Shown piece after piece: positions 1-64,000 of a DNA stretch of 64,000 nucleotides (within the stretch, counting starts at the first letter, position 1; the number at the start of each line of letters is the position of its first letter). A program made the translations under genes and the position numbers. The notes under the pieces are model-generated. The model worked only from the letters and a program-made list of their open reading frames with translations. It was not told where the DNA came from and did not search any database. This stretch comes from Bdellovibrionales bacterium (GTDB lineage Bacteria; Bdellovibrionota; Bdellovibrionia; Bdellovibrionales; CAYMLA01): positions 896,001 to 960,000 of the forward strand of contig OZ244239.1 in the NCBI GenBank assembly GCA_965217115.1, written 5' to 3'.

Positions 1-2
1 CA

Positions 3-332
3 ATGACAGCTCTTTTAAGCTTTGTCATGGTCTCTAATTTTCGTTATCGAAGTTTCAAGGATGTCGACCTCAGACAACGCCTCCCCTTTCGTTATCTCGT
101 TATTGGTATCAGTATTTTCTCTATCGTTGCCTATTGGCCAGAAGTGATGCTCTTTACCCTATTTCTCACCTATGCTGTTTTAGGAGCCCTCTTTGGCTTT
201 CTTCGCCTAGGTAAAAAACCAAAATTTTTAATGAGAAAAACAGCCCATGATATTCTAGAGGAAGAACTTTTAGCAGCTCAGGAAGCCGAAGAAGAAGAAG
301 AAGATGATGATGAACAAGGTGTTTTAACATGA
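3..332 (+). CDS. pssA: CDP-diacylglycerol--serine O-phosphatidyltransferase, C-terminal part (5' truncated by the window edge)
   Basis: LSFVMVSNFRYRSFK motif typical of the PssA C-terminus; hydrophobic helices; acidic tail. Confidence 0.75.
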   Translation: MTALLSFVMVSNFRYRSFKDVDLRQRLPFRYLVIGISIFSIVAYWPEVMLFTLFLTYAVLGALFGFLRLGKKPKFLMRKTAHDILEEELLAAQEAEEEEEDDDEQGVLT

Positions 333-1348
333 CCTTAAATGTTGGCCTTGTCGGCGCAACAGGCCTTGTCGGTCAAACGTTCATAGAACTTCTCGAAAAA
401 AGGTCTTTCCCCATTGGTGATCTTCGCCTCTTTGCCAGCGTCCAATCAAAAGGACAAACACTGAATTTTCAAGGTCGAGAGATTCCCCTACAAACTTTGG
501 AATCTGACCCCCTGCAACCCCATTGTTTTGAGGGGTTAGACGTTGTTTTTTTCTCATCAAAGGATGATGTCAGTCGAAAATGGGTTCCAGAGGCCGTGTC
601 TCAAGGGGCTTTTGCTATTGATAACTCTTCATCTTTTCGCCTAATAAATGAACACCTCTTGATTGTGCCTGAAGTTAATGGACATCTCTTGCCTTCAAAA
701 AAAAATCCTTGCATCGTTGCCAATCCCAATTGCTCAACCATACAGCTTGTGATGGCTCTTAAACCATTACAAGAAGAGTTTGGATTAACTCAAGTGCGTC
801 TGTCCACCTATCAAGCTGTCAGTGGCGCGGGCAAAGCTGGGAAAGACGAACTTCTACAACAGACAAATGACAAGAACGTCCCGCCCTCTGTTTTTCCCGC
901 TCCTATCGCTTTTAACTGCGTTCCACAAGTGGGCTCACTTAATGATGATGGTTTTTGCAGCGAAGAAATTAAAATTATTGATGAATCCAAAAAAATACTT
1001 GAGAACCCCTCTTTGCAAATTTCATCCTTCACTGTGCGCGTACCAGTTATCAGTGGTCACAGTCAAACTGTATGGGTTACCTTAGATGAACAAAAAGGTT
1101 CACCTACGACCCATGAAGTTCAACGAGCTTTACAAAATTTTCCTGGAATTGCCATGTACAAAAATGACTTTCCCACAGCACAGACAACCTCAGAAACATA
1201 TCCAGTTCACGTTGGCCGCATCCACAAGGATATGGCCTTTGCTAACACTTGGTTGATGTGGATTGTGGCCGATAATGTTTATAAAGGGGCCGCTCTTAAT
1301 GGCTTGCAAATCGCTGAACATATTTTTGACATCACCCCTAGAACATGA
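329..1348 (+). CDS. asd: Aspartate-semialdehyde dehydrogenase
   Basis: VGATGLVG Rossmann motif, ANPNCST catalytic Cys, YQAVSGAG, DNVYKGAALN. Confidence 0.97.
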   Translation: MTLNVGLVGATGLVGQTFIELLEKRSFPIGDLRLFASVQSKGQTLNFQGREIPLQTLESDPLQPHCFEGLDVVFFSSKDDVSRKWVPEAVSQGAFAIDNSSSFRLINEHLLIVPEVNGHLLPSKKNPCIVANPNCSTIQLVMALKPLQEEFGLTQVRLSTYQAVSGAGKAGKDELLQQTNDKNVPPSVFPAPIAFNCVPQVGSLNDDGFCSEEIKIIDESKKILENPSLQISSFTVRVPVISGHSQTVWVTLDEQKGSPTTHEVQRALQNFPGIAMYKNDFPTAQTTSETYPVHVGRIHKDMAFANTWLMWIVADNVYKGAALNGLQIAEHIFDITPRT

Positions 1349-1360
1349 TCTGATTTCAAT

Positions 1361-3526
1361 ATGACAGCTTTTTTTTCTAGAGGTTTATTCAGCGTTTTCC
1401 TTATTCTTGGTCTTCAAAATGCAATCGCAACCGTCTCTATCTCTAGTATTCGTAACGCTTCCAACTATAGCCTGAGTAGTCGTGTCATTTACGGAGGAGT
1501 TGCTGGCCGATTTGATGCTTGCAACCAAGAAGACATCGACAATGGCACTGTCTGTGATAATTGTATTGGGCTAACGACATCGGCGGTGTGTAATCGAAAA
1601 CGAATCTACGATAATCTAGAGTTATCCATTACTATTTCATCCGACAGCAGAGATGTTAGTGGCGCCACAACAAAATTATTCTATGGCGATCAAGAGGTTG
1701 CCATTCCATCACCGGTCTCAGGCATCAACACTAATGACAGCGTCACTGTGAATATTCCATGGGGAAATATTTGCAACGCAGTACTGGGGACGTCTTCTTG
1801 TGACTCAAGTACCTATGAAGGTTTTAATAAAACTTTTACCCTTGGCTTTAGCAACGACGACAGCAGTACATTCACTGATTCCACCTCACTGCAAATCTTC
1901 TTACAACCATCTAATTCTGGGAGTAATAACGATGATTTCCAAAGCAGTGATCCGAATGATCGTATTTATGGCTTTTCTTCATTTAAAATTTTTCCTGGTG
2001 ATGAAAAAGTTTACTTAGATGACAGTTCTAATGATGGACTTACTGTCTCTGCTAATTTCCCAAGTACTAAATACCAACCCGTCAAATTCACCGCCCTACG
2101 CCTGTTCTTTGAGGAAGGAACTGATTTCACCAGAGTAACTCCTGCTTCATCTTTTGTAGATTTTGAACTTATCGATCCTGACTCTCTCTTATTCAAAACT
2201 TCTTTCGCTGAAGGACTTAAAAACGGTCAGCAATATGTTTTTCGCGCTGCCAGTGTGGACACTGCTCGTAACGTGACTCTTTTTTTTCCTGATAGTTACT
2301 TAAATCTCAACGACCATTCAGCCACACCTAACCCTGTCTACGGTCTACTCGATGGCAATACCAATTGCTTTATTGCCTCGGCCACTTTCGGTTCTAAATG
2401 GTCTCCCGAGGTTCAAACCTTTAGAGATTTTCGTAATCGCTTCCTTCACCCCTACAGCTGGGGACAGAAGTTCACTCGGTTTTATTACAACTACAGCCCT
2501 TTCTGGGCTAAGAAAATTCAAGAAAACTCTACCCTAAAAACCCTGGCACAACTTTTCCTATGGCCACTCTGGGCAGTTATTTCTCTTTTGCTTCATGGCA
2601 AACTCGGGCTGCTTCTCATTTGTTCTCTACTTTTTCTTATCACTTCATTCACATATTATAGAAGACGGAAAAAAAAACTCTCTTTGTCGTCAAATAGATA
2701 TACTCTCAATATCTTACTTATAATATCATCTCTCTCCTTTCCCCAGCCTTCCTTTAGTTTAGAAGAACAAGATTATCGTAAAATCGAAGTGACATCTTCA
2801 CAAAAACTCATTCCTCAGTCGGGCGATGATTACGAGCTTATTCGCCATCCCCACGCTAAAAAAGGTCTCAAACGTATAACAAAGAAGGGAATTTATCTTT
2901 ACCATGTTGATACTTCCAGTAATGACACCTCTGGTTCTTTTAAAATGGGCTTCACTGACATTCCAAAAATATCTTCAACCAATTCTCAAGACACGATCAA
3001 TTTTTCCGATGTTTATGGGTCGGGTCCAATCAATACTTTCTACGGAGATTATGAATGGAAAAATCTTGTCAGTACTTTCGGTTTTAAAATTGGCACAGGT
3101 CTGTCCATAAGTTTTGGGAATGGGCAGATTCAAGATAACTCAGGTCAACTCGTCTCCTCTAAAGAAAAATTTCAGCTATGGATGATTCCTCTGGATGTGG
3201 GCCTTAATTGGCGATGGGAACTTTTTAAAAAACAAATGTTTGTTCCTTATTTTTATGGTGGTTTCTCAGCAATTTTGCTTATGGAAACAAGGGATGATAA
3301 AAATATTTTAGATTCAAAGTTTGCCTATTCCCTTGCGGGAGTCAGCGCAGGGGGCATTGCACTTCGTTTAGATAGTTTAGACCCAAGTTCTACTCTTATC
3401 CTAGATAGAGATTACGGAATCAACTCCATGTTCCTTGTTGCAGAATATCGCATTCAGCAGGGAATACTTAAGGATTTGGATTTTACAACCAACTCTCTGA
3501 ATGTCGGAATCATCGTCGATTTCTAA
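1361..3526 (+). CDS. Secreted FN3-like / CFI-box-CTERM protein fused to a C-terminal outer-membrane beta-barrel
   Basis: Signal peptide; GLKNGQQYVFRAASVD (FN3-like); CFIASATFGS...FRDFRNRFL...FYYNYSP (CFI-box-CTERM); TM helix plus RRRKKK; beta-strand C-terminus ending in Phe. Confidence 0.7.
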   Translation: MTAFFSRGLFSVFLILGLQNAIATVSISSIRNASNYSLSSRVIYGGVAGRFDACNQEDIDNGTVCDNCIGLTTSAVCNRKRIYDNLELSITISSDSRDVSGATTKLFYGDQEVAIPSPVSGINTNDSVTVNIPWGNICNAVLGTSSCDSSTYEGFNKTFTLGFSNDDSSTFTDSTSLQIFLQPSNSGSNNDDFQSSDPNDRIYGFSSFKIFPGDEKVYLDDSSNDGLTVSANFPSTKYQPVKFTALRLFFEEGTDFTRVTPASSFVDFELIDPDSLLFKTSFAEGLKNGQQYVFRAASVDTARNVTLFFPDSYLNLNDHSATPNPVYGLLDGNTNCFIASATFGSKWSPEVQTFRDFRNRFLHPYSWGQKFTRFYYNYSPFWAKKIQENSTLKTLAQLFLWPLWAVISLLLHGKLGLLLICSLLFLITSFTYYRRRKKKLSLSSNRYTLNILLIISSLSFPQPSFSLEEQDYRKIEVTSSQKLIPQSGDDYELIRHPHAKKGLKRITKKGIYLYHVDTSSNDTSGSFKMGFTDIPKISSTNSQDTINFSDVYGSGPINTFYGDYEWKNLVSTFGFKIGTGLSISFGNGQIQDNSGQLVSSKEKFQLWMIPLDVGLNWRWELFKKQMFVPYFYGGFSAILLMETRDDKNILDSKFAYSLAGVSAGGIALRLDSLDPSSTLILDRDYGINSMFLVAEYRIQQGILKDLDFTTNSLNVGIIVDF

Positions 3527-3560
3527 TTGAACACAGTGTAACATAAGAGGTCTGGTTAAA

Positions 3561-4358
3561 ATGTTACGTGATTCCTCCCACAAACAACGAGTTCGCTTGC
3601 TTGTCGCCTATGACGGAACTCCCTTTCAAGGATGGCAGAAGCAACCCTCAGGTAAACCAACGGTGCAAGGAAAACTCGAAAAAGCACTCTCACAGATTTT
3701 TGACGAGCCCATTATTCTTCAGGGTTCAGGGAGAACCGACTCTGGGGTCCATGCCATCGGCCAAACTGCCCATTTCGATACCTTTAAAGACCCCAGGCAA
3801 TACAGTCTACTCTACTCCCTTGAGAGTATGACGCCCAAAGAGATCACTATCCGAAAGACGCAACTGGCTCCATCTACTTTTCACGCCAGAGGCTCGGCTA
3901 TAAATAAAATTTATAAATATTTTATTCTCACTCGACCTGTGCCAAGCCCATTTCACCACAACCACATGTTTTGGAGCCGCCAACCACTGAATATTGATTT
4001 CCTCAACCAGGCCAGCCAGTTTCTTATCGGTCGAATGGATTTTAAATGCTTTCAGAGCGCTGGAACTTCTGTGGTCACAACCACACGGACCATACACACC
4101 GCTCATTGGAAAATACTCCCTGAAAACAGTATCTTAGAGTTTACCATCTCAGGCAGTGGTTTTCTCAAACAAATGGTTAGGAGCATTATTGGAACCCTTT
4201 TGGATATGTACTTTCAAGGACTAGACCCTGAGCATATGAAGAAGGTCATCTTGTCCCAGGATCGAAGAATGGCTGGAAGGACGGCACACCCCCATGGACT
4301 TTATCTTTACCGAGTTAATTACCCAAAGATACTTGACAATAAGTGCCTGCAATTTTAA
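3561..4358 (+). CDS. truA: tRNA pseudouridine(38-40) synthase
   Basis: AYDGTPFQGWQ, GSGRTDSGVHA, FLKQMVR. Confidence 0.97.
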   Translation: MLRDSSHKQRVRLLVAYDGTPFQGWQKQPSGKPTVQGKLEKALSQIFDEPIILQGSGRTDSGVHAIGQTAHFDTFKDPRQYSLLYSLESMTPKEITIRKTQLAPSTFHARGSAINKIYKYFILTRPVPSPFHHNHMFWSRQPLNIDFLNQASQFLIGRMDFKCFQSAGTSVVTTTRTIHTAHWKILPENSILEFTISGSGFLKQMVRSIIGTLLDMYFQGLDPEHMKKVILSQDRRMAGRTAHPHGLYLYRVNYPKILDNKCLQF

Positions 4359-4361
4359 AAC
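4333..4361 (+). promoter_or_regulatory. Candidate sigma70 promoter for rplM-rpsI inside the truA 3' end
   Basis: TTGACA (4333-4338), 17 nt, then TAAAAC (4/6 match to the -10 consensus), ~36 nt upstream of the rplM start. Confidence 0.45.
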
Positions 4362-4397
4362 ATTTCTTCTGCATTCTTAGATATTTAAGAGGAAAAA

Positions 4398-4823
4398 ATG
4401 AAAACATGGAACGCAAAAAAAGGTTTCGACCGTAAATGGTGGATTGTGGATGCCGAGAATAAAAATGTCGGCCGTATCGCCACTCAGGTAGCTATGATTT
4501 TACGGGGTAAACACCGTCCGACCTTCACTCCCCATGTAGATGCTGGTGATTTTGTTGTCATTATCAACACGGACAAAGTGAAGTTTTCCGGGAATAAGTG
4601 GCAAGATAAAAAGTACTACAGTCATTCAAGGTTCTTTGGCTCTCTAAAAGAACTTTCAGCAAAAGAAATGCTGGAAAAAGATTCACCGTACATTCTCAAA
4701 CACGCCGTTCAAGGAATGTTACCTAAAAATCGCTTGGGCCGTCAGTTAATTACAAAACTAAAAGCCTACTCTGGGGCAGAACATCCCCATAGTGCGCAGA
4801 AGCCAGAAGCATTAACGCTTTGA
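4398..4823 (+). CDS. rplM: 50S ribosomal protein L13
   Basis: RKWWIVDA, LRGKHRPTFTPHVDAGD, GMLPKNRLGR, HPHSAQKP. Confidence 0.99.
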   Translation: MKTWNAKKGFDRKWWIVDAENKNVGRIATQVAMILRGKHRPTFTPHVDAGDFVVIINTDKVKFSGNKWQDKKYYSHSRFFGSLKELSAKEMLEKDSPYILKHAVQGMLPKNRLGRQLITKLKAYSGAEHPHSAQKPEALTL

Positions 4824-4836
4824 GGAGCAAGATTTA

Positions 4837-5232
4837 ATGTCTAAAGAAGATATTTTTTATGCAACAGGGAGAAGAAAATCCAGCGCTGCTCGTGTGTTTA
4901 TGAAGTCTGGTAGTGGAAAATTCACTATCAATGGAAAAAAAGCAGAGGATTACCTTGCTGGAAAATCTGCCAAGGCTGATATACTGTTACCGCTACAAAC
5001 AGCCAATAGCAGTGGTCAATTTGATATTAATGTCACTGTGAAAGGCGGTGGCATTACGGGACAAGCTGGGGCCATTCGTTTAGGCGTTGCTCGCTGTCTA
5101 GTCGCTTTTGACGAAAAACTACGGGACTCTTTAAAATCTTCAGGCTATTTGAAGCGAGATTCTCGTATGGTTGAGAGAAAAAAATACGGTCTCCGTGGAG
5201 CCCGTCGAGCGACTCAATTCTCTAAACGTTAA
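4837..5232 (+). CDS. rpsI: 30S ribosomal protein S9
   Basis: YATGRRKSS, GGGITGQAGAIR, ERKKYG, QFSKR. Confidence 0.99.
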   Translation: MSKEDIFYATGRRKSSAARVFMKSGSGKFTINGKKAEDYLAGKSAKADILLPLQTANSSGQFDINVTVKGGGITGQAGAIRLGVARCLVAFDEKLRDSLKSSGYLKRDSRMVERKKYGLRGARRATQFSKR

Positions 5233-5325
5233 TTTAATAACGTTAATTTAATTTTAACAAAAAAATAAGCCGCTTTTTAATTGGCTCTCTGTTGTTTAAC
5301 GAGTTCTCGGAAATGAGATTGTTAT

Positions 5326-6342
5326 TTATTTATTGAGAATGTAATTAAGGGGATCGACGGGAACTCCGTTGATTCTTACTTCGTAGTGTAAATGAGGACC
5401 TGTGGACCTCCCTGTGTTTCCAACAGCGGCAATAACATCAAAACGAGACAACTTTTGCCCGACAGTTACATAGGTTTCAGAGGAATGACCGTAGCGAGTT
5501 ACGACTCCATAACCATGATCAATAGCTATAAGCTTTCCATAATCTCCATCATAACCAACAAAACTAACAACACCTGCTGCTGGAGCCTTGATCGGTGTGC
5601 CGGGGGCCGCCGCAATATCAATTCCATTATGCATAGCAGGAGCACCAGTAAAAGGTGACGTTCTATAACCAAACCTTGATGTGTCCCAGCCATTTGCTAT
5701 TGGTCTCACACTCGGCGTAGAGGTGAGCAAGCTCTGTCTTTCAGATAAATCAGTCCAAAGTTGTAGCAACTCTTGCTCTTGAAGAGATGTCTCCTCAAAA
5801 ACTTTGTCTATGCGGATAGCCAAAGAAACATACATCCTCCGTTCAGAGGAATATATCTCATCATCTCCAGCTCGTGAAGGTAGGTTTTGATAAAACTTTT
5901 GGTCTTTTCCCGCTGGTTCCGATGATAAAGATCTCTTCCTACTTAAATTTCGATTATAAATATTAAAACCCTGGCCCATCTCAGGCAAAGGTCCAACGGC
6001 TAACTGCAACTGACGTTCATCTTTATCTTGACTAGGAATGAGCAGTTTTAATTTGGTGTAAAATATTTTAACACGGTTGAGGTTATTTTCTAAAGCAGTC
6101 AGCTTACCTTCAACCTCTTTGAATTGTTCTTTTAGCTGAGTATTCTCTACGTGCAGATGTTTATTCTCTACGGACTGAGCAAAAAGATTCCAGTAATCAA
6201 CTGCTCCTGCCGTCAGAAGCACCGCCAATGTAAAAACAATAATCCCACCTGACTTTAGCCAACGATCAGACACAGAGATGCGTTTCATTTTCCCTCTATT
6301 ATCAGACACAATAAAAAAAGTGATCTTATTCTTGCTCAACAA
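5326..6342 (-). CDS. M23 family metallopeptidase with N-terminal TM and coiled coil
   Basis: HNGIDIAA and GPHLHYEV zinc motifs. Confidence 0.93.
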   Translation of the reverse strand: MLSKNKITFFIVSDNRGKMKRISVSDRWLKSGGIIVFTLAVLLTAGAVDYWNLFAQSVENKHLHVENTQLKEQFKEVEGKLTALENNLNRVKIFYTKLKLLIPSQDKDERQLQLAVGPLPEMGQGFNIYNRNLSRKRSLSSEPAGKDQKFYQNLPSRAGDDEIYSSERRMYVSLAIRIDKVFEETSLQEQELLQLWTDLSERQSLLTSTPSVRPIANGWDTSRFGYRTSPFTGAPAMHNGIDIAAAPGTPIKAPAAGVVSFVGYDGDYGKLIAIDHGYGVVTRYGHSSETYVTVGQKLSRFDVIAAVGNTGRSTGPHLHYEVRINGVPVDPLNYILNK

Positions 6343-6404
6343 TTAACTCCTCAACATTCTTCACGATTCAGTCATCGACAATCTAAAGCTAATGCCTAAA
6401 CGCG

Positions 6405-7130
6405 TCAACTTGATTTTACCTGTAAAATCAATGCTGTAATATTATCTTCACCGCCATTAGCCTTAGCCTCTTTTATACACTTTTCTACACCCGCCTTGCA
6501 GCTTAAATCATTCACTATATGAGATAGGACTTCATCGTCCACCATCCCAGTTAGCCCATCGGAACAAATCAAGTATTTCTCATCAACAATCAACTTTCTT
6601 TTATAAATATCACAGGAAACATTGGCTTCGTATCCGACGCTCCGCGTTATTATATTCCTTCCTGAGTAGCTTTTTATGTTCTCTACACTCAAAACACCAG
6701 CTTTGACTTGTTGGTTCACCAGCGAATGATCTTCTGTCACTTGCCAAAAATTCCCATTAGATGACAGATAGACTCTTGAATCTCCCACATTACCTATGTA
6801 CACAGTGTCACGCATAACATAGCAAAGTACCATCGTCGTTCCCATTCCCTTCAACTCAGCAACCTCTTGGCTTTTAGTAAAAATACGCTGGTTCACCTCC
6901 TTATAAACCGCTTGTAAAAGCTCTTCAGGAGCCAAGCGACTGGTCTTCTGCTCCTGGAGAAACTCTTTTGCTGTTTTCACAGCAATATTAGAAGCCACCT
7001 CGCCACCCTTATGGCCACCCATTCCATCGGCAACAATATAAAGCCCCAAGCTCTCATCAACTAAAAATGAATCTTGATTACTACTACGGCTAAGGCCCGT
7101 ATCTGTTTCACACCAAACATCTAAATACAT
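6405..7130 (-). CDS. PP2C-type (Stp1/IreP-like) Ser/Thr phosphatase
   Basis: NQD, VADGMGGH, NVGDSR, CSDGL, GGEDN motifs. Confidence 0.95.
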   Translation of the reverse strand: MYLDVWCETDTGLSRSSNQDSFLVDESLGLYIVADGMGGHKGGEVASNIAVKTAKEFLQEQKTSRLAPEELLQAVYKEVNQRIFTKSQEVAELKGMGTTMVLCYVMRDTVYIGNVGDSRVYLSSNGNFWQVTEDHSLVNQQVKAGVLSVENIKSYSGRNIITRSVGYEANVSCDIYKRKLIVDEKYLICSDGLTGMVDDEVLSHIVNDLSCKAGVEKCIKEAKANGGEDNITALILQVKSS

Positions 7131-7281
7131 AATTCAACCATTCTAAACTAATTTTTACTAAGGTCACAAAAAAACTCTTTAAAATTATCGTAAAAGTAGA
7201 ATCAAACCTAGTCTAGGAAGAAAAACACCATTATTATGATATTTAGACTTTAATAGCCGCAAAAAACAGCCGAAAAGCTAT

Positions 7282-8085
7282 GTGAATATGGAAATATTTA
7301 AAAGAACAACTCTCTACCACTGTATTGCCCTCTCCTTTCTCTGCCATCTCATCCTTACAGGAGGAGTCTGGCTAGTTCCAACACACAAACAACAGCAACC
7401 TGTCACTATTGATGTTATTTCATCAAGAGACACCCCTAAAATAAAGAGACAGATCGTCGAGCAGCCTAAGAAAAGTATCAACAACATCTCTCCTAAAAAA
7501 ACTCGGTTTCTTGGAAGGCATAACCAGAAGATTCTTAAACAAACCCAAGCAAAAAGCCATGGTGCTTTTAAAAACACTTCCCTTCCAATAAATAGCCCCA
7601 TTAAAAAAACACGAAGAGAATCCAAATGGACGCGATTTTCACCAAAATATAAGTTCTCTTATACAAAAAAAAACAACTCAACTTTAAAGCCCTCGCAAAC
7701 CAACGACGCCCTCAAAGATATTGCTAAAGGAACTCACACTCTTCTCAATACTAGAGAATTTATTTATTATTCCTACTATTCTCGTATTCGTAAACAGCTA
7801 CGCCAGCGTTGGGAAAAAAACATCCGCAAGAAACTGTCTGAAATATATAAATCAGGACGAGCCATTGCCACAACACATAATCACGCTACTAAGATATTGG
7901 TAGTCCTCAACACTAAAGGCGACCTACTTAACATCAAAGTACTTGGACATTCAGGAGTTAAAGACTTGGATGCCGCTGCCATTGAAGCTTTTCGGTCTGC
8001 CGCCCCCTTTCCCAATCCCCCTAAGGGAATTGTTAACTCAAAAGGGCAAATTCAAATTCCGTGGGAATTTGTCATAGAAACCTAG
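7282..8085 (+). CDS. TonB/TolA C-terminal domain protein
   Basis: N-terminal TM with SxxxH; C-terminal SGVKDLDAAAIEAFRSAAPFPNPP. Confidence 0.85.
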   Translation: MNMEIFKRTTLYHCIALSFLCHLILTGGVWLVPTHKQQQPVTIDVISSRDTPKIKRQIVEQPKKSINNISPKKTRFLGRHNQKILKQTQAKSHGAFKNTSLPINSPIKKTRRESKWTRFSPKYKFSYTKKNNSTLKPSQTNDALKDIAKGTHTLLNTREFIYYSYYSRIRKQLRQRWEKNIRKKLSEIYKSGRAIATTHNHATKILVVLNTKGDLLNIKVLGHSGVKDLDAAAIEAFRSAAPFPNPPKGIVNSKGQIQIPWEFVIET

Positions 8086-8222
8086 TAGGGGCTTTTGCGA
8101 ATTTTCGCTCTTACTTTCTTATTTATTCCTCGTTTTTATAGGTAATCAGGTTTATATCCGATAAGTTTACATATACAATTAACGAACAATACTCTCTCAA
8201 CAAAACAAATTAGGATGCATCT

Positions 8223-10946
8223 ATGGGAAATCTAAATCGAGACGTGCTAGAATCTATCGTGAAACGAGTGCATTACCTAATGATACAAATGATTCATATT
8301 GCCAACCACCGTAAAGAAAAAGTCAAAGGGGACCCTAAAGTAGGAGGACACCCTGCCGCTTGCGCATCTGCCCTACACATTATGGGAGCTATTCACCTTA
8401 TTGCAAAATCAGGGTTTGATCACGTCGTTAACAAGCCCCACGCTTCTCCTGTAGATCATTCCTATAATTATTTGCTTCGTCAGTTTTTCCATGAAGATGG
8501 CACTGCTTTTTCAGACGAAGAAGCTAACAGAGTCATGCACTGCTTGCGTGCCTTTCCCCAAGAAAGCCAATCTCAAGCCCAACCCGTTTTTCAATCCTAT
8601 CACTCGGCCTACGACCCTGATTACCATGGATTCTTACCATCCGGGACTGTCGGCATTCCTCCCGTCAATGCTGGTTACTTAGCTCTTGCCTACCGCTATG
8701 CTGAAAAACATGGATACAAGGTTCCTGACGCTCATTTTTGGTGTCTTATGGGTGACTCTGAGTTCCGCGAGGGCTCTTTATTTGAAGCCATTCCTGAATT
8801 TGCAGAACGACAATTGGGTAACCTCACTTGGATTTTAGATTACAATCGTCAAAGTCTCGACGGGCATCGTATGAATAATAAAAATATCATGGATGGCACT
8901 GACGATATACGTATAGAGAGAACCATGGAAGCCAACGGCTGGAATGTTATTCAAATTCGTCATGGCGCTCTCCGTCAAAGTCTATTTAAAAAGAAAGGAG
9001 GAGAGACGTTTCAAAAATTGATTGAAGACACTCTCGAAGATTATGAATTACAAGCCATCCTTATGGTCAAAGATATAAAATCCTTAAAAAAAGGTCTCAT
9101 TCACTCACATCCTGATCTTAAGGACTTTCTTAAGAATGTGAGCGATAGAGAACTCTATGAGGGGTTTCGTGATTTCGGAGGGCATAACATTATCACTATT
9201 GCCGACGCCCTTGAAGAAAGTAAAAAAGATCCTTTAAAACCAACCATGATTATCTGTCATACCTTAAAAGGTTGGCAGATGGATGCTGCGGCTATGCCTG
9301 GAAACCACTCAAGCCTCCCCACTGCCAAAGAAGTGGACAAACTAAGGGAAGCCCAGGGGATTTCACAGGAACAACTGTTCTCTCATTTTGCAGATTTCAG
9401 TAAAGAAGATAAATTTCTTCGCCAACGTGGGACTTCTATTCTCAAAGAAGTTCAAAATGAGAAAAAACTCAAAGAAAGTAATATCTTATTTTTTAGAGAA
9501 ATAATGGAAAATTTCGGAAAGCTCCCTGACTCTCTTGATATTAATCTTAAGATGGCCAGTTACCCTCACACCCAATGGATGCTCGGACAACTCACTGCTA
9601 AACTCACTCGCATTGCCAACACCCCTCTGGATGAGACAAAACTACAGGAGAAACAAAAACCTCTTAGTGATTTCGAAAAATCATGGAAACTCCCCAGTGA
9701 AGTTCTTGTCTCCATGGCTCCAGATGTGGGCACCAGTACCAACCTCAACCCAGCAATGAACGGAAAAATATTTGGCGCTGAAATTTCCACCGACCATGAA
9801 GCTGAGATGAATGTAAAAGATAGAAATACACCTGATTTGGTTCAACACGAAAATAACTCCAGCCGTTACATTCGCTTTGAAATTGCTGAAGCCAACACCA
9901 TGTCCTGTGTCGGTTCTTTCGGGAAGATACGCGATATTCTTGGCATTCCTCTACTACCATTAATGACTGTTTACGATTTTTTTATTAAAAGAGCCTTAGA
10001 TCAATACTTTTACAATATGTATTGGAGATCTAGCTTTATCCTTGTTGGAACTCCATCAGGTGTCACCCTCTCCTCCGAAGGAGCACAACATGGTTGGAAA
10101 TCAGATATTCAAATTCCCAATCAAATCACATGGGAACCTGCCTTTTGTATCGAGCTTGATTGGATCCTCTGTGATGCAATTAAGCGGCACATGACCTTTA
10201 ACAACGAAGGACGTAATGGTGTCGTCATACGTGGGGTCACTCGGGGGATTGAACAAAAAAATCTCATAAAATATCTACGTCAACAAACCCGTTTCAAAAA
10301 TAATTGGGATGGAAGAGAAATCACTCACCATGATTTTCCCATGGACAACAGCACTGATGAATCCTCCCTCCCTTGCATTGACGACCTCTCTATCATGGAA
10401 CAATTAAGACAAGATGTCCTTGCTGGTGCCTATTACCTGATAGACTATCGCCACTACAGTAGCTATGACCCTGGAGACAATGTCATTAATATCTTTGTCA
10501 TGGGTTCTATGGTCACTGAAGGAGTTAAAGCCTCTGAATCTCTCTTGCAAAAAGGAATTTACGCCAATATTATCGTTGTTACTAGTTCGGACCTTCTCGT
10601 TGGCAACCTTGGCCACGACAATGATTACTCCCACCTTAAACACGGATTAAATATCAATGGGAATCTCCACCTAAACTCCGACAATGCCACGTCATCTGAA
10701 GAATTCCAAACAATGGCTGGACGGCGGGTCCCCGTCGTCAGCGTTCATGACGGTGAGCCTGGACTACTCGATAATATCGGTTCCATCTTAGGTGTTAAAC
10801 AACAAACTCTGGCTGTGCGCAAACACTCCCGCTGCGGACGACCTGATGATATCTATCAATACCACAGTATTAATCATCAAGCCATTGTTGAGGCTGTTGA
10901 AAAGGTTCTGTCTGAAACAGCGTTAGAAATGGTCTTGGCAAAATGA
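8223..10946 (+). CDS. aceE: Pyruvate dehydrogenase E1, homodimeric AceE/transketolase-like type
   Basis: KVGGH, PHASP, TPP motif GDSE...NRQSLDG, HTLKGW, EGAQH. Confidence 0.85.
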   Translation: MGNLNRDVLESIVKRVHYLMIQMIHIANHRKEKVKGDPKVGGHPAACASALHIMGAIHLIAKSGFDHVVNKPHASPVDHSYNYLLRQFFHEDGTAFSDEEANRVMHCLRAFPQESQSQAQPVFQSYHSAYDPDYHGFLPSGTVGIPPVNAGYLALAYRYAEKHGYKVPDAHFWCLMGDSEFREGSLFEAIPEFAERQLGNLTWILDYNRQSLDGHRMNNKNIMDGTDDIRIERTMEANGWNVIQIRHGALRQSLFKKKGGETFQKLIEDTLEDYELQAILMVKDIKSLKKGLIHSHPDLKDFLKNVSDRELYEGFRDFGGHNIITIADALEESKKDPLKPTMIICHTLKGWQMDAAAMPGNHSSLPTAKEVDKLREAQGISQEQLFSHFADFSKEDKFLRQRGTSILKEVQNEKKLKESNILFFREIMENFGKLPDSLDINLKMASYPHTQWMLGQLTAKLTRIANTPLDETKLQEKQKPLSDFEKSWKLPSEVLVSMAPDVGTSTNLNPAMNGKIFGAEISTDHEAEMNVKDRNTPDLVQHENNSSRYIRFEIAEANTMSCVGSFGKIRDILGIPLLPLMTVYDFFIKRALDQYFYNMYWRSSFILVGTPSGVTLSSEGAQHGWKSDIQIPNQITWEPAFCIELDWILCDAIKRHMTFNNEGRNGVVIRGVTRGIEQKNLIKYLRQQTRFKNNWDGREITHHDFPMDNSTDESSLPCIDDLSIMEQLRQDVLAGAYYLIDYRHYSSYDPGDNVINIFVMGSMVTEGVKASESLLQKGIYANIIVVTSSDLLVGNLGHDNDYSHLKHGLNINGNLHLNSDNATSSEEFQTMAGRRVPVVSVHDGEPGLLDNIGSILGVKQQTLAVRKHSRCGRPDDIYQYHSINHQAIVEAVEKVLSETALEMVLAK

Positions 10947-10998
10947 GCTATTTTTTTTAGTAGACACTTAAAAAATGACTTAGCTTATCCAAATTAGA

Positions 10999-11916
10999 TC
11001 AACTACTTACTTGATTTCGACCATTAGACTTAGACCTATACAAAGCTTCATCCGCCTTTTTAAATAATTCATCCCACGATAGAATCTCAGATGTTAAAGA
11101 ACACAGCCCTAAAGATATTTTAATGGCCATCGTCTTTCCATCAAATGTAAAAACATGGTTCTCAACTTTGGTACGAGCCCTTTCCGCAACTTCAAGAGCA
11201 TCGGTCTTAGAACTCCCTGCTAAGATCAATGTAAATTCCTCACCACCAAATCGCGCAAAGAAATCCCTGCTGCGAATGACACTGTTCTTTATGACCTGAC
11301 TTAGCTCTTTAATGACATAATCACCTGCAGAATGGCCATAGGTGTCGTTAACTTGTTTGAAATGATCAATATCAAAGATAATCACACTCAACTCTTCCTT
11401 TAAAAGCCTCGCCCTTTTAAAAGCCTCGGGACCTTTATAGACTAATGCTCTTTTATTATAAATACCTGTTAAAGAATCCATTTGGGCTTTTTCAAAATTC
11501 TCTTGATTACTCATCGCCTCTAAATTTCCAGGGGCTAAATACTTAAAAATAACATTTCCTGTTTGAATCTGATCATTATCACCTAACTCCACTGGAACCA
11601 TTGGCATCAAAATATTCCCATTAATCAATGTTTTATTCGTTGATCCCAGATCAATGACAGACACTCCCGTATTCGCCACCATTATCTTAGCATGAGCCTT
11701 GCTCACACTCCCTTCATCAATATGGATTTGTGCATTCACAGATCGTCCAATAACCAATTCAGAATCAATCAATTTCCACTGCTGTCCCATATACTTAGAC
11801 GGTCCAACCAACACCACAAAAAAAGGAGGCGTCTTTTCTGCTGCCTCTAATTTTTGATTAAACGTGTCACTGGGAGTAACACTGGTTTTTTCTTCATCAA
11901 CTTCTTTATTCGACAT
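10999..11916 (-). CDS. dgcB: FHA-GGDEF diguanylate cyclase, DgcB-like
   Basis: N-terminal EEKTSVTPSDTF tail; FHA (IGRS, SKAHA, DLGSTNKT); RSRD I-site; GGEEF. Start taken at the second Met. Confidence 0.85.
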   Translation of the reverse strand: MSNKEVDEEKTSVTPSDTFNQKLEAAEKTPPFFVVLVGPSKYMGQQWKLIDSELVIGRSVNAQIHIDEGSVSKAHAKIMVANTGVSVIDLGSTNKTLINGNILMPMVPVELGDNDQIQTGNVIFKYLAPGNLEAMSNQENFEKAQMDSLTGIYNKRALVYKGPEAFKRARLLKEELSVIIFDIDHFKQVNDTYGHSAGDYVIKELSQVIKNSVIRSRDFFARFGGEEFTLILAGSSKTDALEVAERARTKVENHVFTFDGKTMAIKISLGLCSLTSEILSWDELFKKADEALYRSKSNGRNQVSS

Positions 11917-12026
11917 TCTCGACCCCTGCATGTGTAAAACATCATAGACCTCTTACTCCGCACAAACAATTTAACTCTTATGTTTTATAGTCCTTTAATA
12001 TTTCTTCTACTAGCCATATGACCAGA

Positions 12027-13139
12027 TTAAGAAATATTCACATCTTCTTCTATACGATGGTACCCTCGCCACTCTTTCAAGCGGCCATAAGCCTGGCCTT
12101 CCTCATTATACTCAATCATCACATAAGTCAGTTTTGTTATCACTCCCAAAGAAGAAATGTCTAATGATGTCAATTCTGTCCAAGTTCCTGTATTGAAGTA
12201 CTCCCCCTTAGGCCATTGCCGATATTGATAAACATGGGTGTGCCCAAAAACAACAGTACTCACCCGATCATCTTCTAAAATTTTACGCGCAGCCACACTT
12301 AAATCAGGAAACACCGCACTCTCCAGCAAAACCCTTAGTATTCTTTGAATAGACCACACCTTTCCCGGCTCATTTTTAAATGGTGAACTCAAAAAATACC
12401 AGAGTAATTTCGAAAAAGTTACCAAAGCAAACCATGTTCTCTGGAACAACATCCAACGAATCATTCTATCAAAAGGACGAATTTTATCTATATGAGGGTA
12501 GTGTAGTTTGATGGTCATAACAAAATCGATAAAAAAATGAGAACCAAATGGTAAATTTAGTATTGGCTCTGGTAGATTTTTCTTTAAAAAAAACTTCCGT
12601 GGATCAAAACGATTTGCTGCCTCATGCATATGGCCATGTTCAATATGAACTCCATCAAAAGAATAAACTAAATTCTTATAACGGATTGCACAGCCTAAAA
12701 CTTTATTTAGATAAGCACGCACACCTGGCCACATAACTGCTTGATCATGGTTACCCACAATATATGTAATACTATTGCCTGGAGAAGAGACAAATTTACG
12801 CAAGGCTTCAAATGCCTTAACGTGTCCTGAAACAATGTTTTTTAACTTCTCAATAGAGACACTCTCCGTAATAACAGTCAGATAATGTCCTCTATAGTCT
12901 ACTTGTAAAAAATTAAGAAAATCTCCATTAATAATAAGTTCCAATTCACAATCAACATATTGACCCGTTGTGTAGTAATGGAGGAATTCTACAAACTTCT
13001 CTTCAAAATAAAATTCTTCTAACTGATTCACACTGCCGTTTTTAAGAACTCGCCCAGTTCCTAAGTGCAAATCACTAATAACTAATTTTATTTTATTTTT
13101 CCCTTGAGTTTCGTTTTTCTCTGCGAATTGTTCTACCAT
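12027..13139 (-). CDS. Calcineurin-like metallophosphoesterase
   Basis: SDLHLG, NGD, GNHD, HGH, GHTH motifs. Confidence 0.9.
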   Translation of the reverse strand: MVEQFAEKNETQGKNKIKLVISDLHLGTGRVLKNGSVNQLEEFYFEEKFVEFLHYYTTGQYVDCELELIINGDFLNFLQVDYRGHYLTVITESVSIEKLKNIVSGHVKAFEALRKFVSSPGNSITYIVGNHDQAVMWPGVRAYLNKVLGCAIRYKNLVYSFDGVHIEHGHMHEAANRFDPRKFFLKKNLPEPILNLPFGSHFFIDFVMTIKLHYPHIDKIRPFDRMIRWMLFQRTWFALVTFSKLLWYFLSSPFKNEPGKVWSIQRILRVLLESAVFPDLSVAARKILEDDRVSTVVFGHTHVYQYRQWPKGEYFNTGTWTELTSLDISSLGVITKLTYVMIEYNEEGQAYGRLKEWRGYHRIEEDVNIS

Positions 13140-13160
13140 GAAATTGTTTCCCAGAGTTAA

Positions 13161-14558
13161 TTATTTTGCAACTTTTTTAAATTCTAAAACTGCCCCTTCA
13201 TCAACTTCAAGATTTGTTAAAGCAAGTCTTAAGGCCTTCACCGTTCGGCGAAATTGTTCTTGATTTTTATCTATTTGCTTGTTTAATTCTTGGACCTTAT
13301 TTCTGTAGTTATTTGATTCGCCCAAAAGTTGATCCATTTTTCTTTTGAGTCCCATTAATGTTTCATCTTTTTGTCTAACAACAGCGTGATTCTCAAGTTT
13401 CATCAGTTCAATACGATTTTCAAGTTCCCTTTCACGCACTCTTATTTTCTTTAGGTCAGACGACAATCGACATTCTAGCTCTTCCACTTTGCTTTTCTTC
13501 TCTTCAATTTCTCTTGTCTTATGGTTCACTGCCTCTTTGAGAATTCCCATTTCAGCTGAAAATATTTCTTCTTGATTTCCTAAATACTGTTTTAATTTTT
13601 CTAACTCCCCCATTTTCTCATCGGAGTTTTTCCTAAAAGTTTCACCTGCTGCTGCAAGGTCTTCATTTTCTATGATTAATCTATCAGCTTCCTTCTCTAA
13701 CTCTATAATTTTTTGCTGAGCTGCTTTTAGATTTTCAGCTTGCACTAACCCGACTTCACCAGAAAACTTCTCTGTCTCCGAAGTACTCAAAGAATCTATA
13801 CCGTAGCTCACTTGTACCTGATCGTCGGAAGCTCCTCCTCCCACCGATTGCACAGCCACTTGAGTGCTCTCATCAGAATTTTCCTCTGTTTTTATTTTTT
13901 CAAAAGCAACAGGCTCTAACGTTGAAGACAATGGTGTTGCCTTTGTCTCATCTTCTTCTTCAACATCTAGGGAGTATAAATTCTCTTCCTGCTTATTTTG
14001 TAACGAAAAACCATCATCCTGTTCTACTTTTTCACAAATATGAACCTCTGTAGCCTCACTATCTACAGCCTCATTACCTACAACCTCATTACCTACAGCC
14101 TCATTATCTACAACCTCTTTGTCAGTGTGGTTTTCTCTAATTTGCTGGAACATGGTAGGTTCATCATTCTCAGCACCTTCAACAGCAGAAGCACTCTCTC
14201 CGAGATCAAGAACCCCAAACGGGTCTACATCAAGTGAATTTTCATTCATTTGGTTCTCATCACTATTTCCAGCACCTTCGACAGCAGAAGCATTCTCTCC
14301 GACATCAAGAACCCCAAACGGGTCTACATCAAGTGAATTTTCATTCGTTTGGTTCTCATCACTATTTCCAGCACCTTCGACAGCAGAAGCATTCTCTCCG
14401 ACATCAAGAACCCCAAACGGGTCTACATCAAGTGAATTTTCATTCATTTGGTTCTCATCACTATTTCCAGCACCTTCCGGCGAAATATCGTCCAAAAGAG
14501 ATTCCATGATTTCATCAGCTAAAAGCGATGTCTGTTCTAAATTATCCGTCTTTTTCAT
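13161..14558 (-). CDS. Hypothetical protein: acidic repetitive N-terminal region plus long C-terminal coiled coil
   Basis: 465-aa ORF co-oriented with its neighbours; 33-aa repeats; heptad-rich C-terminus. Confidence 0.85.
   Translation of the reverse strand: MKKTDNLEQTSLLADEIMESLLDDISPEGAGNSDENQMNENSLDVDPFGVLDVGENASAVEGAGNSDENQTNENSLDVDPFGVLDVGENASAVEGAGNSDENQMNENSLDVDPFGVLDLGESASAVEGAENDEPTMFQQIRENHTDKEVVDNEAVGNEVVGNEAVDSEATEVHICEKVEQDDGFSLQNKQEENLYSLDVEEEDETKATPLSSTLEPVAFEKIKTEENSDESTQVAVQSVGGGASDDQVQVSYGIDSLSTSETEKFSGEVGLVQAENLKAAQQKIIELEKEADRLIIENEDLAAAGETFRKNSDEKMGELEKLKQYLGNQEEIFSAEMGILKEAVNHKTREIEEKKSKVEELECRLSSDLKKIRVRERELENRIELMKLENHAVVRQKDETLMGLKRKMDQLLGESNNYRNKVQELNKQIDKNQEQFRRTVKALRLALTNLEVDEGAVLEFKKVAK
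14171..14477. repeat. In-frame 99-bp tandem repeat, ~3.1 copies
   Basis: cagcaccttc recurs at 14171, 14270, 14369 and 14468; units nearly identical. Confidence 0.97.
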
Positions 14559-14932
14559 ACCTTAACACTTATCGGGAATATTCTTAGAAAAATTAACCTT
14601 CATAGGACTAAACAGAAATGGGCTTTTAGCTGTCTCAAATCAAGACACTCAATGGGATTTTGACAAAAAAGGACCTTTTCCTAGCTTTTTGAGCTTGTCT
14701 GTAAGAGCCAAAGGACTTTTGAGAATACAAAAAAGCCCCTCATTTTCCGATGGCCTTCTAACTGGTTTTTTTGTTGGTTGGCCAAACCTGTCAGAGAGAA
14801 GACAATGTATCTTCCTGTTATCGAGAGTTGATATAAGAGATAACTTAGTTTTAATAAAATTGACCAGGTTTATATTGCAAACATTGAAGATTAACAGTTC
14901 TTAATAATGATATGTAAGCAGGAGACAGATCA

Positions 14933-15304
14933 ATGATTCGAGGAATTCACGATTTTTACTATAACGTAAAAAATATGGAAAAAGCGGTTCAATTCTATAC
15001 TGAGACATTAAATATGAAAGTCACTCATGGGTCAGAACACTGGACAAGTCTTGACTGTGAAGGTGTCATGATAGGTCTACACTGGAGTGGGGGCAATGAT
15101 ATCCCATCTTTTCCAAGAGATTCTCATGGTGCTCATTGTGGTGGGACTTTGACTTTAGTTAGCGATAATATACCTGAAGATCGAAAAATTTTAGAAGCAG
15201 CAGGTTCTAAAATTTTAGGTGAAATGGATGAACTCTGGGGACATATGCTGATTTTTGAAGATATAGATGGCAATGTTCTTAAACTTCAAAACGCGAAGTA
15301 TTGA
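14933..15304 (+). CDS. VOC/glyoxalase family protein
   Basis: VKNMEKAVQFYTETL ... FEDIDGNVLKL; RBS GGAG. Confidence 0.9.
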   Translation: MIRGIHDFYYNVKNMEKAVQFYTETLNMKVTHGSEHWTSLDCEGVMIGLHWSGGNDIPSFPRDSHGAHCGGTLTLVSDNIPEDRKILEAAGSKILGEMDELWGHMLIFEDIDGNVLKLQNAKY

Positions 15305-15441
15305 GGAGCATATTTGAGCCAATTTAATTTACAGACTAATGGGGGAACCGCCCCCCTAACTCAAGTGAATGAGCCTGTTTTTTAAACCTAACCTCTTTGA
15401 CTAAGCCCTTAGTTTTTAATAAAAGGACACGCATCAATTTA

Positions 15442-16200
15442 TTAAAAATGATAAATTAGATTAATAGCATTTTTCCTATGTTTTACCTTTGCACCATTTC
15501 TGTTAAGGCTTCTAAAAGCATCTGCTTGAAATTCATGTCTAGAATAAACAAACTCTAAACTAAAACCATTATGAAAATTTAAGCCTGCTTTTAGTGCCCT
15601 GTAGCTTCCATCAACATCTGTCTCTCCTTTTGTTCCATATTCTGGATCACCTGGAACTCCGCTGTAGTAACTTTTCGTCCACTTACCCTTTGTTTTTGCA
15701 TAACCAGCTCCAACATAAGGGCTCACACCTCTTACTGCAGTAAATATATATAATCCACCAAAATAAATATCGATTGTCTCTACCTCAGATGAAGGTGAAT
15801 CAACAACGATATCTACTGGGCCGGTCGCAGTGTTTTGTGTAAACGCAGAACCGTCATCATGTTTCAAAGCAATCTCTTGTCTTGGAGACTTTATTCTTGT
15901 TTTATAAATTCCAACTTCATATCCCCAACCTGTTTCTGGAATATATCTTAGATTATAACCAAAAGACGTACTTCTCTCAATGAGTGCATCTAATATATTT
16001 GCATTTTCCTCTGTTATATCCTCTGGATTAGTGCCTATAAAGTGTCCATAATCCAAATGCTTACCTGTTATATCACTCGTTGAATCTCCCACACTGCTGC
16101 TAACAAGAAACCCATGTTTAAAGATTTCTTCAGCTTTTGCTTCCTGATTGTGTGTCACTGCTAAGATCATCGTCGCGAGAATAATTATATATGTGTGCAT
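15442..16200 (-). CDS. Outer-membrane beta-barrel protein
   Basis: Signal peptide (AKA), SPYVGAGY strand, terminal YHF; RBS AAGGAG. Confidence 0.75.
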   Translation of the reverse strand: MHTYIIILATMILAVTHNQEAKAEEIFKHGFLVSSSVGDSTSDITGKHLDYGHFIGTNPEDITEENANILDALIERSTSFGYNLRYIPETGWGYEVGIYKTRIKSPRQEIALKHDDGSAFTQNTATGPVDIVVDSPSSEVETIDIYFGGLYIFTAVRGVSPYVGAGYAKTKGKWTKSYYSGVPGDPEYGTKGETDVDGSYRALKAGLNFHNGFSLEFVYSRHEFQADAFRSLNRNGAKVKHRKNAINLIYHF

Positions 16201-16412
16201 AACGGCCTCTCCTTCATTGGTCTCGTTCTATCTCTTTAGGAGAAGAAACTCTTAAAGAGCGATCAAACATTATTAGTTTAAACAAACCTGTCTAAGCTAG
16301 CTAAAAGGTTTTCACCCTCTCTTTTAACACAGAGCATCAAAAGATGCCACCTTTTTCCGCTCTTGAGAACTTTTTACAAAAAAGGGTTTTATGACTTATA
16401 CTCGGGGGCTTA

Positions 16413-17483
16413 TCAGATCAAGAGCTCTGGACGTCCTTCATATTTAGACGTCAATTGACCACAGGCTGCATAAATATCTCTACCCATGGTTTTACGTAAA
16501 AGAACATGAACTCCATTGTCCATTAATTCCTCGCGAAAGCGTTCCACCTGCCCATTGCTCGGTCGAACATAATCAGCATCCTCATGCTCATTAAAGGGAA
16601 TTATGTTCACCTTGCAGGGAATTGATTTAGCTATTTCAGCTAAACGTCTAGCGTCAGCAAGAGAGTCTGTCACTCCTTTAAGTAATACATACTCAACAGT
16701 CACCTTGTCCTTTGTGATTCTTGCGTGTTTTCGACAGGCCTCTAACAATTGTTCAATGGAGTGCTTTTTATTGATCGGCATAATCTCAGAACGAACGGCG
16801 TTGGAGCTACCATTGAGTGAAACAGCCAAACGCACTCTGGCTTGAGTGACCAATGGAATTTGCTCCACCAGACCAGAAGTTGATACTGTGATCTTCTTTC
16901 TTGATATATTCATCCCCCAAGGAGAGTGTAAAACTTCAATCGCTTTAAATACAGCTTCGGGATTATCAAGTGGCTCCCCCATTCCCATAAAAACAATATT
17001 CGTAATACGCTGACCCTCTTCTATAAGATTAGAAGCCCCAACAAACTGCCCGACAATTTCTCTGGCACTTAACCGTTTCTTTAGTTTTCTTTTGCCCGTA
17101 AAACAAAACTTACAACCAAGATTACAACCAACCTCCGATGACACACACAAAGTCAAACGCCCATCAGAAGGAATTAAAACAGCCTCGACCGTCATTGCTA
17201 CTTGACGATCATCAATCACTTCGCTGACATCAAAAAGAAACTTCTGTGTCCCATCCACACTGATTTTATGTTCCACAACTTTAGGCAAAGAAAAATTTAG
17301 CAACTGAGGCAACTCTTCGCGAAATTTTTTTGAAAGGTTCGTCATTTGCTCAACGTCAGTCACTCCTTTTTCATAAACCCATTTAAAAATCTGCTGAGCA
17401 CGAAACTTGGCCTTACCCAAAATCTCCAATCGACTTTGTAAATCATCCAAACTCAAATCATAAAAATAACTCTTTTCCTTCAA
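16413..17483 (-). CDS. rlmN: 23S rRNA m2A2503 / tRNA methyltransferase RlmN
   Basis: CNLGCKFC radical-SAM motif, FMGMGEP, AACGQL. Confidence 0.97.
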   Translation of the reverse strand: MKEKSYFYDLSLDDLQSRLEILGKAKFRAQQIFKWVYEKGVTDVEQMTNLSKKFREELPQLLNFSLPKVVEHKISVDGTQKFLFDVSEVIDDRQVAMTVEAVLIPSDGRLTLCVSSEVGCNLGCKFCFTGKRKLKKRLSAREIVGQFVGASNLIEEGQRITNIVFMGMGEPLDNPEAVFKAIEVLHSPWGMNISRKKITVSTSGLVEQIPLVTQARVRLAVSLNGSSNAVRSEIMPINKKHSIEQLLEACRKHARITKDKVTVEYVLLKGVTDSLADARRLAEIAKSIPCKVNIIPFNEHEDADYVRPSNGQVERFREELMDNGVHVLLRKTMGRDIYAACGQLTSKYEGRPELLI

Positions 17484-17648
17484 TCAGCCCTCCACCAAAG
17501 CCCTCTCCTTCTACCACAAACACCAAAATATCTCACCAAAACCCCCTTTAATAATCCATTCTAATCATTTTTTAAGAATTTATTTCACACCCCCCTCCGT
17601 TATTCCCTCCGTTATTCCCCCCGTTGTTCCCAGTCCCCGCAAGTTTTC

Positions 17649-17775
17649 AAATAAATGGTTCAAAGGGTCTTTCATCTTCAAGCGAGTTCGGATTGGTGCG
17701 CCGCTCGCAAAGCGAGCCGCGCTGCCGAACGAATGTCTGAGCTTGAAGATGGAAGACCCTTTGAACCATTTATTT
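17649..17775. repeat. Nested palindromic element, copy 1 (127 nt, 35-bp arms)
   Basis: Arms 17649-17683 and 17741-17775 pair with a single G-T; inner stems gttcgg/ccgaac and gctcgc-aaa-gcgagc. Confidence 0.97.
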
Positions 17776-17839
17776 CAGACCCAGCTCCCCAAAACCCATG
17801 TTATAGAGAACCATCTTATACAATTCTACTGGGAGAAAT

Positions 17840-17914
17840 AAAGCCCTAGGTAAATAATCAGCCTCTAGCCGACAAGGCTAAGATTTGACGACGTACAAAA
17901 TAAATTATTCCATT
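17840..17914 (+). repeat. 75-bp direct repeat, copy A
   Basis: aaagccctaggtaaataatc...aaattattccatt; 74/75 identical to 19831-19905. Confidence 0.97.
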
Positions 17915-18779
17915 ATTCAAGTGAACGTAGACATTTGGCAACTTTTTTCATTTCTGAGCTTTCTGTAGATGATTTTGACTTAACAATATAAACATCTCTT
18001 TTGATGGGCTTAAAGCCACTTGGGAAATTTTTCTGATATAGCTTATAATCATCTTTAACAATTTGATTGTGAATTTTGGCAATAAAATTTGGAAGATAAA
18101 TAACACATAATCCACTCCTTGAAAGTTCTATTGCACTTTCGAGAGTATCAACTCTATGTTGAATTAAGCGTGGAAACTCATGCTCCGGCCAACCATCAAG
18201 CCCTTTGACACCTGACGGAGCCCCTTTTATTGGTTGTATGGGAGCTACAAAAGGTATTTCCTGAAAATTTAAATTATTAAAAGAACCTTTTGTTCCGTAA
18301 ATTGACATTTGAACTTTTGAAATTTTTAAAAAATCTACCCCAGGAGTTGGGATAGGCTCATATGTTATTCCAAAATCTACTATCTTTTTTGCAACAAATT
18401 CTTCTAATTCTCCCTGTCTGGTTTCATAGAGATCTAATTTATAAGTTTCCAACAATGGCTTCAACTTCTTTAAAAAATACGTGCTAAAGACCTCAAATGT
18501 TGCTATTTTAATATTACTTGATTCAGCTTTTTTATTTATTACACTTAAATCTTCTATTTGATTGATGATGTTCTTAGCTCTCTTATAAATAACTACTGCT
18601 TCATTGGAGGGCACTATACCTCGGCCTTCGGGTAAAAATAGTTCAAAACCCAGTTCTTCTTCTAATACTTTCAGTGACTTAGACAGCGCACCATGGCTCA
18701 TTCCTATTAGATCAGCGGCACTTCTTAACCCACCAGTTTCAACAACCGTACAAAATTGCTTAAGCCTATTGGTCTCCAT
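17913..18779 (-). CDS. LysR family transcriptional regulator
   Basis: METNRLKQFCTVVETGGLRSAADLIGMSHGALSKSLKVLEEELG helix-turn-helix; start corrected to ATG 18779. Confidence 0.93.
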   Translation of the reverse strand: METNRLKQFCTVVETGGLRSAADLIGMSHGALSKSLKVLEEELGFELFLPEGRGIVPSNEAVVIYKRAKNIINQIEDLSVINKKAESSNIKIATFEVFSTYFLKKLKPLLETYKLDLYETRQGELEEFVAKKIVDFGITYEPIPTPGVDFLKISKVQMSIYGTKGSFNNLNFQEIPFVAPIQPIKGAPSGVKGLDGWPEHEFPRLIQHRVDTLESAIELSRSGLCVIYLPNFIAKIHNQIVKDDYKLYQKNFPSGFKPIKRDVYIVKSKSSTESSEMKKVAKCLRSLE

Positions 18780-18883
18780 ATAGAAACAGATATATAAAAT
18801 AATTCGATATACGGCAACAATAAAAATGAATATATTCCGACCTTCTTGAGAAATCAATAAAGGTCTAAAACCGAGGAGGAGAT

Positions 18884-19249
18884 ATGAAAACAATAATTTT
18901 ATTATGTTTATTGATAGGGTCACAGCATATTTTTGCTGCCAGTTGTGACATTGAAAAAGGGCACTACTTAATATTAAAGGTTGATCAACTAAAGGTAAAA
19001 GTAGATTCTTGTGACCCAACTCCAGGGTGGGGCCAGGGAAGAGCTCATTTTGCTACATTTGATAAAAATGATTTAGCTCGAGCAAAGCGAGAACTACTTA
19101 CCAAGCATCACCCCCTGATACCTGACCGTTGTCAATTACTAGGAACAGGTGATATTGAAATTATAAGTAATCGTAGTCTTTGTAGCTTCTCAGGGGTAGA
19201 CGAAGCAACAGCAAATTTCACCGTAAGATATAAGTGTCACTTATTCTGA
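18884..19249 (+). CDS. Small secreted Cys-containing hypothetical protein, divergent from lysR
   Basis: RBS GAGGAG; MKTIILLCLLIGSQHIFA signal peptide. Confidence 0.8.
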   Translation: MKTIILLCLLIGSQHIFAASCDIEKGHYLILKVDQLKVKVDSCDPTPGWGQGRAHFATFDKNDLARAKRELLTKHHPLIPDRCQLLGTGDIEIISNRSLCSFSGVDEATANFTVRYKCHLF

Positions 19250-19330
19250 TTTAATGTAACTGTTCCTTTAATTCTGTGCAGAGGACGGTATGCTAATAAA
19301 TGTATTTAATAGAGTTAAGGGAAGTGAGAC

Positions 19331-19840
19331 ATGTTATCAAATTTTAAGTTAATTGAATTTTCATCAATAATGTTACTTATTCTAGGTAGTCTCTCTTTTG
19401 CAGGAGTTAAAAACGAAGAGGTTATCTATAAAAAATTGATTCTCAAAGCCAGTAAAGAACAGATTTGGTCTACATTGACTGATCAAAATGAACTGGGCAA
19501 ATGGTGGAATAAAGGAGTCAGACTTGAACCATATGTCGGTGGACAATTCTATGAACCTTGGGGAGAGGGGCAATTAGCCACTGGGAAAGTAGTAGATTTA
19601 AAATTTCAAAAGTTTATAAAGTTTACTTGGAAAGAGAAGTATTGGAATTCTTCTGAAAGTACAGTTTGTACATTTTTTCTAGAGAAAGTAGAAAAAGGGA
19701 CGGTCTTAAAAATTCATCATTCTGGCTGGGAGTCTATTAAAGAATTAAGTAAAAGAAAAAAACTAATTGAAGGATTTCAGAAGGGCTGGGACCTTCTTTT
19801 ACCAAAATTGAAGAAATATGTTGAATCGGAAAAGCCCTAG
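19331..19840 (+). CDS. SRPBCC/AHSA1-like domain protein with signal peptide
   Basis: ASKEQIWSTLTD...KWW, GTVLKIHHSGW, GWDLLLPKLKKYVE. Confidence 0.88.
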   Translation: MLSNFKLIEFSSIMLLILGSLSFAGVKNEEVIYKKLILKASKEQIWSTLTDQNELGKWWNKGVRLEPYVGGQFYEPWGEGQLATGKVVDLKFQKFIKFTWKEKYWNSSESTVCTFFLEKVEKGTVLKIHHSGWESIKELSKRKKLIEGFQKGWDLLLPKLKKYVESEKP

Positions 19841-19905
19841 GTAAATAATCAGGCTCTAGCCGACAAGGCTAAGATTTGACGACGTACAAAATAAATTATT
19901 CCATT
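19831..19905 (+). repeat. 75-bp direct repeat, copy B
   Basis: Matches 17840-17914 with one substitution. Confidence 0.97.
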
Positions 19906-19917
19906 GGATTATCAGAT

Positions 19918-20508
19918 ATGAATACTAAAAAAGAAAGTTGGAATGATTATTACAAAAAAATAAGCAGAAAACCTCCTAGCCTATTACTTAAGGTGGCCTT
20001 AAATGAGGTTAAGCAGATTGGTATTGCTTATGACTTAGGGGCTGGAGCAGGAGTTGACTCAAAATTTCTAGCCAAACAAGGTTGGAATGTTTTTGCTGTA
20101 GATAAAGAACCGTCATCTATTAATTTTATTAGGAAAATCAAAACAGTGAGAGGTGATATTAAACCTGTTTTATCTAACTTTGAAGAATTAACTCTTCAAA
20201 AAGCCCATCTTATATTTGCATCATTTTCTTTACCGTTTTGTAGCCCGTGTAAATTTCCATTTTTATGGAACAAAATACAATCATCACTGGTCGGCGGGGG
20301 CATATTGGCTGGAACATTGCTTGGAAATAACGATAGTTGGGTCAAAGATTCTAACGGAGGAATGACATTTCAAACAAATAAACAGATTCTCGATTTATTT
20401 GAAGATTATGAAATTTTATATTTCGATGAACAGGAAGAGGATCGTCCAACGGCTCTAGGAAAGCAAAAGCACTGGCATGTATACAGTTTTGTAGTCCGAA
20501 AACACTAG
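19918..20508 (+). CDS. Class I SAM-dependent methyltransferase (TehB-like)
   Basis: AYDLGAGAGVDS SAM motif, WNVFAVD; ATG 19918 preferred because the track's TTG start lies inside the repeat. Confidence 0.88.
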   Translation: MNTKKESWNDYYKKISRKPPSLLLKVALNEVKQIGIAYDLGAGAGVDSKFLAKQGWNVFAVDKEPSSINFIRKIKTVRGDIKPVLSNFEELTLQKAHLIFASFSLPFCSPCKFPFLWNKIQSSLVGGGILAGTLLGNNDSWVKDSNGGMTFQTNKQILDLFEDYEILYFDEQEEDRPTALGKQKHWHVYSFVVRKH

Positions 20509-20618
20509 GTTCTGAGGCGAATTAAAAATCACAAAGCTCAGGCTTTTAAGATGCCTCCCGTAAAGAAGATGAAAGCCCCTTTGAACCAACCTTATCTACC
20601 AAAAGTTAAGTCCTCTCT
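20504..20618 (+). repeat. Tail module (CTAGGTTCTGAGG...) plus right half of the palindrome plus rfaE1-end copy
   Basis: Nearly identical to 23449-23559. Confidence 0.95.
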
Positions 20619-20681
20619 TTAACCCCCGCTGTTCCCCCCGTTGTTCCCAATCCCCGCTGTTCCCAGTCCACGCAAGTTTTC

Positions 20682-20800
20682 AAATAAATAGTTCAAAGGG
20701 TCTTTTATCTTCAAGCGAGTTCGGATTGGTGCGCCGCTCGCAAAGCGAGCTGCGCTGCCGAACGAATGTCTGAGCTTGAAGATGAAAGCCCCTTTGAACC
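20682..20800. repeat. Nested palindromic element, copy 2
   Basis: Same core as copy 1 with a few substitutions; shortened right arm followed by an rfaE1-end copy. Confidence 0.96.
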
Positions 20801-20858
20801 ACGCCTTATTTGCCAAAAGTTAAGTTCTCTATTTAGTCCCCAACCTCTCAGCCAAAGC

Positions 20859-20950
20859 CTCTTTTTAAAACTCTAAATTGACAATCTACGCAAGGGGTTA
20901 GACACCTCAAAAACTCTCAGGCATCGATAAATTGATGTCTAAGCTATTTT
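20859..20950 (+). repeat. Leader module, copy 1
   Basis: ctctttttaaaactctaaattgacaatct...gtctaagctatttt aligns with 21809-21901. Confidence 0.85.
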
Positions 20951-21060
20951 CTCCATGGCATAGAATATGCTGTCTAAAGTCTTGAAATTAATGGTATCAG
21001 TCTGATTTAGGAGAATTAAATGAAAAAATTATTATTTTTAACAACTATTATTTTGAGGGT

Positions 21061-21339
21061 ATGCCTGTGAGATTAGTAAGAACTATCACTATCGCTTTAA
21101 GTATTTTTTTGAGCTTTGCTGTGTTAGCAAGCGACTATGAGTGTTCAGGATTATTTATGAAGTGCTCTGAAGGAGAAGAAATACATCACCTTACTAGATT
21201 GTCAGAATCTGAATGTAGTGGATCATATGAGGGATGTAGGCAGTACTTAAAAAACGAATTAAAGAACTTACGGAAAGTAAAAAAAACTGAAGTGTTTTGC
21301 TATTTCGATGAATACCGTAACGAAGCTATCTGTTTATAA
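21061..21339 (+). CDS. Small secreted protein with six Cys (true start may be GTG 21067)
   Basis: Hydrophobic leader ending VLA; GAGGG upstream of the GTG. Confidence 0.7.
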   Translation: MPVRLVRTITIALSIFLSFAVLASDYECSGLFMKCSEGEEIHHLTRLSESECSGSYEGCRQYLKNELKNLRKVKKTEVFCYFDEYRNEAICL

Positions 21340-21483
21340 CTAGATTAGTAAAGATGGTTTAAGATGTAAAATACACTCAGCAGGAATACTCTCTGCAAAG
21401 ATAAGAGTTCTTTGCAGCAGCTTGAACAAAGAAATTTCTTTTTCACCTAAGGTTTCTTCTAAAACATGATCCAAAATATACGA

Positions 21484-21600
21484 GCCAAACGAATGCCTGA
21501 GCTTAAAGATGAAAGCCCCTTTGAACCAACCTTATCTACCAAAAGTTAAGTTCTCTATTTAGTCCTTAAGATCCCACCAAACAAGGCACACACCCCGCCC
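21484..21600 (+). repeat. Right half of the palindrome plus the longest (~70 bp) degenerate copy of the rfaE1 3' end
   Basis: ccttatctaccaaaagttaagttctctatttagtccttaag...aacaaggcacacacccc aligns with 23967-24035. Confidence 0.92.
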
Positions 21601-21635
21601 CTTGCCCCCGCTGTTCCCAGTCCCCGCAAGTTTTC

Positions 21636-21755
21636 AAATAAATGGTTCAAAGGGTCTTTTATCTTCAAGCGAGTTCGGATTGGTGCGCCGCTCGCAAAGC
21701 GAGCCGCGCTGCCGAACGAATGTCTGAGCTTGAAGATGGAAGACCCTTTGAACCA
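21636..21755. repeat. Nested palindromic element, copy 3
   Basis: Core identical to copy 1. Confidence 0.96.
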
Positions 21756-21808
21756 GCCTTACCTACCAAAAGTTAAGTCCTCTCTTTAGTCTGCTGCCCC
21801 AGAAAAAA

Positions 21809-21901
21809 CTCTTTTTAAAACTCTAAACTGACAATCTGTGCAAGGGATTAGACACCTCAGAAAAGCTCAGTTACCGATAGATTTATGTCTGAGCTGTTTT
21901 T
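21809..21901 (+). repeat. Leader module, copy 2
   Basis: Aligns with 20859-20950 with scattered substitutions. Confidence 0.85.
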
Positions 21902-21955
21902 TCGATGAGCGGTAAATAATTGATCCCCAGCCAACAGGACTAGAATATCATAGCG

Positions 21956-21979
21956 AGGCCACTGGAAAGTGGTCTTTTT
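21956..21979 (+). terminator. Candidate intrinsic terminator with GNRA loop
   Basis: aggccact-GGAA-agtggtct followed by a T run. Confidence 0.5.
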
Positions 21980-22156
21980 CCTTTGGGGCCGGAAAACGTC
22001 ACTTCTAAAAGCAATCCCCGAAAAAATTGAAAAATTTACATCACTCGATGATTTTCCCCTTAAAAGTGCACGAATCAGTTATAATAATTCAAACAATATC
22101 AATCAAATTTAAGAGAATTTGTCCCCCAAGGAAATAGAACGATATCAAGAGGAGAA

Positions 22157-22567
22157 ATGATGAAAAAAATATTAATTGGTTTAACTCTTTTAATGTCCGT
22201 TACAGTTTTTGCTGAGAAAAGGATTATCACCTGCTCAAATACGGCTATCACAGTTCATTCGGAGAATATTATCGGAGGGGAATTCACTGTGACGCCTTCT
22301 AAAGGAATTCAGCATAAACTAACTATCAAATTGGAAGGAGGAGCAGATTCAATTTTTTGGGCTACTTCAGACACTTCTCAAGAACAACTTTTTGCTGGAG
22401 GCATCATGCATAATGCCAGTAGCTTAACCATGTTTCCTGGCGGTAATAAAGCAATGTTGTCCTTCGAAGGCGATATTTATCCTTTGGTGTGTGATAAAAA
22501 ATGGAGTACTGAGTTGAGTAAATGGCTTGAAGAATGGCACCAAAGGGAGAAAAGGTGGTCTTGGTAG
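22157..22567 (+). CDS. Secreted hypothetical protein
   Basis: RBS GAGGAG; MKKILIGLTLLMSVTVFA signal peptide; two Cys. Confidence 0.82.
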   Translation: MMKKILIGLTLLMSVTVFAEKRIITCSNTAITVHSENIIGGEFTVTPSKGIQHKLTIKLEGGADSIFWATSDTSQEQLFAGGIMHNASSLTMFPGGNKAMLSFEGDIYPLVCDKKWSTELSKWLEEWHQREKRWSW

Positions 22568-22597
22568 TAAACTCATTAACTAGACAGATTTTTTTTC

Positions 22598-22636
22598 ACT
22601 AGGTTCTGAGGCTAATTAAAAATCACAAAACTCAGG
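22598..22636 (+). repeat. Partial tail module
   Basis: actaggttctgaggctaattaaaaatcacaaaactcagg; two differences from the copies at 20504 and 23449. Confidence 0.92.
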
Positions 22637-22690
22637 AACTCTAAACGAATCGAACAAATAAACCATTAGTTTATCGAGGATAGAAAGACT

Positions 22691-23449
22691 TTGAGATTAC
22701 TTTTAATATTGTTTTTTTCTGCATTTATATTTAGTGATACCTCTTGGGCTTCTTCTTCATGTGCAGACTTTCTCGGGAGTTCATTCAGAAGTGAAAGTCG
22801 TGTTATTACGACCGATACAATAGTTAAAAAAAGTGATGCTCCCATCTTAATGAAAGATATTTTAGGTTTTGTATATTACACTAAATTAAATTGGAAAAAT
22901 TTTATATCTAAACATCGAAGAAAGGTTCGTTTATATGATACTGATTGGAGCAGAGAGAATTTCCTTAAGGAACAATTACTCTTACCTAAAGACTTAAAGC
23001 CTGATGAGCGAAAGATTATCTTAAAAATAAAGAGAGAGACATCACCGGAATCAAAACATTATAAAAAGGCGCAAGAATTAGAAGGGACTCCAGATATTAT
23101 TGGAGTTGAGTCTGCTATTTTGAAAATTAAACTTAAAAGCAACGACATTTATTATGCTGAACACACTTCAAATAGAGAGACATCAATAAAAGTTCAAGAT
23201 ATTCTTTCAGCATTATCTGGAATAGGAAGAAAAAAGAATTTCTCGCCAAATGATATTGCAGAATTACACTTTTTCCATAATCATCCAGGAATAACTCAAC
23301 CTATCTCAAAGCCTGATGTGGGAGTTGCCAAGAAATTTGTAAAAATTTTTGGTGATAATAATCCCGATTTTAAATTTCACATGTATGCAATTAGTTTTGA
23401 AAATAGTCTTCGTCCAACACTTATCTTTCATGCTGGGTTTCAGAATTGA
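22691..23449 (+). CDS. Secreted protein with a C-terminal JAB/MPN (JAMM-like) motif
   Basis: Signal peptide ending SWA; upstream Glu (GVESAIL) and HFFHNHPGITQPISKPD. Confidence 0.7.
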   Translation: MRLLLILFFSAFIFSDTSWASSSCADFLGSSFRSESRVITTDTIVKKSDAPILMKDILGFVYYTKLNWKNFISKHRRKVRLYDTDWSRENFLKEQLLLPKDLKPDERKIILKIKRETSPESKHYKKAQELEGTPDIIGVESAILKIKLKSNDIYYAEHTSNRETSIKVQDILSALSGIGRKKNFSPNDIAELHFFHNHPGITQPISKPDVGVAKKFVKIFGDNNPDFKFHMYAISFENSLRPTLIFHAGFQN

Positions 23450-23559
23450 CTAGGTTCTGAGGCGAATTAAAAATCACAAAGCTCAGGCTTTTAAGATGCC
23501 TCCCGCAAAGAAGATGAAAGCCCCCTTTGAACCAACCTTATCTACCAAAAGTTAAGTCC
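23449..23559 (+). repeat. Tail module plus half palindrome plus rfaE1-end copy
   Basis: Near-identical to 20504-20613. Confidence 0.95.
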
Positions 23560-23630
23560 GTTGTTCCCCCGCTGTTCCCCATTGTCCCCCCCCCTGTTCC
23601 CCCCGCTGTTCCCAGTCCCCGCAAGTTTTC

Positions 23631-23750
23631 AAATAAATGGTTCAAAGGGTCTTTTATCTTCAAGCGAGTTCGGATTGGTGCGCCGCTCGCAAAGCGAGCC
23701 GCGCTGCCGAACGAATGTCTGAGCTTGAAGATGGAAGACCCTTTGAACCA
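23631..23750. repeat. Nested palindromic element, copy 4
   Basis: Core identical to copy 3. Confidence 0.96.
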
Positions 23751-23844
23751 GCCTTATCTACCAAAAGTTAAGTCCTCTATATAGGCCTTAAGCCCCCCAC
23801 CGAACACCCCATACCTTCGCTGTTCCCAGTCCACGCAAGTTTTC

Positions 23845-23965
23845 AAATAAAATGGTTCAAAGGGTCTTTCATCTTCAAGCGAGTTCGGATTGGTGCGCCG
23901 CTCGCAAAGCGAGCTGCGCTGCCGAACGAATGTCTGAGCTTGAAGATGGAAGACCCTTTGAACCA
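23845..23965. repeat. Nested palindromic element, copy 5, 3 nt downstream of the rfaE1 stop
   Basis: Same element; on the minus strand it is followed by a T-rich stretch, so it may also terminate rfaE1 transcription. Confidence 0.96.
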
Positions 23966-23968
23966 GCC

Positions 23969-25009
23969 TTATCTGCCAGAAGTTAAGTTCTCTATGTAGG
24001 CCTTAAGCCCCCCCCCCGAACAAGGTACACACCCCACCTTACCCACAACAAACCCCGCTGCAAAATTAGACAAAACACAGGAATCTAATAGTGACAATTG
24101 AGCTGCCTTTGCTAACGCTAAAGTTGCTACCACAGTATCCCCCGCCCCCGTCACATCAAAAACCTGACGGGCATAGGTGGGAACAATGTTCACTTGTTCT
24201 GCGCTGTAAAGAACCATTCCTTCACTTCCCCGAGTTAAAACCAATTCATCGGCGCCTATTTTATCACGAATTCTCTGTCCTAAATTTAAAATAGCCTGCT
24301 CATCTTGCCAACAACGATCAAAAGATTCTCCCAAAAGAGTTAAACTCTCCTCAAAATTGGGCTTAAATAGATTCGCCCCGCGATAAAAATCCAGGGGAGT
24401 CTCTCGATGGGGGTCAATTAAAACTTGCTTAGAAGATGACTTGGCAATGAGCAAAATTTCTTGAATCAAAGTCTCATTCAACAGTCCTTTGGCGTAATCC
24501 TGTAAAACAACCGCTTGGCACTGATCAATATTATCCTTGATCACTTGCAATATCTTCCTATGAACACTCTCACTGATATCCTGACGACGCTCATAATCAA
24601 CGCGCACAATGTGATTATGACCTGTCATAACTCGAGCTTTACGTGTCGTTGGACGGCAGGAGTCTTCCACAAGATATTGACCTTCAATTCCCTCTCTCTC
24701 TAAAATATCACGTAACTTATCAGCTCCTTGGTCCTTTCCAATCACTGAAACAAGAATAGGATAACCCCCCAAACCGACAATATTATGAGCTACATTGGCC
24801 GCCATCCCCAGACGAGTATCTTCTTTTTTAACCTCTAGAACTGGCACTGGAGCTTCTGGGCTAATTCTGCGCACATCACCAGTGATATATTCATCCAACC
24901 CACAATCACCTACCACTAAGATTCTCTTATCTGACAGAGTTTCAACTTGTTGTAAGAGCTTCGGTAAAAGTTCTTTACCTGGAATAGAGCTTTGAAAGGG
25001 CTTTAACAT
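23969..25009 (-). CDS. rfaE1: D-glycero-beta-D-manno-heptose-7-phosphate kinase (RfaE domain I / HldA)
   Basis: RISPEAPVPV, QDYAKG, DVTGAGDT PfkB motif. Confidence 0.93.
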   Translation of the reverse strand: MLKPFQSSIPGKELLPKLLQQVETLSDKRILVVGDCGLDEYITGDVRRISPEAPVPVLEVKKEDTRLGMAANVAHNIVGLGGYPILVSVIGKDQGADKLRDILEREGIEGQYLVEDSCRPTTRKARVMTGHNHIVRVDYERRQDISESVHRKILQVIKDNIDQCQAVVLQDYAKGLLNETLIQEILLIAKSSSKQVLIDPHRETPLDFYRGANLFKPNFEESLTLLGESFDRCWQDEQAILNLGQRIRDKIGADELVLTRGSEGMVLYSAEQVNIVPTYARQVFDVTGAGDTVVATLALAKAAQLSLLDSCVLSNFAAGFVVGKVGCVPCSGGGLKAYIENLTSGR

Positions 25010-25194
25010 CTTATTTGTGTCTCCTTAATTTAAAAACAAACACACTCTCTCACCTTATCAATAAAATGACAGCAACAGTAACAATTTTCCTCTTTTTTAC
25101 AAGAAAACCTCTCGACGAAGAAGAAAAATAACAATATCCTTTTGAGTGTTTAATAAAGGTTTTTAAATAGATTCTTCCTTGGAGGAGCTCATTC

Positions 25195-26457
25195 ATGGAT
25201 AAACTACTCAAAGGTCAGTTTTTTGAAAACACCCTCCGCTCACTCGAAAATGCAGGCCGAGTTATCAACATAGACCCCAACGTTATGGAGCGTCTTAAAT
25301 ATCCTAAAAGATGTATCATTATGAGTATCCCCATCCGCATGGACGACTACAGTGTTAAAGTCTTCACTGGATACCGCGTTCAGCACAACTCCACACTTGG
25401 ACCATTTAAAGGGGGTATTCGTTACCATCAAAATGTGACTCTTAGTGAAGTCGCAGCGTTATCCACTCTTATGACTTTTAAGAATTCTCTCCTAGGTCTT
25501 CCTCTAGGAGGAGGTAAGGGTGGCGTGACAGTTGACCCCACGCAGCTCTCTAAGACAGAAAAACAAAATCTCACTCGGCGTTACGCCAGTGAACTGAGCA
25601 CCTTTATTGGCCCACGCACAGATATCCCAGCGCCAGATGTTGGAACAACTCCACAAACCATGGCTTGGTTTATGGATACGTACTCTCAAGAGACAGGCCT
25701 TGCACAACCAGGGTGTGTCACTGGAAAACCTGTCGCTATCGGTGGAACTGAAGGTCGGGCTGGCGCCACAGGACTTGGAGTTGTTTACTGCACCGAACGA
25801 GCCTGGCAGAAATTAGGTCGGAAAATGTCTGAGGTATCAATCGCCATACAGGGTTTTGGAAATGTTGGCCAAAATGCCGCTCTCTATAGCCACCGTCTTG
25901 GTTCTAAAGTTATCGCTGTCAGTGATGTCTTTGGAGGCTTTTATGACCCTGAAGGACTCGATATACCAGGTATGATCGAATATGCAAAAGCATACAAGTC
26001 TCTTAAAGGATACTCCAAAGGGGCTGCCATTTCCAACGAAGAACTTCTGCATTTAGACGTAGACTCTCTTTTGCCTTGCGCCCTTGAGGGAGTGATTCAC
26101 AAGGATAATTTTGACAAGGTCAAAGCAAAAATGATTGTCGAAGGAGCCAACGGGCCTTGCACTATCGAAGCCAGTAAAGCCCTACGAGAAAAAAATGTTC
26201 ACATCATCCCTGATGTTCTTGCCAATGGCGGAGGTGTAGTTGTCAGTTACTTTGAGTGGGTGCAGGATGCCACTTCTTCCCTCTTTTGGGGAGAAACTGA
26301 GGTCAATCGTCGTCTAGAAACCATCATGCACAAAGCATTTGATACAGTTTGGGCATTTTCAGAAGAAAAAAATTTAGATATGAGATTATCCGCAATGTCC
26401 GTTTCTGTTAAACGCCTTGAACGTGCCACTCTTATGCGAGGGCTTTATCCTAGATAA
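25195..26457 (+). CDS. gdhA: Glu/Leu/Phe/Val dehydrogenase (glutamate dehydrogenase)
   Basis: GPFKGGIRYH, GGGKGG, PAPDVGT, QGFGNVG, EGANGP. Confidence 0.95.
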   Translation: MDKLLKGQFFENTLRSLENAGRVINIDPNVMERLKYPKRCIIMSIPIRMDDYSVKVFTGYRVQHNSTLGPFKGGIRYHQNVTLSEVAALSTLMTFKNSLLGLPLGGGKGGVTVDPTQLSKTEKQNLTRRYASELSTFIGPRTDIPAPDVGTTPQTMAWFMDTYSQETGLAQPGCVTGKPVAIGGTEGRAGATGLGVVYCTERAWQKLGRKMSEVSIAIQGFGNVGQNAALYSHRLGSKVIAVSDVFGGFYDPEGLDIPGMIEYAKAYKSLKGYSKGAAISNEELLHLDVDSLLPCALEGVIHKDNFDKVKAKMIVEGANGPCTIEASKALREKNVHIIPDVLANGGGVVVSYFEWVQDATSSLFWGETEVNRRLETIMHKAFDTVWAFSEEKNLDMRLSAMSVSVKRLERATLMRGLYPR

Positions 26458-26465
26458 AGTAACTG

Positions 26466-27437
26466 ATGATGCTCTGGTCGTTTGTTCCCCCAAAAATAGC
26501 CCATGACATAGCTCCCTATGCCCTAAAGGCCTATACATTTTTTTCTAAAGCAGAGCCCGTAGCATGTAATTCTTTTTCATGGCGTGGTCTTCACTTTCCT
26601 AATCGCTTAGGGATTGCGGGAGGTGTCGATAAAACAGCTTCGAGTATTATTCCCTGGTGGAAACTCGGTGCTGGTTTTATTGAAGTTGGCACTGTCACCC
26701 CCCAACCTCAAAAACCCAATTCAGGAAAAATCCTTATTCGTGATGAACAACAAAGAGCTCTGTGGAATAAGATGGGGTTCCCAAGCCCTGGTTCTGAAAC
26801 AGTCCTCAAAAATCTTAAAAAAATCCCCTCCAAAAGACTCTCTCCCATCTTTATTAATATTGGCAAAAACCGTCAAACAGAGAGTCACAACGCTCATGAA
26901 GACTACAGTCAACTCGTTCATTTATTTCAAAACTATGCTGATGCTTTTGTTATCAATATCAGTAGCCCAAATACAGAGGGCTTACGCTCTTTGCAAGAAC
27001 CGGAAACTATTCACAAACTCATCTCTCAATGCCAAAAATTCAATAAGAAAAACATTCCAGTTCTTATAAAGTTTAGTCCCGATCTACACAGAGAAAAACT
27101 CAAAGAAAATCTCTTGGCCTCCTTAGAGGCAAATATTGATGGGTGGATTCTAACAAACACCACTACTGATCGTACGAACACCCCTCATCTACCCAAGGAA
27201 GGGGGTGTTTCAGGCACTCCACTCACTCAACTTTCACGGAAAAAACTCGAAGAAACAATTGATATTTTAGGCACTCAGAAAGAAGGAAAGCTTCTCATCT
27301 CAACAGGAGGCATCATGGGCGCAGAAGAGGCCGATCTTAGATTAGACATGGGTGCTGATCTGATTCAATTCTACTCAGCCCTTGTCTTTAAAGGGCCTCG
27401 TTTTTTTAAAGACGTCACTCAATTTTGGATAAAATAA
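26466..27437 (+). CDS. pyrD: Quinone-dependent dihydroorotate dehydrogenase
   Basis: AGGVDK, EVGTVTP, NIGKN, NISSPNT, TNTT, GGVSG. Confidence 0.95.
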   Translation: MMLWSFVPPKIAHDIAPYALKAYTFFSKAEPVACNSFSWRGLHFPNRLGIAGGVDKTASSIIPWWKLGAGFIEVGTVTPQPQKPNSGKILIRDEQQRALWNKMGFPSPGSETVLKNLKKIPSKRLSPIFINIGKNRQTESHNAHEDYSQLVHLFQNYADAFVINISSPNTEGLRSLQEPETIHKLISQCQKFNKKNIPVLIKFSPDLHREKLKENLLASLEANIDGWILTNTTTDRTNTPHLPKEGGVSGTPLTQLSRKKLEETIDILGTQKEGKLLISTGGIMGAEEADLRLDMGADLIQFYSALVFKGPRFFKDVTQFWIK

Positions 27438-27511
27438 GTTTTCTTTGATGTCAGCCAGGGCGAGAGCCAGCGTCTGGATTTATGGAGACTCTCTAGACGT
27501 TTAAATATCTC

Positions 27512-27754
27512 TCAACTCCAATCAGGTTCTAATTTTTTCACATCCCTTAGATCAACCAAGCGAGGTTTTAAATCTCTCTCACCAATTCTCTCTAACATAA
27601 CAAAACCATTGTCTACGTCTATTTTAGTAATAAAAGCCTGGGAGAATATCTCACCATCCTTGAAATGATAATTCCCCTTCCACCCTTGCTCAGCACAAAG
27701 CTGGGCTTTTTCTAAAATATCAGCTTCTATACCTTCTGTTTTCTTTTCTCTCAA
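27512..27754 (-). CDS. Small hypothetical protein
   Basis: 80 aa; strong RBS AAGGAG upstream of a TTG start. Confidence 0.7.
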   Translation of the reverse strand: MREKKTEGIEADILEKAQLCAEQGWKGNYHFKDGEIFSQAFITKIDVDNGFVMLERIGERDLKPRLVDLRDVKKLEPDWS

Positions 27755-27814
27755 TGCCTACTCCTTTTAAGTCTCTACATGACATAGTTCTCTTATTACA
27801 GTATCATTTAATAT

Positions 27815-28222
27815 ATGAAAAAGCGTGGACTTTGGATACCTGTTGTTGCTGGTTTCGTTATTAAAAAAGGGCAAATACTCATAGGCGAGCGTATTATTAA
27901 AAATGCAGCCCCTGCATGGGAGTTTCCTGGAGGGAAAATAGAGCTGGGAGAGTCCCCAGAAGAGGCTCTGGCTAGAGAGCTTTTTGAGGAACTCTCAATC
28001 GAAGCGCAAATTGGAGAACTTAAACTCGCCTGCACCCATACCTACAACGACACAGGAATTATTTTGCTTTTTTTCTCGGTTCCCTACTGGAAAGGAGAAG
28101 TTAAGTTGGATCACTACCAAAAAATCAAATGGGTCGCCCCCAAAGAATTGCGACAACTTCCTATCTTAGAATCTAATAAAAAAGTACTCGATCAACTTAT
28201 TTCGGCCATTGAGGACTCTTAA
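27815..28222 (+). CDS. MutT-like NUDIX hydrolase
   Basis: WEFPGGKIELGESPEEALARELFEEL Nudix box. Confidence 0.93.
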   Translation: MKKRGLWIPVVAGFVIKKGQILIGERIIKNAAPAWEFPGGKIELGESPEEALARELFEELSIEAQIGELKLACTHTYNDTGIILLFFSVPYWKGEVKLDHYQKIKWVAPKELRQLPILESNKKVLDQLISAIEDS

Positions 28223-28242
28223 CGTGGTAAAAAATACGACCT

Positions 28243-29496
28243 ATGACTTCTAAAAAACCATTTCCTACTCAATTTAATGTCTGTATTGTGGCTGGGAAAC
28301 TTCCTATCCTAGGACGTGCCGCACAACATGGCTTTCTTTGGCCACTGGCTAAAGGTCTAGCAGATGAAGGCCATAACGTCACTGTTCTCTCCACAAGAAG
28401 TCCATTAAATAGATATAAATTACAAAGAGCCGGGGTTGATATTTATTTTATCAAAGAAAAGGAGAGCTCTTATAAAAATTTACCATTTCCCGATGGAGTT
28501 AAAGAAATTTTTAATCACCTTCATCAAGAATCCCCCTTTCATCTTATTCACAGCATCGATGCCAACGGCTACAAGATTATCAGAGACAAAAAGCTCTATC
28601 GAGTGGCTGCCGCTGTTGATATCGGTGCAACACAAATATCACAGCTTTTTTCAATTCTTGCCATGGCACAAGAAACTTTAGGGAGCCAGTTAAGCACAAG
28701 TTTAGCCATAGCCTACAAATTTATAACGACCTACTACGGCAGAGACAGAAGCATACTTAGAAAAGCCGATGGGATTTTTGTTTCCAGCCCCCAGCAACGT
28801 ATCGTACTAGAGAGATACTATCTTTTTCCCGATGCCCGTACCTATACCATTCCCTATAGTATTGAATTAGGGGATCTATCGGCAGATCATGACAATAATG
28901 CCTTAAGAGAAACACTCGGAGTACCCAAAGAGAGTAAAACAGTTGTTACAATCTCTGATATGAGCGAGTTTGGAGAATTACGCAATTTGCTTCGAGCTTT
29001 TCAAAAAGTTGCCATTAAAAAACCCAGTTCAAGACTTATCATCGTTGGTAACGGTCCTATGTTTAAAAAAGTCGAATATGAAATACTCATTCTAGCCTTA
29101 GGAAGTAAAGTCATTCTAACAGGCGCCGTAAATAACACGGATCTACCGAACTATATTTCTCTCTCCGATGTTTTTGTTAATCTCAGCTCACGCACAACAG
29201 GTTTTGAATCCAGCATTATCGAAGCCATGGCACAAAAAAAGGTCGTTGTCGGATCCGAAGTAAGCCCTATTTCTAATATTGTTGACGATGGTATTGACGG
29301 CTTTCTTATTAGACCAGCCGATGTCTCATCCCTCTCATCTTTGCTAATAGAAATTTTCACATTGCAATTACCCACGGAAGAGATCGGACAAAATGCTCGT
29401 AAGAAGACGCTTGATTTGTTTGATGCGTCGCGTATGATGGGGCAGCTCGTCGATGCCTACACTCGTATTATTAGATCCACCAACTATTATCTATGA
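28243..29496 (+). CDS. Glycosyltransferase family 4
   Basis: GT-B motifs LIIVGNGP, IIEAMAQKKVVV, DGFLI. Confidence 0.9.
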   Translation: MTSKKPFPTQFNVCIVAGKLPILGRAAQHGFLWPLAKGLADEGHNVTVLSTRSPLNRYKLQRAGVDIYFIKEKESSYKNLPFPDGVKEIFNHLHQESPFHLIHSIDANGYKIIRDKKLYRVAAAVDIGATQISQLFSILAMAQETLGSQLSTSLAIAYKFITTYYGRDRSILRKADGIFVSSPQQRIVLERYYLFPDARTYTIPYSIELGDLSADHDNNALRETLGVPKESKTVVTISDMSEFGELRNLLRAFQKVAIKKPSSRLIIVGNGPMFKKVEYEILILALGSKVILTGAVNNTDLPNYISLSDVFVNLSSRTTGFESSIIEAMAQKKVVVGSEVSPISNIVDDGIDGFLIRPADVSSLSSLLIEIFTLQLPTEEIGQNARKKTLDLFDASRMMGQLVDAYTRIIRSTNYYL

Positions 29497-29671
29497 AACA
29501 CGACCGTATGGTTGTTAATTCCCTACATCGAACACCAGCCCATGTTTTCCCTAGGAATATCAAAATAATATTGGTACAATTTAAGTCTTCTCAGTGGGTT
29601 ACAAAGGTTTTTCTCCACTGATAAAATATCATTTATTTACAACCTCTTTTTATTAACTAAGGACAGTGGCC

Positions 29672-29959
29672 ATGACAAAAGCAGACCTTATTAATCATAT
29701 CTCCGAAAAAGCAGGCATCACTCGTGTGAAATCTGAAACTGTTATAAATACCATTTTTGATTCTATGATCGAAGCACTTGTTCGTAATGATCGTATTGAA
29801 ATTCGCGGCTTCGGTTCTTTTGTCAATCGCATTTATGAACCCTATAAAGGACGAAATCCAAGAACAGGTGAAGTTATTAATGTTGGCGAAAAGAAACTTC
29901 CCTTTTTCAAAGTCGGTAAACAATTAAAAGAAACTATTAATAATGAGGGAAAATCTTAA
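29672..29959 (+). CDS. HU/IHF family DNA-binding protein (IHF-beta-like)
   Basis: MTKADLI, RIEIRGFGSF, GRNPRTGE, PFFKVGKQLKE. Confidence 0.95.
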   Translation: MTKADLINHISEKAGITRVKSETVINTIFDSMIEALVRNDRIEIRGFGSFVNRIYEPYKGRNPRTGEVINVGEKKLPFFKVGKQLKETINNEGKS

Positions 29960-30929
29960 ACTCTCTCATATCGTCAATTCCCATAATCACCATAAACAAC
30001 CTTTCCAACCCCAGTGCGATGCCAGAGGAATCCGGCATTCCCTCTCTGAGAGCTTGAATAAAGTCCTCATCTATTGGAACAGGTTCCTTTCCCAAGCGTT
30101 TTCTTATTTCTAAGTCCTTTTTAAATCTTTTTACCTGTTCATCAGGATCAACTAATTCATAAAAAGCATTGGCAATTTCAACCCCTTGACAATAAAACTC
30201 GAACCTCTGTGCCCAGCCATCAGCTCCAATCTTCGCCAATGCTGCCATAGAGGGGGGGAAATTTGATATAAAGACTCCTTGTTGGCCTTTTAAATAAGGT
30301 TCTATTTTTTCTAAAAAAGCCCGAAAGAACAAATCATCCCACTCATCATCTTCTTTGAAATTAATAGATAAGCTCTCTAATAACTGTCTCAAATCCTCTT
30401 CAGAAGTGTGTGGGAATAAGTGAAAATCTAACACTTTTTGGAATAACGAAGCCATTGTTTCAAATTGAATAAAGCTTATAGCCGACCCTGCTATTTGTTC
30501 TACTTCCCTTCTCTTCGCCCACTCTTGGGAACTTCTTAATAAGAGTTCAACGTCTTTCTGTAAACTCTCTAAGTCCTCATCGACTCGATACCATTCTAGC
30601 ATAGTGAACTCTGGTTGATGATAACGCCCAAACTCCCCATTGCGAAAACACTTTTTTATTTCAAAGACTTTTTTCCAACCTGCAACAAGAAGCCTCTTTA
30701 AATGAAACTCCGGACTTGTTGGTAGATATTTAATAAAAACACTGCCATTTGAATGTAATTGAGTCTTAAACGGCTCTAAGTAAGGCTCTAACCCCGGAGA
30801 ACTTACCAGTGTCGGAGTTTCTGCCTGTGAGAACTGATGGGAGATAAAAAACTCCCTAACATGAGCTTGAAACGCCATCCAAAGATCATGTTTCTCTTTC
30901 TTTCCATAGATTTGTTTAAAATCTTCCAT
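29937..30929 (-). CDS. epmA: EF-P lysine aminoacylase EpmA/GenX
   Basis: LPTSPEFHLKRLL, FRNGE, HQPEFTMLEWY, GIALGLERL; no anticodon-binding domain. Confidence 0.93.
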   Translation of the reverse strand: MEDFKQIYGKKEKHDLWMAFQAHVREFFISHQFSQAETPTLVSSPGLEPYLEPFKTQLHSNGSVFIKYLPTSPEFHLKRLLVAGWKKVFEIKKCFRNGEFGRYHQPEFTMLEWYRVDEDLESLQKDVELLLRSSQEWAKRREVEQIAGSAISFIQFETMASLFQKVLDFHLFPHTSEEDLRQLLESLSINFKEDDEWDDLFFRAFLEKIEPYLKGQQGVFISNFPPSMAALAKIGADGWAQRFEFYCQGVEIANAFYELVDPDEQVKRFKKDLEIRKRLGKEPVPIDEDFIQALREGMPDSSGIALGLERLFMVIMGIDDMREFKIFPHY

Positions 30930-30938
30930 TAATTGAAG

Positions 30939-32600
30939 CTATTTTCCCTGAAATTCATAGTTAAAGGATAGGTAGATTCCCCAGTTAAGTTCAGACAGCT
31001 TACCATTCATAAATTGAGTTCTTATTTTTTTAACACGAATCCCACCTACAAAAAAGCGACCTCTTTCAAGGTTCAAACGAACTCCAGCACGATAACCAAA
31101 GGAGTAGCTCTCCAGTGGGCGACCTCCTGATACACTTGCAAAAATCGGCCAACCTAATAAAAATTCATTCACCATTAATGTTTTAGGCCAAAGAGGAAAA
31201 GTCACTACGCCACCAAAAAGTGGTGATACACGGGAGAGAGAAGAAAGTCCACTTGGATTCGACTCACTCTCATCAGATGTGGCAGAGTAAACATCATAAC
31301 CTAGCCCTGCCTGCCAATTAATAAAATATTCATCCCCTTTCCTCCAAGGACGTGTGTAAAAAAACTCTGATAACAAAAATGTCGTTTTCTGATTTAAAGA
31401 AGTTGATGACGAACTTGACTGGTTACCAAAACCAACTAAACCTCTTCCCAACCAAGAGCCTCTGCCTAAGGATATCTGCAAAAAAGGACTTGTCTCTAAA
31501 TGATAATCCATCGCAGATAATTCACTTGTATCCACGAAAGTGTCAATAGAGATCCATTTAACCCCCGCCTGCACCCACCAAGACTTATTGTGTAGATTTT
31601 TTTCTTCAAAGAGAAACACTGACTTCTTAGATAAACGCACCTTCATAAAAGGCTTTAATCCCGCATCTTTCTTTTTAAGTCTTCCGTGGATTTGCTTTCC
31701 ATCCACTCTCATTATTTTTAGAACCCCTCGCCTTCGAGCTTCTTTTTGTAGAATGAGCCCTTCTGGCGAAAACTCTAAAATTTCTAAATAATCTCCTCTC
31801 TTGAGGTTTGTCTTTAAATTTAATGTTGCAACAGCCTTGTCTCCCGTTATTTTTGTTAAAAAACCATCAAAGGGAATTGCTTTTACCAATGAACGTACAA
31901 TTTGAATAACTATTTTTCTACGCCCTTTCTTGGCTGTATCTCGCGGAAATTTTAATTGCCATTGAGCTAACTCCACATTTTTTTGTGAACTAATAATTTT
32001 CATATATAATGTTTTTTTTCTTATTTGGAAAAGCACTAACCCCACATTTTCTCTCAATGCTTTGTTTTTCCATTTTCCTAGGATATAGGGCCGGCGTGAA
32101 ATTTTTATTTTCAATGGCGCTTGTTTTTTTAACGACTTAAAAATGATTCTTTGTAACGGCCATAGCTTTCTACGCCATTTTTTCTTGATCACACTATCAG
32201 CTAAGGAGATGTCTATGGGAGTTAAAATCAGAGATTCCAAGGCACTGACTCTTGGAGCAATGAAATCAGCAGAGCCTTCTATGAAACCTTTCTCAGCTTC
32301 GCTTTCATCCTCAAAAGCCGTTAATTTTTCTTCTTCTGCGTTTAACGAAAATTCCTCATTTTTTTTTACACTCTCTTCTGATTCTTCTTCATCAATGCCT
32401 AGATTTTTTAGCTCCTCATTACTCAACTCGTCATTACTCAACTCGTCATTGTTCAACTCGTCATTGTTCAAATCATCAACATATTCAATATCCTCTAACG
32501 CTTGAGCCTTTAATTCATGGCATGAAAATCCATACCAAAAAACAGTCACAGCAAAAACATGTAATAATATCTTTAATCTACTCTTTGCCACTTTCACCAC
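30939..32600 (-). CDS. Secreted hypothetical protein, probable C-terminal beta-barrel
   Basis: Signal peptide, acidic N-terminal repeats, alternating beta-strand C-terminus (IYLSFNYEF). Confidence 0.7.
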   Translation of the reverse strand: MVKVAKSRLKILLHVFAVTVFWYGFSCHELKAQALEDIEYVDDLNNDELNNDELSNDELSNEELKNLGIDEEESEESVKKNEEFSLNAEEEKLTAFEDESEAEKGFIEGSADFIAPRVSALESLILTPIDISLADSVIKKKWRRKLWPLQRIIFKSLKKQAPLKIKISRRPYILGKWKNKALRENVGLVLFQIRKKTLYMKIISSQKNVELAQWQLKFPRDTAKKGRRKIVIQIVRSLVKAIPFDGFLTKITGDKAVATLNLKTNLKRGDYLEILEFSPEGLILQKEARRRGVLKIMRVDGKQIHGRLKKKDAGLKPFMKVRLSKKSVFLFEEKNLHNKSWWVQAGVKWISIDTFVDTSELSAMDYHLETSPFLQISLGRGSWLGRGLVGFGNQSSSSSTSLNQKTTFLLSEFFYTRPWRKGDEYFINWQAGLGYDVYSATSDESESNPSGLSSLSRVSPLFGGVVTFPLWPKTLMVNEFLLGWPIFASVSGGRPLESYSFGYRAGVRLNLERGRFFVGGIRVKKIRTQFMNGKLSELNWGIYLSFNYEFQGK

Positions 32601-32818
32601 TCAACTTCGCATTTACATATTTTAGGGCGTGTAAGCTCTACCATTCATCAAACAATACCATGAATATTCACTCTCAAGCAAAGCAAAGAAGACAATAAAG
32701 CTCCCTAATCATCAGTGTCAATGCCATGAAATTAGACTTGAACTCGCTATTCTTTCTGCTACCATTCCTAAGTAAAAACACCTCTGAATGTTTGCAATAA
32801 GAGAAAAGGAGTGCTTTT

Positions 32819-33343
32819 TTGAAACTGTCTCTTTATATTATTCTTCTCCTCTTACTCCCATCCAGTGCCTACTCTGTTAAAATAAAAAAAGGAGATGTTT
32901 TTCCAACTTTTAAACTGAAAACTCTGGATAATCTAAAAGAGTTTTCTCTGGAAGATTTCAAAGGGAAAGTTGTCGTTTTAGACCTTTGGGCCCATTGGTG
33001 CGCCCCTTGCCTGGAAGCAATGCCTGAATTGGTAAAGTTACAAACAAAATACGGCCTCCATGGCTTACAGGTTGTTGGTGTTAACGTCGATCACAAAATC
33101 CCTAAAGCCATTGAATTTGTTAAGAAATTCCGTCCTAATTTCCCCATTGTTCATGATAAATCACAGAAATATTTGAAAAAAATTAACATACAGGTTCTTC
33201 CAACGACTTTTATTTTAGACCACAAACTAAGGCTCAAGGCTCTATTTAGAGGGTATGGCTCTAGTACGAAGAAAAATCTAGAGAGACAAATCAAAAAATT
33301 GCTACAGCAAGTCCCTCTATCCCCACCCGTGGGAAAGAAATGA
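32819..33343 (+). CDS. TlpA-like thiol-disulfide oxidoreductase
   Basis: LWAHWCAPC motif, LPTTFILD, signal peptide. Confidence 0.92.
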   Translation: MKLSLYIILLLLLPSSAYSVKIKKGDVFPTFKLKTLDNLKEFSLEDFKGKVVVLDLWAHWCAPCLEAMPELVKLQTKYGLHGLQVVGVNVDHKIPKAIEFVKKFRPNFPIVHDKSQKYLKKINIQVLPTTFILDHKLRLKALFRGYGSSTKKNLERQIKKLLQQVPLSPPVGKK

Positions 33344-33583
33344 TCTAAAACAGAGCCATATCCAAACTGAAATGCGCTCTAAAGGATTTGAGCGCTTTTC
33401 TGAACAAATAACAGCAAATCGACAGACTCTCAAGCGACCCTAAGCCCCTCTTCACAGCCCATTCCTTCACCCCTTTAATTTTGTAAATTTATATATATAT
33501 GCTCTTTTTTCACTTATTTTCTTCTCATTTTCACTATTTCCACGTATTTAATGCTTTAAGAGAACCTTACCATGGAGGCTTTT

Positions 33584-34078
33584 GTGAAAAAAACAGATTT
33601 TCTCTTCGAAAGAATAGTCAGTGAGGTGCAAAAAATTAAAGACCTAGACACACTTAAGAAAGAACTCAAAAAACTCGCCAAAGAAATACAAAAAGAGATC
33701 CAAAAAATCGGAAGCCCCGTCGACCTCGCCAAAAACCAGCTAAAACAATTAGAACTTCAATACAGTGATCTTCTTAAAAAAATATCTAAGGCTCAGAAGC
33801 AATTTGATAAAGAGGTCTTCAATGCTCTTGGTAATATAAAAAAAGTACGCAAAGACGCGAAAAAAACTTTCCACTCTTACAAGAAAAAAGCTAAAACTCA
33901 AAAAAAGAAAATTAAAGTCGCCATCAAAAAGAAAGCTAAAAAGAAAACAGCTGCCGTAAAAAAAACTAGTAAAAAAATAGCTAAAAAAATCTCTAAAAAA
34001 ATTAATAAAAAACTAAATACAACTAAAAAAACCTCAACACGTAAAAAAAACTCAACACGTAAAAAAACCTCTTCTTAA
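33584..34078 (+). CDS. Coiled-coil protein with Lys/Ala-rich histone-H1-like C-terminal tail
   Basis: GGAGG then GTG 33584; KKKAKKKTAAVKKTSKK tail. Confidence 0.75.
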   Translation: MKKTDFLFERIVSEVQKIKDLDTLKKELKKLAKEIQKEIQKIGSPVDLAKNQLKQLELQYSDLLKKISKAQKQFDKEVFNALGNIKKVRKDAKKTFHSYKKKAKTQKKKIKVAIKKKAKKKTAAVKKTSKKIAKKISKKINKKLNTTKKTSTRKKNSTRKKTSS

Positions 34079-34101
34079 AAGCAAAGTAAAAGGTCATTGC
34101 T

Positions 34102-37038
34102 ATGAATAGCTTCTTTCCGTCACTTGATAACATGAACAATAATGAAGAGTTTATTTCAAGACACATTGGTCCTAATTCCTCAGAGACTCAAGAAATGCTA
34201 CAAAGCTTAGGAGTTAGTGATTTTGATAGCCTCATTAATAAAACACTTCCTGAAAATATTCTCACGAAGAAAGATTTTGACTTAAAACACGCACAAACAG
34301 AACACCAAACTCTCAAAGAGATCAAAGCTCTCGCTAAACAAAACCAGATTTACCGTACTTACATTGGCATGGGGTTTCACGATACCATCACACCTCCCGT
34401 TATTCAGAGAAATGTTTTTGAAAATCCTGGCTGGTACACAGCTTACACCCCCTATCAACCAGAGATTTCACAGGGACGCTTAGAGGCTCTTATTAATTTT
34501 CAAACCATGTGTTCTGAGCTCACTGGAATGGATATCTCTAATGCCTCTCTTCTCGATGAAGGAACTGCTGCAGCCGAAGCCATGATTTTGTGCCGCAATC
34601 AAATTCGTGATAAGAACAGGAAGACTTTCTTCATCAGCGACGACACCCATCCACACACTATTGAGGTTATCAAGACCCGCGCCCAACACTTGGATATAAA
34701 TATACAAATCGGCCCTGTTGTCTCTACAGATTGGTCTCTGTGTTTTGGAGCATTGCTCTCCTATCCGAACACCTATGGTTCCATTGAGAATATGAGTTCG
34801 CTCATTGCTAAAATACAAGGAAATGGTGCTCTTGTTGCTGTTGCAGTAGATCTACTCAGCTTAACTATTCTCAAGCCTCCCGGGGAGATGGGTGCAAATG
34901 TTGTCGTCGGTAACACACAGCGCTTTGGTGTTCCACTTGGTTTTGGCGGTCCCCATGCCGCATTTATGGCCACACAAGATAAATTTAAACGCAGTCTTCC
35001 TGGCCGCATAGTCGGTGTTTCGGTGGATACTAAAGGACGCAAATCTTATCGATTGGCTCTACAGACACGGGAACAGCACATCCGTCGAGAGAGAGCATCA
35101 AGTAATATCTGCACCGCCCAAGTTCTTTTGGCCAATATGGCTTCTTTCTATGCTGTTTATCATGGTCCACAGGGGCTTATTCGTATTGCTAAACGTATTC
35201 ACAAACTCACATCGGCACTCTACGAAGGACTGCAGTCTTTAGGTTTTGAATGTCTTCACGGAGATTTTTTTGACACAATCGTTCTTCGCACAGTCACTCC
35301 ATCTACTGAAAAAAAAGGACAGAAAAGCAACGACGAGATTTATCAAGAAGCATTGAATAAAAAAATTAACCTCAGAAAGGTCCCTCAAGGTTTAAGTATT
35401 TCCCTTAACGAAACAACGACTTCTGAGGATATTTCTGACATTTTAGAAGTTTTTAGTGGACAAAAAAGAGACCTCACAAAGCTCATCGCAGATGCATCTA
35501 AAAAAATCCCTGATGACCTTATTCGATTATCTACTTTTATGACTCATAAGGTTTTTAACTCTTTTCACAGTGAAACATCCATGCTCCGTTACATTCAAAA
35601 ATTACAGAACAAAGATCTCTCACTCACGCAAGCCATGATTCCTCTAGGCTCTTGCACCATGAAGCTCAATGCCACCACAGAACTTATCCCCGTGTCCTGG
35701 CCTGAGTTTAATAAGATCCATCCCTTTGTGCCTTTAGATCAAGCCAAAGGTTATCTACAGCTCATCAAAGAAACGGAACAAATGCTTGCCACTATCACTG
35801 GTTTCTCTTGCGTATCACTGCAACCCAACGCCGGCTCCCAAGGAGAGTTTGCAGGTCTACTTGTTATACGTCGCTACCAACAGGAGAAAAATCAAGGGGA
35901 ACGTAATATATGCCTCATACCCCATTCAGCCCATGGCACTAATCCTGCCAGCGCTGTTATGTCAGGACTTAAAGTCGTCGTCATCAAATGTGATAACGAT
36001 GGTAATATTGACGTTGACGATTTAAAAAACAAAGCTCAAGAACACAAGTCCCACTTATCTAGTTTAATGATCACCTATCCTTCCACCCACGGAGTCTACG
36101 AAGAAACCATCCAAAACATCTGTAAAATTATTCACGATAACGGCGGACAGGTCTACATGGACGGAGCCAACATGAATGCTCTTGTCGGGTTGGCTCGCCT
36201 TCCCGAGTTAGGGGCCGATGTGTGTCATCTAAATCTCCATAAAACATTTGCCATTCCCCACGGTGGCGGCGGTCCAGGCGTTGGACCCATTGGCGTCGCA
36301 GAACATTTAAAAAACTTCCTCCCAAACCATGGACTCGTTCCTGAGGCTGGACCTATCACGGGAATTGGTTCTACGACCTCGGCTCCTTGGGGAAGCGCCA
36401 GTATTTTACCCATCTCTTGGGCATATATGAAGATGCTGGGAGGCAACGGCCTCAGAAAAGCCACTGAATATGCTATTTTAAACGCTAACTACATTGCTAA
36501 GAAATTAGAAAACCATTATGAAATTTTGTACAAGGGAAAAAATGGCATGGTCGCCCACGAGTGCATTATTGATGTCAGACCCTTCAAACAAAGTGCGGGT
36601 GTCACGGTTGATGATATCGCTAAACGACTGATTGATTATAGTTTTCACGCACCAACAATGTCTTGGCCTGTCCCCGGAACTCTTATGGTGGAACCCACAG
36701 AGAGCGAAGAAAAAAAAGAACTGGATCGCTTTATCAATGCCATGATCCGTATTCGAAAAGAGATACAGGCTATTGAAGAAGGTGTCTACTCCCGAGAAGA
36801 CAACGTTCTCAAAAATGCTCCTCATACAGTTGAAGGCCTCATTGCCCCCTCTTGGAGTCATGAGTATCCAAGGGACGAAGCTGCTTACCCTGTTCCTGGT
36901 TTAAGAGATAACAAGTACTGGGCTCCTATTACAAGAATCGACAATGCCTATGGCGATCGCAACTTAGTTTGCTCCTGTCCTGCCATAGAAGAATATGAGA
37001 CAGAAGAATATGAAACAGAAGAACATGAAACGAAATAA
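34102..37038 (+). CDS. gcvP: Glycine dehydrogenase (glycine cleavage P protein)
   Basis: YTPYQPEISQGRLE, SNICTAQ, LNLHKTFAIPHGGGGPG, GDRNLVCSC. Confidence 0.99.
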   Translation: MNSFFPSLDNMNNNEEFISRHIGPNSSETQEMLQSLGVSDFDSLINKTLPENILTKKDFDLKHAQTEHQTLKEIKALAKQNQIYRTYIGMGFHDTITPPVIQRNVFENPGWYTAYTPYQPEISQGRLEALINFQTMCSELTGMDISNASLLDEGTAAAEAMILCRNQIRDKNRKTFFISDDTHPHTIEVIKTRAQHLDINIQIGPVVSTDWSLCFGALLSYPNTYGSIENMSSLIAKIQGNGALVAVAVDLLSLTILKPPGEMGANVVVGNTQRFGVPLGFGGPHAAFMATQDKFKRSLPGRIVGVSVDTKGRKSYRLALQTREQHIRRERASSNICTAQVLLANMASFYAVYHGPQGLIRIAKRIHKLTSALYEGLQSLGFECLHGDFFDTIVLRTVTPSTEKKGQKSNDEIYQEALNKKINLRKVPQGLSISLNETTTSEDISDILEVFSGQKRDLTKLIADASKKIPDDLIRLSTFMTHKVFNSFHSETSMLRYIQKLQNKDLSLTQAMIPLGSCTMKLNATTELIPVSWPEFNKIHPFVPLDQAKGYLQLIKETEQMLATITGFSCVSLQPNAGSQGEFAGLLVIRRYQQEKNQGERNICLIPHSAHGTNPASAVMSGLKVVVIKCDNDGNIDVDDLKNKAQEHKSHLSSLMITYPSTHGVYEETIQNICKIIHDNGGQVYMDGANMNALVGLARLPELGADVCHLNLHKTFAIPHGGGGPGVGPIGVAEHLKNFLPNHGLVPEAGPITGIGSTTSAPWGSASILPISWAYMKMLGGNGLRKATEYAILNANYIAKKLENHYEILYKGKNGMVAHECIIDVRPFKQSAGVTVDDIAKRLIDYSFHAPTMSWPVPGTLMVEPTESEEKKELDRFINAMIRIRKEIQAIEEGVYSREDNVLKNAPHTVEGLIAPSWSHEYPRDEAAYPVPGLRDNKYWAPITRIDNAYGDRNLVCSCPAIEEYETEEYETEEHETK

Positions 37039-37089
37039 CATGATTCAAAACACTGACAATCCCATGATCGGAATCTCTGGATTCTCTAA

Positions 37090-37836
37090 ATGAGCTTGCA
37101 CATTGTCTCAATTCCCATTGGCCATCCAGATGATGTCACTCTCAGAGCGATCAACACCTTAAAATCTTCAGATTTAATTATTGGTGAGGAGCGCAAGGTC
37201 GCTGTCAGGTTCTTGAAAAGTATTGGTTTAAGTGACTTTAAATTGGAGCTTCTTAACGAGCATTCTGATAGTCAAGATTTAGATTTTTTAGAAGATCAGT
37301 GTCTTCACAAAAAAGTATCTTTGATTTCAGATTGTGGAACTCCTGTTTTCTGTGACCCTGGTTCACAACTAATTGATCGCTGTCGTAAAAAAAACATCTC
37401 TCTGGTTGCTATCCCAGGGGCATCGAGTCTTATGACTCTTCTATCTCTTAGCAGTAAAGCGATTAAAGAATTTCATTTCCACGGTTTTCTCCCTGCCAAC
37501 AATGAAAAGCGCCAAGGTTTCTTACAGGCCCTTGCCAAGGAGAAACAAGCCTCCGTACTGATGGACACCCCCTATAGATTAAAAAAAACCTTAACAGAAT
37601 TGGCGAAATTTATTCCTCACCGAGAATCTCTCCTGGGGATCAACCTCACTCAAGAGAATGAATATGTTTTAGAAGGAACCTTAAAAGAAATCGTACAGAG
37701 GTTTTCCCAAAAAGAAACTTCAACTGAGAGAGCATTACCAGATAAAGCAGAATTTATTATTTTTCTCTACACGATTGAGAAAAATCACTCACAATCAAAG
37801 CAACGACCTCAGATCAAACATCGATCAAGGCGTTAA
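37090..37836 (+). CDS. rsmI: 16S rRNA C1402 2'-O-methyltransferase-like tetrapyrrole methylase
   Basis: PIGHPDDVTLRA, SDCGTPVFCDPG, IPGASS, GFLP. Confidence 0.85.
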   Translation: MSLHIVSIPIGHPDDVTLRAINTLKSSDLIIGEERKVAVRFLKSIGLSDFKLELLNEHSDSQDLDFLEDQCLHKKVSLISDCGTPVFCDPGSQLIDRCRKKNISLVAIPGASSLMTLLSLSSKAIKEFHFHGFLPANNEKRQGFLQALAKEKQASVLMDTPYRLKKTLTELAKFIPHRESLLGINLTQENEYVLEGTLKEIVQRFSQKETSTERALPDKAEFIIFLYTIEKNHSQSKQRPQIKHRSRR

Positions 37837-37837
37837 T

Positions 37838-38800
37838 TTAAAGCTTTTCAGTAAAGTCTGTTAGTAAGAAATAACGATCGAATAGAGAGTTGTATCGGGA
37901 CCACTTTTCCCCCGACTTTCGTTCGTCTTTCATAAAACCTTCAAGAATATTTATACGACTATCAAGTTCATCCACCATAGAAACAACAAGAGCCTCTAAA
38001 AACTTAGGTCGCTTAGGGCTGCCAAACTCCAACTTACCGTGATGACTTAAAACAATATGCTTACAGATATCTCTTAACTCATCAGAGAAGCCTTCAATAT
38101 GATTTGATTTCCTATCGATCAATTCTAAGGCAATGCCCATATGCCCTATCAACCGCCCTTTATCCGTGTAAGAAGTCGTTCCTCCATAGGACAACTCCCA
38201 AACCTTACCTATATCGTGATAAATAGCTCCAAAATACAGAAGATCTCGATTCAAAGTCTGATAATGGCTGGACAAAAATTTCATGATTTTTAAAATAGAC
38301 ATCGTGTGATCTAAAAGTCCCCCTATCCATGCATGATGAATATTCTTTGCCGCAGGAGCCTTTAATAGCAATGGCTTTATTTCTTTATCATTAACCGTAT
38401 TTTCCAGCAACTGTCGTAAATGACTATTTTCCACTTCATCAACAAATTGCAACAGCTCGACATACATTAACTCTGATGAATTATCACTCGCGGGTAGAAA
38501 GTCTTTAATATCATAATCATCGACTTGTACTTTTTGTATATCACGAATAATAATCTGCTTGCGCCCTTGAAAAACCTGTACAACTCCTTGCACCCAGGAT
38601 AAGTCACCATCATCAAACTTTTTGTTCAAGTCATCGGCATTATCCCAAACTCGCCCATCAATTTGTCCTGTTTTGTCAGAAAGCAACACAGATAAGTAGG
38701 GTTTTCCCGTTTTTCCCATGTTTAGATGCTTCTCTTTCACAAGAAGAACTGTCTCTATTTTATCTTTTTCCTGGAAATGCTCTACACTGATCTTTTTCAT
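37838..38800 (-). CDS. OB-fold plus HD domain protein, YhaM-like 3'-5' exoribonuclease
   Basis: LSDKTGQIDGRVW, HHAWIGGLLDH, YHDIGK, SHHGKLEFGSP. Confidence 0.9.
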   Translation of the reverse strand: MKKISVEHFQEKDKIETVLLVKEKHLNMGKTGKPYLSVLLSDKTGQIDGRVWDNADDLNKKFDDGDLSWVQGVVQVFQGRKQIIIRDIQKVQVDDYDIKDFLPASDNSSELMYVELLQFVDEVENSHLRQLLENTVNDKEIKPLLLKAPAAKNIHHAWIGGLLDHTMSILKIMKFLSSHYQTLNRDLLYFGAIYHDIGKVWELSYGGTTSYTDKGRLIGHMGIALELIDRKSNHIEGFSDELRDICKHIVLSHHGKLEFGSPKRPKFLEALVVSMVDELDSRINILEGFMKDERKSGEKWSRYNSLFDRYFLLTDFTEKL

Positions 38801-38857
38801 GTGATTATCTTATAATGATTTGATCAAAGAAACATCGTTTTTTTTCACATCTCTCTC

Positions 38858-40018
38858 TTATCGCACTATTCCTTGCTCCCCATGACTCCCTCCACCGTCA
38901 CCCTGTGAATCTTTTTTTGGATGCTTCTTAGCAATCGCCTGTTGCACCTTTTCCTCACAAGTTTGATTATAATCGCCCATTATTTTAGCTGATTTCTTAG
39001 ACTGGAAGTTCTGCAAAGCTCCCTCGCAACAATCAGCAATGAGTGTTGTGAGCCCTTCTTTAAAAAGGGGTTTGAAATTCTTCTCTGCCAATGCTTTTAC
39101 ATTAAATTCAACGTGATAGGTGAATGGGCTTTTCCCTAAATCTTTAAAAAAGGCTCCTGAGAAATCACTCTCTTGAACAAACCTAGGGTGTTCTTTGTCG
39201 GTTTTAGCAAATAAACCCTTTTCGTCCAGTTCCCTAAGACCATCCCCTGCAAATACAAGGATTTTATCACCACTTGATATATTTTTTATTCTTGGAAAAC
39301 TAAAATCTCCATCTTTGATCCCTAAGGTGTACTTCTTGCCCCCTACTGTTATATCAGAAAATGATCGACCCTTCTTATCCCTGCGACAGGTAAATTCTGT
39401 TGGATTTAAAGACTCCAACAACCTTTCATCCGCGGAATCAACATTCTTGTATATAGTCATGCCTACCCAAGTTATACCAGCAATGACTCCATTAATGGCA
39501 ATTGAAATTGGCAACATATTAGCAGTTGTGATAACAATACCAACAGCATGGGCTTTAGGCGCTATTAATGATAAGAACACAGACGGTGATTTACTTGGTT
39601 TTTGATAGAGTTTATTTATCGCTGTGTAAAGGGAGCGAAAACTCCTATGGGAGGTCGCATTTAACTCTTTGCCATTAATAAGGAACTTTCCCTCAATGGC
39701 TTTTTGAAAACCGACGTTGACCTTCTCGCCACCCACCCTCATCACCAGATCATTGCCACTCACGGAGAGTTTTATCTTTTGGGATTTAGGTGTTTGCTCT
39801 ATCAGATCTTGGATGAACTTCCTGTCGTCTTTCAACTTCAATATCTTCTTTAAACCAACGAACATCTCCCGCGCATGGACGCCATGGATCTGTTCATAGG
39901 CTCGACCCATTAACTCTTGATTCACATCACTCAAAGGAGTCCCAAACACGACGGGTGAAAAAAGCAAGCCCACCATAGATGTAAAAAAAACTGACATCAG
40001 TAAAACCATTCTCTTCAT
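38858..40018 (-). CDS. Secreted paralogue P1 of a four-gene tandem family
   Basis: MKRMVLL signal peptide; N-terminal half near-identical to P2-P4. Confidence 0.9.
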   Translation of the reverse strand: MKRMVLLMSVFFTSMVGLLFSPVVFGTPLSDVNQELMGRAYEQIHGVHAREMFVGLKKILKLKDDRKFIQDLIEQTPKSQKIKLSVSGNDLVMRVGGEKVNVGFQKAIEGKFLINGKELNATSHRSFRSLYTAINKLYQKPSKSPSVFLSLIAPKAHAVGIVITTANMLPISIAINGVIAGITWVGMTIYKNVDSADERLLESLNPTEFTCRRDKKGRSFSDITVGGKKYTLGIKDGDFSFPRIKNISSGDKILVFAGDGLRELDEKGLFAKTDKEHPRFVQESDFSGAFFKDLGKSPFTYHVEFNVKALAEKNFKPLFKEGLTTLIADCCEGALQNFQSKKSAKIMGDYNQTCEEKVQQAIAKKHPKKDSQGDGGGSHGEQGIVR

Positions 40019-40063
40019 CAGAAACCTTCCATTCAAATTCAATGGGTTTTTCATGTGCTGCTC

Positions 40064-41236
40064 TTATTTCACTGTTGTTCTATTATTAGTCGTTCCATCA
40101 TCACCTGATGAATCTTTTTTTGGATGCTTTTTAGCAATCGCCTGTTGCACCTTTTCCTCACAAGTTCGACTCCTAGCGCCCATCGTTCCATATGATCTCT
40201 TATTAAATTGGAAGTTCTCCAAAGCTCCATCGCAACAATCAGCAATGGCTGTGAGCCCTACTCTTAAAAAAGGCTTGAAATTTTTCTCTGCCAATTTTTT
40301 TAACCCACGTTTATCACCTTGATAAAAGCGGCTGCTTTTATAGTCTCTAAAAACAGCTTTTGAGAAATCACTCGCCTGAACAGATTTAGGGTATGGCTCG
40401 GTTCTAATAACTGAACCCCTTCTGTACCGTCCCCTAAAACCATCATTTGCAAATATAATCTCTCTTTTATGCCCATCAGCCTTACCAACTGATATGCTTT
40501 TTATTCTTGGACGATTAAACGCTCCATCTCTGATCTTTAAGGTGTACTTCTTGCCCCCTACTGTTATATCAGAAAATGACTGATCATCCTTATCCCTGCG
40601 ACAACTAAATTCCGTTGGATCTAAAGATTGCAGCAGCCTTTCATCCATAGGAGTGCCTCCAAGATTCGTATCTGACCCTAGAAAATCTATACCATTAAGA
40701 ATTGAGGGTATAAGAATTACAGGAGTCATTGCAGCAATAGCAGAAGTAGCTATCAAACCAAGAGCATAGGCTTTAGGCGCTATTAACGATAAAAACACAG
40801 ACGGTGATTTACTTGGCTTTTGATAGAGTTTATTTATCGCCGTGTAAAGAGACCGAAAACTCCTATGGGAGGTCACATTTAACTCTTTGCCATTAATAAG
40901 GAACTTTCCCTCGATGGCTTTTTGAAAGCCAACGTTGATCTTCTCTCCCCCCACACTCATCACCAGATCATTGCCACTCACGGAGAGTTTTATCTTTTGG
41001 GATTTAGGTGTTTGCTCTATCAGCTCTTGGATGAATTTCCTGTCGTCTTTCAACTTCAATATCTTCTTTAAACCAACGAACATCTCCCGCGCATGGACGC
41101 CATGGATCTGTTCATAGGCTCGACCCATTAACTCTTGATTCACATCACTCAAAGGAGTCCCAAACACGACTGGTGAAAAAAGCAAACTCACCATAGATGT
41201 AAAAAAAACTGACATCAGTAAAACCATTCTCTTCAT
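40064..41236 (-). CDS. Secreted paralogue P2
   Basis: As P1; RBS AAGGAAGG. Confidence 0.9.
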   Translation of the reverse strand: MKRMVLLMSVFFTSMVSLLFSPVVFGTPLSDVNQELMGRAYEQIHGVHAREMFVGLKKILKLKDDRKFIQELIEQTPKSQKIKLSVSGNDLVMSVGGEKINVGFQKAIEGKFLINGKELNVTSHRSFRSLYTAINKLYQKPSKSPSVFLSLIAPKAYALGLIATSAIAAMTPVILIPSILNGIDFLGSDTNLGGTPMDERLLQSLDPTEFSCRRDKDDQSFSDITVGGKKYTLKIRDGAFNRPRIKSISVGKADGHKREIIFANDGFRGRYRRGSVIRTEPYPKSVQASDFSKAVFRDYKSSRFYQGDKRGLKKLAEKNFKPFLRVGLTAIADCCDGALENFQFNKRSYGTMGARSRTCEEKVQQAIAKKHPKKDSSGDDGTTNNRTTVK

Positions 41237-41280
41237 CACAGACCTTCCTTTCAAATTCAATGATTTTTCATGTGCTGCTC

Positions 41281-42462
41281 TTAGTGCACTGCCGGAGTAT
41301 CCCTAAAACGCACTCCACCGTTATCTTGTGAATCTTTTTTTGGATGCTTTTTAGCAATCGCCTGTTGCAGCTTTTCCTCACAAGTTCGACTCCTAGCGCC
41401 CATCGTTCCATATGATCTCTTATTAGATTGGAAGTTCTCCAAAGCTCCCTCGCAACAATCAGCAATGGCTGTGAGCCCTACTTTTAAAAAAGGCTTGAAA
41501 TTTTTCTCTGCCAATTTTTTTAACCCACGTTTATCACCTTGATAAAAGCGGCTGCTTTTATAGTCTCTAAAAACAGCTTTTGAGAAATCACTCTCCTGAA
41601 CAGGTTCAGGGCGGTATGGCTCGGTTCTAATAAAAAGTAAACCATTTCTGTACCGTCCCCTAAAACCATCATTTGCAAATATAATCTCTTTTTTATGCCC
41701 ATCAGCCTTACCAATTGATATACTTTTTATTCTTGGGCGATTAAACGCTCCATCTCTGATCTTTAAGGTGTACTTCTTGCCACCCACTGTTATATCAGAA
41801 AATGGTTGATCATCCTTATCCCTGCGACAACTAAATTCCGTTGGATCTAAAGATTGCAACAGCCTTTCATCCATAGGAGTGCTTCCAAGATTCGTATCTG
41901 CCCTTAGAAAATCCAGAACAGTCCAAATTGTGGGAGCAACAATTGCACCAAGCATTGCACCAATACCAACACTAGCTATCAAACCAACAGCATGGGCTTT
42001 AGGCGCTATTAATGATAAAAACACAGACGGTGATTTACTTGGTTTTTGATAGAGTTTGTTTATCGCCGTGTAAAGGGACCGGAAACTCCTATGGGAGGTC
42101 GCATTTAACTCTTTGCCATTAATAAGGAACTTTCCCTCAATGGCTTTTTGAAACCCGACGTTGATCTTCTCGCCACCCACCCTCATCACCAGATCATTGC
42201 CACTCACGGAGAGTTTTATCTTATGGGATTTAGGTGTTTGCTCTATCAGCCCTTGGATGAATTTCCTGTCGTCTTTCAACTTCAATATCTTCTTTAAACC
42301 AACGAACATCTCCCGCGCATGGACGCCATGGATCTGTTCATAGGCTCGACCCATTAACTCTTGATTCACATCACTCAAAGGAGTCCCAAATACGACTGGT
42401 GAAAAAAGCAAGCCCACCATAGATGTAAAAAAAACTGACATCAGTAAAACCATTCTCTTCAT
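41281..42462 (-). CDS. Secreted paralogue P3
   Basis: As P1. Confidence 0.9.
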   Translation of the reverse strand: MKRMVLLMSVFFTSMVGLLFSPVVFGTPLSDVNQELMGRAYEQIHGVHAREMFVGLKKILKLKDDRKFIQGLIEQTPKSHKIKLSVSGNDLVMRVGGEKINVGFQKAIEGKFLINGKELNATSHRSFRSLYTAINKLYQKPSKSPSVFLSLIAPKAHAVGLIASVGIGAMLGAIVAPTIWTVLDFLRADTNLGSTPMDERLLQSLDPTEFSCRRDKDDQPFSDITVGGKKYTLKIRDGAFNRPRIKSISIGKADGHKKEIIFANDGFRGRYRNGLLFIRTEPYRPEPVQESDFSKAVFRDYKSSRFYQGDKRGLKKLAEKNFKPFLKVGLTAIADCCEGALENFQSNKRSYGTMGARSRTCEEKLQQAIAKKHPKKDSQDNGGVRFRDTPAVH

Positions 42463-42557
42463 CATAGACCTTCCTTTCAAATTCAATGATTTTTCATGTG
42501 CTGTTCTTAACCAATACTCTTTAAGCAGAGAAATGCTAAATTTTAAACACCTCTCTC

Positions 42558-43727
42558 TTATCGCACTATCTGACTATCCTTACCAGACACTCCACCGTCA
42601 CTCTGTGAATCTTTTTTTGGATGCTTTTTAGCAATTGCCTGTTGCACCTTTTCCTCACAATTTCGCTTATCAGCGCCCATCGTTCCATATGAGATCTTAG
42701 CCTGGAATTTCTGCAAAGCTCCCTCGCAACAATCAGCAATGGCTGTGAGCCCTGCTTTTAAAAAAAGTTTGAAATTCTTCTCTGCCAATGGTCTTACCGT
42801 GTCTGAATCTTTTTCGTAAAAGCGCCTGCTTTTATGGTCTCTAAAAACAGCTTTTGAGAAATCACTCGCTTGAACAGACCCAGGGGTTCCTGTGTCCTCT
42901 CTAAAAATGGTACCATTTTTGTACAGTCCCCTAAAACCATCATTTGCAAATGTCATCGTTTTTTTATCCCCATCATCCTTACCAACTGATATACTTTTTA
43001 TTCTTGGAAAACTAAACGCTCCATCTCTGATCTCTAAGGTGTACTTCTTGCCCCCTACTGTTATATCAGAAAATGATTGCCCCTTCTTCCTGCGACAACC
43101 AAAGTCCGTTGGATTTAAAGACTGCAACAAGCTTTCATCCGCACCAATAGCTCCAAAACCAATACCCATCTTTGTAGATATAAAGTCATTAGAAAACGCA
43201 ACAGCGGTAGCAACTCCTGCTGCTGCTGCTGCTGCTACACCCAACATAACACCAGCATGGGCCTTAGGCACTATTAATGATAAAAACACAGACGGTGATT
43301 TACTTGGTTTTTGATAGAGTTTGTCTATCGCCGTGTAAAGGGACCGGAAACTCCTATGGGAGGTCGCATTTAACTCTTTGCCATTAATAAGGAACTTTCC
43401 CTCAATGGCTTTTTGAAACCCGACGTTGATCTTCTCGCCACCCACCCTCATCACCAGATCATTGCCACTCACGGAGAGTTTTATCTTATGGGATTTAGGT
43501 GTTTGCTCTATCAGCCCTTGGATGAATTTCCTGTCGTCTTTCAACTTCAATATCTTCTTTAAACCAACGAACATCTCCCGCGCATGGACGCCATGGATCT
43601 GTTCATAGGCTCGACCCATTAACTCTTGATTCACATCACTCAAAGGAGTCCCAAACACGACTGGTGAAAAAAGCAAGCTCACCATAGATGTAAAAAAAAC
43701 TGACATCAGTAAAACCATTCTCTTCAT
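42558..43727 (-). CDS. Secreted paralogue P4 (first in transcription order)
   Basis: As P1. Confidence 0.9.
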   Translation of the reverse strand: MKRMVLLMSVFFTSMVSLLFSPVVFGTPLSDVNQELMGRAYEQIHGVHAREMFVGLKKILKLKDDRKFIQGLIEQTPKSHKIKLSVSGNDLVMRVGGEKINVGFQKAIEGKFLINGKELNATSHRSFRSLYTAIDKLYQKPSKSPSVFLSLIVPKAHAGVMLGVAAAAAAGVATAVAFSNDFISTKMGIGFGAIGADESLLQSLNPTDFGCRRKKGQSFSDITVGGKKYTLEIRDGAFSFPRIKSISVGKDDGDKKTMTFANDGFRGLYKNGTIFREDTGTPGSVQASDFSKAVFRDHKSRRFYEKDSDTVRPLAEKNFKLFLKAGLTAIADCCEGALQKFQAKISYGTMGADKRNCEEKVQQAIAKKHPKKDSQSDGGVSGKDSQIVR

Positions 43728-43917
43728 CACAGACCTTCCTTTACAAGAACTCTTTAAAATTCACCACTGACATAGTGTATAACACTCCAATCCCGGGTCC
43801 TAGTTCCATTCCTCATTTCCATTTTAATTCTTGGCTTAAGACTGGAAGTGAACTAGACCTTTGTGTTATGTAAATTTCTTAAGATCTCTTGCAAAAAAAA
43901 CCCGAAATCGCCCGATC

Positions 43918-45630
43918 TCAAAGGCTCTTGCCCCCTCGATAACGATACAGAGGCAGGTAATTAGGATAGAGTTTTTCAATTTTCTCAATCCAATATTTTT
44001 TTCGCTTTGAAGTTTTTAACAACCCCATATAAGCAGGGAGAAGGCGACTGTTTATCTTTAAAGCCTCTTGCCAACGACTCTTAGCACATTTTAACTTGTT
44101 TCTCTCAGCACAAATTGATCCTTCTATTAAAAAAGGCAGGGCATATTTCTTGCTTTTTTGGGCAACTCTTCCTGATGAGATTGCCTCTCCATCTTGCCCT
44201 GTTCTTCTCAAGTAAAAGGCTCGAATTGTCTGAACAAAGCCATCCTTTGGAGCCATGAACACAGCCTCGTCAATAAATTTAGTCGCCTCATGCTCCCTCT
44301 GGGATAAAACCAAGCACAAGGAATAAAGAGCTCTCTGTCTACTCTTTCTTAAAAGATTCTCTGAAACAAATTTACATTCATCAAATAAATCAATCCAATC
44401 AATATCACTTTTATAAACTAAGATATCCCTGTAATAATTCTGTGGGCTATCTCCTAAAGCATCTAAAAAGCCCCTTAGAAACCTCCCCTCCTTTTTCGTA
44501 TTTCCCAGTATTGCACTGTAAGCTTTCAACAAAAAAGCGGGCGCTCTATAAGGGTTTAACTGATCAGTCACAATTTTCAATGCCTGATTAGCTCTCAATA
44601 AAATTTTCCCCCGCTCTTTGCCTTGAAGGTTTTTTTTATACTCCTTTAAATACCCCCAACCAGAGATAAAGTAAGATAACAGAGAGGACTCTCCAACCTC
44701 CATCACTTCCTTAGAGGATGTTTTTAAATTTCTCCATTGCTTTTGATGGAAATTTAACATCATTTTATTTAACAGAGCTGAAGTGAAATTTCCGTTAATA
44801 CTTAAAGCCTTCAACAGTTGATTTTCAGCTTGCTCCCAATCATTGCTCTCCATATAGAGAAGGCCCAAAGCCGTGTAAACCTCCACTGCGACTTGCCTCC
44901 CTCTCTTAGATGCAAGCAAGGACTCTAATTCCCTCCGAGCAGCAACTCTCTCTCCCTTCAGAATCATACGCAAAGGAGATAGCTTCACTAAAATCTCTGA
45001 TTGATTGGGGATTAAAACATCTGCTTGAGATAAAAAACTCCACGCACCTTCATAATCACCCACCTGATAAGAATCCCATCCTTTATTTGCCAAGTTTTCA
45101 AAATTATTTATTTTAGATTTAAACACACTGTTTTTGATTAAAAAAAACACTCCTGATATGAGAATAAATGCCACGACTGTGACCCACAGGTATTTTCGAT
45201 AGGATGAGATTTTTTTTTCAACCTCTCTCTCTATATTTGAACCAAAACGCTTTTCTGCTTTTTTACTTTCCCCCTTAATAAGTTCCTCTGGCAATACAAA
45301 CTCAGGATCTGTTTTATCAAAATTACCAACATCCAGAACATCTGTGTCCGTAATTGTATTATTAATACTTACGGTTCTTGTCTTATCATTCAGAGAGAGA
45401 TTTGTTCTCTCTATCGTGCTGTCCATCATCTCTTCTCTTAATTTGGAAAAATGAGGCTCTAAAGAGATTTGACAATATCTTCCGAAGGGCTGACAAATCT
45501 CATCGTCATCGATAAGGTTTCCATTTTGTAAATGCTCTGCAATTTCATTATAACTATAGGGACCAAGTAGCTCACCATTAGAGCGAACAAGCCATTTTTT
45601 TATTTGTTTATCATTCTTCTTTAAAGACAC
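43918..45630 (-). CDS. Membrane protein: GYF_2-like N-domain, single TM, periplasmic TPR repeats
   Basis: WLVRSNGELLGPYS; TM LWVTVVAFILISGVFFLI; TPR-like ALGLLYMESNDWEQAENQLLKAL. Confidence 0.75.
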   Translation of the reverse strand: MSLKKNDKQIKKWLVRSNGELLGPYSYNEIAEHLQNGNLIDDDEICQPFGRYCQISLEPHFSKLREEMMDSTIERTNLSLNDKTRTVSINNTITDTDVLDVGNFDKTDPEFVLPEELIKGESKKAEKRFGSNIEREVEKKISSYRKYLWVTVVAFILISGVFFLIKNSVFKSKINNFENLANKGWDSYQVGDYEGAWSFLSQADVLIPNQSEILVKLSPLRMILKGERVAARRELESLLASKRGRQVAVEVYTALGLLYMESNDWEQAENQLLKALSINGNFTSALLNKMMLNFHQKQWRNLKTSSKEVMEVGESSLLSYFISGWGYLKEYKKNLQGKERGKILLRANQALKIVTDQLNPYRAPAFLLKAYSAILGNTKKEGRFLRGFLDALGDSPQNYYRDILVYKSDIDWIDLFDECKFVSENLLRKSRQRALYSLCLVLSQREHEATKFIDEAVFMAPKDGFVQTIRAFYLRRTGQDGEAISSGRVAQKSKKYALPFLIEGSICAERNKLKCAKSRWQEALKINSRLLPAYMGLLKTSKRKKYWIEKIEKLYPNYLPLYRYRGGKSL

Positions 45631-45639
45631 TCTTTTACC

Positions 45640-47199
45640 TCAATGACGAAAATGTCTTTCCCCTGTCAAAAGAATATTTACTCCCAATTCACTGGCTTTG
45701 AGCAAAACTTCTTTATCCCGGATAGAACCACCTGGTTGAATAATCCAACGAATGCCAGCACGATCTATTTCTTCAATAGAGTCTTCAAAAGGAAAAAATG
45801 CGTCACTGGCCAAAACGGCTTCTTTGCAATCAGGGTGAAACTCTTTCATCCGACTAATTGCTTGTCTAACAGCATCTACTCGATTGACTTGCCCCATACC
45901 TAATCCCAAAGACTGCCCCTGCCCACAAATAGCTATGGCATTGCTCTTTAAATGGGCACACACGTTCCATGCAAATTGTAAATCTGCCTTAATACAAGAA
46001 GAAGGCTCTTCCCCTGACACTGTCCATCCATCATTCCACGGGGACGGCTCATCTTGATTTTGCACTAAAAAACCTCCTGCCACTGTTTTTACTTCAACAG
46101 CATTCATTCCAGGTATTTCTTCCAAATCTAGCATTTGTGGCCACTTTAAAAGACGCAAGTTTTTTTTCTTCTGTAAAATTTTTAAAGACTCTTGAGAAAA
46201 AGAGGGTGCTACCACACACTCTAAAAACAACGAATTTAAAAGTTTCGCAACTTCTTCCGTCACTTCTTCATTCACCGATACAATACCACCAAACACACTC
46301 ATTGGGTCTGCTTTTAGAGACTTATTAACTGCCTCGGTTAAATTCTCTCCAACAGCAACGCCACAAGGATTATTATGCTTTACCGAAACTGCCGCAGCCT
46401 GATCTTTAAAGGAGCGCAGCACCCTTGTCGCCGCTTCCAAATCCAAAATATTATTGTAGGATAACATCTTGCCCTGTAAAATTTCTGATTGATGCAAGCC
46501 ACTCAAGGCTCCTTTGGTTTTGTACCAAGATGCCGATTGATGGGGGTTTTCACCATAGCGTAGGCGAGATTGCAAAGCCCCCCCTAATGAATACTCTAAA
46601 TCTAGTTTATTATTTAATTTTCGTGCGATCATGCTGTCATAGGAAGAAACATGAGCAAAAATTTTCGCTGCTAACTCTTTTCTTTCATCAATGCTTAATT
46701 TATCTCCTGATAAATCTTTCTGTGCAATCCAATCATAATCAGACGGATGACAAACCACTGTAACACGTTCAAAACCTTTAGCTGCGCCCCTTAAAAAACT
46801 CGGTCCACCAATATCAATAAAATCACTCAACTCACGGTCAGCTAAACCTTTCTGCGAAGCCTCTTCAAAGGGGTAAAGATTACCAATCACTAAATCAATA
46901 GGCTGTAGCTGATATTTTTCAAGAGTTTGCAAGTCCTCTGACTTATAACCTCTCGCCAAAATAGACATGTGAATATGGGGATGTAAAGTCTTTACACGAC
47001 CATCCATAACCTCTGGAAACCCCGTATACTCGCTCACATCCATGACCTTTAAACCATTTTCCCTTAAATGTCGTGCTGTTCCGCCTGTAGAAAGTATCTT
47101 TAAACCACGGTGAGCAAAATTATTTAAAAAATCAACAAGCCCCTCTTTGTTAGAAGCACTCACCAGAGCCAGTTTAAACTGTGATAGAGATTCAGACAC
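45640..47199 (-). CDS. purH: Bifunctional AICAR transformylase / IMP cyclohydrolase
   Basis: GRVKTLHP, IDIGGPS, LRYGENPHQ, KHNNPCG, SDAFFPF. Confidence 0.98.
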   Translation of the reverse strand: MSESLSQFKLALVSASNKEGLVDFLNNFAHRGLKILSTGGTARHLRENGLKVMDVSEYTGFPEVMDGRVKTLHPHIHMSILARGYKSEDLQTLEKYQLQPIDLVIGNLYPFEEASQKGLADRELSDFIDIGGPSFLRGAAKGFERVTVVCHPSDYDWIAQKDLSGDKLSIDERKELAAKIFAHVSSYDSMIARKLNNKLDLEYSLGGALQSRLRYGENPHQSASWYKTKGALSGLHQSEILQGKMLSYNNILDLEAATRVLRSFKDQAAAVSVKHNNPCGVAVGENLTEAVNKSLKADPMSVFGGIVSVNEEVTEEVAKLLNSLFLECVVAPSFSQESLKILQKKKNLRLLKWPQMLDLEEIPGMNAVEVKTVAGGFLVQNQDEPSPWNDGWTVSGEEPSSCIKADLQFAWNVCAHLKSNAIAICGQGQSLGLGMGQVNRVDAVRQAISRMKEFHPDCKEAVLASDAFFPFEDSIEEIDRAGIRWIIQPGGSIRDKEVLLKASELGVNILLTGERHFRH

Positions 47200-48581
47200 T
47201 AAAAAGAAGCTCCTGTAGCCAATAGTTTTAAATCATCATTGGTAAGAAATAATCCAATTCCAAAATAGTCAGATTTTTTTTTGCCCAAGACATCATCTAC
47301 ACCACCGTGAATGTAAATACCTTTGTAAATATCCATCTTTGCACTTAAGCGTAAGTTCAAATAAGAAAAATCTAACGCCTCCATAGAAAATTTAAATTTC
47401 TGACGAAACATATGATAATCAATCCCAAACCCACCTGTATTTTCTATAAGCCCACCCTTTACAGTGAAGTCATAAAAGTTTTTCGCAAATAACGCAGTCA
47501 ATTTCACCTTATTTCTAAATGTTACTGTTTCAATGGTGCTCACTGAATCACCGGGAATCGTCTCCGTATCTTTTTCCGTAACCTCCCTAACTCCAGTAGG
47601 ATCATCAACGACTCCAAGATAATAATAACGATCCAGACCAGGCTGAATCTTTACACCTAACGTTGATTTAGATATATTGGAAACAGGATAATGGTTTGTA
47701 TAAAAATCAATACTCGTTTGCAAACGATAGCCCGATCCTAAAAGGTTATTCACTCCTTCAATGGCTTCATTCAGCTCATCCACCGTCTGACTATCGTTCA
47801 CCAAGCGCCCTAAAGTCCCCTCTCCCGAATTAATTTTATCTGTGATCTCTGCCGTATTCTGTAACGTGCGATCAATACGAGATAGACTCTCCACGGCTTT
47901 ACTCCATGCTGCTTTAAAACCATTATCACTTTCATTATTAATGAAACCATCTAGAGTTTTAGAAACACGCTTAAACTCTTTGACCATGCTTCGAACATCT
48001 TTTTTATTATCCGAAGCCATTTCAGATATATCAGTTGTCAAGTTTTCTAAATTTCTCATCACGCGTCCAAAGGAGTCACCGGTGTTTCCATCTCCTTTCA
48101 AAGCATTGCGCATCGTATTGGCAACATCACCCACGACTTTAGATATTCTACCCATCTGTGTTAATAACGCCTGAATAGACCCTCTGTCTTCCACATAGAA
48201 AATCTGTCCCCCTTCCTCTAGAACAAGGTCATTCTCGTCCCCCGCTACCACCTCGATATGCTTATCTCCTAAGATACCATTGGCTCTAATTTCAATGCGT
48301 GCGCTATTAGTCAACGGAACGTCTGCATCAAGCACCATATCCACTCGTGCCAAGCCATTTTGTAAACGAATATCCTTAATTATACCAATGTTAATTCCAG
48401 CCATCTTAACACCACTGTTTTTCACTAAACCACTGGCATCACTCACAACAAACCAAGCCTTTCGAGAACCCCCTAAATAATTAGACTTTTCACTCACTTG
48501 CATGGACATAAAAGCAACAAGGCCTGCCACCACTGCCACCAAAAGACCTACTTTAAATTCCACTGCACCAAGAACACTCAT
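47199..48581 (-). CDS. mlaD: MCE/MlaD family protein with long helical region and beta-rich C-terminal extension
   Basis: EFKVGL TM, SGLVKNSGVKMAGINIG, GILGDKHI. Confidence 0.88.
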   Translation of the reverse strand: MSVLGAVEFKVGLLVAVVAGLVAFMSMQVSEKSNYLGGSRKAWFVVSDASGLVKNSGVKMAGINIGIIKDIRLQNGLARVDMVLDADVPLTNSARIEIRANGILGDKHIEVVAGDENDLVLEEGGQIFYVEDRGSIQALLTQMGRISKVVGDVANTMRNALKGDGNTGDSFGRVMRNLENLTTDISEMASDNKKDVRSMVKEFKRVSKTLDGFINNESDNGFKAAWSKAVESLSRIDRTLQNTAEITDKINSGEGTLGRLVNDSQTVDELNEAIEGVNNLLGSGYRLQTSIDFYTNHYPVSNISKSTLGVKIQPGLDRYYYLGVVDDPTGVREVTEKDTETIPGDSVSTIETVTFRNKVKLTALFAKNFYDFTVKGGLIENTGGFGIDYHMFRQKFKFSMEALDFSYLNLRLSAKMDIYKGIYIHGGVDDVLGKKKSDYFGIGLFLTNDDLKLLATGASF

Positions 48582-48588
48582 TATTATC

Positions 48589-49350
48589 TCAAACCTTTTG
48601 CCTTAAACCTTTTTCTATAAAACTCTTCACTAGAGGAATCTCAGATTTTAAAAAATCCTCTGATGTTCCTGCAAACAAAACTTTCCCCCCATCAAGCATG
48701 GCAACACTGTCACTTATTCGAAAAGCCGCATACATATCATGGGTTACTACAATTGATGTTATCCCCTCTCGATGATTATGTGTACTTAGAATTAAATTAT
48801 CAACCATCTCTGCCCGTATAGGGTCTAGTCCAGTTGTGGGCTCATCATAAACTAAAATATCTGGGTCCAAGGCTAAAGCCCTGGCCAAGCCCACGCGTTT
48901 ACGCATTCCTCCACTCAACTCTGAAGGCATCTTGCCATAATGCTTTTCTTCCATTTCCACTAATTTTAATTTCTGCAAAGCGATTTCATTCACCTCTTTA
49001 GGTTTTAAATCACGACGATGTTCAAATAAAGGAAAGCAAACATTACCAAGAACTGTCTCATCATCAAAGAGAGCTGCATGCTGAAACAACATTCCAAAAT
49101 TACAACGAAACCGAGTGAGCGCTCTTTGAGACATTACCGATAAATCACAGCCCAAAACTTCAATCGCTCCCCTCGTCGGAGCTAAAAGACCTAAAATATG
49201 CCGCAAAAGAACACTCTTACCCGCTCCACTATAGCCTATAATAGAAGTGATTTTTCCTCTTGGGATTTCAAAGTTCATTCCATCAATGATGTAATCTTCT
49301 CCATCATTGAATGTTTTATACAGGTTTTTAACTGAAACTGCCGTTTTCAC
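48589..49350 (-). CDS. mlaF: MlaF-like ABC ATPase
   Basis: GYSGAGKS, LSGGMRKRVGLARA, YDEPTTGLDP. Confidence 0.92.
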   Translation of the reverse strand: MKTAVSVKNLYKTFNDGEDYIIDGMNFEIPRGKITSIIGYSGAGKSVLLRHILGLLAPTRGAIEVLGCDLSVMSQRALTRFRCNFGMLFQHAALFDDETVLGNVCFPLFEHRRDLKPKEVNEIALQKLKLVEMEEKHYGKMPSELSGGMRKRVGLARALALDPDILVYDEPTTGLDPIRAEMVDNLILSTHNHREGITSIVVTHDMYAAFRISDSVAMLDGGKVLFAGTSEDFLKSEIPLVKSFIEKGLRQKV

Positions 49351-50147
49351 TACAAAACCCCTATAAAAGAGTAATAAATACGAATCAAATTAGTTAAAAA
49401 ATAATCAAGAACAATGATCAGAACCATGCTCGTCACCACACCTCGGTTCGTCGATTCACCAACTCCCTTCGCTCCACCCGTCGTAAAAAAGCCTCGATAC
49501 ACACAAATCGTTGAAAAAACAAAACCAAACACAGATGCCTTTAAAAGGCCCTCAGCAATATGGTGAGGTTCCAGATTTTTACGAATTTTATCCCAAAAAA
49601 TAGCCTCATCCAACTTGAGCAAATTCACACATAGAAAATAAGCTCCCAATATAGCTACAAAATCAAAAATAGCGCAAAGTACTGGCATTGAAATAATCGC
49701 TGCATAAATTCTCGGCACTACGAGATATTGCTTAGAATTAATTCCCATAACTTCGAGGGCATCAATCTGCTCACTCACCCGCATTGTACCTAGCTGAGCA
49801 GCCATTGCTCCTCCTGCCCTCGCCGAGACAATAAGACCTGCTAAAACAGGGCCCAATTCCCTCGTAATACCGAAAGCCACAGTGGAGCCCACCAAGTTAA
49901 CAGCATTGACTATCTTAAAACCTAAAAATACCTGAAAAGCCAATGCCAATCCCGTAAATAAACCTGTCAATACGATAATGAGTACCGATCTATTACCAAT
50001 AAAGTAAATATGCTGAATCAACTCAGGAATACGATAGGGTCGAGTGAAGCTCAGACAAATGGACTCTGAAAAGAAGACAGCTATTCGTCCCATTTCTAAA
50101 ATAAGCTGATAAAATAACTGAAATATGCTGTTCAATAAATTCTTCAC
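49350..50147 (-). CDS. mlaE: MlaE-like ABC permease
   Basis: RELGPVL, MRVSEQIDALEVMG, GGAKGVG. Confidence 0.93.
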   Translation of the reverse strand: MKNLLNSIFQLFYQLILEMGRIAVFFSESICLSFTRPYRIPELIQHIYFIGNRSVLIIVLTGLFTGLALAFQVFLGFKIVNAVNLVGSTVAFGITRELGPVLAGLIVSARAGGAMAAQLGTMRVSEQIDALEVMGINSKQYLVVPRIYAAIISMPVLCAIFDFVAILGAYFLCVNLLKLDEAIFWDKIRKNLEPHHIAEGLLKASVFGFVFSTICVYRGFFTTGGAKGVGESTNRGVVTSMVLIIVLDYFLTNLIRIYYSFIGVL

Positions 50148-50188
50148 GTTGCTCGATCCACTTCATCAATTTTTTTAAAGAACTGATT

Positions 50189-51382
50189 TTACTTTAAAAT
50201 CCGAGGAACCCGTGGGCTAATACCTGTAAGAATCTCATAAGGTATCATTTCCGCCTGATGAGACAACTCACTTACACACAAGATCACCGATCCCTCTTTA
50301 CCAAATAAAGTAAAATTTTCTCCTTCCTTAGGGGTCTTCCCCTTTATTGCCAATTCTGTTACATCAAAGAAAGTATACCCCATACACACTCGACCGACTT
50401 GTGGAACACGCTCTCCCTTGTACAAAGCTAGACTTTTGTTAGATAAGCAGCGTGGATACCCATCAGCATAACCACAGAAAATCAAAGCCAGAAGAGAGTC
50501 AGATTCTGCTTTCCAAGTTCCTCCATAGGAGATTTTCTGCCCTTTTTTCACCTCACGTACAGACATCACCTCTCCCTTCAAGGACATAACTGGGCGCAAA
50601 TCAAAATTTTCTCTTTTTATATTCTCTGGCAAAACCCCATAAAGAGCCAAGCCTGGTCGCATTCCCTTAGCTACAGACAGTAACTCCTTTGGGAAAATCT
50701 CTTCTCTGAGTAATTCAATAAGCCCCAAAGCCCCTGGACTGTTAAGACAATGAATGTCAACACCCTCGCACCACTCGCCAAGATCTCGCATAAATTTCTT
50801 AAAAAGAGTTAACTGTCTAATACTATCGCCAAGTGGATCCGCAATATCTTCTCCTGCCATTAAATGAGTGCCTATGCCAATGATCTTCACTGTCGAACAA
50901 GCAACAATTTCTTCTTTTATTTTTTCTATTTCATCATGAACAAACCCCATACGAGACATTCCTGTATCGAGTTTAATATGTATCGGGTACCTCTTTTGAG
51001 TCTCCTCTTTTGAAAAAAACTGAGACAATACTTGAGACAAAGCCCTCCACTGCCTCCAACTTCCAACAACGGGCGTACAACCATTTTTGATTAACTGATT
51101 TGCACCTTCCTGGGAAAAACCTCCAAAAACTAAAATCTCTGCCTGGATATTGGCTTCACGTAAAGCAACAGCCTCTTCAACAAGGCTCACGCCCAGATGA
51201 GTCACACCCTCTTCTTCTAAAATTCTCGCCACCGAAATCAATCCATGGCCATAACCATCGGCTTTCACCATTGGACAAAAGAATGGACTCCCCATTTCTT
51301 TATTGATCGCTAACAAAAAGCGACAATTATGCCTAAGATTTTTTCCACTGATTTCGGCAAAAGTATTACGAAATTGTTTCAA
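50189..51382 (-). CDS. alr: Alanine racemase
   Basis: VKADGYGHG PLP motif, KLDTGMSRMG, GYADGY, VGRVCM. Confidence 0.96.
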   Translation of the reverse strand: MKQFRNTFAEISGKNLRHNCRFLLAINKEMGSPFFCPMVKADGYGHGLISVARILEEEGVTHLGVSLVEEAVALREANIQAEILVFGGFSQEGANQLIKNGCTPVVGSWRQWRALSQVLSQFFSKEETQKRYPIHIKLDTGMSRMGFVHDEIEKIKEEIVACSTVKIIGIGTHLMAGEDIADPLGDSIRQLTLFKKFMRDLGEWCEGVDIHCLNSPGALGLIELLREEIFPKELLSVAKGMRPGLALYGVLPENIKRENFDLRPVMSLKGEVMSVREVKKGQKISYGGTWKAESDSLLALIFCGYADGYPRCLSNKSLALYKGERVPQVGRVCMGYTFFDVTELAIKGKTPKEGENFTLFGKEGSVILCVSELSHQAEMIPYEILTGISPRVPRILK

Positions 51383-53070
51383 ACTCCCCTCTCGGCATAA
51401 ACAAAGTTATCTTTTCCTTGATCTATTTCAAATACAACTTCCACCACAGTTCCTTTTCCTATTTCAGAAGTTATATTTAATTCAGCTCCAAATGAAGTCA
51501 AAACACCTAAGACCACTGATACTCCCATACCCTTGTTTTCAACAGATTTTGACGAAAAAGGTTCCTTAATCTGTCGCAACTGCTCTTGAGACATACCACA
51601 ACCCGAATCTATTATTAGTAAATGAACTTTTTCACCTTTACTCTCAACCTTTACACTTAAGGTTGATGTGTCTGTTCTAGCCATTGCTTCCAGAGAGTTA
51701 TTTATAATTTCCGTCAACACTAACTGCAATAATGACGGTTCTGCTTTCACACAGCCACTAAAAGTATCCTCCACTTCCAAAGTGATTTCTAAATCCTGTA
51801 TCTTTAGCTCAAAAAACTTCAATACAGTGGGAATCAAAATCTTTAAATTAACTGAAACTGTTTCCATCCTCTCTAAACCAGCAAACAAGCTTAGGCGGTC
51901 TAATACTTCACGAATTTTCCTAGCACTCTCCTCTATTGCTCTCAAGTTTCCCTGAGTTTCATCCTCAACTCTCCTGGCTCCCATTAATTTTGCCTGACCT
52001 ATAATAGATGTGGTCGGCGGAACCAAGTTTTGTACAATACCTCTAGACATTTTCAATAAAGCTCTCTTCCTTATCTCAAATTCATCCACGATATTTGTCA
52101 TTGAAGATTCTATTTTTTTCTTTTTTCTATCTAAGTTCCATTTCTCATTGTTGTTATTGTATTTCTCCATGGAGGAACTCTTCTCTTCTTGAAGAACTAA
52201 TCGTTTTGTAGATTTTTGTAGGCATAAATAAAGTATTAATGAACACAAAAGAATCAATCCTAAAAAAATAAATATCAACTTTAAGAGCAAAGGGTTTATG
52301 GTTTTGTCTAAATCGTATTCCCAAAAAAAATACAAATTATTATAAGGAGGCTTTTTTATATATTTTCCTAAAGAACTTTTATCATCCTCTTTAAGTTCTA
52401 AAGGAAATAGGACGTTGAGTGGGATCTCAATGTTTTCCAATATGCTTTTAAGAGGTCGTCTCTTGCCTTTCTCTTGAAAAGAGTAAAACACTTCCCCTTG
52501 ATCATTTATCAAAGAAATATTTCTTTTTTCTAGGTTTCTATGAAAAGAAATATTTAAAAACCTATTTTTCAAAAAACCTACTGCAACCAACGTCTGTGAT
52601 TTCTTTAAGGGCTTTATGAATAATGTCTTCTCATCTATACGGATAAAAGTTTCTGTGTTATTTGAAATAGTTTTTACTGATATTTTTTTAATTTTCTCTA
52701 AGATTTTTTTCTTTTCTTTTTCAAAACCATTATGCCAGCGCAGTGAAATTTGAGATTTTTTTATTTCAAATAACCATATTCCGATAAAAGCCTCTGGCAT
52801 TTTTGATTCAAAAAGAGAGTTTTCTTGTGATTGTGTGTAGTCAAGAAGCTGTTTTCCTAATTTTTGTATTTTATCATCTACTTTTTGAGTTAAGATGCTC
52901 ATATCTCTTTGTGCCAAAAACCGTATCGAATTTTGTTTTTCTTCAAACAGAGATCTCTGCGCTTGCCACAAAACTCCCCCTCCCACAAGAAGACCACTCA
53001 GCACGCCCACAAATAAAATCAAACTTTTTAACTGTAGCCTAAACACCAAAAACTCCTTAAAACAAGCCAT
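51379..53070 (-). CDS. Membrane sensor histidine-kinase-like protein lacking the phosphoacceptor His
   Basis: Two TMs; HATPase N box (EIINNSLEAM), DSGCGM, GKGT; H-box reads GIVQNLVPP. Confidence 0.75.
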   Translation of the reverse strand: MACFKEFLVFRLQLKSLILFVGVLSGLLVGGGVLWQAQRSLFEEKQNSIRFLAQRDMSILTQKVDDKIQKLGKQLLDYTQSQENSLFESKMPEAFIGIWLFEIKKSQISLRWHNGFEKEKKKILEKIKKISVKTISNNTETFIRIDEKTLFIKPLKKSQTLVAVGFLKNRFLNISFHRNLEKRNISLINDQGEVFYSFQEKGKRRPLKSILENIEIPLNVLFPLELKEDDKSSLGKYIKKPPYNNLYFFWEYDLDKTINPLLLKLIFIFLGLILLCSLILYLCLQKSTKRLVLQEEKSSSMEKYNNNNEKWNLDRKKKKIESSMTNIVDEFEIRKRALLKMSRGIVQNLVPPTTSIIGQAKLMGARRVEDETQGNLRAIEESARKIREVLDRLSLFAGLERMETVSVNLKILIPTVLKFFELKIQDLEITLEVEDTFSGCVKAEPSLLQLVLTEIINNSLEAMARTDTSTLSVKVESKGEKVHLLIIDSGCGMSQEQLRQIKEPFSSKSVENKGMGVSVVLGVLTSFGAELNITSEIGKGTVVEVVFEIDQGKDNFVYAERGV

Positions 53071-53308
53071 GCTATAAATAACACTCTATCAACTATTTCG
53101 CCCATTTATTTATTCTGACTTTTTCATCAAAAATACAATGTAATGCACCTAAAAATTTAAACAGGATTAATATAAATATATTTTAATATGAGCCTCTCAA
53201 AGAGAGCAAGCGACAAAGACTTTGACTCTCTGTATACCGTAAATATTTAGTCTATTTTTGTCAGAAACCTTGAAAACCCATCTAAAAAGAGTGTATATAA
53301 ATCTTTCT

Positions 53309-54916
53309 ATGAAAACCAATGAATGTGACTTTCTTATTATTGGATCGGGGCTAGCTGGCTTAACCGCAGCTATGCACCTTTCCAGATTAGGAGAGGTCCA
53401 TATTCTATCTAAAGGGCAACCTGATGAGACCAACACCTCAATGGCCCAGGGGGGTATTTCCTCCGTTAGCTCATCTGAGGATTCCTTTCTAAATCATATA
53501 AAAGACACTCTCACAGCAGGAGCAGGGCTCTGCCATGCTAATGTCGTTCGCAGTGTCATCGAACAAGCCCCCGATTGCATAAGGCAACTACAGGACTGGG
53601 GTGTACAGTTTGATCAAGACTCTCTCAAAAAAATGTCTCTCACCCGTGAGGGAGGCCATAATAAAAAAAGAATTCTCCATGTTAAAGATCAAACGGGGAA
53701 AGCTATTCACACCCAACTTTTACAAGTCACCCATGAATCCCCTCATATTAAATTTTTTTCCAATTACACAGGCATTGATCTTATTCTGGACGAACAGATT
53801 AAACCCTCTAAAACTCATCCAGCTTCTTGCATCGGGTGCTATGCACTAGATACTTCTTCCCAAGAAGTCATCGCATGGAAGTCCAAGATTACTATTTTAG
53901 CCACTGGTGGAGTTGGAAAAGCCTATCTTTACACTTCTAATTGGAGTGGCTCTACTGGAGATGGAATTGCGATGGGCTTTCGCGCCGGCACTCGAATCGC
54001 TAATATGGAATTTATGCAGTTTCACCCCACCTGCCTCCATCACCCTGAAGCAAGAAACTTTCTTATTTCTGAAACCCTCCGCGGAGAAGGCGCGTGTCTT
54101 ATCAATTCCCAGGGGCACAAGTTCATGGATGATCACCATGCCTTGGCTGAACTTGCGCCCCGTGACATTGTTGCTCGAGGCATTACTGCTGAAATAAGAA
54201 GAACAGGAGATAGCTGCGTATTTCTTGATATTACCCACAAACCTGCTGGTTTTTTGAAAACTCGCTTTCCTGTCATCTATAAACGCTGCCTTCAATATGG
54301 TATCGACTTAACCACTGATCCTATTCCCGTTATTCCAGCCGCACATTATCTCTGTGGTGGTCTTGTCAGCAATGAAGTAGGACAAACTGATATACAAGGC
54401 CTCTTTGCTCTTGGCGAAACGGCCTGCACGGGGCTTCATGGAGCGAATCGCTTGGCTTCTAATTCTCTATTAGAGTGCGTAGCCTATGCACATAATACCT
54501 ACAAATTTCTTCAAAAAAATATAGCTTCCTTCCCTCTCTCAAAAACAGATATTAAGAATTGGACTTCTCTTGAAAGCACAAATGATGACGAGCTTCTTGT
54601 TATTTCACAGACTTTAGATGAGATTCGCCATCTCATGTGGAACTACGTCGGCATTATTCGCTCTAATAAAAAACTTTCCCACGCGCAATCACGCCTCGAT
54701 AATATTATAAAAGAAACTAAGACTTATTATGGTCACTTTCAACTCTCTCAAGACCTCATAGAATTAAAAAATATCGCTCTAGTGGCAAAACTCACCGTTG
54801 AAAGCGCCCTACGACGTCAAGAGTCTATCGGTATTCACTACAATATTGATGCACCTAGAGCTACTGACTCAAAAAGTCATTTTAGTGATACCATTATCCT
54901 TCCCGGGCAGTTTTAG
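53309..54916 (+). CDS. nadB: L-aspartate oxidase
   Basis: IGSGLAG, AQGGI, REGGH, QFHPT, HGANRLASNSLLE. Confidence 0.95.
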   Translation: MKTNECDFLIIGSGLAGLTAAMHLSRLGEVHILSKGQPDETNTSMAQGGISSVSSSEDSFLNHIKDTLTAGAGLCHANVVRSVIEQAPDCIRQLQDWGVQFDQDSLKKMSLTREGGHNKKRILHVKDQTGKAIHTQLLQVTHESPHIKFFSNYTGIDLILDEQIKPSKTHPASCIGCYALDTSSQEVIAWKSKITILATGGVGKAYLYTSNWSGSTGDGIAMGFRAGTRIANMEFMQFHPTCLHHPEARNFLISETLRGEGACLINSQGHKFMDDHHALAELAPRDIVARGITAEIRRTGDSCVFLDITHKPAGFLKTRFPVIYKRCLQYGIDLTTDPIPVIPAAHYLCGGLVSNEVGQTDIQGLFALGETACTGLHGANRLASNSLLECVAYAHNTYKFLQKNIASFPLSKTDIKNWTSLESTNDDELLVISQTLDEIRHLMWNYVGIIRSNKKLSHAQSRLDNIIKETKTYYGHFQLSQDLIELKNIALVAKLTVESALRRQESIGIHYNIDAPRATDSKSHFSDTIILPGQF

Positions 54917-54958
54917 ATTTCGTTTTTTCAGAACTAATAATGGTCTAAATGGAGCTTC

Positions 54959-55750
54959 TCATCTAACTGGGGATGGTGAAAATAGATGAAACTTTCCACC
55001 ACTATCATTCAAACAATAAATTTGTGACTCTTTTCCCCAAAATCCTAAATTAACCGAATGAACTCTACGACCTGCAAACTCAAAATTATACTCATCCCGC
55101 ACATGCACGTGCCCTGTGAAAATATAATCAAACTCTTTATTTGATCCTTTTATTTCTTCACATAGATTATGAGCGTAACTACGAATTAACTTCAAAGCCT
55201 GGGCTTCATTGAAATTATGCTTTTTTTCTTGTCTCAAACGACTAGCTTTACTCAATCTCTCTCCGATCGATGAAACCACTGAACCTGGCAGAGAAAATAA
55301 AATTATTTTTATAAAAGAACTCCGTATAAATCGACGCCAACGTAGGTAACTAGTATCATTTGAATTTATTAAATCTCCGTGCTCTGCCCGGACTCTAAAA
55401 GAGCCCAGACGAAAGTGAGCTTCATTCGAATGAACAGTCACCCCTAACTCTTCTTGCCAATAAGACCGCAAATGAAAATCGTGATTGCCCTCGAAGAAAT
55501 GAATCTCAATTTCTTTCTTTTTTACTTCCTTTATCAAAGAAATCAACTCAGCATATTTTTTTATGAAATAAGAGTGATCGGCAATCCAAAGATCAAAAAT
55601 ATCTCCCAATAAAAATACATGGGTTGCCTTTAATTCTCCAGATACGATAGAACGAAAAAAATGCAGCAGAGTTTTTCCATTACGCTCATTAAGGTCATTT
55701 AAGTGAATATCTGATAAAAACCAAGCTTGCAAAAAACTAAAGTTCTCCAT
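54959..55750 (-). CDS. lpxH: UDP-2,3-diacylglucosamine diphosphatase
   Basis: SDIHL, LGDIFD, EGNHDF, HGD, GHVH, NLGFW. Confidence 0.85.
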
Positions 55751-57041
55751 CTACCTCATTCGGTTTACGTCGAAGATAAGAAGGTACATCTAAATCATCG
55801 CTATCTGTAAAAGAAAACTCTATATTTTCTACTAATTCCTCTTTAGTTCCGCGAAAAGTCTTCGCTTTTTCTAAAAGAATATCTCTGGGCAGAGCATCTT
55901 TCTTTTCCTGATAGATTTCAGGAGTTTTATTTTCAATCTGATGATATTGACCGTCTTTAGAAGACAATCCCTTACTCAGTATCTGAAATCCATCTCCCTC
56001 GCCCATCTGTTCAAGAACCTGAGTTTGACTATCCGTGAGGGTTTTCTGCATTTCTTTCATTTGATCAGATGCCTCTTTATGACTCTCATCACCAAACCCT
56101 GTGGCAATAACCGTCACGCTCACTGCATCTCCAATATTCTCATCAATCACTGCACCGAAAATAATTTCAGCATCCTCATGGGCTGCCTCCGTAATTAACG
56201 TCGAAGCTTCGTTGACTTCAAAAAGACTTAGCTCAGATCCACCTGTAACATTTATAATAATGCCCGTTGCCCCTTCGATGGCAACATTCTCAAGTAGTGG
56301 GGAAGATATCGCCATTGTCGCCGCTTCCACTGCACGATTATCACCTTCGGCTACTCCTGTACCCATAATGGCCACGCCCTTTGTTTCCATCACAGTGCGA
56401 ATGTCGGCAAAATCCAAATTAATCAAGCCACGAATATTAATAAGATCCGAAATTCCCTTAACCGCTTGATGAAGAACCTCATCCGCTTTCTTAAAAGTCT
56501 CAAGCAAAGGAGTTCTCTCTCCAGAAATAGACAAAAGCTTTTGATTAGGAATCACAATCAAAGTGTCCACATTTTCTTTTAATTCTTTAAGACCCATTTG
56601 AGCATGCTTTTGCCTTTTCTTTCCTTCAAAAATAAATGGGCGAGTGACGACACCGATTGTCAACGCTCCCATTTCTTTAGCTATTTTCGCCACAATCGGA
56701 GCGCCACCAGTTCCTGTTCCACCGCCCATTCCTGCAGTGACAAAAACCATATCAGCCCCTTCAAGCTGCTGAGCAATCTCATTGTAGGACTCGATCGCTG
56801 CTTTTTTTCCAATTTCAGGGTTAGCTCCAGCGCCCAAGCCCTTCGTTAACTCACTTCCCAATTGAACTTTTCCCTCTGAACTACTGGCATCCAAAGCCTG
56901 AATATCTGTATTAGCCACAACAAATCCAACACCTGTCATTCCCATTTTAATCATCGTGTTCACAGCGTTGCTTCCGCCGCCACCAACACCAACAACTTTA
57001 ATATTCGCACCTATACTGGTATTTTCTTCCAATTCAAACAT
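55737..57041 (-). CDS. ftsZ: Cell division protein FtsZ
   Basis: [24 protein letters not shown]-terminal LDVPSYLRR. Confidence 0.99.
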
Positions 57042-57059
57042 TATCACCCTCCTGGGTTA

Positions 57060-58292
57060 TTACTCCATCACATTCAAAAAATTAAACAGCTTACGTTTTA
57101 ATCCTAAAACTCCATCTCCCAATTTTGATTCCCGCTCCTCTTTTACGCCATTCTGCCTTTGCCCATAAAACAACAAACCAATAGCCGTCGCATAATCAGA
57201 GGACTTCACGACATCGGTCAACCCTCCAACCTTGATCGGTTGGGCTAAACGAAAAGGGATGTCAAACATAAACTCTCCCATCTCCTCCAAACCTGAAAGC
57301 TCACTAGCTCCGCCCGTCAAAACAATACCCGATCCTAAATCCTTAAAAAAACCACTGCTAACAATATCTTTCTTTATCAATTCTAGTGTCTCTTCAGCTC
57401 GTGGTTCTAAAATACTACAAAGGTTTTTTCGTAGAATACTTCGAGATTGGCGACCGCCAACTCCTTCAACATCAATCATCTCTTCATCATTCAACATTTC
57501 TGTCAAAGCACAGCCATATTTCTTTTTTAATTTTTCAGCATTTTGTTGAGGAGTTCTCAAGCCCACTGCTAAATCATGAGTAAAATGTTCTCCACCCACT
57601 GGTAACACAGAAGTATAAGCCACACTGCCATTAGCATAGACAATGGTACCACAACTCCCACCACCCATATTCACTAATGCCACGCCTAGATTTTTTTCAT
57701 CTTCACTCACTGTTGCCAATGACGATGCCAGTTGATCTAAGACTAAGCCTGCTATTTTTAAATTTGCTTTTTCAGTGCACTTAATAGCATTTTGACTAGC
57801 TGTTCTTCCGCTGGTCACAATATGGACAGACGCTTCAAGACGAATGCCCGACATCCCGATAGGGTCCCAAATCCCCCCTTGTTCATCAACTTTGTACTCT
57901 CTGGGTAAAACATGTAAAACATCGCGATCTGTTGGCACTGCCACTGCTTTTGCCGCCTCCAACACACGGTCAATATCCTGCTCACTCACTTCCTGATTTT
58001 TTATGGCAATCATTCCTTTAGAATCAAAGGATTTTACATGTGTTCCTGATATGCTCAACCATACCTCGCCCACATCATAGCCAGACATTAATTCAGCTTC
58101 TTCTTTCGCCCTAGTGATTGCCTCTGTTGTTGCATCAATATTAACAACTACGCCTTGACGCATTCCCGTGTTGGAAGCTGTTCCAACTCCCACGACATCT
58201 AAACCATTTTCTCCAATGACACCAACAACAAGAACCACCTTTGTGGTTCCAATATCAAGACCTGCAATAATCGGCTGAATCCGTTTAGCCAT
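57060..58292 (-). CDS. ftsA: Cell division protein FtsA
   Basis: GLDIGTTK, GGEHFTHD, VLTGGAS, YATAIGLL. Confidence 0.98.
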   Translation of the reverse strand: MAKRIQPIIAGLDIGTTKVVLVVGVIGENGLDVVGVGTASNTGMRQGVVVNIDATTEAITRAKEEAELMSGYDVGEVWLSISGTHVKSFDSKGMIAIKNQEVSEQDIDRVLEAAKAVAVPTDRDVLHVLPREYKVDEQGGIWDPIGMSGIRLEASVHIVTSGRTASQNAIKCTEKANLKIAGLVLDQLASSLATVSEDEKNLGVALVNMGGGSCGTIVYANGSVAYTSVLPVGGEHFTHDLAVGLRTPQQNAEKLKKKYGCALTEMLNDEEMIDVEGVGGRQSRSILRKNLCSILEPRAEETLELIKKDIVSSGFFKDLGSGIVLTGGASELSGLEEMGEFMFDIPFRLAQPIKVGGLTDVVKSSDYATAIGLLFYGQRQNGVKEERESKLGDGVLGLKRKLFNFLNVME

Positions 58293-58381
58293 TTTTCCTC
58301 TCTAGACCGAGAATTCTTCTCTGGTCTGCTGTACACTCTTTTGATGCATTAACGCCTAAAACTCACAAGACTAGGTAAAGA

Positions 58382-59137
58382 TTAAGGTTTTTTACGCAGC
58401 TTGACAAGAACTTTTTTTGAAAACCTAGCATCAATAACTCGACCTCTAACCTGATGAGATTCCATGTATTCAAGAACTCGGTTGACTCTTTTTATTTTTC
58501 CCGCAACTGGACCTTGGCCCATGATTACTTTTGTTCCACTCCCTATAAGTGATAACCAGAACCCTTCTTTATCATTGTACTCAATATCAGAAACCTTCTC
58601 TTTTGTTAACAAACCCTCCTTTGGCAAAGCTTTCAAGAACTCAATAGCCTTCTGACGAAGGGCTTGTTGTTTTTCTAAAGATTCTCCACGCAACACAACC
58701 AAGTCAAGCGAACCCGCTTCTTTTGTCGTCTCTAAAAGCCCCCCCCCTTCCATCACAGGATTTAAGCTTCCATTTTTGTTGAAAAGAACCGTCGCCACTC
58801 CTTTTGCCGTAATAGAAATCTCCAAAGTATCTGGCCAATGCCTTGATAGAACCACCGAATTCACCCAATGCTCTGCTAACACCTCGTCACGGATAGTTTT
58901 TAATTTTAATTTTAATAGCGATTGCCCCTCTAATTTTTCTAACTTTAATTGAAGCTGTGACATTTTTTTCTGCACCAATACATCTACCTGCGAACGGTTC
59001 GCTTGGTGGATGAAAATTTCTTTTAAGTTAAAGAGACTTTGTCCATCCAACCAATAAAGAATTCCCGCCAAACTCGACCCAACAAGTACAGCTAAAAAAG
59101 AAAATAAAAATAATCGTTTAAATAGAATCTTTCCCAT
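58382..59137 (-). CDS. ftsQ: Cell division protein FtsQ/DivIB
   Basis: TM, POTRA-like WVNSVVLSRHWPDTLEI, IDARF; position upstream of ftsA. Confidence 0.85.
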   Translation of the reverse strand: MGKILFKRLFLFSFLAVLVGSSLAGILYWLDGQSLFNLKEIFIHQANRSQVDVLVQKKMSQLQLKLEKLEGQSLLKLKLKTIRDEVLAEHWVNSVVLSRHWPDTLEISITAKGVATVLFNKNGSLNPVMEGGGLLETTKEAGSLDLVVLRGESLEKQQALRQKAIEFLKALPKEGLLTKEKVSDIEYNDKEGFWLSLIGSGTKVIMGQGPVAGKIKRVNRVLEYMESHQVRGRVIDARFSKKVLVKLRKKP

Positions 59138-59280
59138 AACCTAAGAATATTCTAAGGCAATCATGAAGAAAATACTCTCAACAATTAAATTTCATATCAA
59201 AATATTCGACTATAGACCTGAAAAAAGGCTCTTCACCTTTCTCTCGTTAAACTTAGCTAAGTTATAAAATAAAAAGTCCT

Positions 59281-60189
59281 TTAAAAGCCCATTAAGACAA
59301 CTTCGCTCTCAAGAGTGATCCCTTTTTTCTCTTTAATCGTTTTGCAAACGTAATCAATCAGATCAGCAATATTCTGAGCAGAAGCCTCTCCTGTGTTAAT
59401 AATAAAATTGGCATGCTTTTTTGAAACCTTCGCTCCACCTATTGAATATCCTTTCAAACCACAGTCCTCAATCAATGCCCCTGAAGAAAAACCTTCTGGA
59501 TTTCTAAATACAGAACCACAACTCGGTTTGTCTAAAGGCTGTTTAGACATTCTTTTCTTATTGGCTTCAAATACTAATTTCTTAATTTCATCCCTCGGCT
59601 TATTAGGCCACTTCAATCCAACACGCACAATGATCCCTGGTTGCCATCCACTGCAATCACGATACTGCCATCGTAAATCAGATTTCCGGTAACGCTTAAT
59701 ATGTGATTTTTCATTTTTACTCCACTTTAAAACATCCACCCATTCAATGATTTCTACAAATTCACGGGGAACCAATTCCTCTCTGACACCTGCATTCATC
59801 ACTACACCACCACCAGTATTTCCAGGTAATCCAGTCAAAAACAATGCAGGAGACAAGCTTTTCTTTAGATAATAGCGCATTACCTCAAATTTAGGCGTTC
59901 CCGACATAACAGAAAGGACATAGTCATCACCTACAATATTCTCATCTATTCCAATGAGATTCTTTGTTGAAACAACTAAACCTTTAATCCCTGCATCGCT
60001 AATCAGAACATTCGTACCACCACCTAATATTGTAATTAATTGTTTATTTTCTAAGGCCCAATCAACCACTTCTTTGAATTGCGCAATACTTTGTGGCTGA
60101 CAAAAAAACTCACTCATTCCTCCCACCTTCCAAGAAGTGTAGGGAGCTAAACAAATATTTTCTTGTATACAACTCAGTTTCAAACTCAT
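59281..60189 (-). CDS. murB: UDP-N-acetylenolpyruvoylglucosamine reductase
   Basis: TSWKVGG, GGGTNVL, MNAG, GSVFRNP, KHANFIIN. Confidence 0.95.
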   Translation of the reverse strand: MSLKLSCIQENICLAPYTSWKVGGMSEFFCQPQSIAQFKEVVDWALENKQLITILGGGTNVLISDAGIKGLVVSTKNLIGIDENIVGDDYVLSVMSGTPKFEVMRYYLKKSLSPALFLTGLPGNTGGGVVMNAGVREELVPREFVEIIEWVDVLKWSKNEKSHIKRYRKSDLRWQYRDCSGWQPGIIVRVGLKWPNKPRDEIKKLVFEANKKRMSKQPLDKPSCGSVFRNPEGFSSGALIEDCGLKGYSIGGAKVSKKHANFIINTGEASAQNIADLIDYVCKTIKEKKGITLESEVVLMGF

Positions 60190-61553
60190 GATTTTTTTAA
60201 ACAGCTTTTTAATTCTGCTCCAAATTTCCAACCATCACCTGCCCCAAGAGTTAAATAGACATCGCCCTCTTTAATTATCTTCTGACTTTCTATCAAGACA
60301 TGATCCCTTGGAATATAACACACATCTGGGTGAGATATTGCCTCAGAAAGCATCTTTCCCGTCACTCCATCTATGGGAGTTTCAGCACCAGGATAAATAT
60401 CTGTTACTATGACTTGATCAGCCAACTCAAAACACTGAGTGAATTCATGCCACATATTCTGTGTCCTCGTATAACGATGGGGCTGAAACATCACAACTAG
60501 CCTCTTACTATTGCTAAATTTTTCCTTAAACCCCTGCAATGTCGCGCGAATTTCCGTTGGATGATGAGCGTAATCATCATAAAAAAGTACGCCCTTCTCT
60601 TCACCTCTAAATTCAAATCGTCTTCCTACCCCTGTAAATTTTCCCACTCCTTCAATACAAGTTTCAAAACTAATTCCAGAAGATAAACCACAGACAATTG
60701 CAGCTAAAGCATTCAGAGCATTATGACGGCCAGGAAGAGAAACTAAAAAAAATCCTAAACTCTTCTTTAACCCTCCACTATGAGAACGGTAAACTTCATA
60801 TTTTCCTTTTTCACCCTTAATATAAAAATCATTCTCTTTTTCAAAACCGTAAAACAACATCTTCTTAGGAAACTCTTTAAATAACTCCCGCACTCGATGA
60901 TCATCACCACAAACAATCGCTAACCCATAAAAAGGAACTTTCAAGGTGAATTCATAAAATGCTTTCTGTAAATTTTGAAAAGATTTGTAATGATCCAAAT
61001 GGTCTACGTCAATATTAGTCACCACAGCAATCTCTGGAGTTAATTTAGAAAAGCTTCCATCGCTCTCATCAGCCTCAGCAATAATCCATTCACCTTGACC
61101 CAACATTGCCGTGGACTTAATTAAATCTAAGCGTCCGCCAACCACAATTGTCGGGTCCGTCTCAGCTTGTAAAAAAATCGACGCCATAATACTCGTTGTT
61201 GTCGTCTTACCGTGGGTTCCTGCAATAGCAATTCCCCGTTTAGAACGCATGATTTCCGCCAAAGCCTCCGCCCGTGGAATTACAGATATCCCCTGTTTTT
61301 GCGCTTCAACTATCTCTGCATTACTCTCTTTAACGGCACTCGAATAAACGACAACATCAATATTTTTAATAAATTTTTTTTCATGCCCTTGAAAAATTCT
61401 AACTCCTATCTCCTGTAAATACTTTGTCTGTGTATTGACAGATAAGTCACTCCCCTGAACAAAAGCACCCATATTATGTAGAAGTTCCGCCAAACCACAC
61501 ATTCCTATGCCACCAATACCTACAAAATGAAAACGAGCTTTTGTTAATTTCAC
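60186..61553 (-). CDS. murC: UDP-N-acetylmuramate--L-alanine ligase
   Basis: GIGGIGM, GTHGKTTT, EADESD, DDYAHHPTE. Confidence 0.98.
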   Translation of the reverse strand: MKLTKARFHFVGIGGIGMCGLAELLHNMGAFVQGSDLSVNTQTKYLQEIGVRIFQGHEKKFIKNIDVVVYSSAVKESNAEIVEAQKQGISVIPRAEALAEIMRSKRGIAIAGTHGKTTTTSIMASIFLQAETDPTIVVGGRLDLIKSTAMLGQGEWIIAEADESDGSFSKLTPEIAVVTNIDVDHLDHYKSFQNLQKAFYEFTLKVPFYGLAIVCGDDHRVRELFKEFPKKMLFYGFEKENDFYIKGEKGKYEVYRSHSGGLKKSLGFFLVSLPGRHNALNALAAIVCGLSSGISFETCIEGVGKFTGVGRRFEFRGEEKGVLFYDDYAHHPTEIRATLQGFKEKFSNSKRLVVMFQPHRYTRTQNMWHEFTQCFELADQVIVTDIYPGAETPIDGVTGKMLSEAISHPDVCYIPRDHVLIESQKIIKEGDVYLTLGAGDGWKFGAELKSCLKKS

Positions 61554-61565
61554 CTAAATACCAAC

Positions 61566-62654
61566 CTATTGATTCAATAACTTATCAGCTATCTTTAATG
61601 CCGCCTCAGGAATATACATCTCTCGAGCACTTTCTCCCATCTTTTTCAATAAAGAAGGATTTTGTACAAAAAATTCTATTTTTTCAACTAATATTTTCCC
61701 CGTTAAGTCTTTCTGCAGGATCATCTCTGCCGCTTGCTGATTCACCAACTCCTGAGCATTTTTTCTTTGATGATCGTCCGCTGCTGTTGGCAAAGGAATA
61801 ATCACCGCTGGTCTACCTGCCGCCATCAATTCAGCCATCGTCGACGCTCCCCCTCGACAAATTACCAAATCAGCCCACTCTAAACACTCTGACATATCAT
61901 GAAGATAGCTTCTCACATTCACAAATGAAAATTTCTCTGCGTATACCGCCTTCATCTTAACAAAATTTCTTTGCCCTGTTTGATGAATTAAACTCACTTC
62001 TATGTTCTTTAAAGCCAATTCACTACAAACCTCATAAACTACTTCATTAATAATAGTTGCCCCTTGGCTTCCTCCAAAAACCAATATTTTTAACGCTTTA
62101 TTTTCTTCCATTACCTTATCTTTCATTTTAGAAACCAATTCAATTTCTCTTCTAACAGGTAATCCAACTCTCTCCACTCTCCGTGTTTTCAAATACTCAG
62201 CTGCTTTGTCGAAAACAACAAATGAACGCCGAACAAAGAAAGAAAGAATACGATTTGTCAGTCCTGGAAATGCATTTGGCTCCCACAAAAAAGTTCGCCT
62301 ACCCAATAAAGAAGCCATCAAAACAAAAGGGCCAGAGGCATACCCTCCCACACCTAAAACAGCCACAGGTTTTAAAATACAAATTAAATAAATACTCTTA
62401 CAAAACGCTACAGGTAAGAAAAATAACGTTTTTGTTTTAGACCATAAACCACCACTATGGTTCAGCTTCCCTACTTTCAACAAATGAAGATCAAAACCTT
62501 CTTGAGGAAGAATTCTCTCCTCCAAACCACCATAAGCTCCAACAAAATGAATTTTTATCTCTTTATTTGAACGATCTTCCAAGGAACGAGCTATGGCAAC
62601 GCCTGGGTAGATGTGACCTCCAGTCCCGCCCCCTGCAATAACTATGTTTTTCAA
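61566..62654 (-). CDS. murG: Lipid II GlcNAc transferase
   Basis: GGGTGGH, GGYAS, EPNAFPG, GGSQGA, HQRKNA. Confidence 0.98.
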   Translation of the reverse strand: MKNIVIAGGGTGGHIYPGVAIARSLEDRSNKEIKIHFVGAYGGLEERILPQEGFDLHLLKVGKLNHSGGLWSKTKTLFFLPVAFCKSIYLICILKPVAVLGVGGYASGPFVLMASLLGRRTFLWEPNAFPGLTNRILSFFVRRSFVVFDKAAEYLKTRRVERVGLPVRREIELVSKMKDKVMEENKALKILVFGGSQGATIINEVVYEVCSELALKNIEVSLIHQTGQRNFVKMKAVYAEKFSFVNVRSYLHDMSECLEWADLVICRGGASTMAELMAAGRPAVIIPLPTAADDHQRKNAQELVNQQAAEMILQKDLTGKILVEKIEFFVQNPSLLKKMGESAREMYIPEAALKIADKLLNQ

Positions 62655-63820
62655 AGTTTTGCTCTATAAGAAGATGATCGTCGGGAAGATGAACGTGCTG
62701 GCTTTCGTGTCACTAATCTCTCCAAATTCATTAACAATCCCATACAAAATGCCATCATTAACAAGGAGCTTCCTCCATAACTAATAAATGGTAAAGTTAA
62801 GCCCTTTGTAGGCAATATCCCTAAAACTACGCCTGTATTAATAAATACATTCAATGTAAAAGTCATCGTTAAACCAACAGCCAATGCCTTAGGAAAAATC
62901 TCTTTCAATTTAAAAGACAGCTGAAAACCTCTGAAAATTACAAAGCCATAAAGTACCATGATAACTAAAAAACCAATAAACCCTGTCTCTTCACCCAAAA
63001 CAGCCAATGTGAAATCTGTATGTGCTTCAGGTAAATAAAATAGCTTCCCCTGCCCTTGACCTAAACCACTACCAAACATCCCCCCTGAGTGAAAGGTCAA
63101 CATACTTTGGATAACCTGAAAACCTTTCTCCTGCGCGTCTGCCCACGGGTCAACAAAGGCTAGCATTCTAGATTTTCGATAGGGGACCTTCATCACCAGA
63201 AAATAGAATAAAGGAATTATTGCTAGGATAGCTCCAAAAATAAAACGCCATTTCAAACCGAAAGCAAAAAGCACAGCCACAGCTACAAACATACAAATTG
63301 CAAAAGAACCAAAATCAGGTTGTTTCAAAAGCAGCAACAACGGTGTGAAAAAAACAACTGCCTTCACTCCCCAATCTACCCAAATATTTTTATGCAAAGG
63401 CTTAGAGGAAGCCAGGCAAGTCGCCAAAAACAGACTCAACGCAATCTTTAAAAGTTCTGAGGGTTCAAATCTCAAACCCCAGGGAAGACTTATCCATCGC
63501 AAAGACCCTCCTACCTTTACTCCTATGCCAGGAATAAATGTAGCTATCATACAAAAAACTGCTAAAACCCAAAGAGTCCAACCCCATTTTTGAATCCACT
63601 TAAAGGGAATATTAGAAGTTAATAACAGCACCCCTATAGCCAAAATGCTAAAAACAGCTTGTTTTTTAAAGAAATAAAACCCATCTCCTAAAGATTCTAG
63701 AGCATATATAAAGCTCGAACTATAAACTTGTACTAGACCAATGCCTATAAGAGCGATCACAACCGTTAAAAGCCCACGATTATTTTTCTGCAACCTCTCC
63801 CCCCCCAAGCTGGCGTACAT
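62651..63820 (-). CDS. ftsW: SEDS protein FtsW
   Basis: EPSELLK, QPDFG, LPEAHTDF, PTKGLTLPFISYGGSS. Confidence 0.96.
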   Translation of the reverse strand: MYASLGGERLQKNNRGLLTVVIALIGIGLVQVYSSSFIYALESLGDGFYFFKKQAVFSILAIGVLLLTSNIPFKWIQKWGWTLWVLAVFCMIATFIPGIGVKVGGSLRWISLPWGLRFEPSELLKIALSLFLATCLASSKPLHKNIWVDWGVKAVVFFTPLLLLLKQPDFGSFAICMFVAVAVLFAFGLKWRFIFGAILAIIPLFYFLVMKVPYRKSRMLAFVDPWADAQEKGFQVIQSMLTFHSGGMFGSGLGQGQGKLFYLPEAHTDFTLAVLGEETGFIGFLVIMVLYGFVIFRGFQLSFKLKEIFPKALAVGLTMTFTLNVFINTGVVLGILPTKGLTLPFISYGGSSLLMMAFCMGLLMNLERLVTRKPARSSSRRSSSYRAKL

Positions 63821-64000
63821 AATGCTAGTCTACTTAATTGTAGCGTAAATCAACTGTAACGTAAATTATTAATAAGCCACTCAGAAAGAATCAGGCTCAA
63901 GAAAAAGGCCAATTTCGACCCATGCTTTAAAACGATGACAATTATTTCGGGAAGGTATTAAGAAAACATGCTTAAATAGCCACAATAATCAATGAATTTC

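Follow-up and report, generated by a model that had tools for sequence, protein, structure and literature searches.

The array between rlmN and rfaE1

On contig OZ244239.1 of a Bdellovibrionales bacterium, a 6.5-kb insert lies between rlmN and rfaE1, in which conserved hairpin copies alternate with unrelated accessory genes. Five of the hairpins, each of ~150 nt, are near-identical, and three more are truncated. The insert also has repeated pieces of the rfaE1 3' end, seven cargo genes unrelated to each other, and leaders and tails that recur. Positions are those of the window, the whole 64-kb stretch of DNA that was analysed, and features are on the plus strand unless stated otherwise. The left anchor is rlmN (16413..17483, minus strand, Pfam Radical_SAM and RlmN_N) and the right anchor is the gene of a PfkB-family sugar kinase, rfaE1/hldA-like (23969..25009, minus strand, Pfam PfkB).

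On the rlmN side the array starts with linker A (17586..17640), a C-rich sequence with 11-mer repeats of the CCGYTGTTCCC type, followed by hairpin A (17641..17780, covariance-model match 17662-17760, 106 bits). This is the most perfect palindrome, and its 3' arm runs into the flank on the cargo side, with no gene-end copy. Two copies of a 75-nt repeat (D6; 17840..17914 and 19831..19905, 99% identical) then bracket a 1991-nt segment of three genes. These encode a LysR-type regulator (17913..18779, Pfam HTH_1 and LysR_substrate, start read from the sequence), whose gene alone among the cargo is on the minus strand, a 121-aa protein without a paralog in the genome (ORF 18884..19249), and an AHSA1/SRPBCC-family protein (19331..19840, PF08327). 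The gene of a TehB-like SAM methyltransferase (19876..20508, by Pfam) is followed by a CTAG tail (D4), a truncated hairpin with only the 3' arm and a short rfaE1-end copy (20495..20625, 98% identical to 23449-23559).

Linker B, hairpin B and an rfaE1-end copy come next (20626..20839, covariance-model match 20695-20793), and then the first copy of a leader (D5, 20854..20960) in which a -24/-12-type motif was read by eye, and the gene of a 92-aa Cys-rich protein (ORF 21061..21339). Behind it is a truncated hairpin that lacks everything before the 3' half of the core (nhmmer model positions 93-146), with the longest rfaE1-end copy (21484..21599). Linker C, hairpin C and another rfaE1-end copy (21600..21789, covariance-model match 21649-21747) lead to the second leader copy and a D6-like fragment, D7 (21804..21942, from the repeat scan), to the gene of a 136-aa protein (ORF 22157..22567) and to a tail without any hairpin part (22597..22636). 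The last cargo gene encodes a 252-aa protein with an HxHx7Sx2D, JAMM-like, motif (ORF 22691..23449), and it runs into a tail with a truncated hairpin, again only the 3' arm, and a very short gene-end copy (23449..23559). Linker D, the longest, precedes hairpin D and an rfaE1-end copy of ~70 nt (23560..23806, covariance-model match 23644-23742), and a short linker precedes hairpin E (23807..23976, covariance-model match 23859-23957). The 3' flank of hairpin E overlaps the last codons and the stop of rfaE1, the stop codon being 28 nt past the end of the core.

The recurring layout of hairpins and cargo that had been predicted was confirmed by a repeat scan, which found a 197-nt unit five times (at 17606, 20639, 21593, 23588 and 23803), a 48-nt unit of 3' arm and gene end in seven direct copies, the tail three times and the leader twice, besides the D6 pair. 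The local order is regular, a 48-nt unit, a 215-nt hairpin unit, a 48-nt unit and cargo. Arms of the array hairpins are 35 nt long and 97% complementary, and the palindrome, originally put at ~120 nt, is in fact about 140-150 nt. The pairwise identity of the five hairpins is 96-100% and the GC content of the scaffold 0.45-0.51, as compared to 0.30-0.39 for the cargo and 0.396 for the genome, so the near-identical scaffold and the more AT-rich cargo were described correctly, as was the strand of all cargo genes but lysR. The copies of the rfaE1 end are real, with varying lengths, and the three half palindromes are also there, but they are truncated at different points.

Pfam bore out the identities given to RlmN, LysR, SRPBCC, the methyltransferase and the rfaE1-like kinase. 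No Pfam family was found in a Pfam search of the 121-, 136- and 252-aa proteins, and the 92-aa protein had only a sub-threshold match. The N-termini of the 121-, 92- and 136-aa proteins look, by eye, like signal peptides, and the assignment of the 252-aa protein as JAB comes solely from the motif, read by eye in the translation. Compared within the genome, the cargo genes are singletons and mutually unrelated.

That the array is an assembly artefact, with repeats mis-joined or mis-counted, is hardly credible. Four short-read runs of one sample gave contigs that without exception end at the repeats and never cross the whole array, and a single contig linking hairpins B and C is ambiguous. Every unique cargo segment, however, was matched without mismatch, together with its entry into the flanking repeats, the cargo and the flanking genes have similar depth (19-25 and 25-37, respectively, in run X1), the host genome is one 2.17-Mb contig, and the architecture recurs at many loci.

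A hairpin family at gene ends

The array palindrome is one subfamily of an element of conserved structure that this genome carries ~73 times, at 19 loci (83 nhmmer matches, 73 of them non-overlapping), and each locus has its own stem variant. The stems covary strongly. Among 33 copies the stem was paired in 89.0% of cells, as compared to 67.4% in shuffles, none of 500 shuffles being as high, and in 38-52% in slid controls. There were 280 compensatory cells where shuffles gave 88.8, and 20 of 20 outer-stem pairs change on both sides. The core is conserved and bipartite with an internal loop, the bulges are asymmetric and conserved, and the variation lies in the stem while the apical core is kept. 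The element matches no Rfam family. Mismatches among related copies are G-T more often than A-C (35 as compared to 15), which suggests that one strand is the functional one. The hairpins stay 93-100% identical while the adjacent coding sequence diverges, and this would require gene conversion or strong constraint, both hypothetical here.

When 140 other Bdellovibrionales genomes were searched with a covariance model, 20 of them, from 9 of 13 families, had the element, with 1 to at least 29 copies. Most of those copies are solitary and stand beside housekeeping or tRNA genes, among them the 3' ends of tRNA-Ala and tRNA-Leu. A similar unit, with an AT-rich gene of an exported protein between hairpins, was seen in a genome of another family. 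In the present genome the 3' side of the hairpin normally adjoins the stop codon of a convergent gene, in one orientation; 15 of the 19 loci have the end of a convergent frame, of at least 150 codons, 10-60 nt past the core, as compared to 2.1% of random positions. The original prediction had named a genome-wide REP or MITE unrelated to gene boundaries as evidence against it. Half of this applies, as the repeat is indeed genome-wide, but its copies keep closely to the 3' ends of genes.

In 37 of 40 relatives there are rfaE1 homologs, which can be aligned as far as residues 340-343 of 346. At 4 of 11 loci from relatives, rlmN is the neighbour of rfaE1 in the same orientation, at a distance of 180-1000 nt, and no hairpin is found between the two genes, which implies that the array is an insertion.

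We propose that the hairpin natively serves as a terminator or insulator where genes end, functioning in single-stranded form in the direction of the cargo. It is conceivable that this is its only role, that the hairpin takes no part in recombination and that the arrays are ordinary tandem duplications and horizontal insertions at a tolerant spot between convergent genes. Such an explanation would agree with the 3'-end position of the hairpin, both here and in other genomes, with the C-rich, G-poor tracts upstream of hairpins genome-wide (mean C 33%, G 16%), with the paralogous cargo of other arrays, and with leaders and tails that are ordinary shared regulatory modules. We nevertheless find it unlikely; the copy number is far above that of most relatives, there are tandem hairpin arrays free of ORFs that repeat every 170-275 nt, breakpoints lie within the hairpin, and hairpin loci are exactly where unrelated cargo is concentrated.

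Junctions, cargo and recombinases

Direct copies of one and the same hairpin arm, the 3' arm, flank every cargo block, which resembles the aftermath of integration at an attachment site. The duplicated hairpin stretch differs, however, being ~24, 85 and 60 nt around three cargo blocks. Truncated copies in the array start at model positions 93 and ~115, and elsewhere in the genome they cover positions 62-123, 18-88 and 72-131. The longest rfaE1-end copy is 85 nt at 85% identity, and the joint between gene end and linker of two units lies at an 8-nt word, CCCCGCTG, that is also present in rfaE1.

The searched recombinase families gave no match inside the window, in agreement with the claim that no integrase or transposase is found there. 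Y1, IS110, DDE_Tnp_1, DDE_3, TnpB and RAYT were not found anywhere in the genome. Its only tyrosine recombinases are XerC-like, XerD-like and one phage-type integrase, and none of the three reaches the cut-off for integron integrases. Both attC boxes, RYYYAAC and GTTRRRY, were present together in 0 of 57 full copies genome-wide, as had been predicted for the array, whose copies carry GTTAAGT alone.

The phage-type integrase, an orphan elsewhere in the genome, could be taken as a trace of elements that carried an integrase and were serially integrated into the rfaE1 3' end, the integrase being lost later so that the remaining attachment-site repeats could only be mobilised in cis. The seven direct 48-nt copies do include the rfaE1 end, and gene-end pseudo-copies reach ~85 nt. 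This is still a highly improbable origin. Gene-end copies with internal hairpins occur at just 2 of the 15 loci that have two or more copies, their extents vary, a joint lies at microhomology, and three of the supposed elements would be pure hairpin units of 215 nt. Furthermore, the integrase family shows no link with hairpin-bearing genomes, and no tRNA gene was found in 4.5 kb around the integrase.

The cargo shows a clear direction. From a map of the hairpin loci, 31 of 38 ORFs taken as cargo are co-oriented with their own hairpins, a bias that random insertion would not produce and that needs selection or a directional mechanism. One such mechanism would be an undescribed structure-specific system like that of attC, in which the hairpin is the recombination site, the arrays are true cassette arrays and the enzyme, the XerC/XerD-like pair or an unrecognised one, acts in trans. 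The conservation of structure and not of sequence, the asymmetric bulges, the strand preference, the single array orientation, the 3'-arm copies around each cargo block and the hairpin-flanked gene in the other family all point in this direction. We regard it as improbable all the same, with junction positions that vary by unit and irregular truncations. The stem variants are specific to their loci, which local copying would predict and exchange between loci would not, and there is neither an integron integrase nor attC boxes. Elsewhere in the genome many arrays contain tandem paralogs (46-96% identity), untidy partial copies also occur, and the mostly solitary copies in other genomes do not suggest cassettes.

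The TehB-like methyltransferase is patchy in the order; of 383 other genomes 18 have one, with an identity of at most 39%. The only cargo gene with a traceable relative is that of the 252-aa protein, which has 82.6% DNA identity over 656 nt with a gene from a bacterium of another family, the homology beginning ~98 nt into the ORF and ending at the stop codon. The neighbours of this relative are pgpA-like and cinA/recA-like (names read by eye from translations), and no hairpin was found around it. Taken together, the imprecise junctions, the 8-nt microhomology, the 75-nt repeat and the hairpin-free cargo relative argue against integron-like site-specific capture. The cassette-like layout of the original prediction and the 6.5-kb insertion into a conserved junction stand, but precise capture or exchange in trans does not fit heterogeneous junctions, with microhomology and plain tandem duplications, and a cargo relative without hairpins. 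Homologous recombination, the other route that had been offered, fits the evidence. The conserved non-coding scaffold is likewise made of real repeats, but in part it is ordinary sequence; leader and tail are separate genome-wide repeat families common to genes outside hairpin loci, and the leader family has ~15 copies, some at hairpin-free loci.

The explanation that we favour, with about even confidence, is that the locus is a repeat-driven recombination hot spot and gene nursery, and not a site-specific cassette system. The palindrome is a local subfamily of a Bdellovibrionales-wide hairpin that normally stands single against a convergent stop codon or tRNA gene end, and that has multiplied in this genome. 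Behind rfaE1 the hairpin may have been duplicated in tandem with pieces of the rfaE1 3' end, and unrelated accessory genes, mostly for exported proteins, would then have been inserted between the copies, each with promoter-leader and tail modules common to other genes of the genome. The insertions probably arose by homologous or illegitimate recombination that depended on homology or microhomology, and could have been single-crossover insertions of circles or break repair at a fragile palindrome, each duplicating a different length of the hairpin 3' arm. A dedicated recombinase would not be necessary. Against this explanation stand the orientation bias of the cargo, the regular order of the array with its 3'-arm copies, and the near-identity of hairpins beside coding sequence that diverges.

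Comparison with known systems

Like CALIN arrays with attC sites, the present array has one orientation, with genes followed by structured imperfect palindromes whose asymmetrically bulged structure is better conserved than their sequence, and no integrase nearby. It differs by the missing boxes and integron integrase, by imprecise cassette boundaries, and by hairpin copies that are mostly solitary at housekeeping gene ends. The conserved apical core and variable stem are the reverse of what is seen in attC.

REP/BIME, REPIN-RAYT, ERIC and Correia elements are interspersed intergenic imperfect palindromes, often behind genes and sometimes in tandem clusters. Their copy number varies widely between relatives, and they can affect mRNA ends and act as hot spots for recombination or insertion. 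The present element is also an interspersed palindrome behind genes, sometimes in tandem and of variable copy number, but it shares no sequence with them and its genome has no RAYT. It is longer, with a conserved bipartite internal-loop core, strictly oriented against a convergent stop codon and interleaved with accessory genes.

Palindrome-stimulated rearrangement is a general process and not a system, in which long inverted repeats are cleaved as hairpins or cruciforms and copied with strand slippage. The array is reminiscent of it in its half-palindrome remnants, its joints at microhomology, the duplication of units in tandem and the variable numbers of short linker repeats, but alone this process leaves the orientation bias of the cargo and the long-term conservation of the hairpin unexplained.

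The dRS3/NTS repeats of Neisseria are hundreds of oriented hairpin repeats clustered round particular genes in intergenic mosaics, and they shape genome dynamics via recombination and transformation (Chenal et al. 2025, PMC11893778). With ~30 nt and another sequence, the NTS hairpin differs from ours, and its partner Ssn, a single-strand nuclease, is a small GIY-YIG protein (PMC11893778). No Ssn nuclease was found in the present genome, where the sole GIY-YIG match is in a 655-aa frame that, from its length, looks UvrC-like. What the two have in common is the arrangement of oriented, clustered hairpin repeats in intergenic mosaics.

The array between rlmN and rfaE1

The genome is a single contig of 2.17 Mb with 39.6% GC. 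In the window, the array is enclosed by rlmN (16413–17483, minus strand) to the left and a PfkB-family kinase gene of the rfaE1/hldA type (23969–25009, minus strand) to the right, an interval of 6.5 kb. In the repeat scan a 197-nt unit came up five times and a 48-nt unit, made up of the hairpin 3' arm and the end of rfaE1, seven times; there are also three CTAG tails, two leaders, and a pair of 75-nt repeats (17840–17914 and 19831–19905) that are 99% identical to each other. The five hairpins, A–E, are 96–100% identical, and the scaffold has a GC content of 0.45–0.51 as compared to 0.30–0.39 in the cargo, the seven accessory genes. Pfam assigns three of them, as a LysR regulator, a TehB-like methyltransferase and an AHSA1/SRPBCC protein. 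For the proteins of 121, 136 and 252 aa it has no family, and for that of 92 aa a sub-threshold match only; in the translation of the 252-aa gene, an HxHx7Sx2D motif can be seen by eye. The seven proteins are not related to one another, and none of them has a paralog anywhere in the genome. The layout in the original prediction, a near-identical scaffold carrying unrelated and more AT-rich cargo between rlmN and rfaE1, is borne out by the repeat scan, the Pfam assignments and the GC figures.

The 3' end of the rfaE1 ORF contains a run of 10 C (24008–24017), translated on the minus strand into consecutive glycines. Slippage at this run would alter the C-terminus of the protein, and the rfaE1-end copies further upstream carry degraded versions of the tract.

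In 4 of 11 loci of relatives, a co-oriented rlmN is found about 180–1000 nt after rfaE1, and the same glutamate-dehydrogenase gene is located upstream in five of the relatives' loci. No hairpins were found in the rfaE1–rlmN gaps of these relatives, the nearest rfaE1 homolog among the genomes searched being about 52% identical. This comparison indicates that the hairpin array is an insertion.

To judge the assembly, short-read contigs from four runs of one sample were used. They matched all unique segments without mismatch, at a depth like that of the flanks; they stop within repeats, and the array is not spanned by any of them. A joint between 20690 and 21645, from hairpin B to hairpin C, is present in one contig, which skips the 92-aa gene. 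Since 60 nt fit both sides of this joint, the contig gives no evidence of excision, and in the run that contains it the skipped gene has about equal depth.

A hairpin family at the 3' ends of genes

A profile made from the five local hairpins gave 83 matches in the genome; 73 remain when overlaps are removed, spread over 19 loci. The hairpin belongs to a repeat family and is not private to the rfaE1 site. The copies follow a common plan: a C-rich 5' tract closed by a conserved CCGYTGTTCCCAGTC-type word, an outer stem with a locus-specific sequence, a two-part conserved core, GAGTTCGGMTTGG ... CCAAACGNATGTCTGAG, that flanks a short apical stem, and a 3' flank of the TTTGCCMAAATCAA type. Searches with the exact core pattern gave matches in 19 metagenome stretches and in 16 stretches belonging to 8 Bdellovibrionales assemblies, and 0 matches in viral contigs.

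Covariation was assessed in an alignment of 18 copies from this genome and 15 from other genomes. In the proposed structure 89.0% of the cells are paired, as compared to 67.4% after shuffling, and none of 500 shuffles reached 89.0%; the compensatory cells number 280 against 88.8 in the shuffles, and slid controls of the structure are 38–52% paired. All 20 of the 20 outer-stem pairs have changes on both sides. Of 140 further genomes of the order, 20 have the element according to a covariance model built from these 33 copies; these 20 span 9 of 13 families, and the copy numbers per genome, which are lower bounds, range from 1 to at least 29. With Rfam 15, no match in the window reached the gathering score, and the best match below it was to an unrelated snoRNA (19.7 bits, 40 needed). 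As far as literature searches on Bdellovibrio repeats and on Bdellovibrionota integrons show, the element has not been described previously.

The mismatches in the outer stem are more often G-T than A-C, 35 as compared to 15, and 17 as compared to 3 within this genome. This excess is a weak hint that the folded strand may be the one read in the direction of the cargo. The orientation of the hairpins in the genome has no replication-strand bias. A coding function was considered and rejected, as one copy has an open frame but the loop lengths vary among the copies and the frame is lost. A quadruplex/i-motif pattern was likewise dismissed as the defining feature of the linker, being present in only 12 of 60 copies. 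A simple terminator scan misses the big hairpins; it calls the small hairpins in the leader and in the 75-nt repeats. In the array at genome positions 427511–430395, a hairpin of about 35 nt is nested in the apical loop of the hairpins.

A convergent frame of 150 codons or more terminates 10–60 nt past the core at 15 of the 19 loci, mostly at 40–50 nt, which is where the conserved 3' flank ends. Only 2.1% of random positions pass the same test. The stop codon of rfaE1 itself is located 28 nt past the core, and rfaE1 is an essentially complete gene, since homologs can be aligned with it to residue 340–343 of 346. In other genomes, a convergent ORF ends within 60 nt for 10 of 30 pattern matches, one hairpin copy each adjoins the 3' end of a tRNA-Ala and a tRNA-Leu gene, and one complete genome has two consecutive housekeeping-type genes that are each followed by a hairpin copy in the same orientation. 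These positions show that the home of the element is the 3' end of a gene.

Other parts of the scaffold are dispersed independently. The leader is present at 20854–20960 in the window and in about 15 copies over the genome (for instance at genome positions 845365, 828934, 773097 and 576272); most copies are at hairpin-free loci, and the leader extends into the 5' UTR of genes for exported proteins. In the copy at 20854–20960, a TGGCAT-N5-ATGCT word at 20940–20960 resembling a −24/−12 element of the sigma-54 type was noted by eye. The CTAG tail is a dispersed genome repeat, and so is a word of 31–38 nt upstream of the 252-aa gene (22637–22673), which has at least 12 other sites in the genome with 87–96% identity and may be the promoter or operator of a regulon. 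The leader, the tail and this word are shared expression modules, outside the hairpin proper.

Build-up of the array and origin of its cargo

The junctions of the array are not uniform. The duplicated hairpin stretch is about 24 nt around the block from lysR to the methyltransferase gene, about 85 nt around the 92-aa gene, and about 60 nt around the block of the 136- and 252-aa genes. The truncated hairpins of the array start at position 93 and at about position 115 of the hairpin profile, and those at other loci span positions 62–123, 18–88 and 72–131. The rfaE1-end copies are genuine, with lengths from a few nt to about 85 nt. In the two units where a long gene-end copy passes into the following linker, the two are joined at CCCCGCTG, a word also present at the matching place in the rfaE1 coding sequence; this is characteristic of tandem duplication at microhomology. 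Of the 15 loci that have at least two copies, only 2 have gene-end copies beside internal hairpins. The 1991-nt segment from lysR to the SRPBCC gene is flanked by the 75-nt direct repeat, which fits the expected residue of a single crossover or a duplication.

Other arrays plainly arose by tandem duplication: their cargo genes are paralogs with 46%, 75% and up to 96% identity, and one of them carries six tandem fragments of the apical hairpin. Each locus also has its own variant of the hairpin stem, so that local copying fits better than traffic between loci. Taken together, the duplicated stretches, the gene-end copies, the 75-nt repeat and the tandem arrays point to homologous and illegitimate recombination, and not to a site-specific enzyme. 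The best-supported mechanism for the locus is duplication and insertion driven by repeats, at a conserved hairpin element that marks the 3' ends of genes. The original prediction was partly right: the locus resembles a cassette array and carries no recombinase itself. An integron-like, site-specific system is not supported by the evidence.

Two of the other arrays have further peculiarities. At genome positions 476230–476520, six tandem repeats of about 60 nt, each consisting of a C/T-rich spacer and a mini-hairpin that resembles the element's apical stem, are found upstream of a full hairpin, and beside them the intrinsic terminator of a cargo gene is fused to half a hairpin core. At 427511–430395 there are two cargo paralogs whose leaders are 98% identical and whose central coding parts cannot be aligned as DNA.

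There are also signs of a more directed process. The majority of the ORFs taken as cargo, 31 of 38, share orientation with their hairpins, the 48-nt unit, a 215-nt hairpin unit and the cargo alternate regularly within the rlmN–rfaE1 array, and hairpins and leaders keep 93–98% identity while the intervening coding sequence diverges or gives way to another. With these signs, and with the motif occurring in another family, structure-specific recombination stays a minority reading. The hairpin would then, as a folded single strand, serve as recombination site for a Bdellovibrionales cassette system not described so far, analogous to integrons and served by the Xer-like recombinases or by an enzyme of no known family, which we consider improbable. 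If true, the system would place genes for exported proteins behind housekeeping genes, always in one orientation. In a genome of another family, an AT-rich gene for an exported protein, followed by a co-oriented hairpin, is located between two housekeeping genes that each have their own abutting hairpin. A small version of the array was observed in genome G005, from another family (2347–4090 of stretch L082), where two convergent housekeeping-type genes enclose an AT-rich exported-protein gene (0.35 GC) and four hairpins, some of them partial.

The 252-aa protein has 1 relative among 5.8 billion clustered proteins, and in a search of 383 other genomes this relative was located in one, from another family of the order. 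It is a protein of 310 aa, encoded on contig 5 of genome G077 (L086, 9341–10273), where the genome GC is 34%. The DNA identity to the 252-aa gene is 82.6% over 656 nt, to be compared with only about 50% between the rfaE1 proteins of different families. The neighbours of the relative are pgpA-like and cinA/recA-like genes, as named by eye from their translations, and there is no hairpin or notable repeat around it. The homology extends from about 98 nt inside the ORF to the stop codon; the 252-aa gene thus has a local tail and a local signal-peptide end. Such identity to a hairpin-free relative indicates a recent horizontal transfer of this cargo gene between families, by a route for which the hairpin is not needed. 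The methyltransferase is patchy across the order, found in 18 of the 383 other genomes with at most 39% identity.

Significance and relation to known systems

Predatory Bdellovibrio-like bacteria rely on large and fast-changing sets of exported proteins. The locus, and about a dozen similar ones in the genome, show where genes for such proteins duplicate, diversify and enter. The strong covariation, the strict stop-codon rule and the patchy multi-copy spread over the order make the hairpin a good candidate for a new functional nucleic-acid motif, and the locus offers a clean test case of whether structured repeats alone can arrange accessory genes into integron-like arrays.

The genome has three tyrosine recombinases (PF00589): one XerC-like, one XerD-like and one of phage type. 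The best score against the integron integrase model TIGR02249 is 120.7 bits, as compared to a cut-off of 265, and the same protein scores higher as XerC and XerD; none of the three is near the cut-off. Xer-dependent modules are bordered by a 28-bp XerC/XerD binding site (dif-like). The phage-type integrase was rejected as partner of the hairpin, as its homologs occur in 85 genomes out of 140, and two genomes with the hairpin lack them. DDE_Tnp_1, DDE_3 and TnpB have no match in the genome, the sole rve match is a protein of 200 aa, and there is also a resolvase fragment. Not near any of the hairpin loci, at about 1868.4–1869.6 kb (L079, 1367–2600), a reverse transcriptase gene (315 aa) and an HTH gene (104 aa) overlap, a pair with a retron- or defence-like look.

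The attC arrangement, with complementary R'' (RYYYAAC) and R' (GTTRRRY) boxes at the hairpin base, is absent, as noted in the original prediction: none of 57 full copies has both boxes, and GTTRRRY alone is found in 6. Cassettes of integrons and CALINs have a boundary at a fixed position, whereas here the duplicated stretches measure about 24, 85 and 60 nt and the hairpins are truncated at varying points. REP/REPIN-RAYT systems need a RAYT gene, and this genome, which is 99.4% complete, has no match to the Y1/RAYT transposase family PF01797. Repeats targeted by IS110/IS1111 elements similarly need an IS110-family transposase, and no PF02371 match is found in the genome. Oriented hairpin repeats around genes have been linked to small GIY-YIG single-strand nucleases, Ssn (PMC11893778). 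The Ssn and SRM/NTS system has a small single-domain GIY-YIG protein (cd10448), typically flanked by the repeats, whereas the single PF01541 match in this genome is in a frame of 655 aa, which we read as probably UvrC-like from its length. A MITE, finally, is defined by terminal inverted repeats, target-site duplications and a cognate transposase. The element described here is a palindrome in its entirety, and its ends are not sharply defined.

Follow-up and report, generated by a model that had tools for sequence, protein, structure and literature searches.

A tandem array in the slot of a different gene

The window, a stretch of 64,000 nucleotides from a Bdellovibrionales bacterium, contains four intact open reading frames in tandem on the minus strand, at 38858-40054, 40064-41260, 41281-42486 and 42558-43730 (390-401 amino acids in the ORF listing). 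The likely common start of the four paralogues is MKRM..., with GGAAGG located 6 nt upstream; read from this start, the products have 386-393 amino acids and the array spans 38858-43727 on the minus strand. The first gene of the array, paralogue D (42558..43727, 389 amino acids), is defined by its ORF, by the MKRM start with GGAAGG and by a profile match in the E-value class 2e-117 to 7e-122; paralogues C (41281..42462, 393 amino acids) and B (40064..41236, 390 amino acids) are each defined by ORF and profile match. Paralogue A (38858..40018, 386 amino acids) is the last and most divergent copy, with 91 singleton sites versus 18-42 in the other three. A preliminary description of this DNA had noted four intact tandem genes of about 390 amino acids, and they are present as described.

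Spacers of 45, 44 and 95 bp separate each stop codon from the MKRM start that follows it. Because they are this short (44-95 bp), no ORF fits between the copies, and no ORF of at least 60 amino acids was found on the coding strand there, in agreement with the earlier remark that immunity-like small ORFs are missing from the array. The ribosome-binding site and about 45 nt upstream of it are common to A, B and C and partly shared by D. The 190-bp spacer upstream of D (43728..43917, minus strand) is presumed from its position to hold the promoter of the array; consensus scans of these 190 bp found no sigma-70-like or sigma-54-like site, so the promoter is placed there by position rather than located.

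The genome is a single 2.17-Mb contig with exactly four family matches. In short-read contigs, the unique parts of A, B and D had depths of 38-49, the flanks 34-38 and a piece of the shared N-terminal half 122.7. These contigs come from four runs on a single sample that is probably the source itself, and so they are not independent; nor does depth equal copy number. The possibility that the copies are strain alleles merged in assembly, raised in the preliminary description, was checked, and the single contig, the four matches and the depths speak against it. Three further alleles, one whole (P0004) and two cut (P0006 and P0021), also count against a merger; each came from an ENA contig of 5119 bases, probably one and the same contig.

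The array is flanked by an OB/HD protein, a methylase-fold protein and a TPR protein. The downstream flank (37838..38800, minus strand) encodes a housekeeping protein with an OB fold and an HD domain (Pfam HD and tRNA_anti-codon), and the upstream flank (43918..45630, minus strand) a 570-aa TPR protein (Pfam TPR); the two mark a syntenic slot. Orthologues of the HD gene with 48-57% identity were found in four of five relatives, and the TPR gene adjoins the HD gene in G001, G039 and G021. An unrelated lipoprotein-like gene of 226-234 amino acids sits in this slot in G001 (same family) and in G039 (Bdellovibrio); the array occupies the slot of a different syntenic gene. With the G001 gene as query, the slot lipoprotein gene was not found in the present genome. 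It was rejected as a relative of the family (hhalign probability 0.8%), and a foreign origin of the array was rejected as well, since its GC content (0.39-0.41) is that of the window.

Constant front halves and variable back halves

The first 474 nt of the four genes differ at 5-20 positions between pairs of copies (95.8-98.9% identity). In D this constant part comprises codons 1-158 (43254..43727), namely the signal peptide, the N-domain and the LIxPKAHA junction; sequence comparison placed the equivalent parts at 41989-42462 (C), 40763-41236 (B) and 39545-40018 (A), all on the minus strand. The near-identical DNA reported earlier for the first ~155 amino acids and the ribosome-binding region was therefore confirmed, with the reservation that D shares the latter only in part. 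Past this point, pairs of copies show 70-211 differences per 663-696 positions (10-31%). In the sliding comparison, nucleotide identity among copies was 20-70% in a hydrophobic block delimited by hydropathy and identity, with approximate ends: about codons 159-195 in D (43143..43253), and ~41905-41988 (C), ~40676-40762 (B) and ~39449-39544 (A), again on the minus strand. The block of D includes a (GCA)6 run encoding poly-Ala (43218..43235, minus strand). The preliminary description had missed that variability is highest in this hydrophobic segment, which may span the membrane.

Within the variable half, the anchors named earlier (FSDITVGGKKYTL, LAEKNFK, IADCC and CEEK.QQAIAKKHPKKDS) and four cysteines are invariant in the alignment of the four proteins. 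The blocks between anchors appear in different combinations: a QGD- or KDxDTVR-type block occurs with either GARSRT or GADKRN, and all four pairings are present among the seven alleles. Copy C is a mosaic, with its N-terminal part nearest to D (5 of 474 nt differ) and its C-terminal part nearest to B (70 of 696; Fisher p=1.2e-5). Sliding identities, pairwise differences and the reassorted blocks bear out the constant front and block-wise variable back proposed before.

Sliding-window identity and dN/dS, suggested as checks in the preliminary description, gave a sharp split, with dN/dS 0.15-0.21 in front and about 1 behind. In the front half, dN/dS was 0.15-0.21 in five of six pairs of copies and dS was 0.09-0.14 in five pairs. 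These rates indicate purifying selection on the front half together with recent homogenisation; conversion alone would not account for them, because dS is not zero and dN/dS is nonetheless low. In the back half, dN/dS ranged from 0.66 to 1.32 among pairs of copies, and an overall value near 1 is also given by relaxed constraint. At codons where A and D differ, omega for the independent pair B-C was 2.13, compared to 0.71 elsewhere (one-sided p=0.054; p=0.16 for the reverse contrast), in a test that comprises four genes and an alignment that is uncertain in indel-rich blocks. An excess of amino-acid change at recurrently variable back-half codons (omega 2.1, p=0.054) is therefore suggestive and non-significant. 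Of the earlier claim of a diversifying family, block reassortment and fast change stand, while positive selection is suggestive only.

An undescribed family and its architecture

Employing the four copies as query, a first search matched 1 of 41 genomes, which was the source genome itself. A word-indexed protein search yielded nothing beyond the copies of the genome itself and the ENA alleles (and, with P0008 as query, P0008 alone), an ESM Atlas search gave no usable match, and a search for related loci in genome contigs and metagenome contigs confirmed no locus. An exhaustive HMM search of 1.84 billion representatives yielded three proteins at E<=1e-3, with P0008 as the only real distant relative; hhalign joined six close alleles to this member with a probability of 95.6% over 149 columns. 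Profile A3, which consists of the window alleles and P0008 only, matched G045, G111, G112, G039 and G053 at E 6.5e-15 to 5e-10. With an iterated profile, the architecture was matched in 114 of 384 genomes of the order (E<=1e-3) and in 96 of 401 genomes of the phylum, families outside the order included (f16, 16 of 20; f22, 29 of 100), tallies that both include G000 and in which kin are not independent. The matches mostly span the N-domain through the hydrophobic segment only, in ORFs of about 220-650 amino acids. G001, of the same taxonomic family and 94% complete, gave no family member in the profile search.

Named members are Bdellovibrio 'hypothetical proteins', e.g. WP_063205056.1 and WP_413568677.1 (335 aa). 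A literature search for five Bdellovibrio homologue accessions or locus tags returned no mention of them, and a keyword search no mention of Bdellovibrio among the matches listed. No match rose above noise when the four proteins and 12 to 34 homologues were scanned with Pfam, NCBIfam and PADLOC, and the best E-value of a PDB sequence profile search was 0.83. Judging from profile similarity, the four proteins are members of an undescribed, Bdellovibrionota-wide family, which corrects the initial view that they belong to no recognisable family. A known housekeeping protein with neutral divergence had also been considered, and no match in Pfam, NCBIfam or PDB points to one.

Each protein consists of a signal peptide, an alpha/beta domain of ~120 amino acids, an L-x-x-P-x-A-x-A junction, a hydrophobic segment and a variable, Cys-bearing C-part, and the order of parts is identical in 34 aligned members. 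The N-terminus looks like a signal peptide, as predicted before; of the 'constant export/pro-domain' then proposed, this start stands, whereas the constant half is a domain conserved family-wide and not a lineage-specific pro-domain. A lipoprotein was rejected, as there is no lipobox Cys and no Cys within the first 200 residues. The N-domain carries the motif G-K-F-x-x-N-G. Directly after it lies the junction (hydrophobic-hydrophobic-P-x-A-x-A), which reads LIAPKAHA, LIAPKAYA or LIVPKAHA in the four copies; across the 34 aligned members, conservation reaches at least 90% at Leu151, Ala156, Ala158 and one Cys. The segment behind the junction is hydrophobic and rich in Gly, Ala, Ser and Thr. Its Kyte-Doolittle 19-residue maxima are 1.76-2.11 in all four copies, and in 14 of the 34 members the maximum is below 1.5, too weak for a membrane span. 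Post-junction parts are 129-294 amino acids long, with a median identity of 14% among 24 lineages, and the C-parts have a net charge of +4 to +18.

In each of the four copies, the N-domain contains no Cys and the part behind the junction four. The N-domain is free of Cys in 32 of 34 members, and the post-junction Cys count is even in 31 of 34 (21 of 24 among representatives that share less than 60% identity). Where the segment is strongly hydrophobic, in 16 members, its flanks contain on average 2.5 Lys and Arg on the N-side but 1.1 on the C-side (3 and 0-1, respectively, in the four window copies), which is the opposite of the expectation for an out-to-in membrane anchor. Because of the even Cys counts and the absence of a positive-inside bias, we infer that the C-part probably lies outside the cytoplasm. 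The segment of the four copies (1.76-2.11) is strong enough to serve as a stop-transfer anchor, which would leave the C-part in the cytoplasm, and the even Cys counts could also arise from metal sites.

Modelling and fold comparison of both halves, likewise suggested at the outset, gave a model of the N-domain, and the C-half stayed below a pLDDT of 50. AF2 prediction with 34 sequences gave pLDDT 79-92 for residues about 31-140 (the N-domain) and <50 for the C-part; with 6 sequences the mean pLDDT was 33.7. Foldseek comparison of the N-domain model with the PDB found no match at E<=0.001 (best E 0.16), and a wide VIA-align search found no chain at Z of at least 5. The best VIA-align row, of a frataxin/CyaY-like fold (4hs5_A, Z 4.3, rmsd 5.1 A, 85 residues aligned), lies in the range in which background is common (Z under 8), and such rows were treated as background. 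A homodimer prediction for the N-domain (residues 27-160, two copies) scored 0.01 and returned no answer.

Possible roles and comparison with known systems

Our favoured explanation, to which we give a little less than an even chance, is that the four genes encode modular proteins for export, in which a constant handle is joined to a diversified business end, and that the array is a lineage-specific tandem expansion of the Bdellovibrionota-wide family. The proteins would be exported by Sec with a cleavable signal peptide. The N-domain and junction would serve as the handle for export handling, docking or processing, the last perhaps at A-x-A, and the hydrophobic segment with a putatively disulfide-bonded C-part would form the working end. 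This end may lie beyond the cytoplasm and make contact with membranes or envelopes, plausibly of prey, in a role in predation; no fold backs it, because the C-part is not modelled confidently (pLDDT <50). The array would evolve by duplication, by gene conversion that maintains the similarity of the 5' halves, and by recombination of blocks along with rapid amino-acid change in the 3' halves. For the effector or surface-antigen role assigned at first, nothing in the analysis provides support.

Alternatively, the proteins might be bitopic inner-membrane proteins with a cleaved signal peptide, a periplasmic N-domain, a true transmembrane anchor and a basic cytoplasmic C-part with metal-binding Cys, the array serving the cell's own envelope or signalling task. 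The transmembrane block would then vary because only its hydrophobicity is constrained, and strong divergence with hydrophobicity retained is indeed typical of a simple anchor. All four copies have one transmembrane-grade segment after the signal peptide (1.76-2.11), the charge of the C-part (+4 to +18) fits, and 4 or 8 Cys would suit one or two tetrahedral metal sites. However, the required positive-inside bias is absent in the 16 strong cases (2.5 on the N-side versus 1.1 on the C-side), 14 of 34 members have no transmembrane-grade segment, and that of the Bdellovibrio subfamily contains Cys and Glu; moreover, Cys counts of 2, 6 and 10 and the adjacent CC pair suit disulfides better than CxxC-type metal sites, and no cytoplasmic domain family was matched. 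We consider this arrangement unlikely. Redundant duplicates drifting neutrally, with 3' halves under relaxed constraint on the way to decay and 5' halves that look constant only because of recent conversion between neighbours, would explain a back-half dN/dS indistinguishable from 1 (0.66-1.32), the clear conversion and mosaicism and the non-significant test for omega above 1; no RNA run was listed among the sequencing runs, either. Such drift appears very doubtful, considering that all four frames and the one whole allele of a related strain are intact, that long anchors and four Cys are invariant in the variable half of all seven alleles, that front-half dS of 0.09-0.14 (five pairs) with dN/dS of 0.15-0.21 signifies selection, and that hydrophobicity is retained in blocks with saturated sequence.

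Effectors resembling polymorphic toxins are another candidate: the N-domain would direct trafficking, A-x-A would be the release site, and the segment with the C-part would be a membrane-active toxin against other bacteria, cognate immunity not being needed because delivery would be to prey only. The abrupt switch from near-identical to divergent sequence lies exactly at the conserved motif, the N-module is kept family-wide with C-parts that vary in length and sequence, these C-parts are basic and hydrophobic, and secreted hydrolases (M14, GH5, astacin and YkuD) adjoin some homologues. Against this, the spacers of 44-95 bp hold no immunity-like ORFs, the four C-parts, still 69-90% identical in DNA and with common anchors, differ in this from swapped toxin cassettes, neither a toxin domain nor a family of toxins or defence proteins was matched in Pfam, NCBIfam or PADLOC, and no secretion-system gene lies nearby; in six homologue loci examined, the family is not accompanied by a conserved neighbour, secretion system or protease. 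With junction cleavage purely conjectural as well, we regard such effectors as quite improbable. A bolder reading, which we rate as a long shot, combines N-domain, P-x-A-x-A junction and hydrophobic segment into a hitherto unrecognised delivery-and-release module, specific to predatory Bdellovibrionota, that carries many disulfide-rich payloads and acts by prey-membrane insertion. Cleavage at A-x-A after export would expose a Gly/Ala-rich hydrophobic N-terminus, akin to a viral fusion peptide, and this end would drive the basic C-part into the membranes of prey; the four genes would then amount to a small payload repertoire, kept diverse by recombination to match different prey envelopes.

Predatory Bdellovibrio-type bacteria export many proteins of unassigned role, and the recognition and breaching of different prey are understood only in part. 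The family described here, for which Pfam, NCBIfam and the PDB gave no relative, is present in about one quarter to one third of the genomes sampled from the phylum. The four-copy array is a natural experiment, with one module and four recently diverged C-parts, in which constant parts can be told from those whose change is free or driven. Should the C-parts turn out to target prey, the family would represent modular predator effectors of a new kind; otherwise, the array would still be a clean bacterial tandem cluster shaped by partial gene conversion.

Sortase, exosortase and rhombosortase C-terminal sorting signals consist of a short motif, a transmembrane helix and a basic tail. The window proteins likewise have a short conserved motif directly followed by a hydrophobic helix, but the motif is mid-protein, with 129-294 residues after it, and NCBIfam, which holds sorting-signal models, gave no match; a C-terminal sorting signal was rejected for the position of the motif. 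Polymorphic toxins have a conserved N-part that gives way sharply, at a conserved motif, to C-termini diversified by recombination, with a cognate immunity gene directly downstream and linkage to T5SS, T6SS, T7SS or Rhs-like secretion and trafficking. The array shares the conserved N-part, the sharp switch at a motif and the recombination-made diversity, whereas immunity genes, orphan cassettes, a toxin or pre-toxin domain match and a linked secretion system are absent from the loci examined, and its C-parts are still homologous to one another. Polymorphic toxin systems are treated by Zhang et al. (2012, PMC3482391).

The lpl tandem paralogue cluster (nuSa-alpha) of Staphylococcus aureus encodes exported lipoprotein-like paralogues; Tsuru and Kobayashi (2008, PMC2568036) propose that recombination takes place at a highly conserved stretch in every ORF, with conflicting trees for different parts of the genes and with variable regions exchanged between copies and between strains. 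The window array resembles lpl in its tandem exported paralogues, the conserved stretch in each ORF as the proposed recombination site, the conflict between different gene parts and the shuffled variable regions. In lpl, the conserved stretch is central with variable sequence on both sides, whereas in the window array constancy extends over the entire 5' half and variation is confined to the 3' half. Unlike the lpl proteins (DUF576), those of the window have no lipobox Cys and no Pfam match, and they belong to a Gram-negative Bdellovibrio-like bacterium. The Bdellovibrio proteins WP_063205056.1 and WP_413568677.1 are true homologues, with a signal peptide, the N-domain, an F-F-P-x-A-x-A junction and a C-terminal CC...C; they are single-copy and about 18-20% identical to the window proteins, and they have a weakly hydrophobic post-junction segment with two Cys and a Glu, and 8 Cys overall.

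Four copies in one genome

Four ORFs lie on the minus strand at 38858-40054, 40064-41260, 41281-42486 and 42558-43730, where the preliminary description had placed a tandem set of secreted paralogues. When the four gene units are aligned as DNA, all copies share an ATG (MKRM...) with GGAAGG 6 nt upstream. Translated from this MKRM start, the likely products are paralogues A (38858-40018, minus strand, 386 aa), B (40064-41236, minus strand, 390 aa), C (41281-42462, minus strand, 393 aa) and D (42558-43727, minus strand, 389 aa). The order of transcription would be D, C, B, A; the gaps from stop to next start are 95, 44 and 45 bp, and 190 bp lie upstream of D. No immunity-like small ORF fits between the copies, in agreement with the earlier description, and antisense ORFs within the four genes were taken as chance.

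The proposed division into a constant front half and a variable back half was confirmed: each pair differs at 5-20 positions in the first 474 nt, and at 70 (B-C) to 211 (A-C) of 663-696 aligned positions behind them. Protein alignment of the four paralogues showed the previously named anchors in all copies and four invariant Cys.

The evidence speaks against the copies being strain alleles merged by the assembly. The genome consists of one contig of 2,170,531 bases, is 99.4% complete and gave exactly four matches. We compared the array with short-read contigs from four runs, all of one sample that is probably the source of the assembly, so the runs do not count as independent evidence. Run X2 gave a contig depth of 122.7 for part of the shared N-half, 38.2-48.8 for unique pieces of A, B and D, and 37.5 and 33.9 for the flanks; by the tool's own warning, such depths are not copy numbers. 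Such a pattern would be expected of four copies in one genome, not of four strain alleles at a single locus. Some short-read contigs carried a variant of the variable part of B with 4-8 changed letters (window 40346-40610), and low-depth contigs (3.7-6.1) connected different copies, with joints 41515>42807 and 43542>40849; either strain variants or recombinants, or chimeras of the assembly, may explain them. Three more alleles, P0004 (whole), P0006 (without its start) and P0021 (C-half), were found on ENA contigs 5119 bases long, from which we infer one contig with a tandem array in a related strain.

The protein family and its anatomy

None of the four proteins matched Pfam, NCBIfam or PADLOC, and a word search of 5.8 billion proteins returned nothing beyond the copies of this genome and the ENA alleles. 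When 1.84 billion representatives were searched exhaustively by HMM, three proteins reached E<=1e-3: the cluster of the query itself, a fragment of 89 aa (P0007) and the 289-aa protein P0008 of a JGI metagenome (E 2.8e-4). P0007 is identical to the window proteins in its first ~55 residues and divergent afterwards; it probably stems from a copy in another assembly that is frameshifted or truncated. Using hhalign, P0008 was aligned with a probability of 95.6% over 149 columns, from the N-domain to a common V-P-E-A-H-A motif and the hydrophobic stretch. Judged by this alignment, P0008 is a true relative.

With P0008 added, the profile matched 35 of the 384 genomes searched in the order at E<=0.1 (best 6.5e-15); in the next round, a 19-sequence profile matched 114 of the 384 at E<=1e-3 (by subset, 80/274 good-quality genomes and 55/121 genera), and a 34-sequence profile matched 96 of 401 genomes sampled across the whole phylum, extending to families outside the order (f16, 16/20; f22, 29/100; f25, 5/57), all tallies in which the array's own genome is counted, profile-building sequences match by construction and kin are not independent. 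No family match came from G001 (94% complete), the only further genome in the taxonomic family to which the window belongs. By exact look-up, members are recorded as 'hypothetical protein' of Bdellovibrio bacteriovorus, Bdellovibrio sp. HCB117 and Bdellovibrio sp. ArHS; the accessions of these named members were not found in any paper searched, and members matched neither NCBIfam (0/34) nor Pfam (0/12 scanned). The earlier statement that no family could be recognised thus held for Pfam, NCBIfam and PADLOC, but the iterated profile uncovered a family across the phylum which, as far as could be found, is undescribed.

A typical signal peptide opens every member; in the window proteins it is MKRMVLLMSVFFTSMVGLLFSPVVFG/TP and has no lipobox Cys. 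An N-domain of ~120 residues with a G-K-F-x-x-N-G-like motif follows, free of Cys in 32 of 34 members. Behind the N-domain lies a very well kept junction of 2-3 hydrophobic residues and P-x-A-x-A (LIAPKAHA in the window; FFPYAQA or FFPAAHA in Bdellovibrio members), which looks like a putative signal-peptidase-type site just ahead of the hydrophobic stretch. The segment directly behind the junction is rich in Gly, Ala, Ser and Thr. Its hydrophobicity (19-residue Kyte-Doolittle maximum) ranges from 0.15 to 2.71; 14 of 34 members stay under 1.5, and the four window copies reach 1.76-2.11. Among 16 strongly hydrophobic members, K+R averages 2.5 on the N-side versus 1.1 on the C-side of the segment (3 versus 0-1 in the window copies). 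A perfect (GCA)6 / CTG trinucleotide run at window 43217-43236 encodes the poly-Ala core of the hydrophobic block of D, and slippage there could change the length of its hydrophobic segment. The C-part, the remainder of the protein, has 129-294 residues and is barely alignable across lineages (median identity 14%, 24 representatives). A C-terminal CC...C motif was found in 19 of 34 members, and the Cys count behind the junction is even in 31 of 34, or in 21 of 24 representatives below 60% identity.

AF2 prediction from six close alleles gave a mean pLDDT of 33.7. From a 34-sequence alignment, the N-domain was predicted confidently (residues about 31-140, 10-residue block means 79-92) as three helices, a five-stranded antiparallel sheet and one further helix; pLDDT was <50 from the junction to the end. 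Foldseek found no match to this model in the PDB at E<=0.001. The best hits of a Foldseek-independent search were frataxin/CyaY-like sandwiches with a Z of 4.3, below the tool's own background level, and no fold was assigned.

Evolution of the array and possible role of its proteins

In the front half, dN/dS is 0.15-0.21 at a dS of 0.09-0.14 in five pairs, the pair C-D having only six differences. Since these ratios were obtained at nonzero dS, the front half is under purifying selection, with homogenisation on top. C differs from D at 5 positions in front versus 18 from B, whereas in the back it differs from B at 70 and from D at 157 (Fisher p=1.2e-5 for the switch). The parsimony-informative sites agree: 46 of them, all behind codon 150, support AD|BC, and the few before it favor AB|CD 4 to 0. 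Disagreement of this kind between front and back is the mark that gene conversion among neighbouring copies leaves.

The family had been proposed to be diversifying. Variation in the back half is fast and block-wise: dN/dS is 0.66-1.32, most pairs are saturated in the hydrophobic block (dS 0.07 and dN 0.35 in the close pair B-C), and ratios reach 2.7-10 in the last ~12 codons, at very few sites. For a non-circular choice of sites, the two pairs that are independent in the tree ((A,D),(B,C)) were used to test each other's variable codons. Omega for B-C was 2.13 over the 98 codons that differ between A and D (one-sided Fisher p=0.054) and 0.71 over the 123 codons on which they agree; in the reverse contrast, omega for A-D was 1.63 at B/C-variable codons (p=0.16) versus 1.01. 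The contrast suggests that the same positions have changed repeatedly but falls short of significance, and positive selection is no more than suggested. After FSKAVF.D.KS..F, copies B and C and allele P0004 carry a block of the QGD type, and D, P0006 and P0021 one of the KDxDTVR type. In the block ahead of the last Cys, B, C, P0006 and P0021 read GARSRT, and D and P0004 read GADKRN. Because all four combinations of these block pairs are present among seven alleles, blocks have been reassorted.

Other genomes carry up to four family copies each. Three members lie within about 12 kb in one of them, a genome of the order (G232; L054:6306-7670, 15994-16626 and 16912-18636), with 34-39% identity in the N-part only and 16 Cys behind the junction in two. 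The divergence of this trio indicates that old paralogue clusters exist elsewhere and that the near-identical front half is special to the window array.

The array is a tandem cluster of exported paralogues that recombine, and the family from which it is built spans the phylum and is undescribed as far as could be found. Polymorphic toxin systems have a constant N-terminal and a variable C-terminal part, and an immunity gene is their defining feature. The array has the constant-N/variable-C logic in common with them, but a search for an immunity gene showed none. Among the described cases compared, the closest evolutionary pattern is the lpl tandem cluster of S. aureus, with a conserved stretch in every ORF; in PMC2568036, recombination via this stretch is proposed to shuffle the variable regions. 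In the present array the constant part is the whole 5' half, and the proteins are unrelated and not lipoproteins.

The anatomy and evolution are clear and the family itself is new; any function proposed for it is putative. Based on the signal peptide, an N-domain free of Cys, even numbers of Cys behind the junction, the existence of members whose segment is too weakly hydrophobic to span a membrane, and the lack of a positive-inside bias, we suggest that the protein is exported whole, with a C-part that would be disulfide-bonded outside the cytoplasm. If instead the strong hydrophobic segment of the four window copies is taken at face value, they would be bitopic membrane proteins with a cytoplasmic, perhaps metal-binding, C-part; we regard this main rival as unlikely.

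A constant N-domain and junction stand against a variable C-part at both depths, within the array and across the phylum. The N-module may serve all members as a handle in export handling, docking or processing, and the hydrophobic and basic C-part would plausibly be a diversified working end on membranes or envelopes of other cells; action on other cells is proposed because relatives are predatory. A toxin-like nature of the proteins would have to do without immunity genes and without any toxin domain, and is rather improbable. Neutral decay of duplicates is more doubtful still: every copy and allele has an intact frame, long anchors stay invariant, and Cys and hydrophobicity are retained. Whole export, a constant handle and a diversified working end together make up the reading that we tentatively prefer, inferential in all its parts and slightly less than an even call.

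Genomic setting

The array is flanked by an OB-fold/HD-domain gene (37838-38800, minus strand) and a TPR gene (43918-45630, minus strand). A search of the region upstream of D for a sigma-54 promoter site gave none. In G001 and in a Bdellovibrio genome (G039), orthologues of both hold a single gene of 226-234 aa between them (L059:1107-1787 and L060:1054-1758, respectively), which overlaps or abuts both neighbours; it is conserved, with a lipoprotein-like N-terminus, and its family is unassigned. This gene is not related to the family of the array proteins (hhalign probability 0.8%). In another genome (G021), the same two flanks lie close together. Because relatives have an unrelated single gene between the same flanks, the array occupies a conserved slot and seems to have replaced a former gene there. 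With the G001 protein as query, the slot gene was not found in the array's genome, which as a single query is weak evidence. The GC content of the array (0.39-0.41) is that of its surroundings.

No neighbour gene is shared among six homologue loci; some adjoin genes for secreted hydrolases (M14 carboxypeptidase, GH5, astacin, YkuD). There are hints that some family copies lie in mobile or rearranged regions. In G232, an ISL3-family transposase gene (L055:8356-9609) abuts a family member, with stop and start overlapping by one base.

Elsewhere in the window, a 168-aa ORF (33572-34078, plus strand) resembles histone-like or granule-associated basic proteins, its C-terminal half being a lysine-rich low-complexity tail (KKKAKKKTAAVKKTSKK...). 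It lies just upstream of a glycine dehydrogenase (GcvP-like) ORF of 978 aa (34102-37038, plus strand), which has an acidic repeat, EEYETEEYETEEHETK, at its end.
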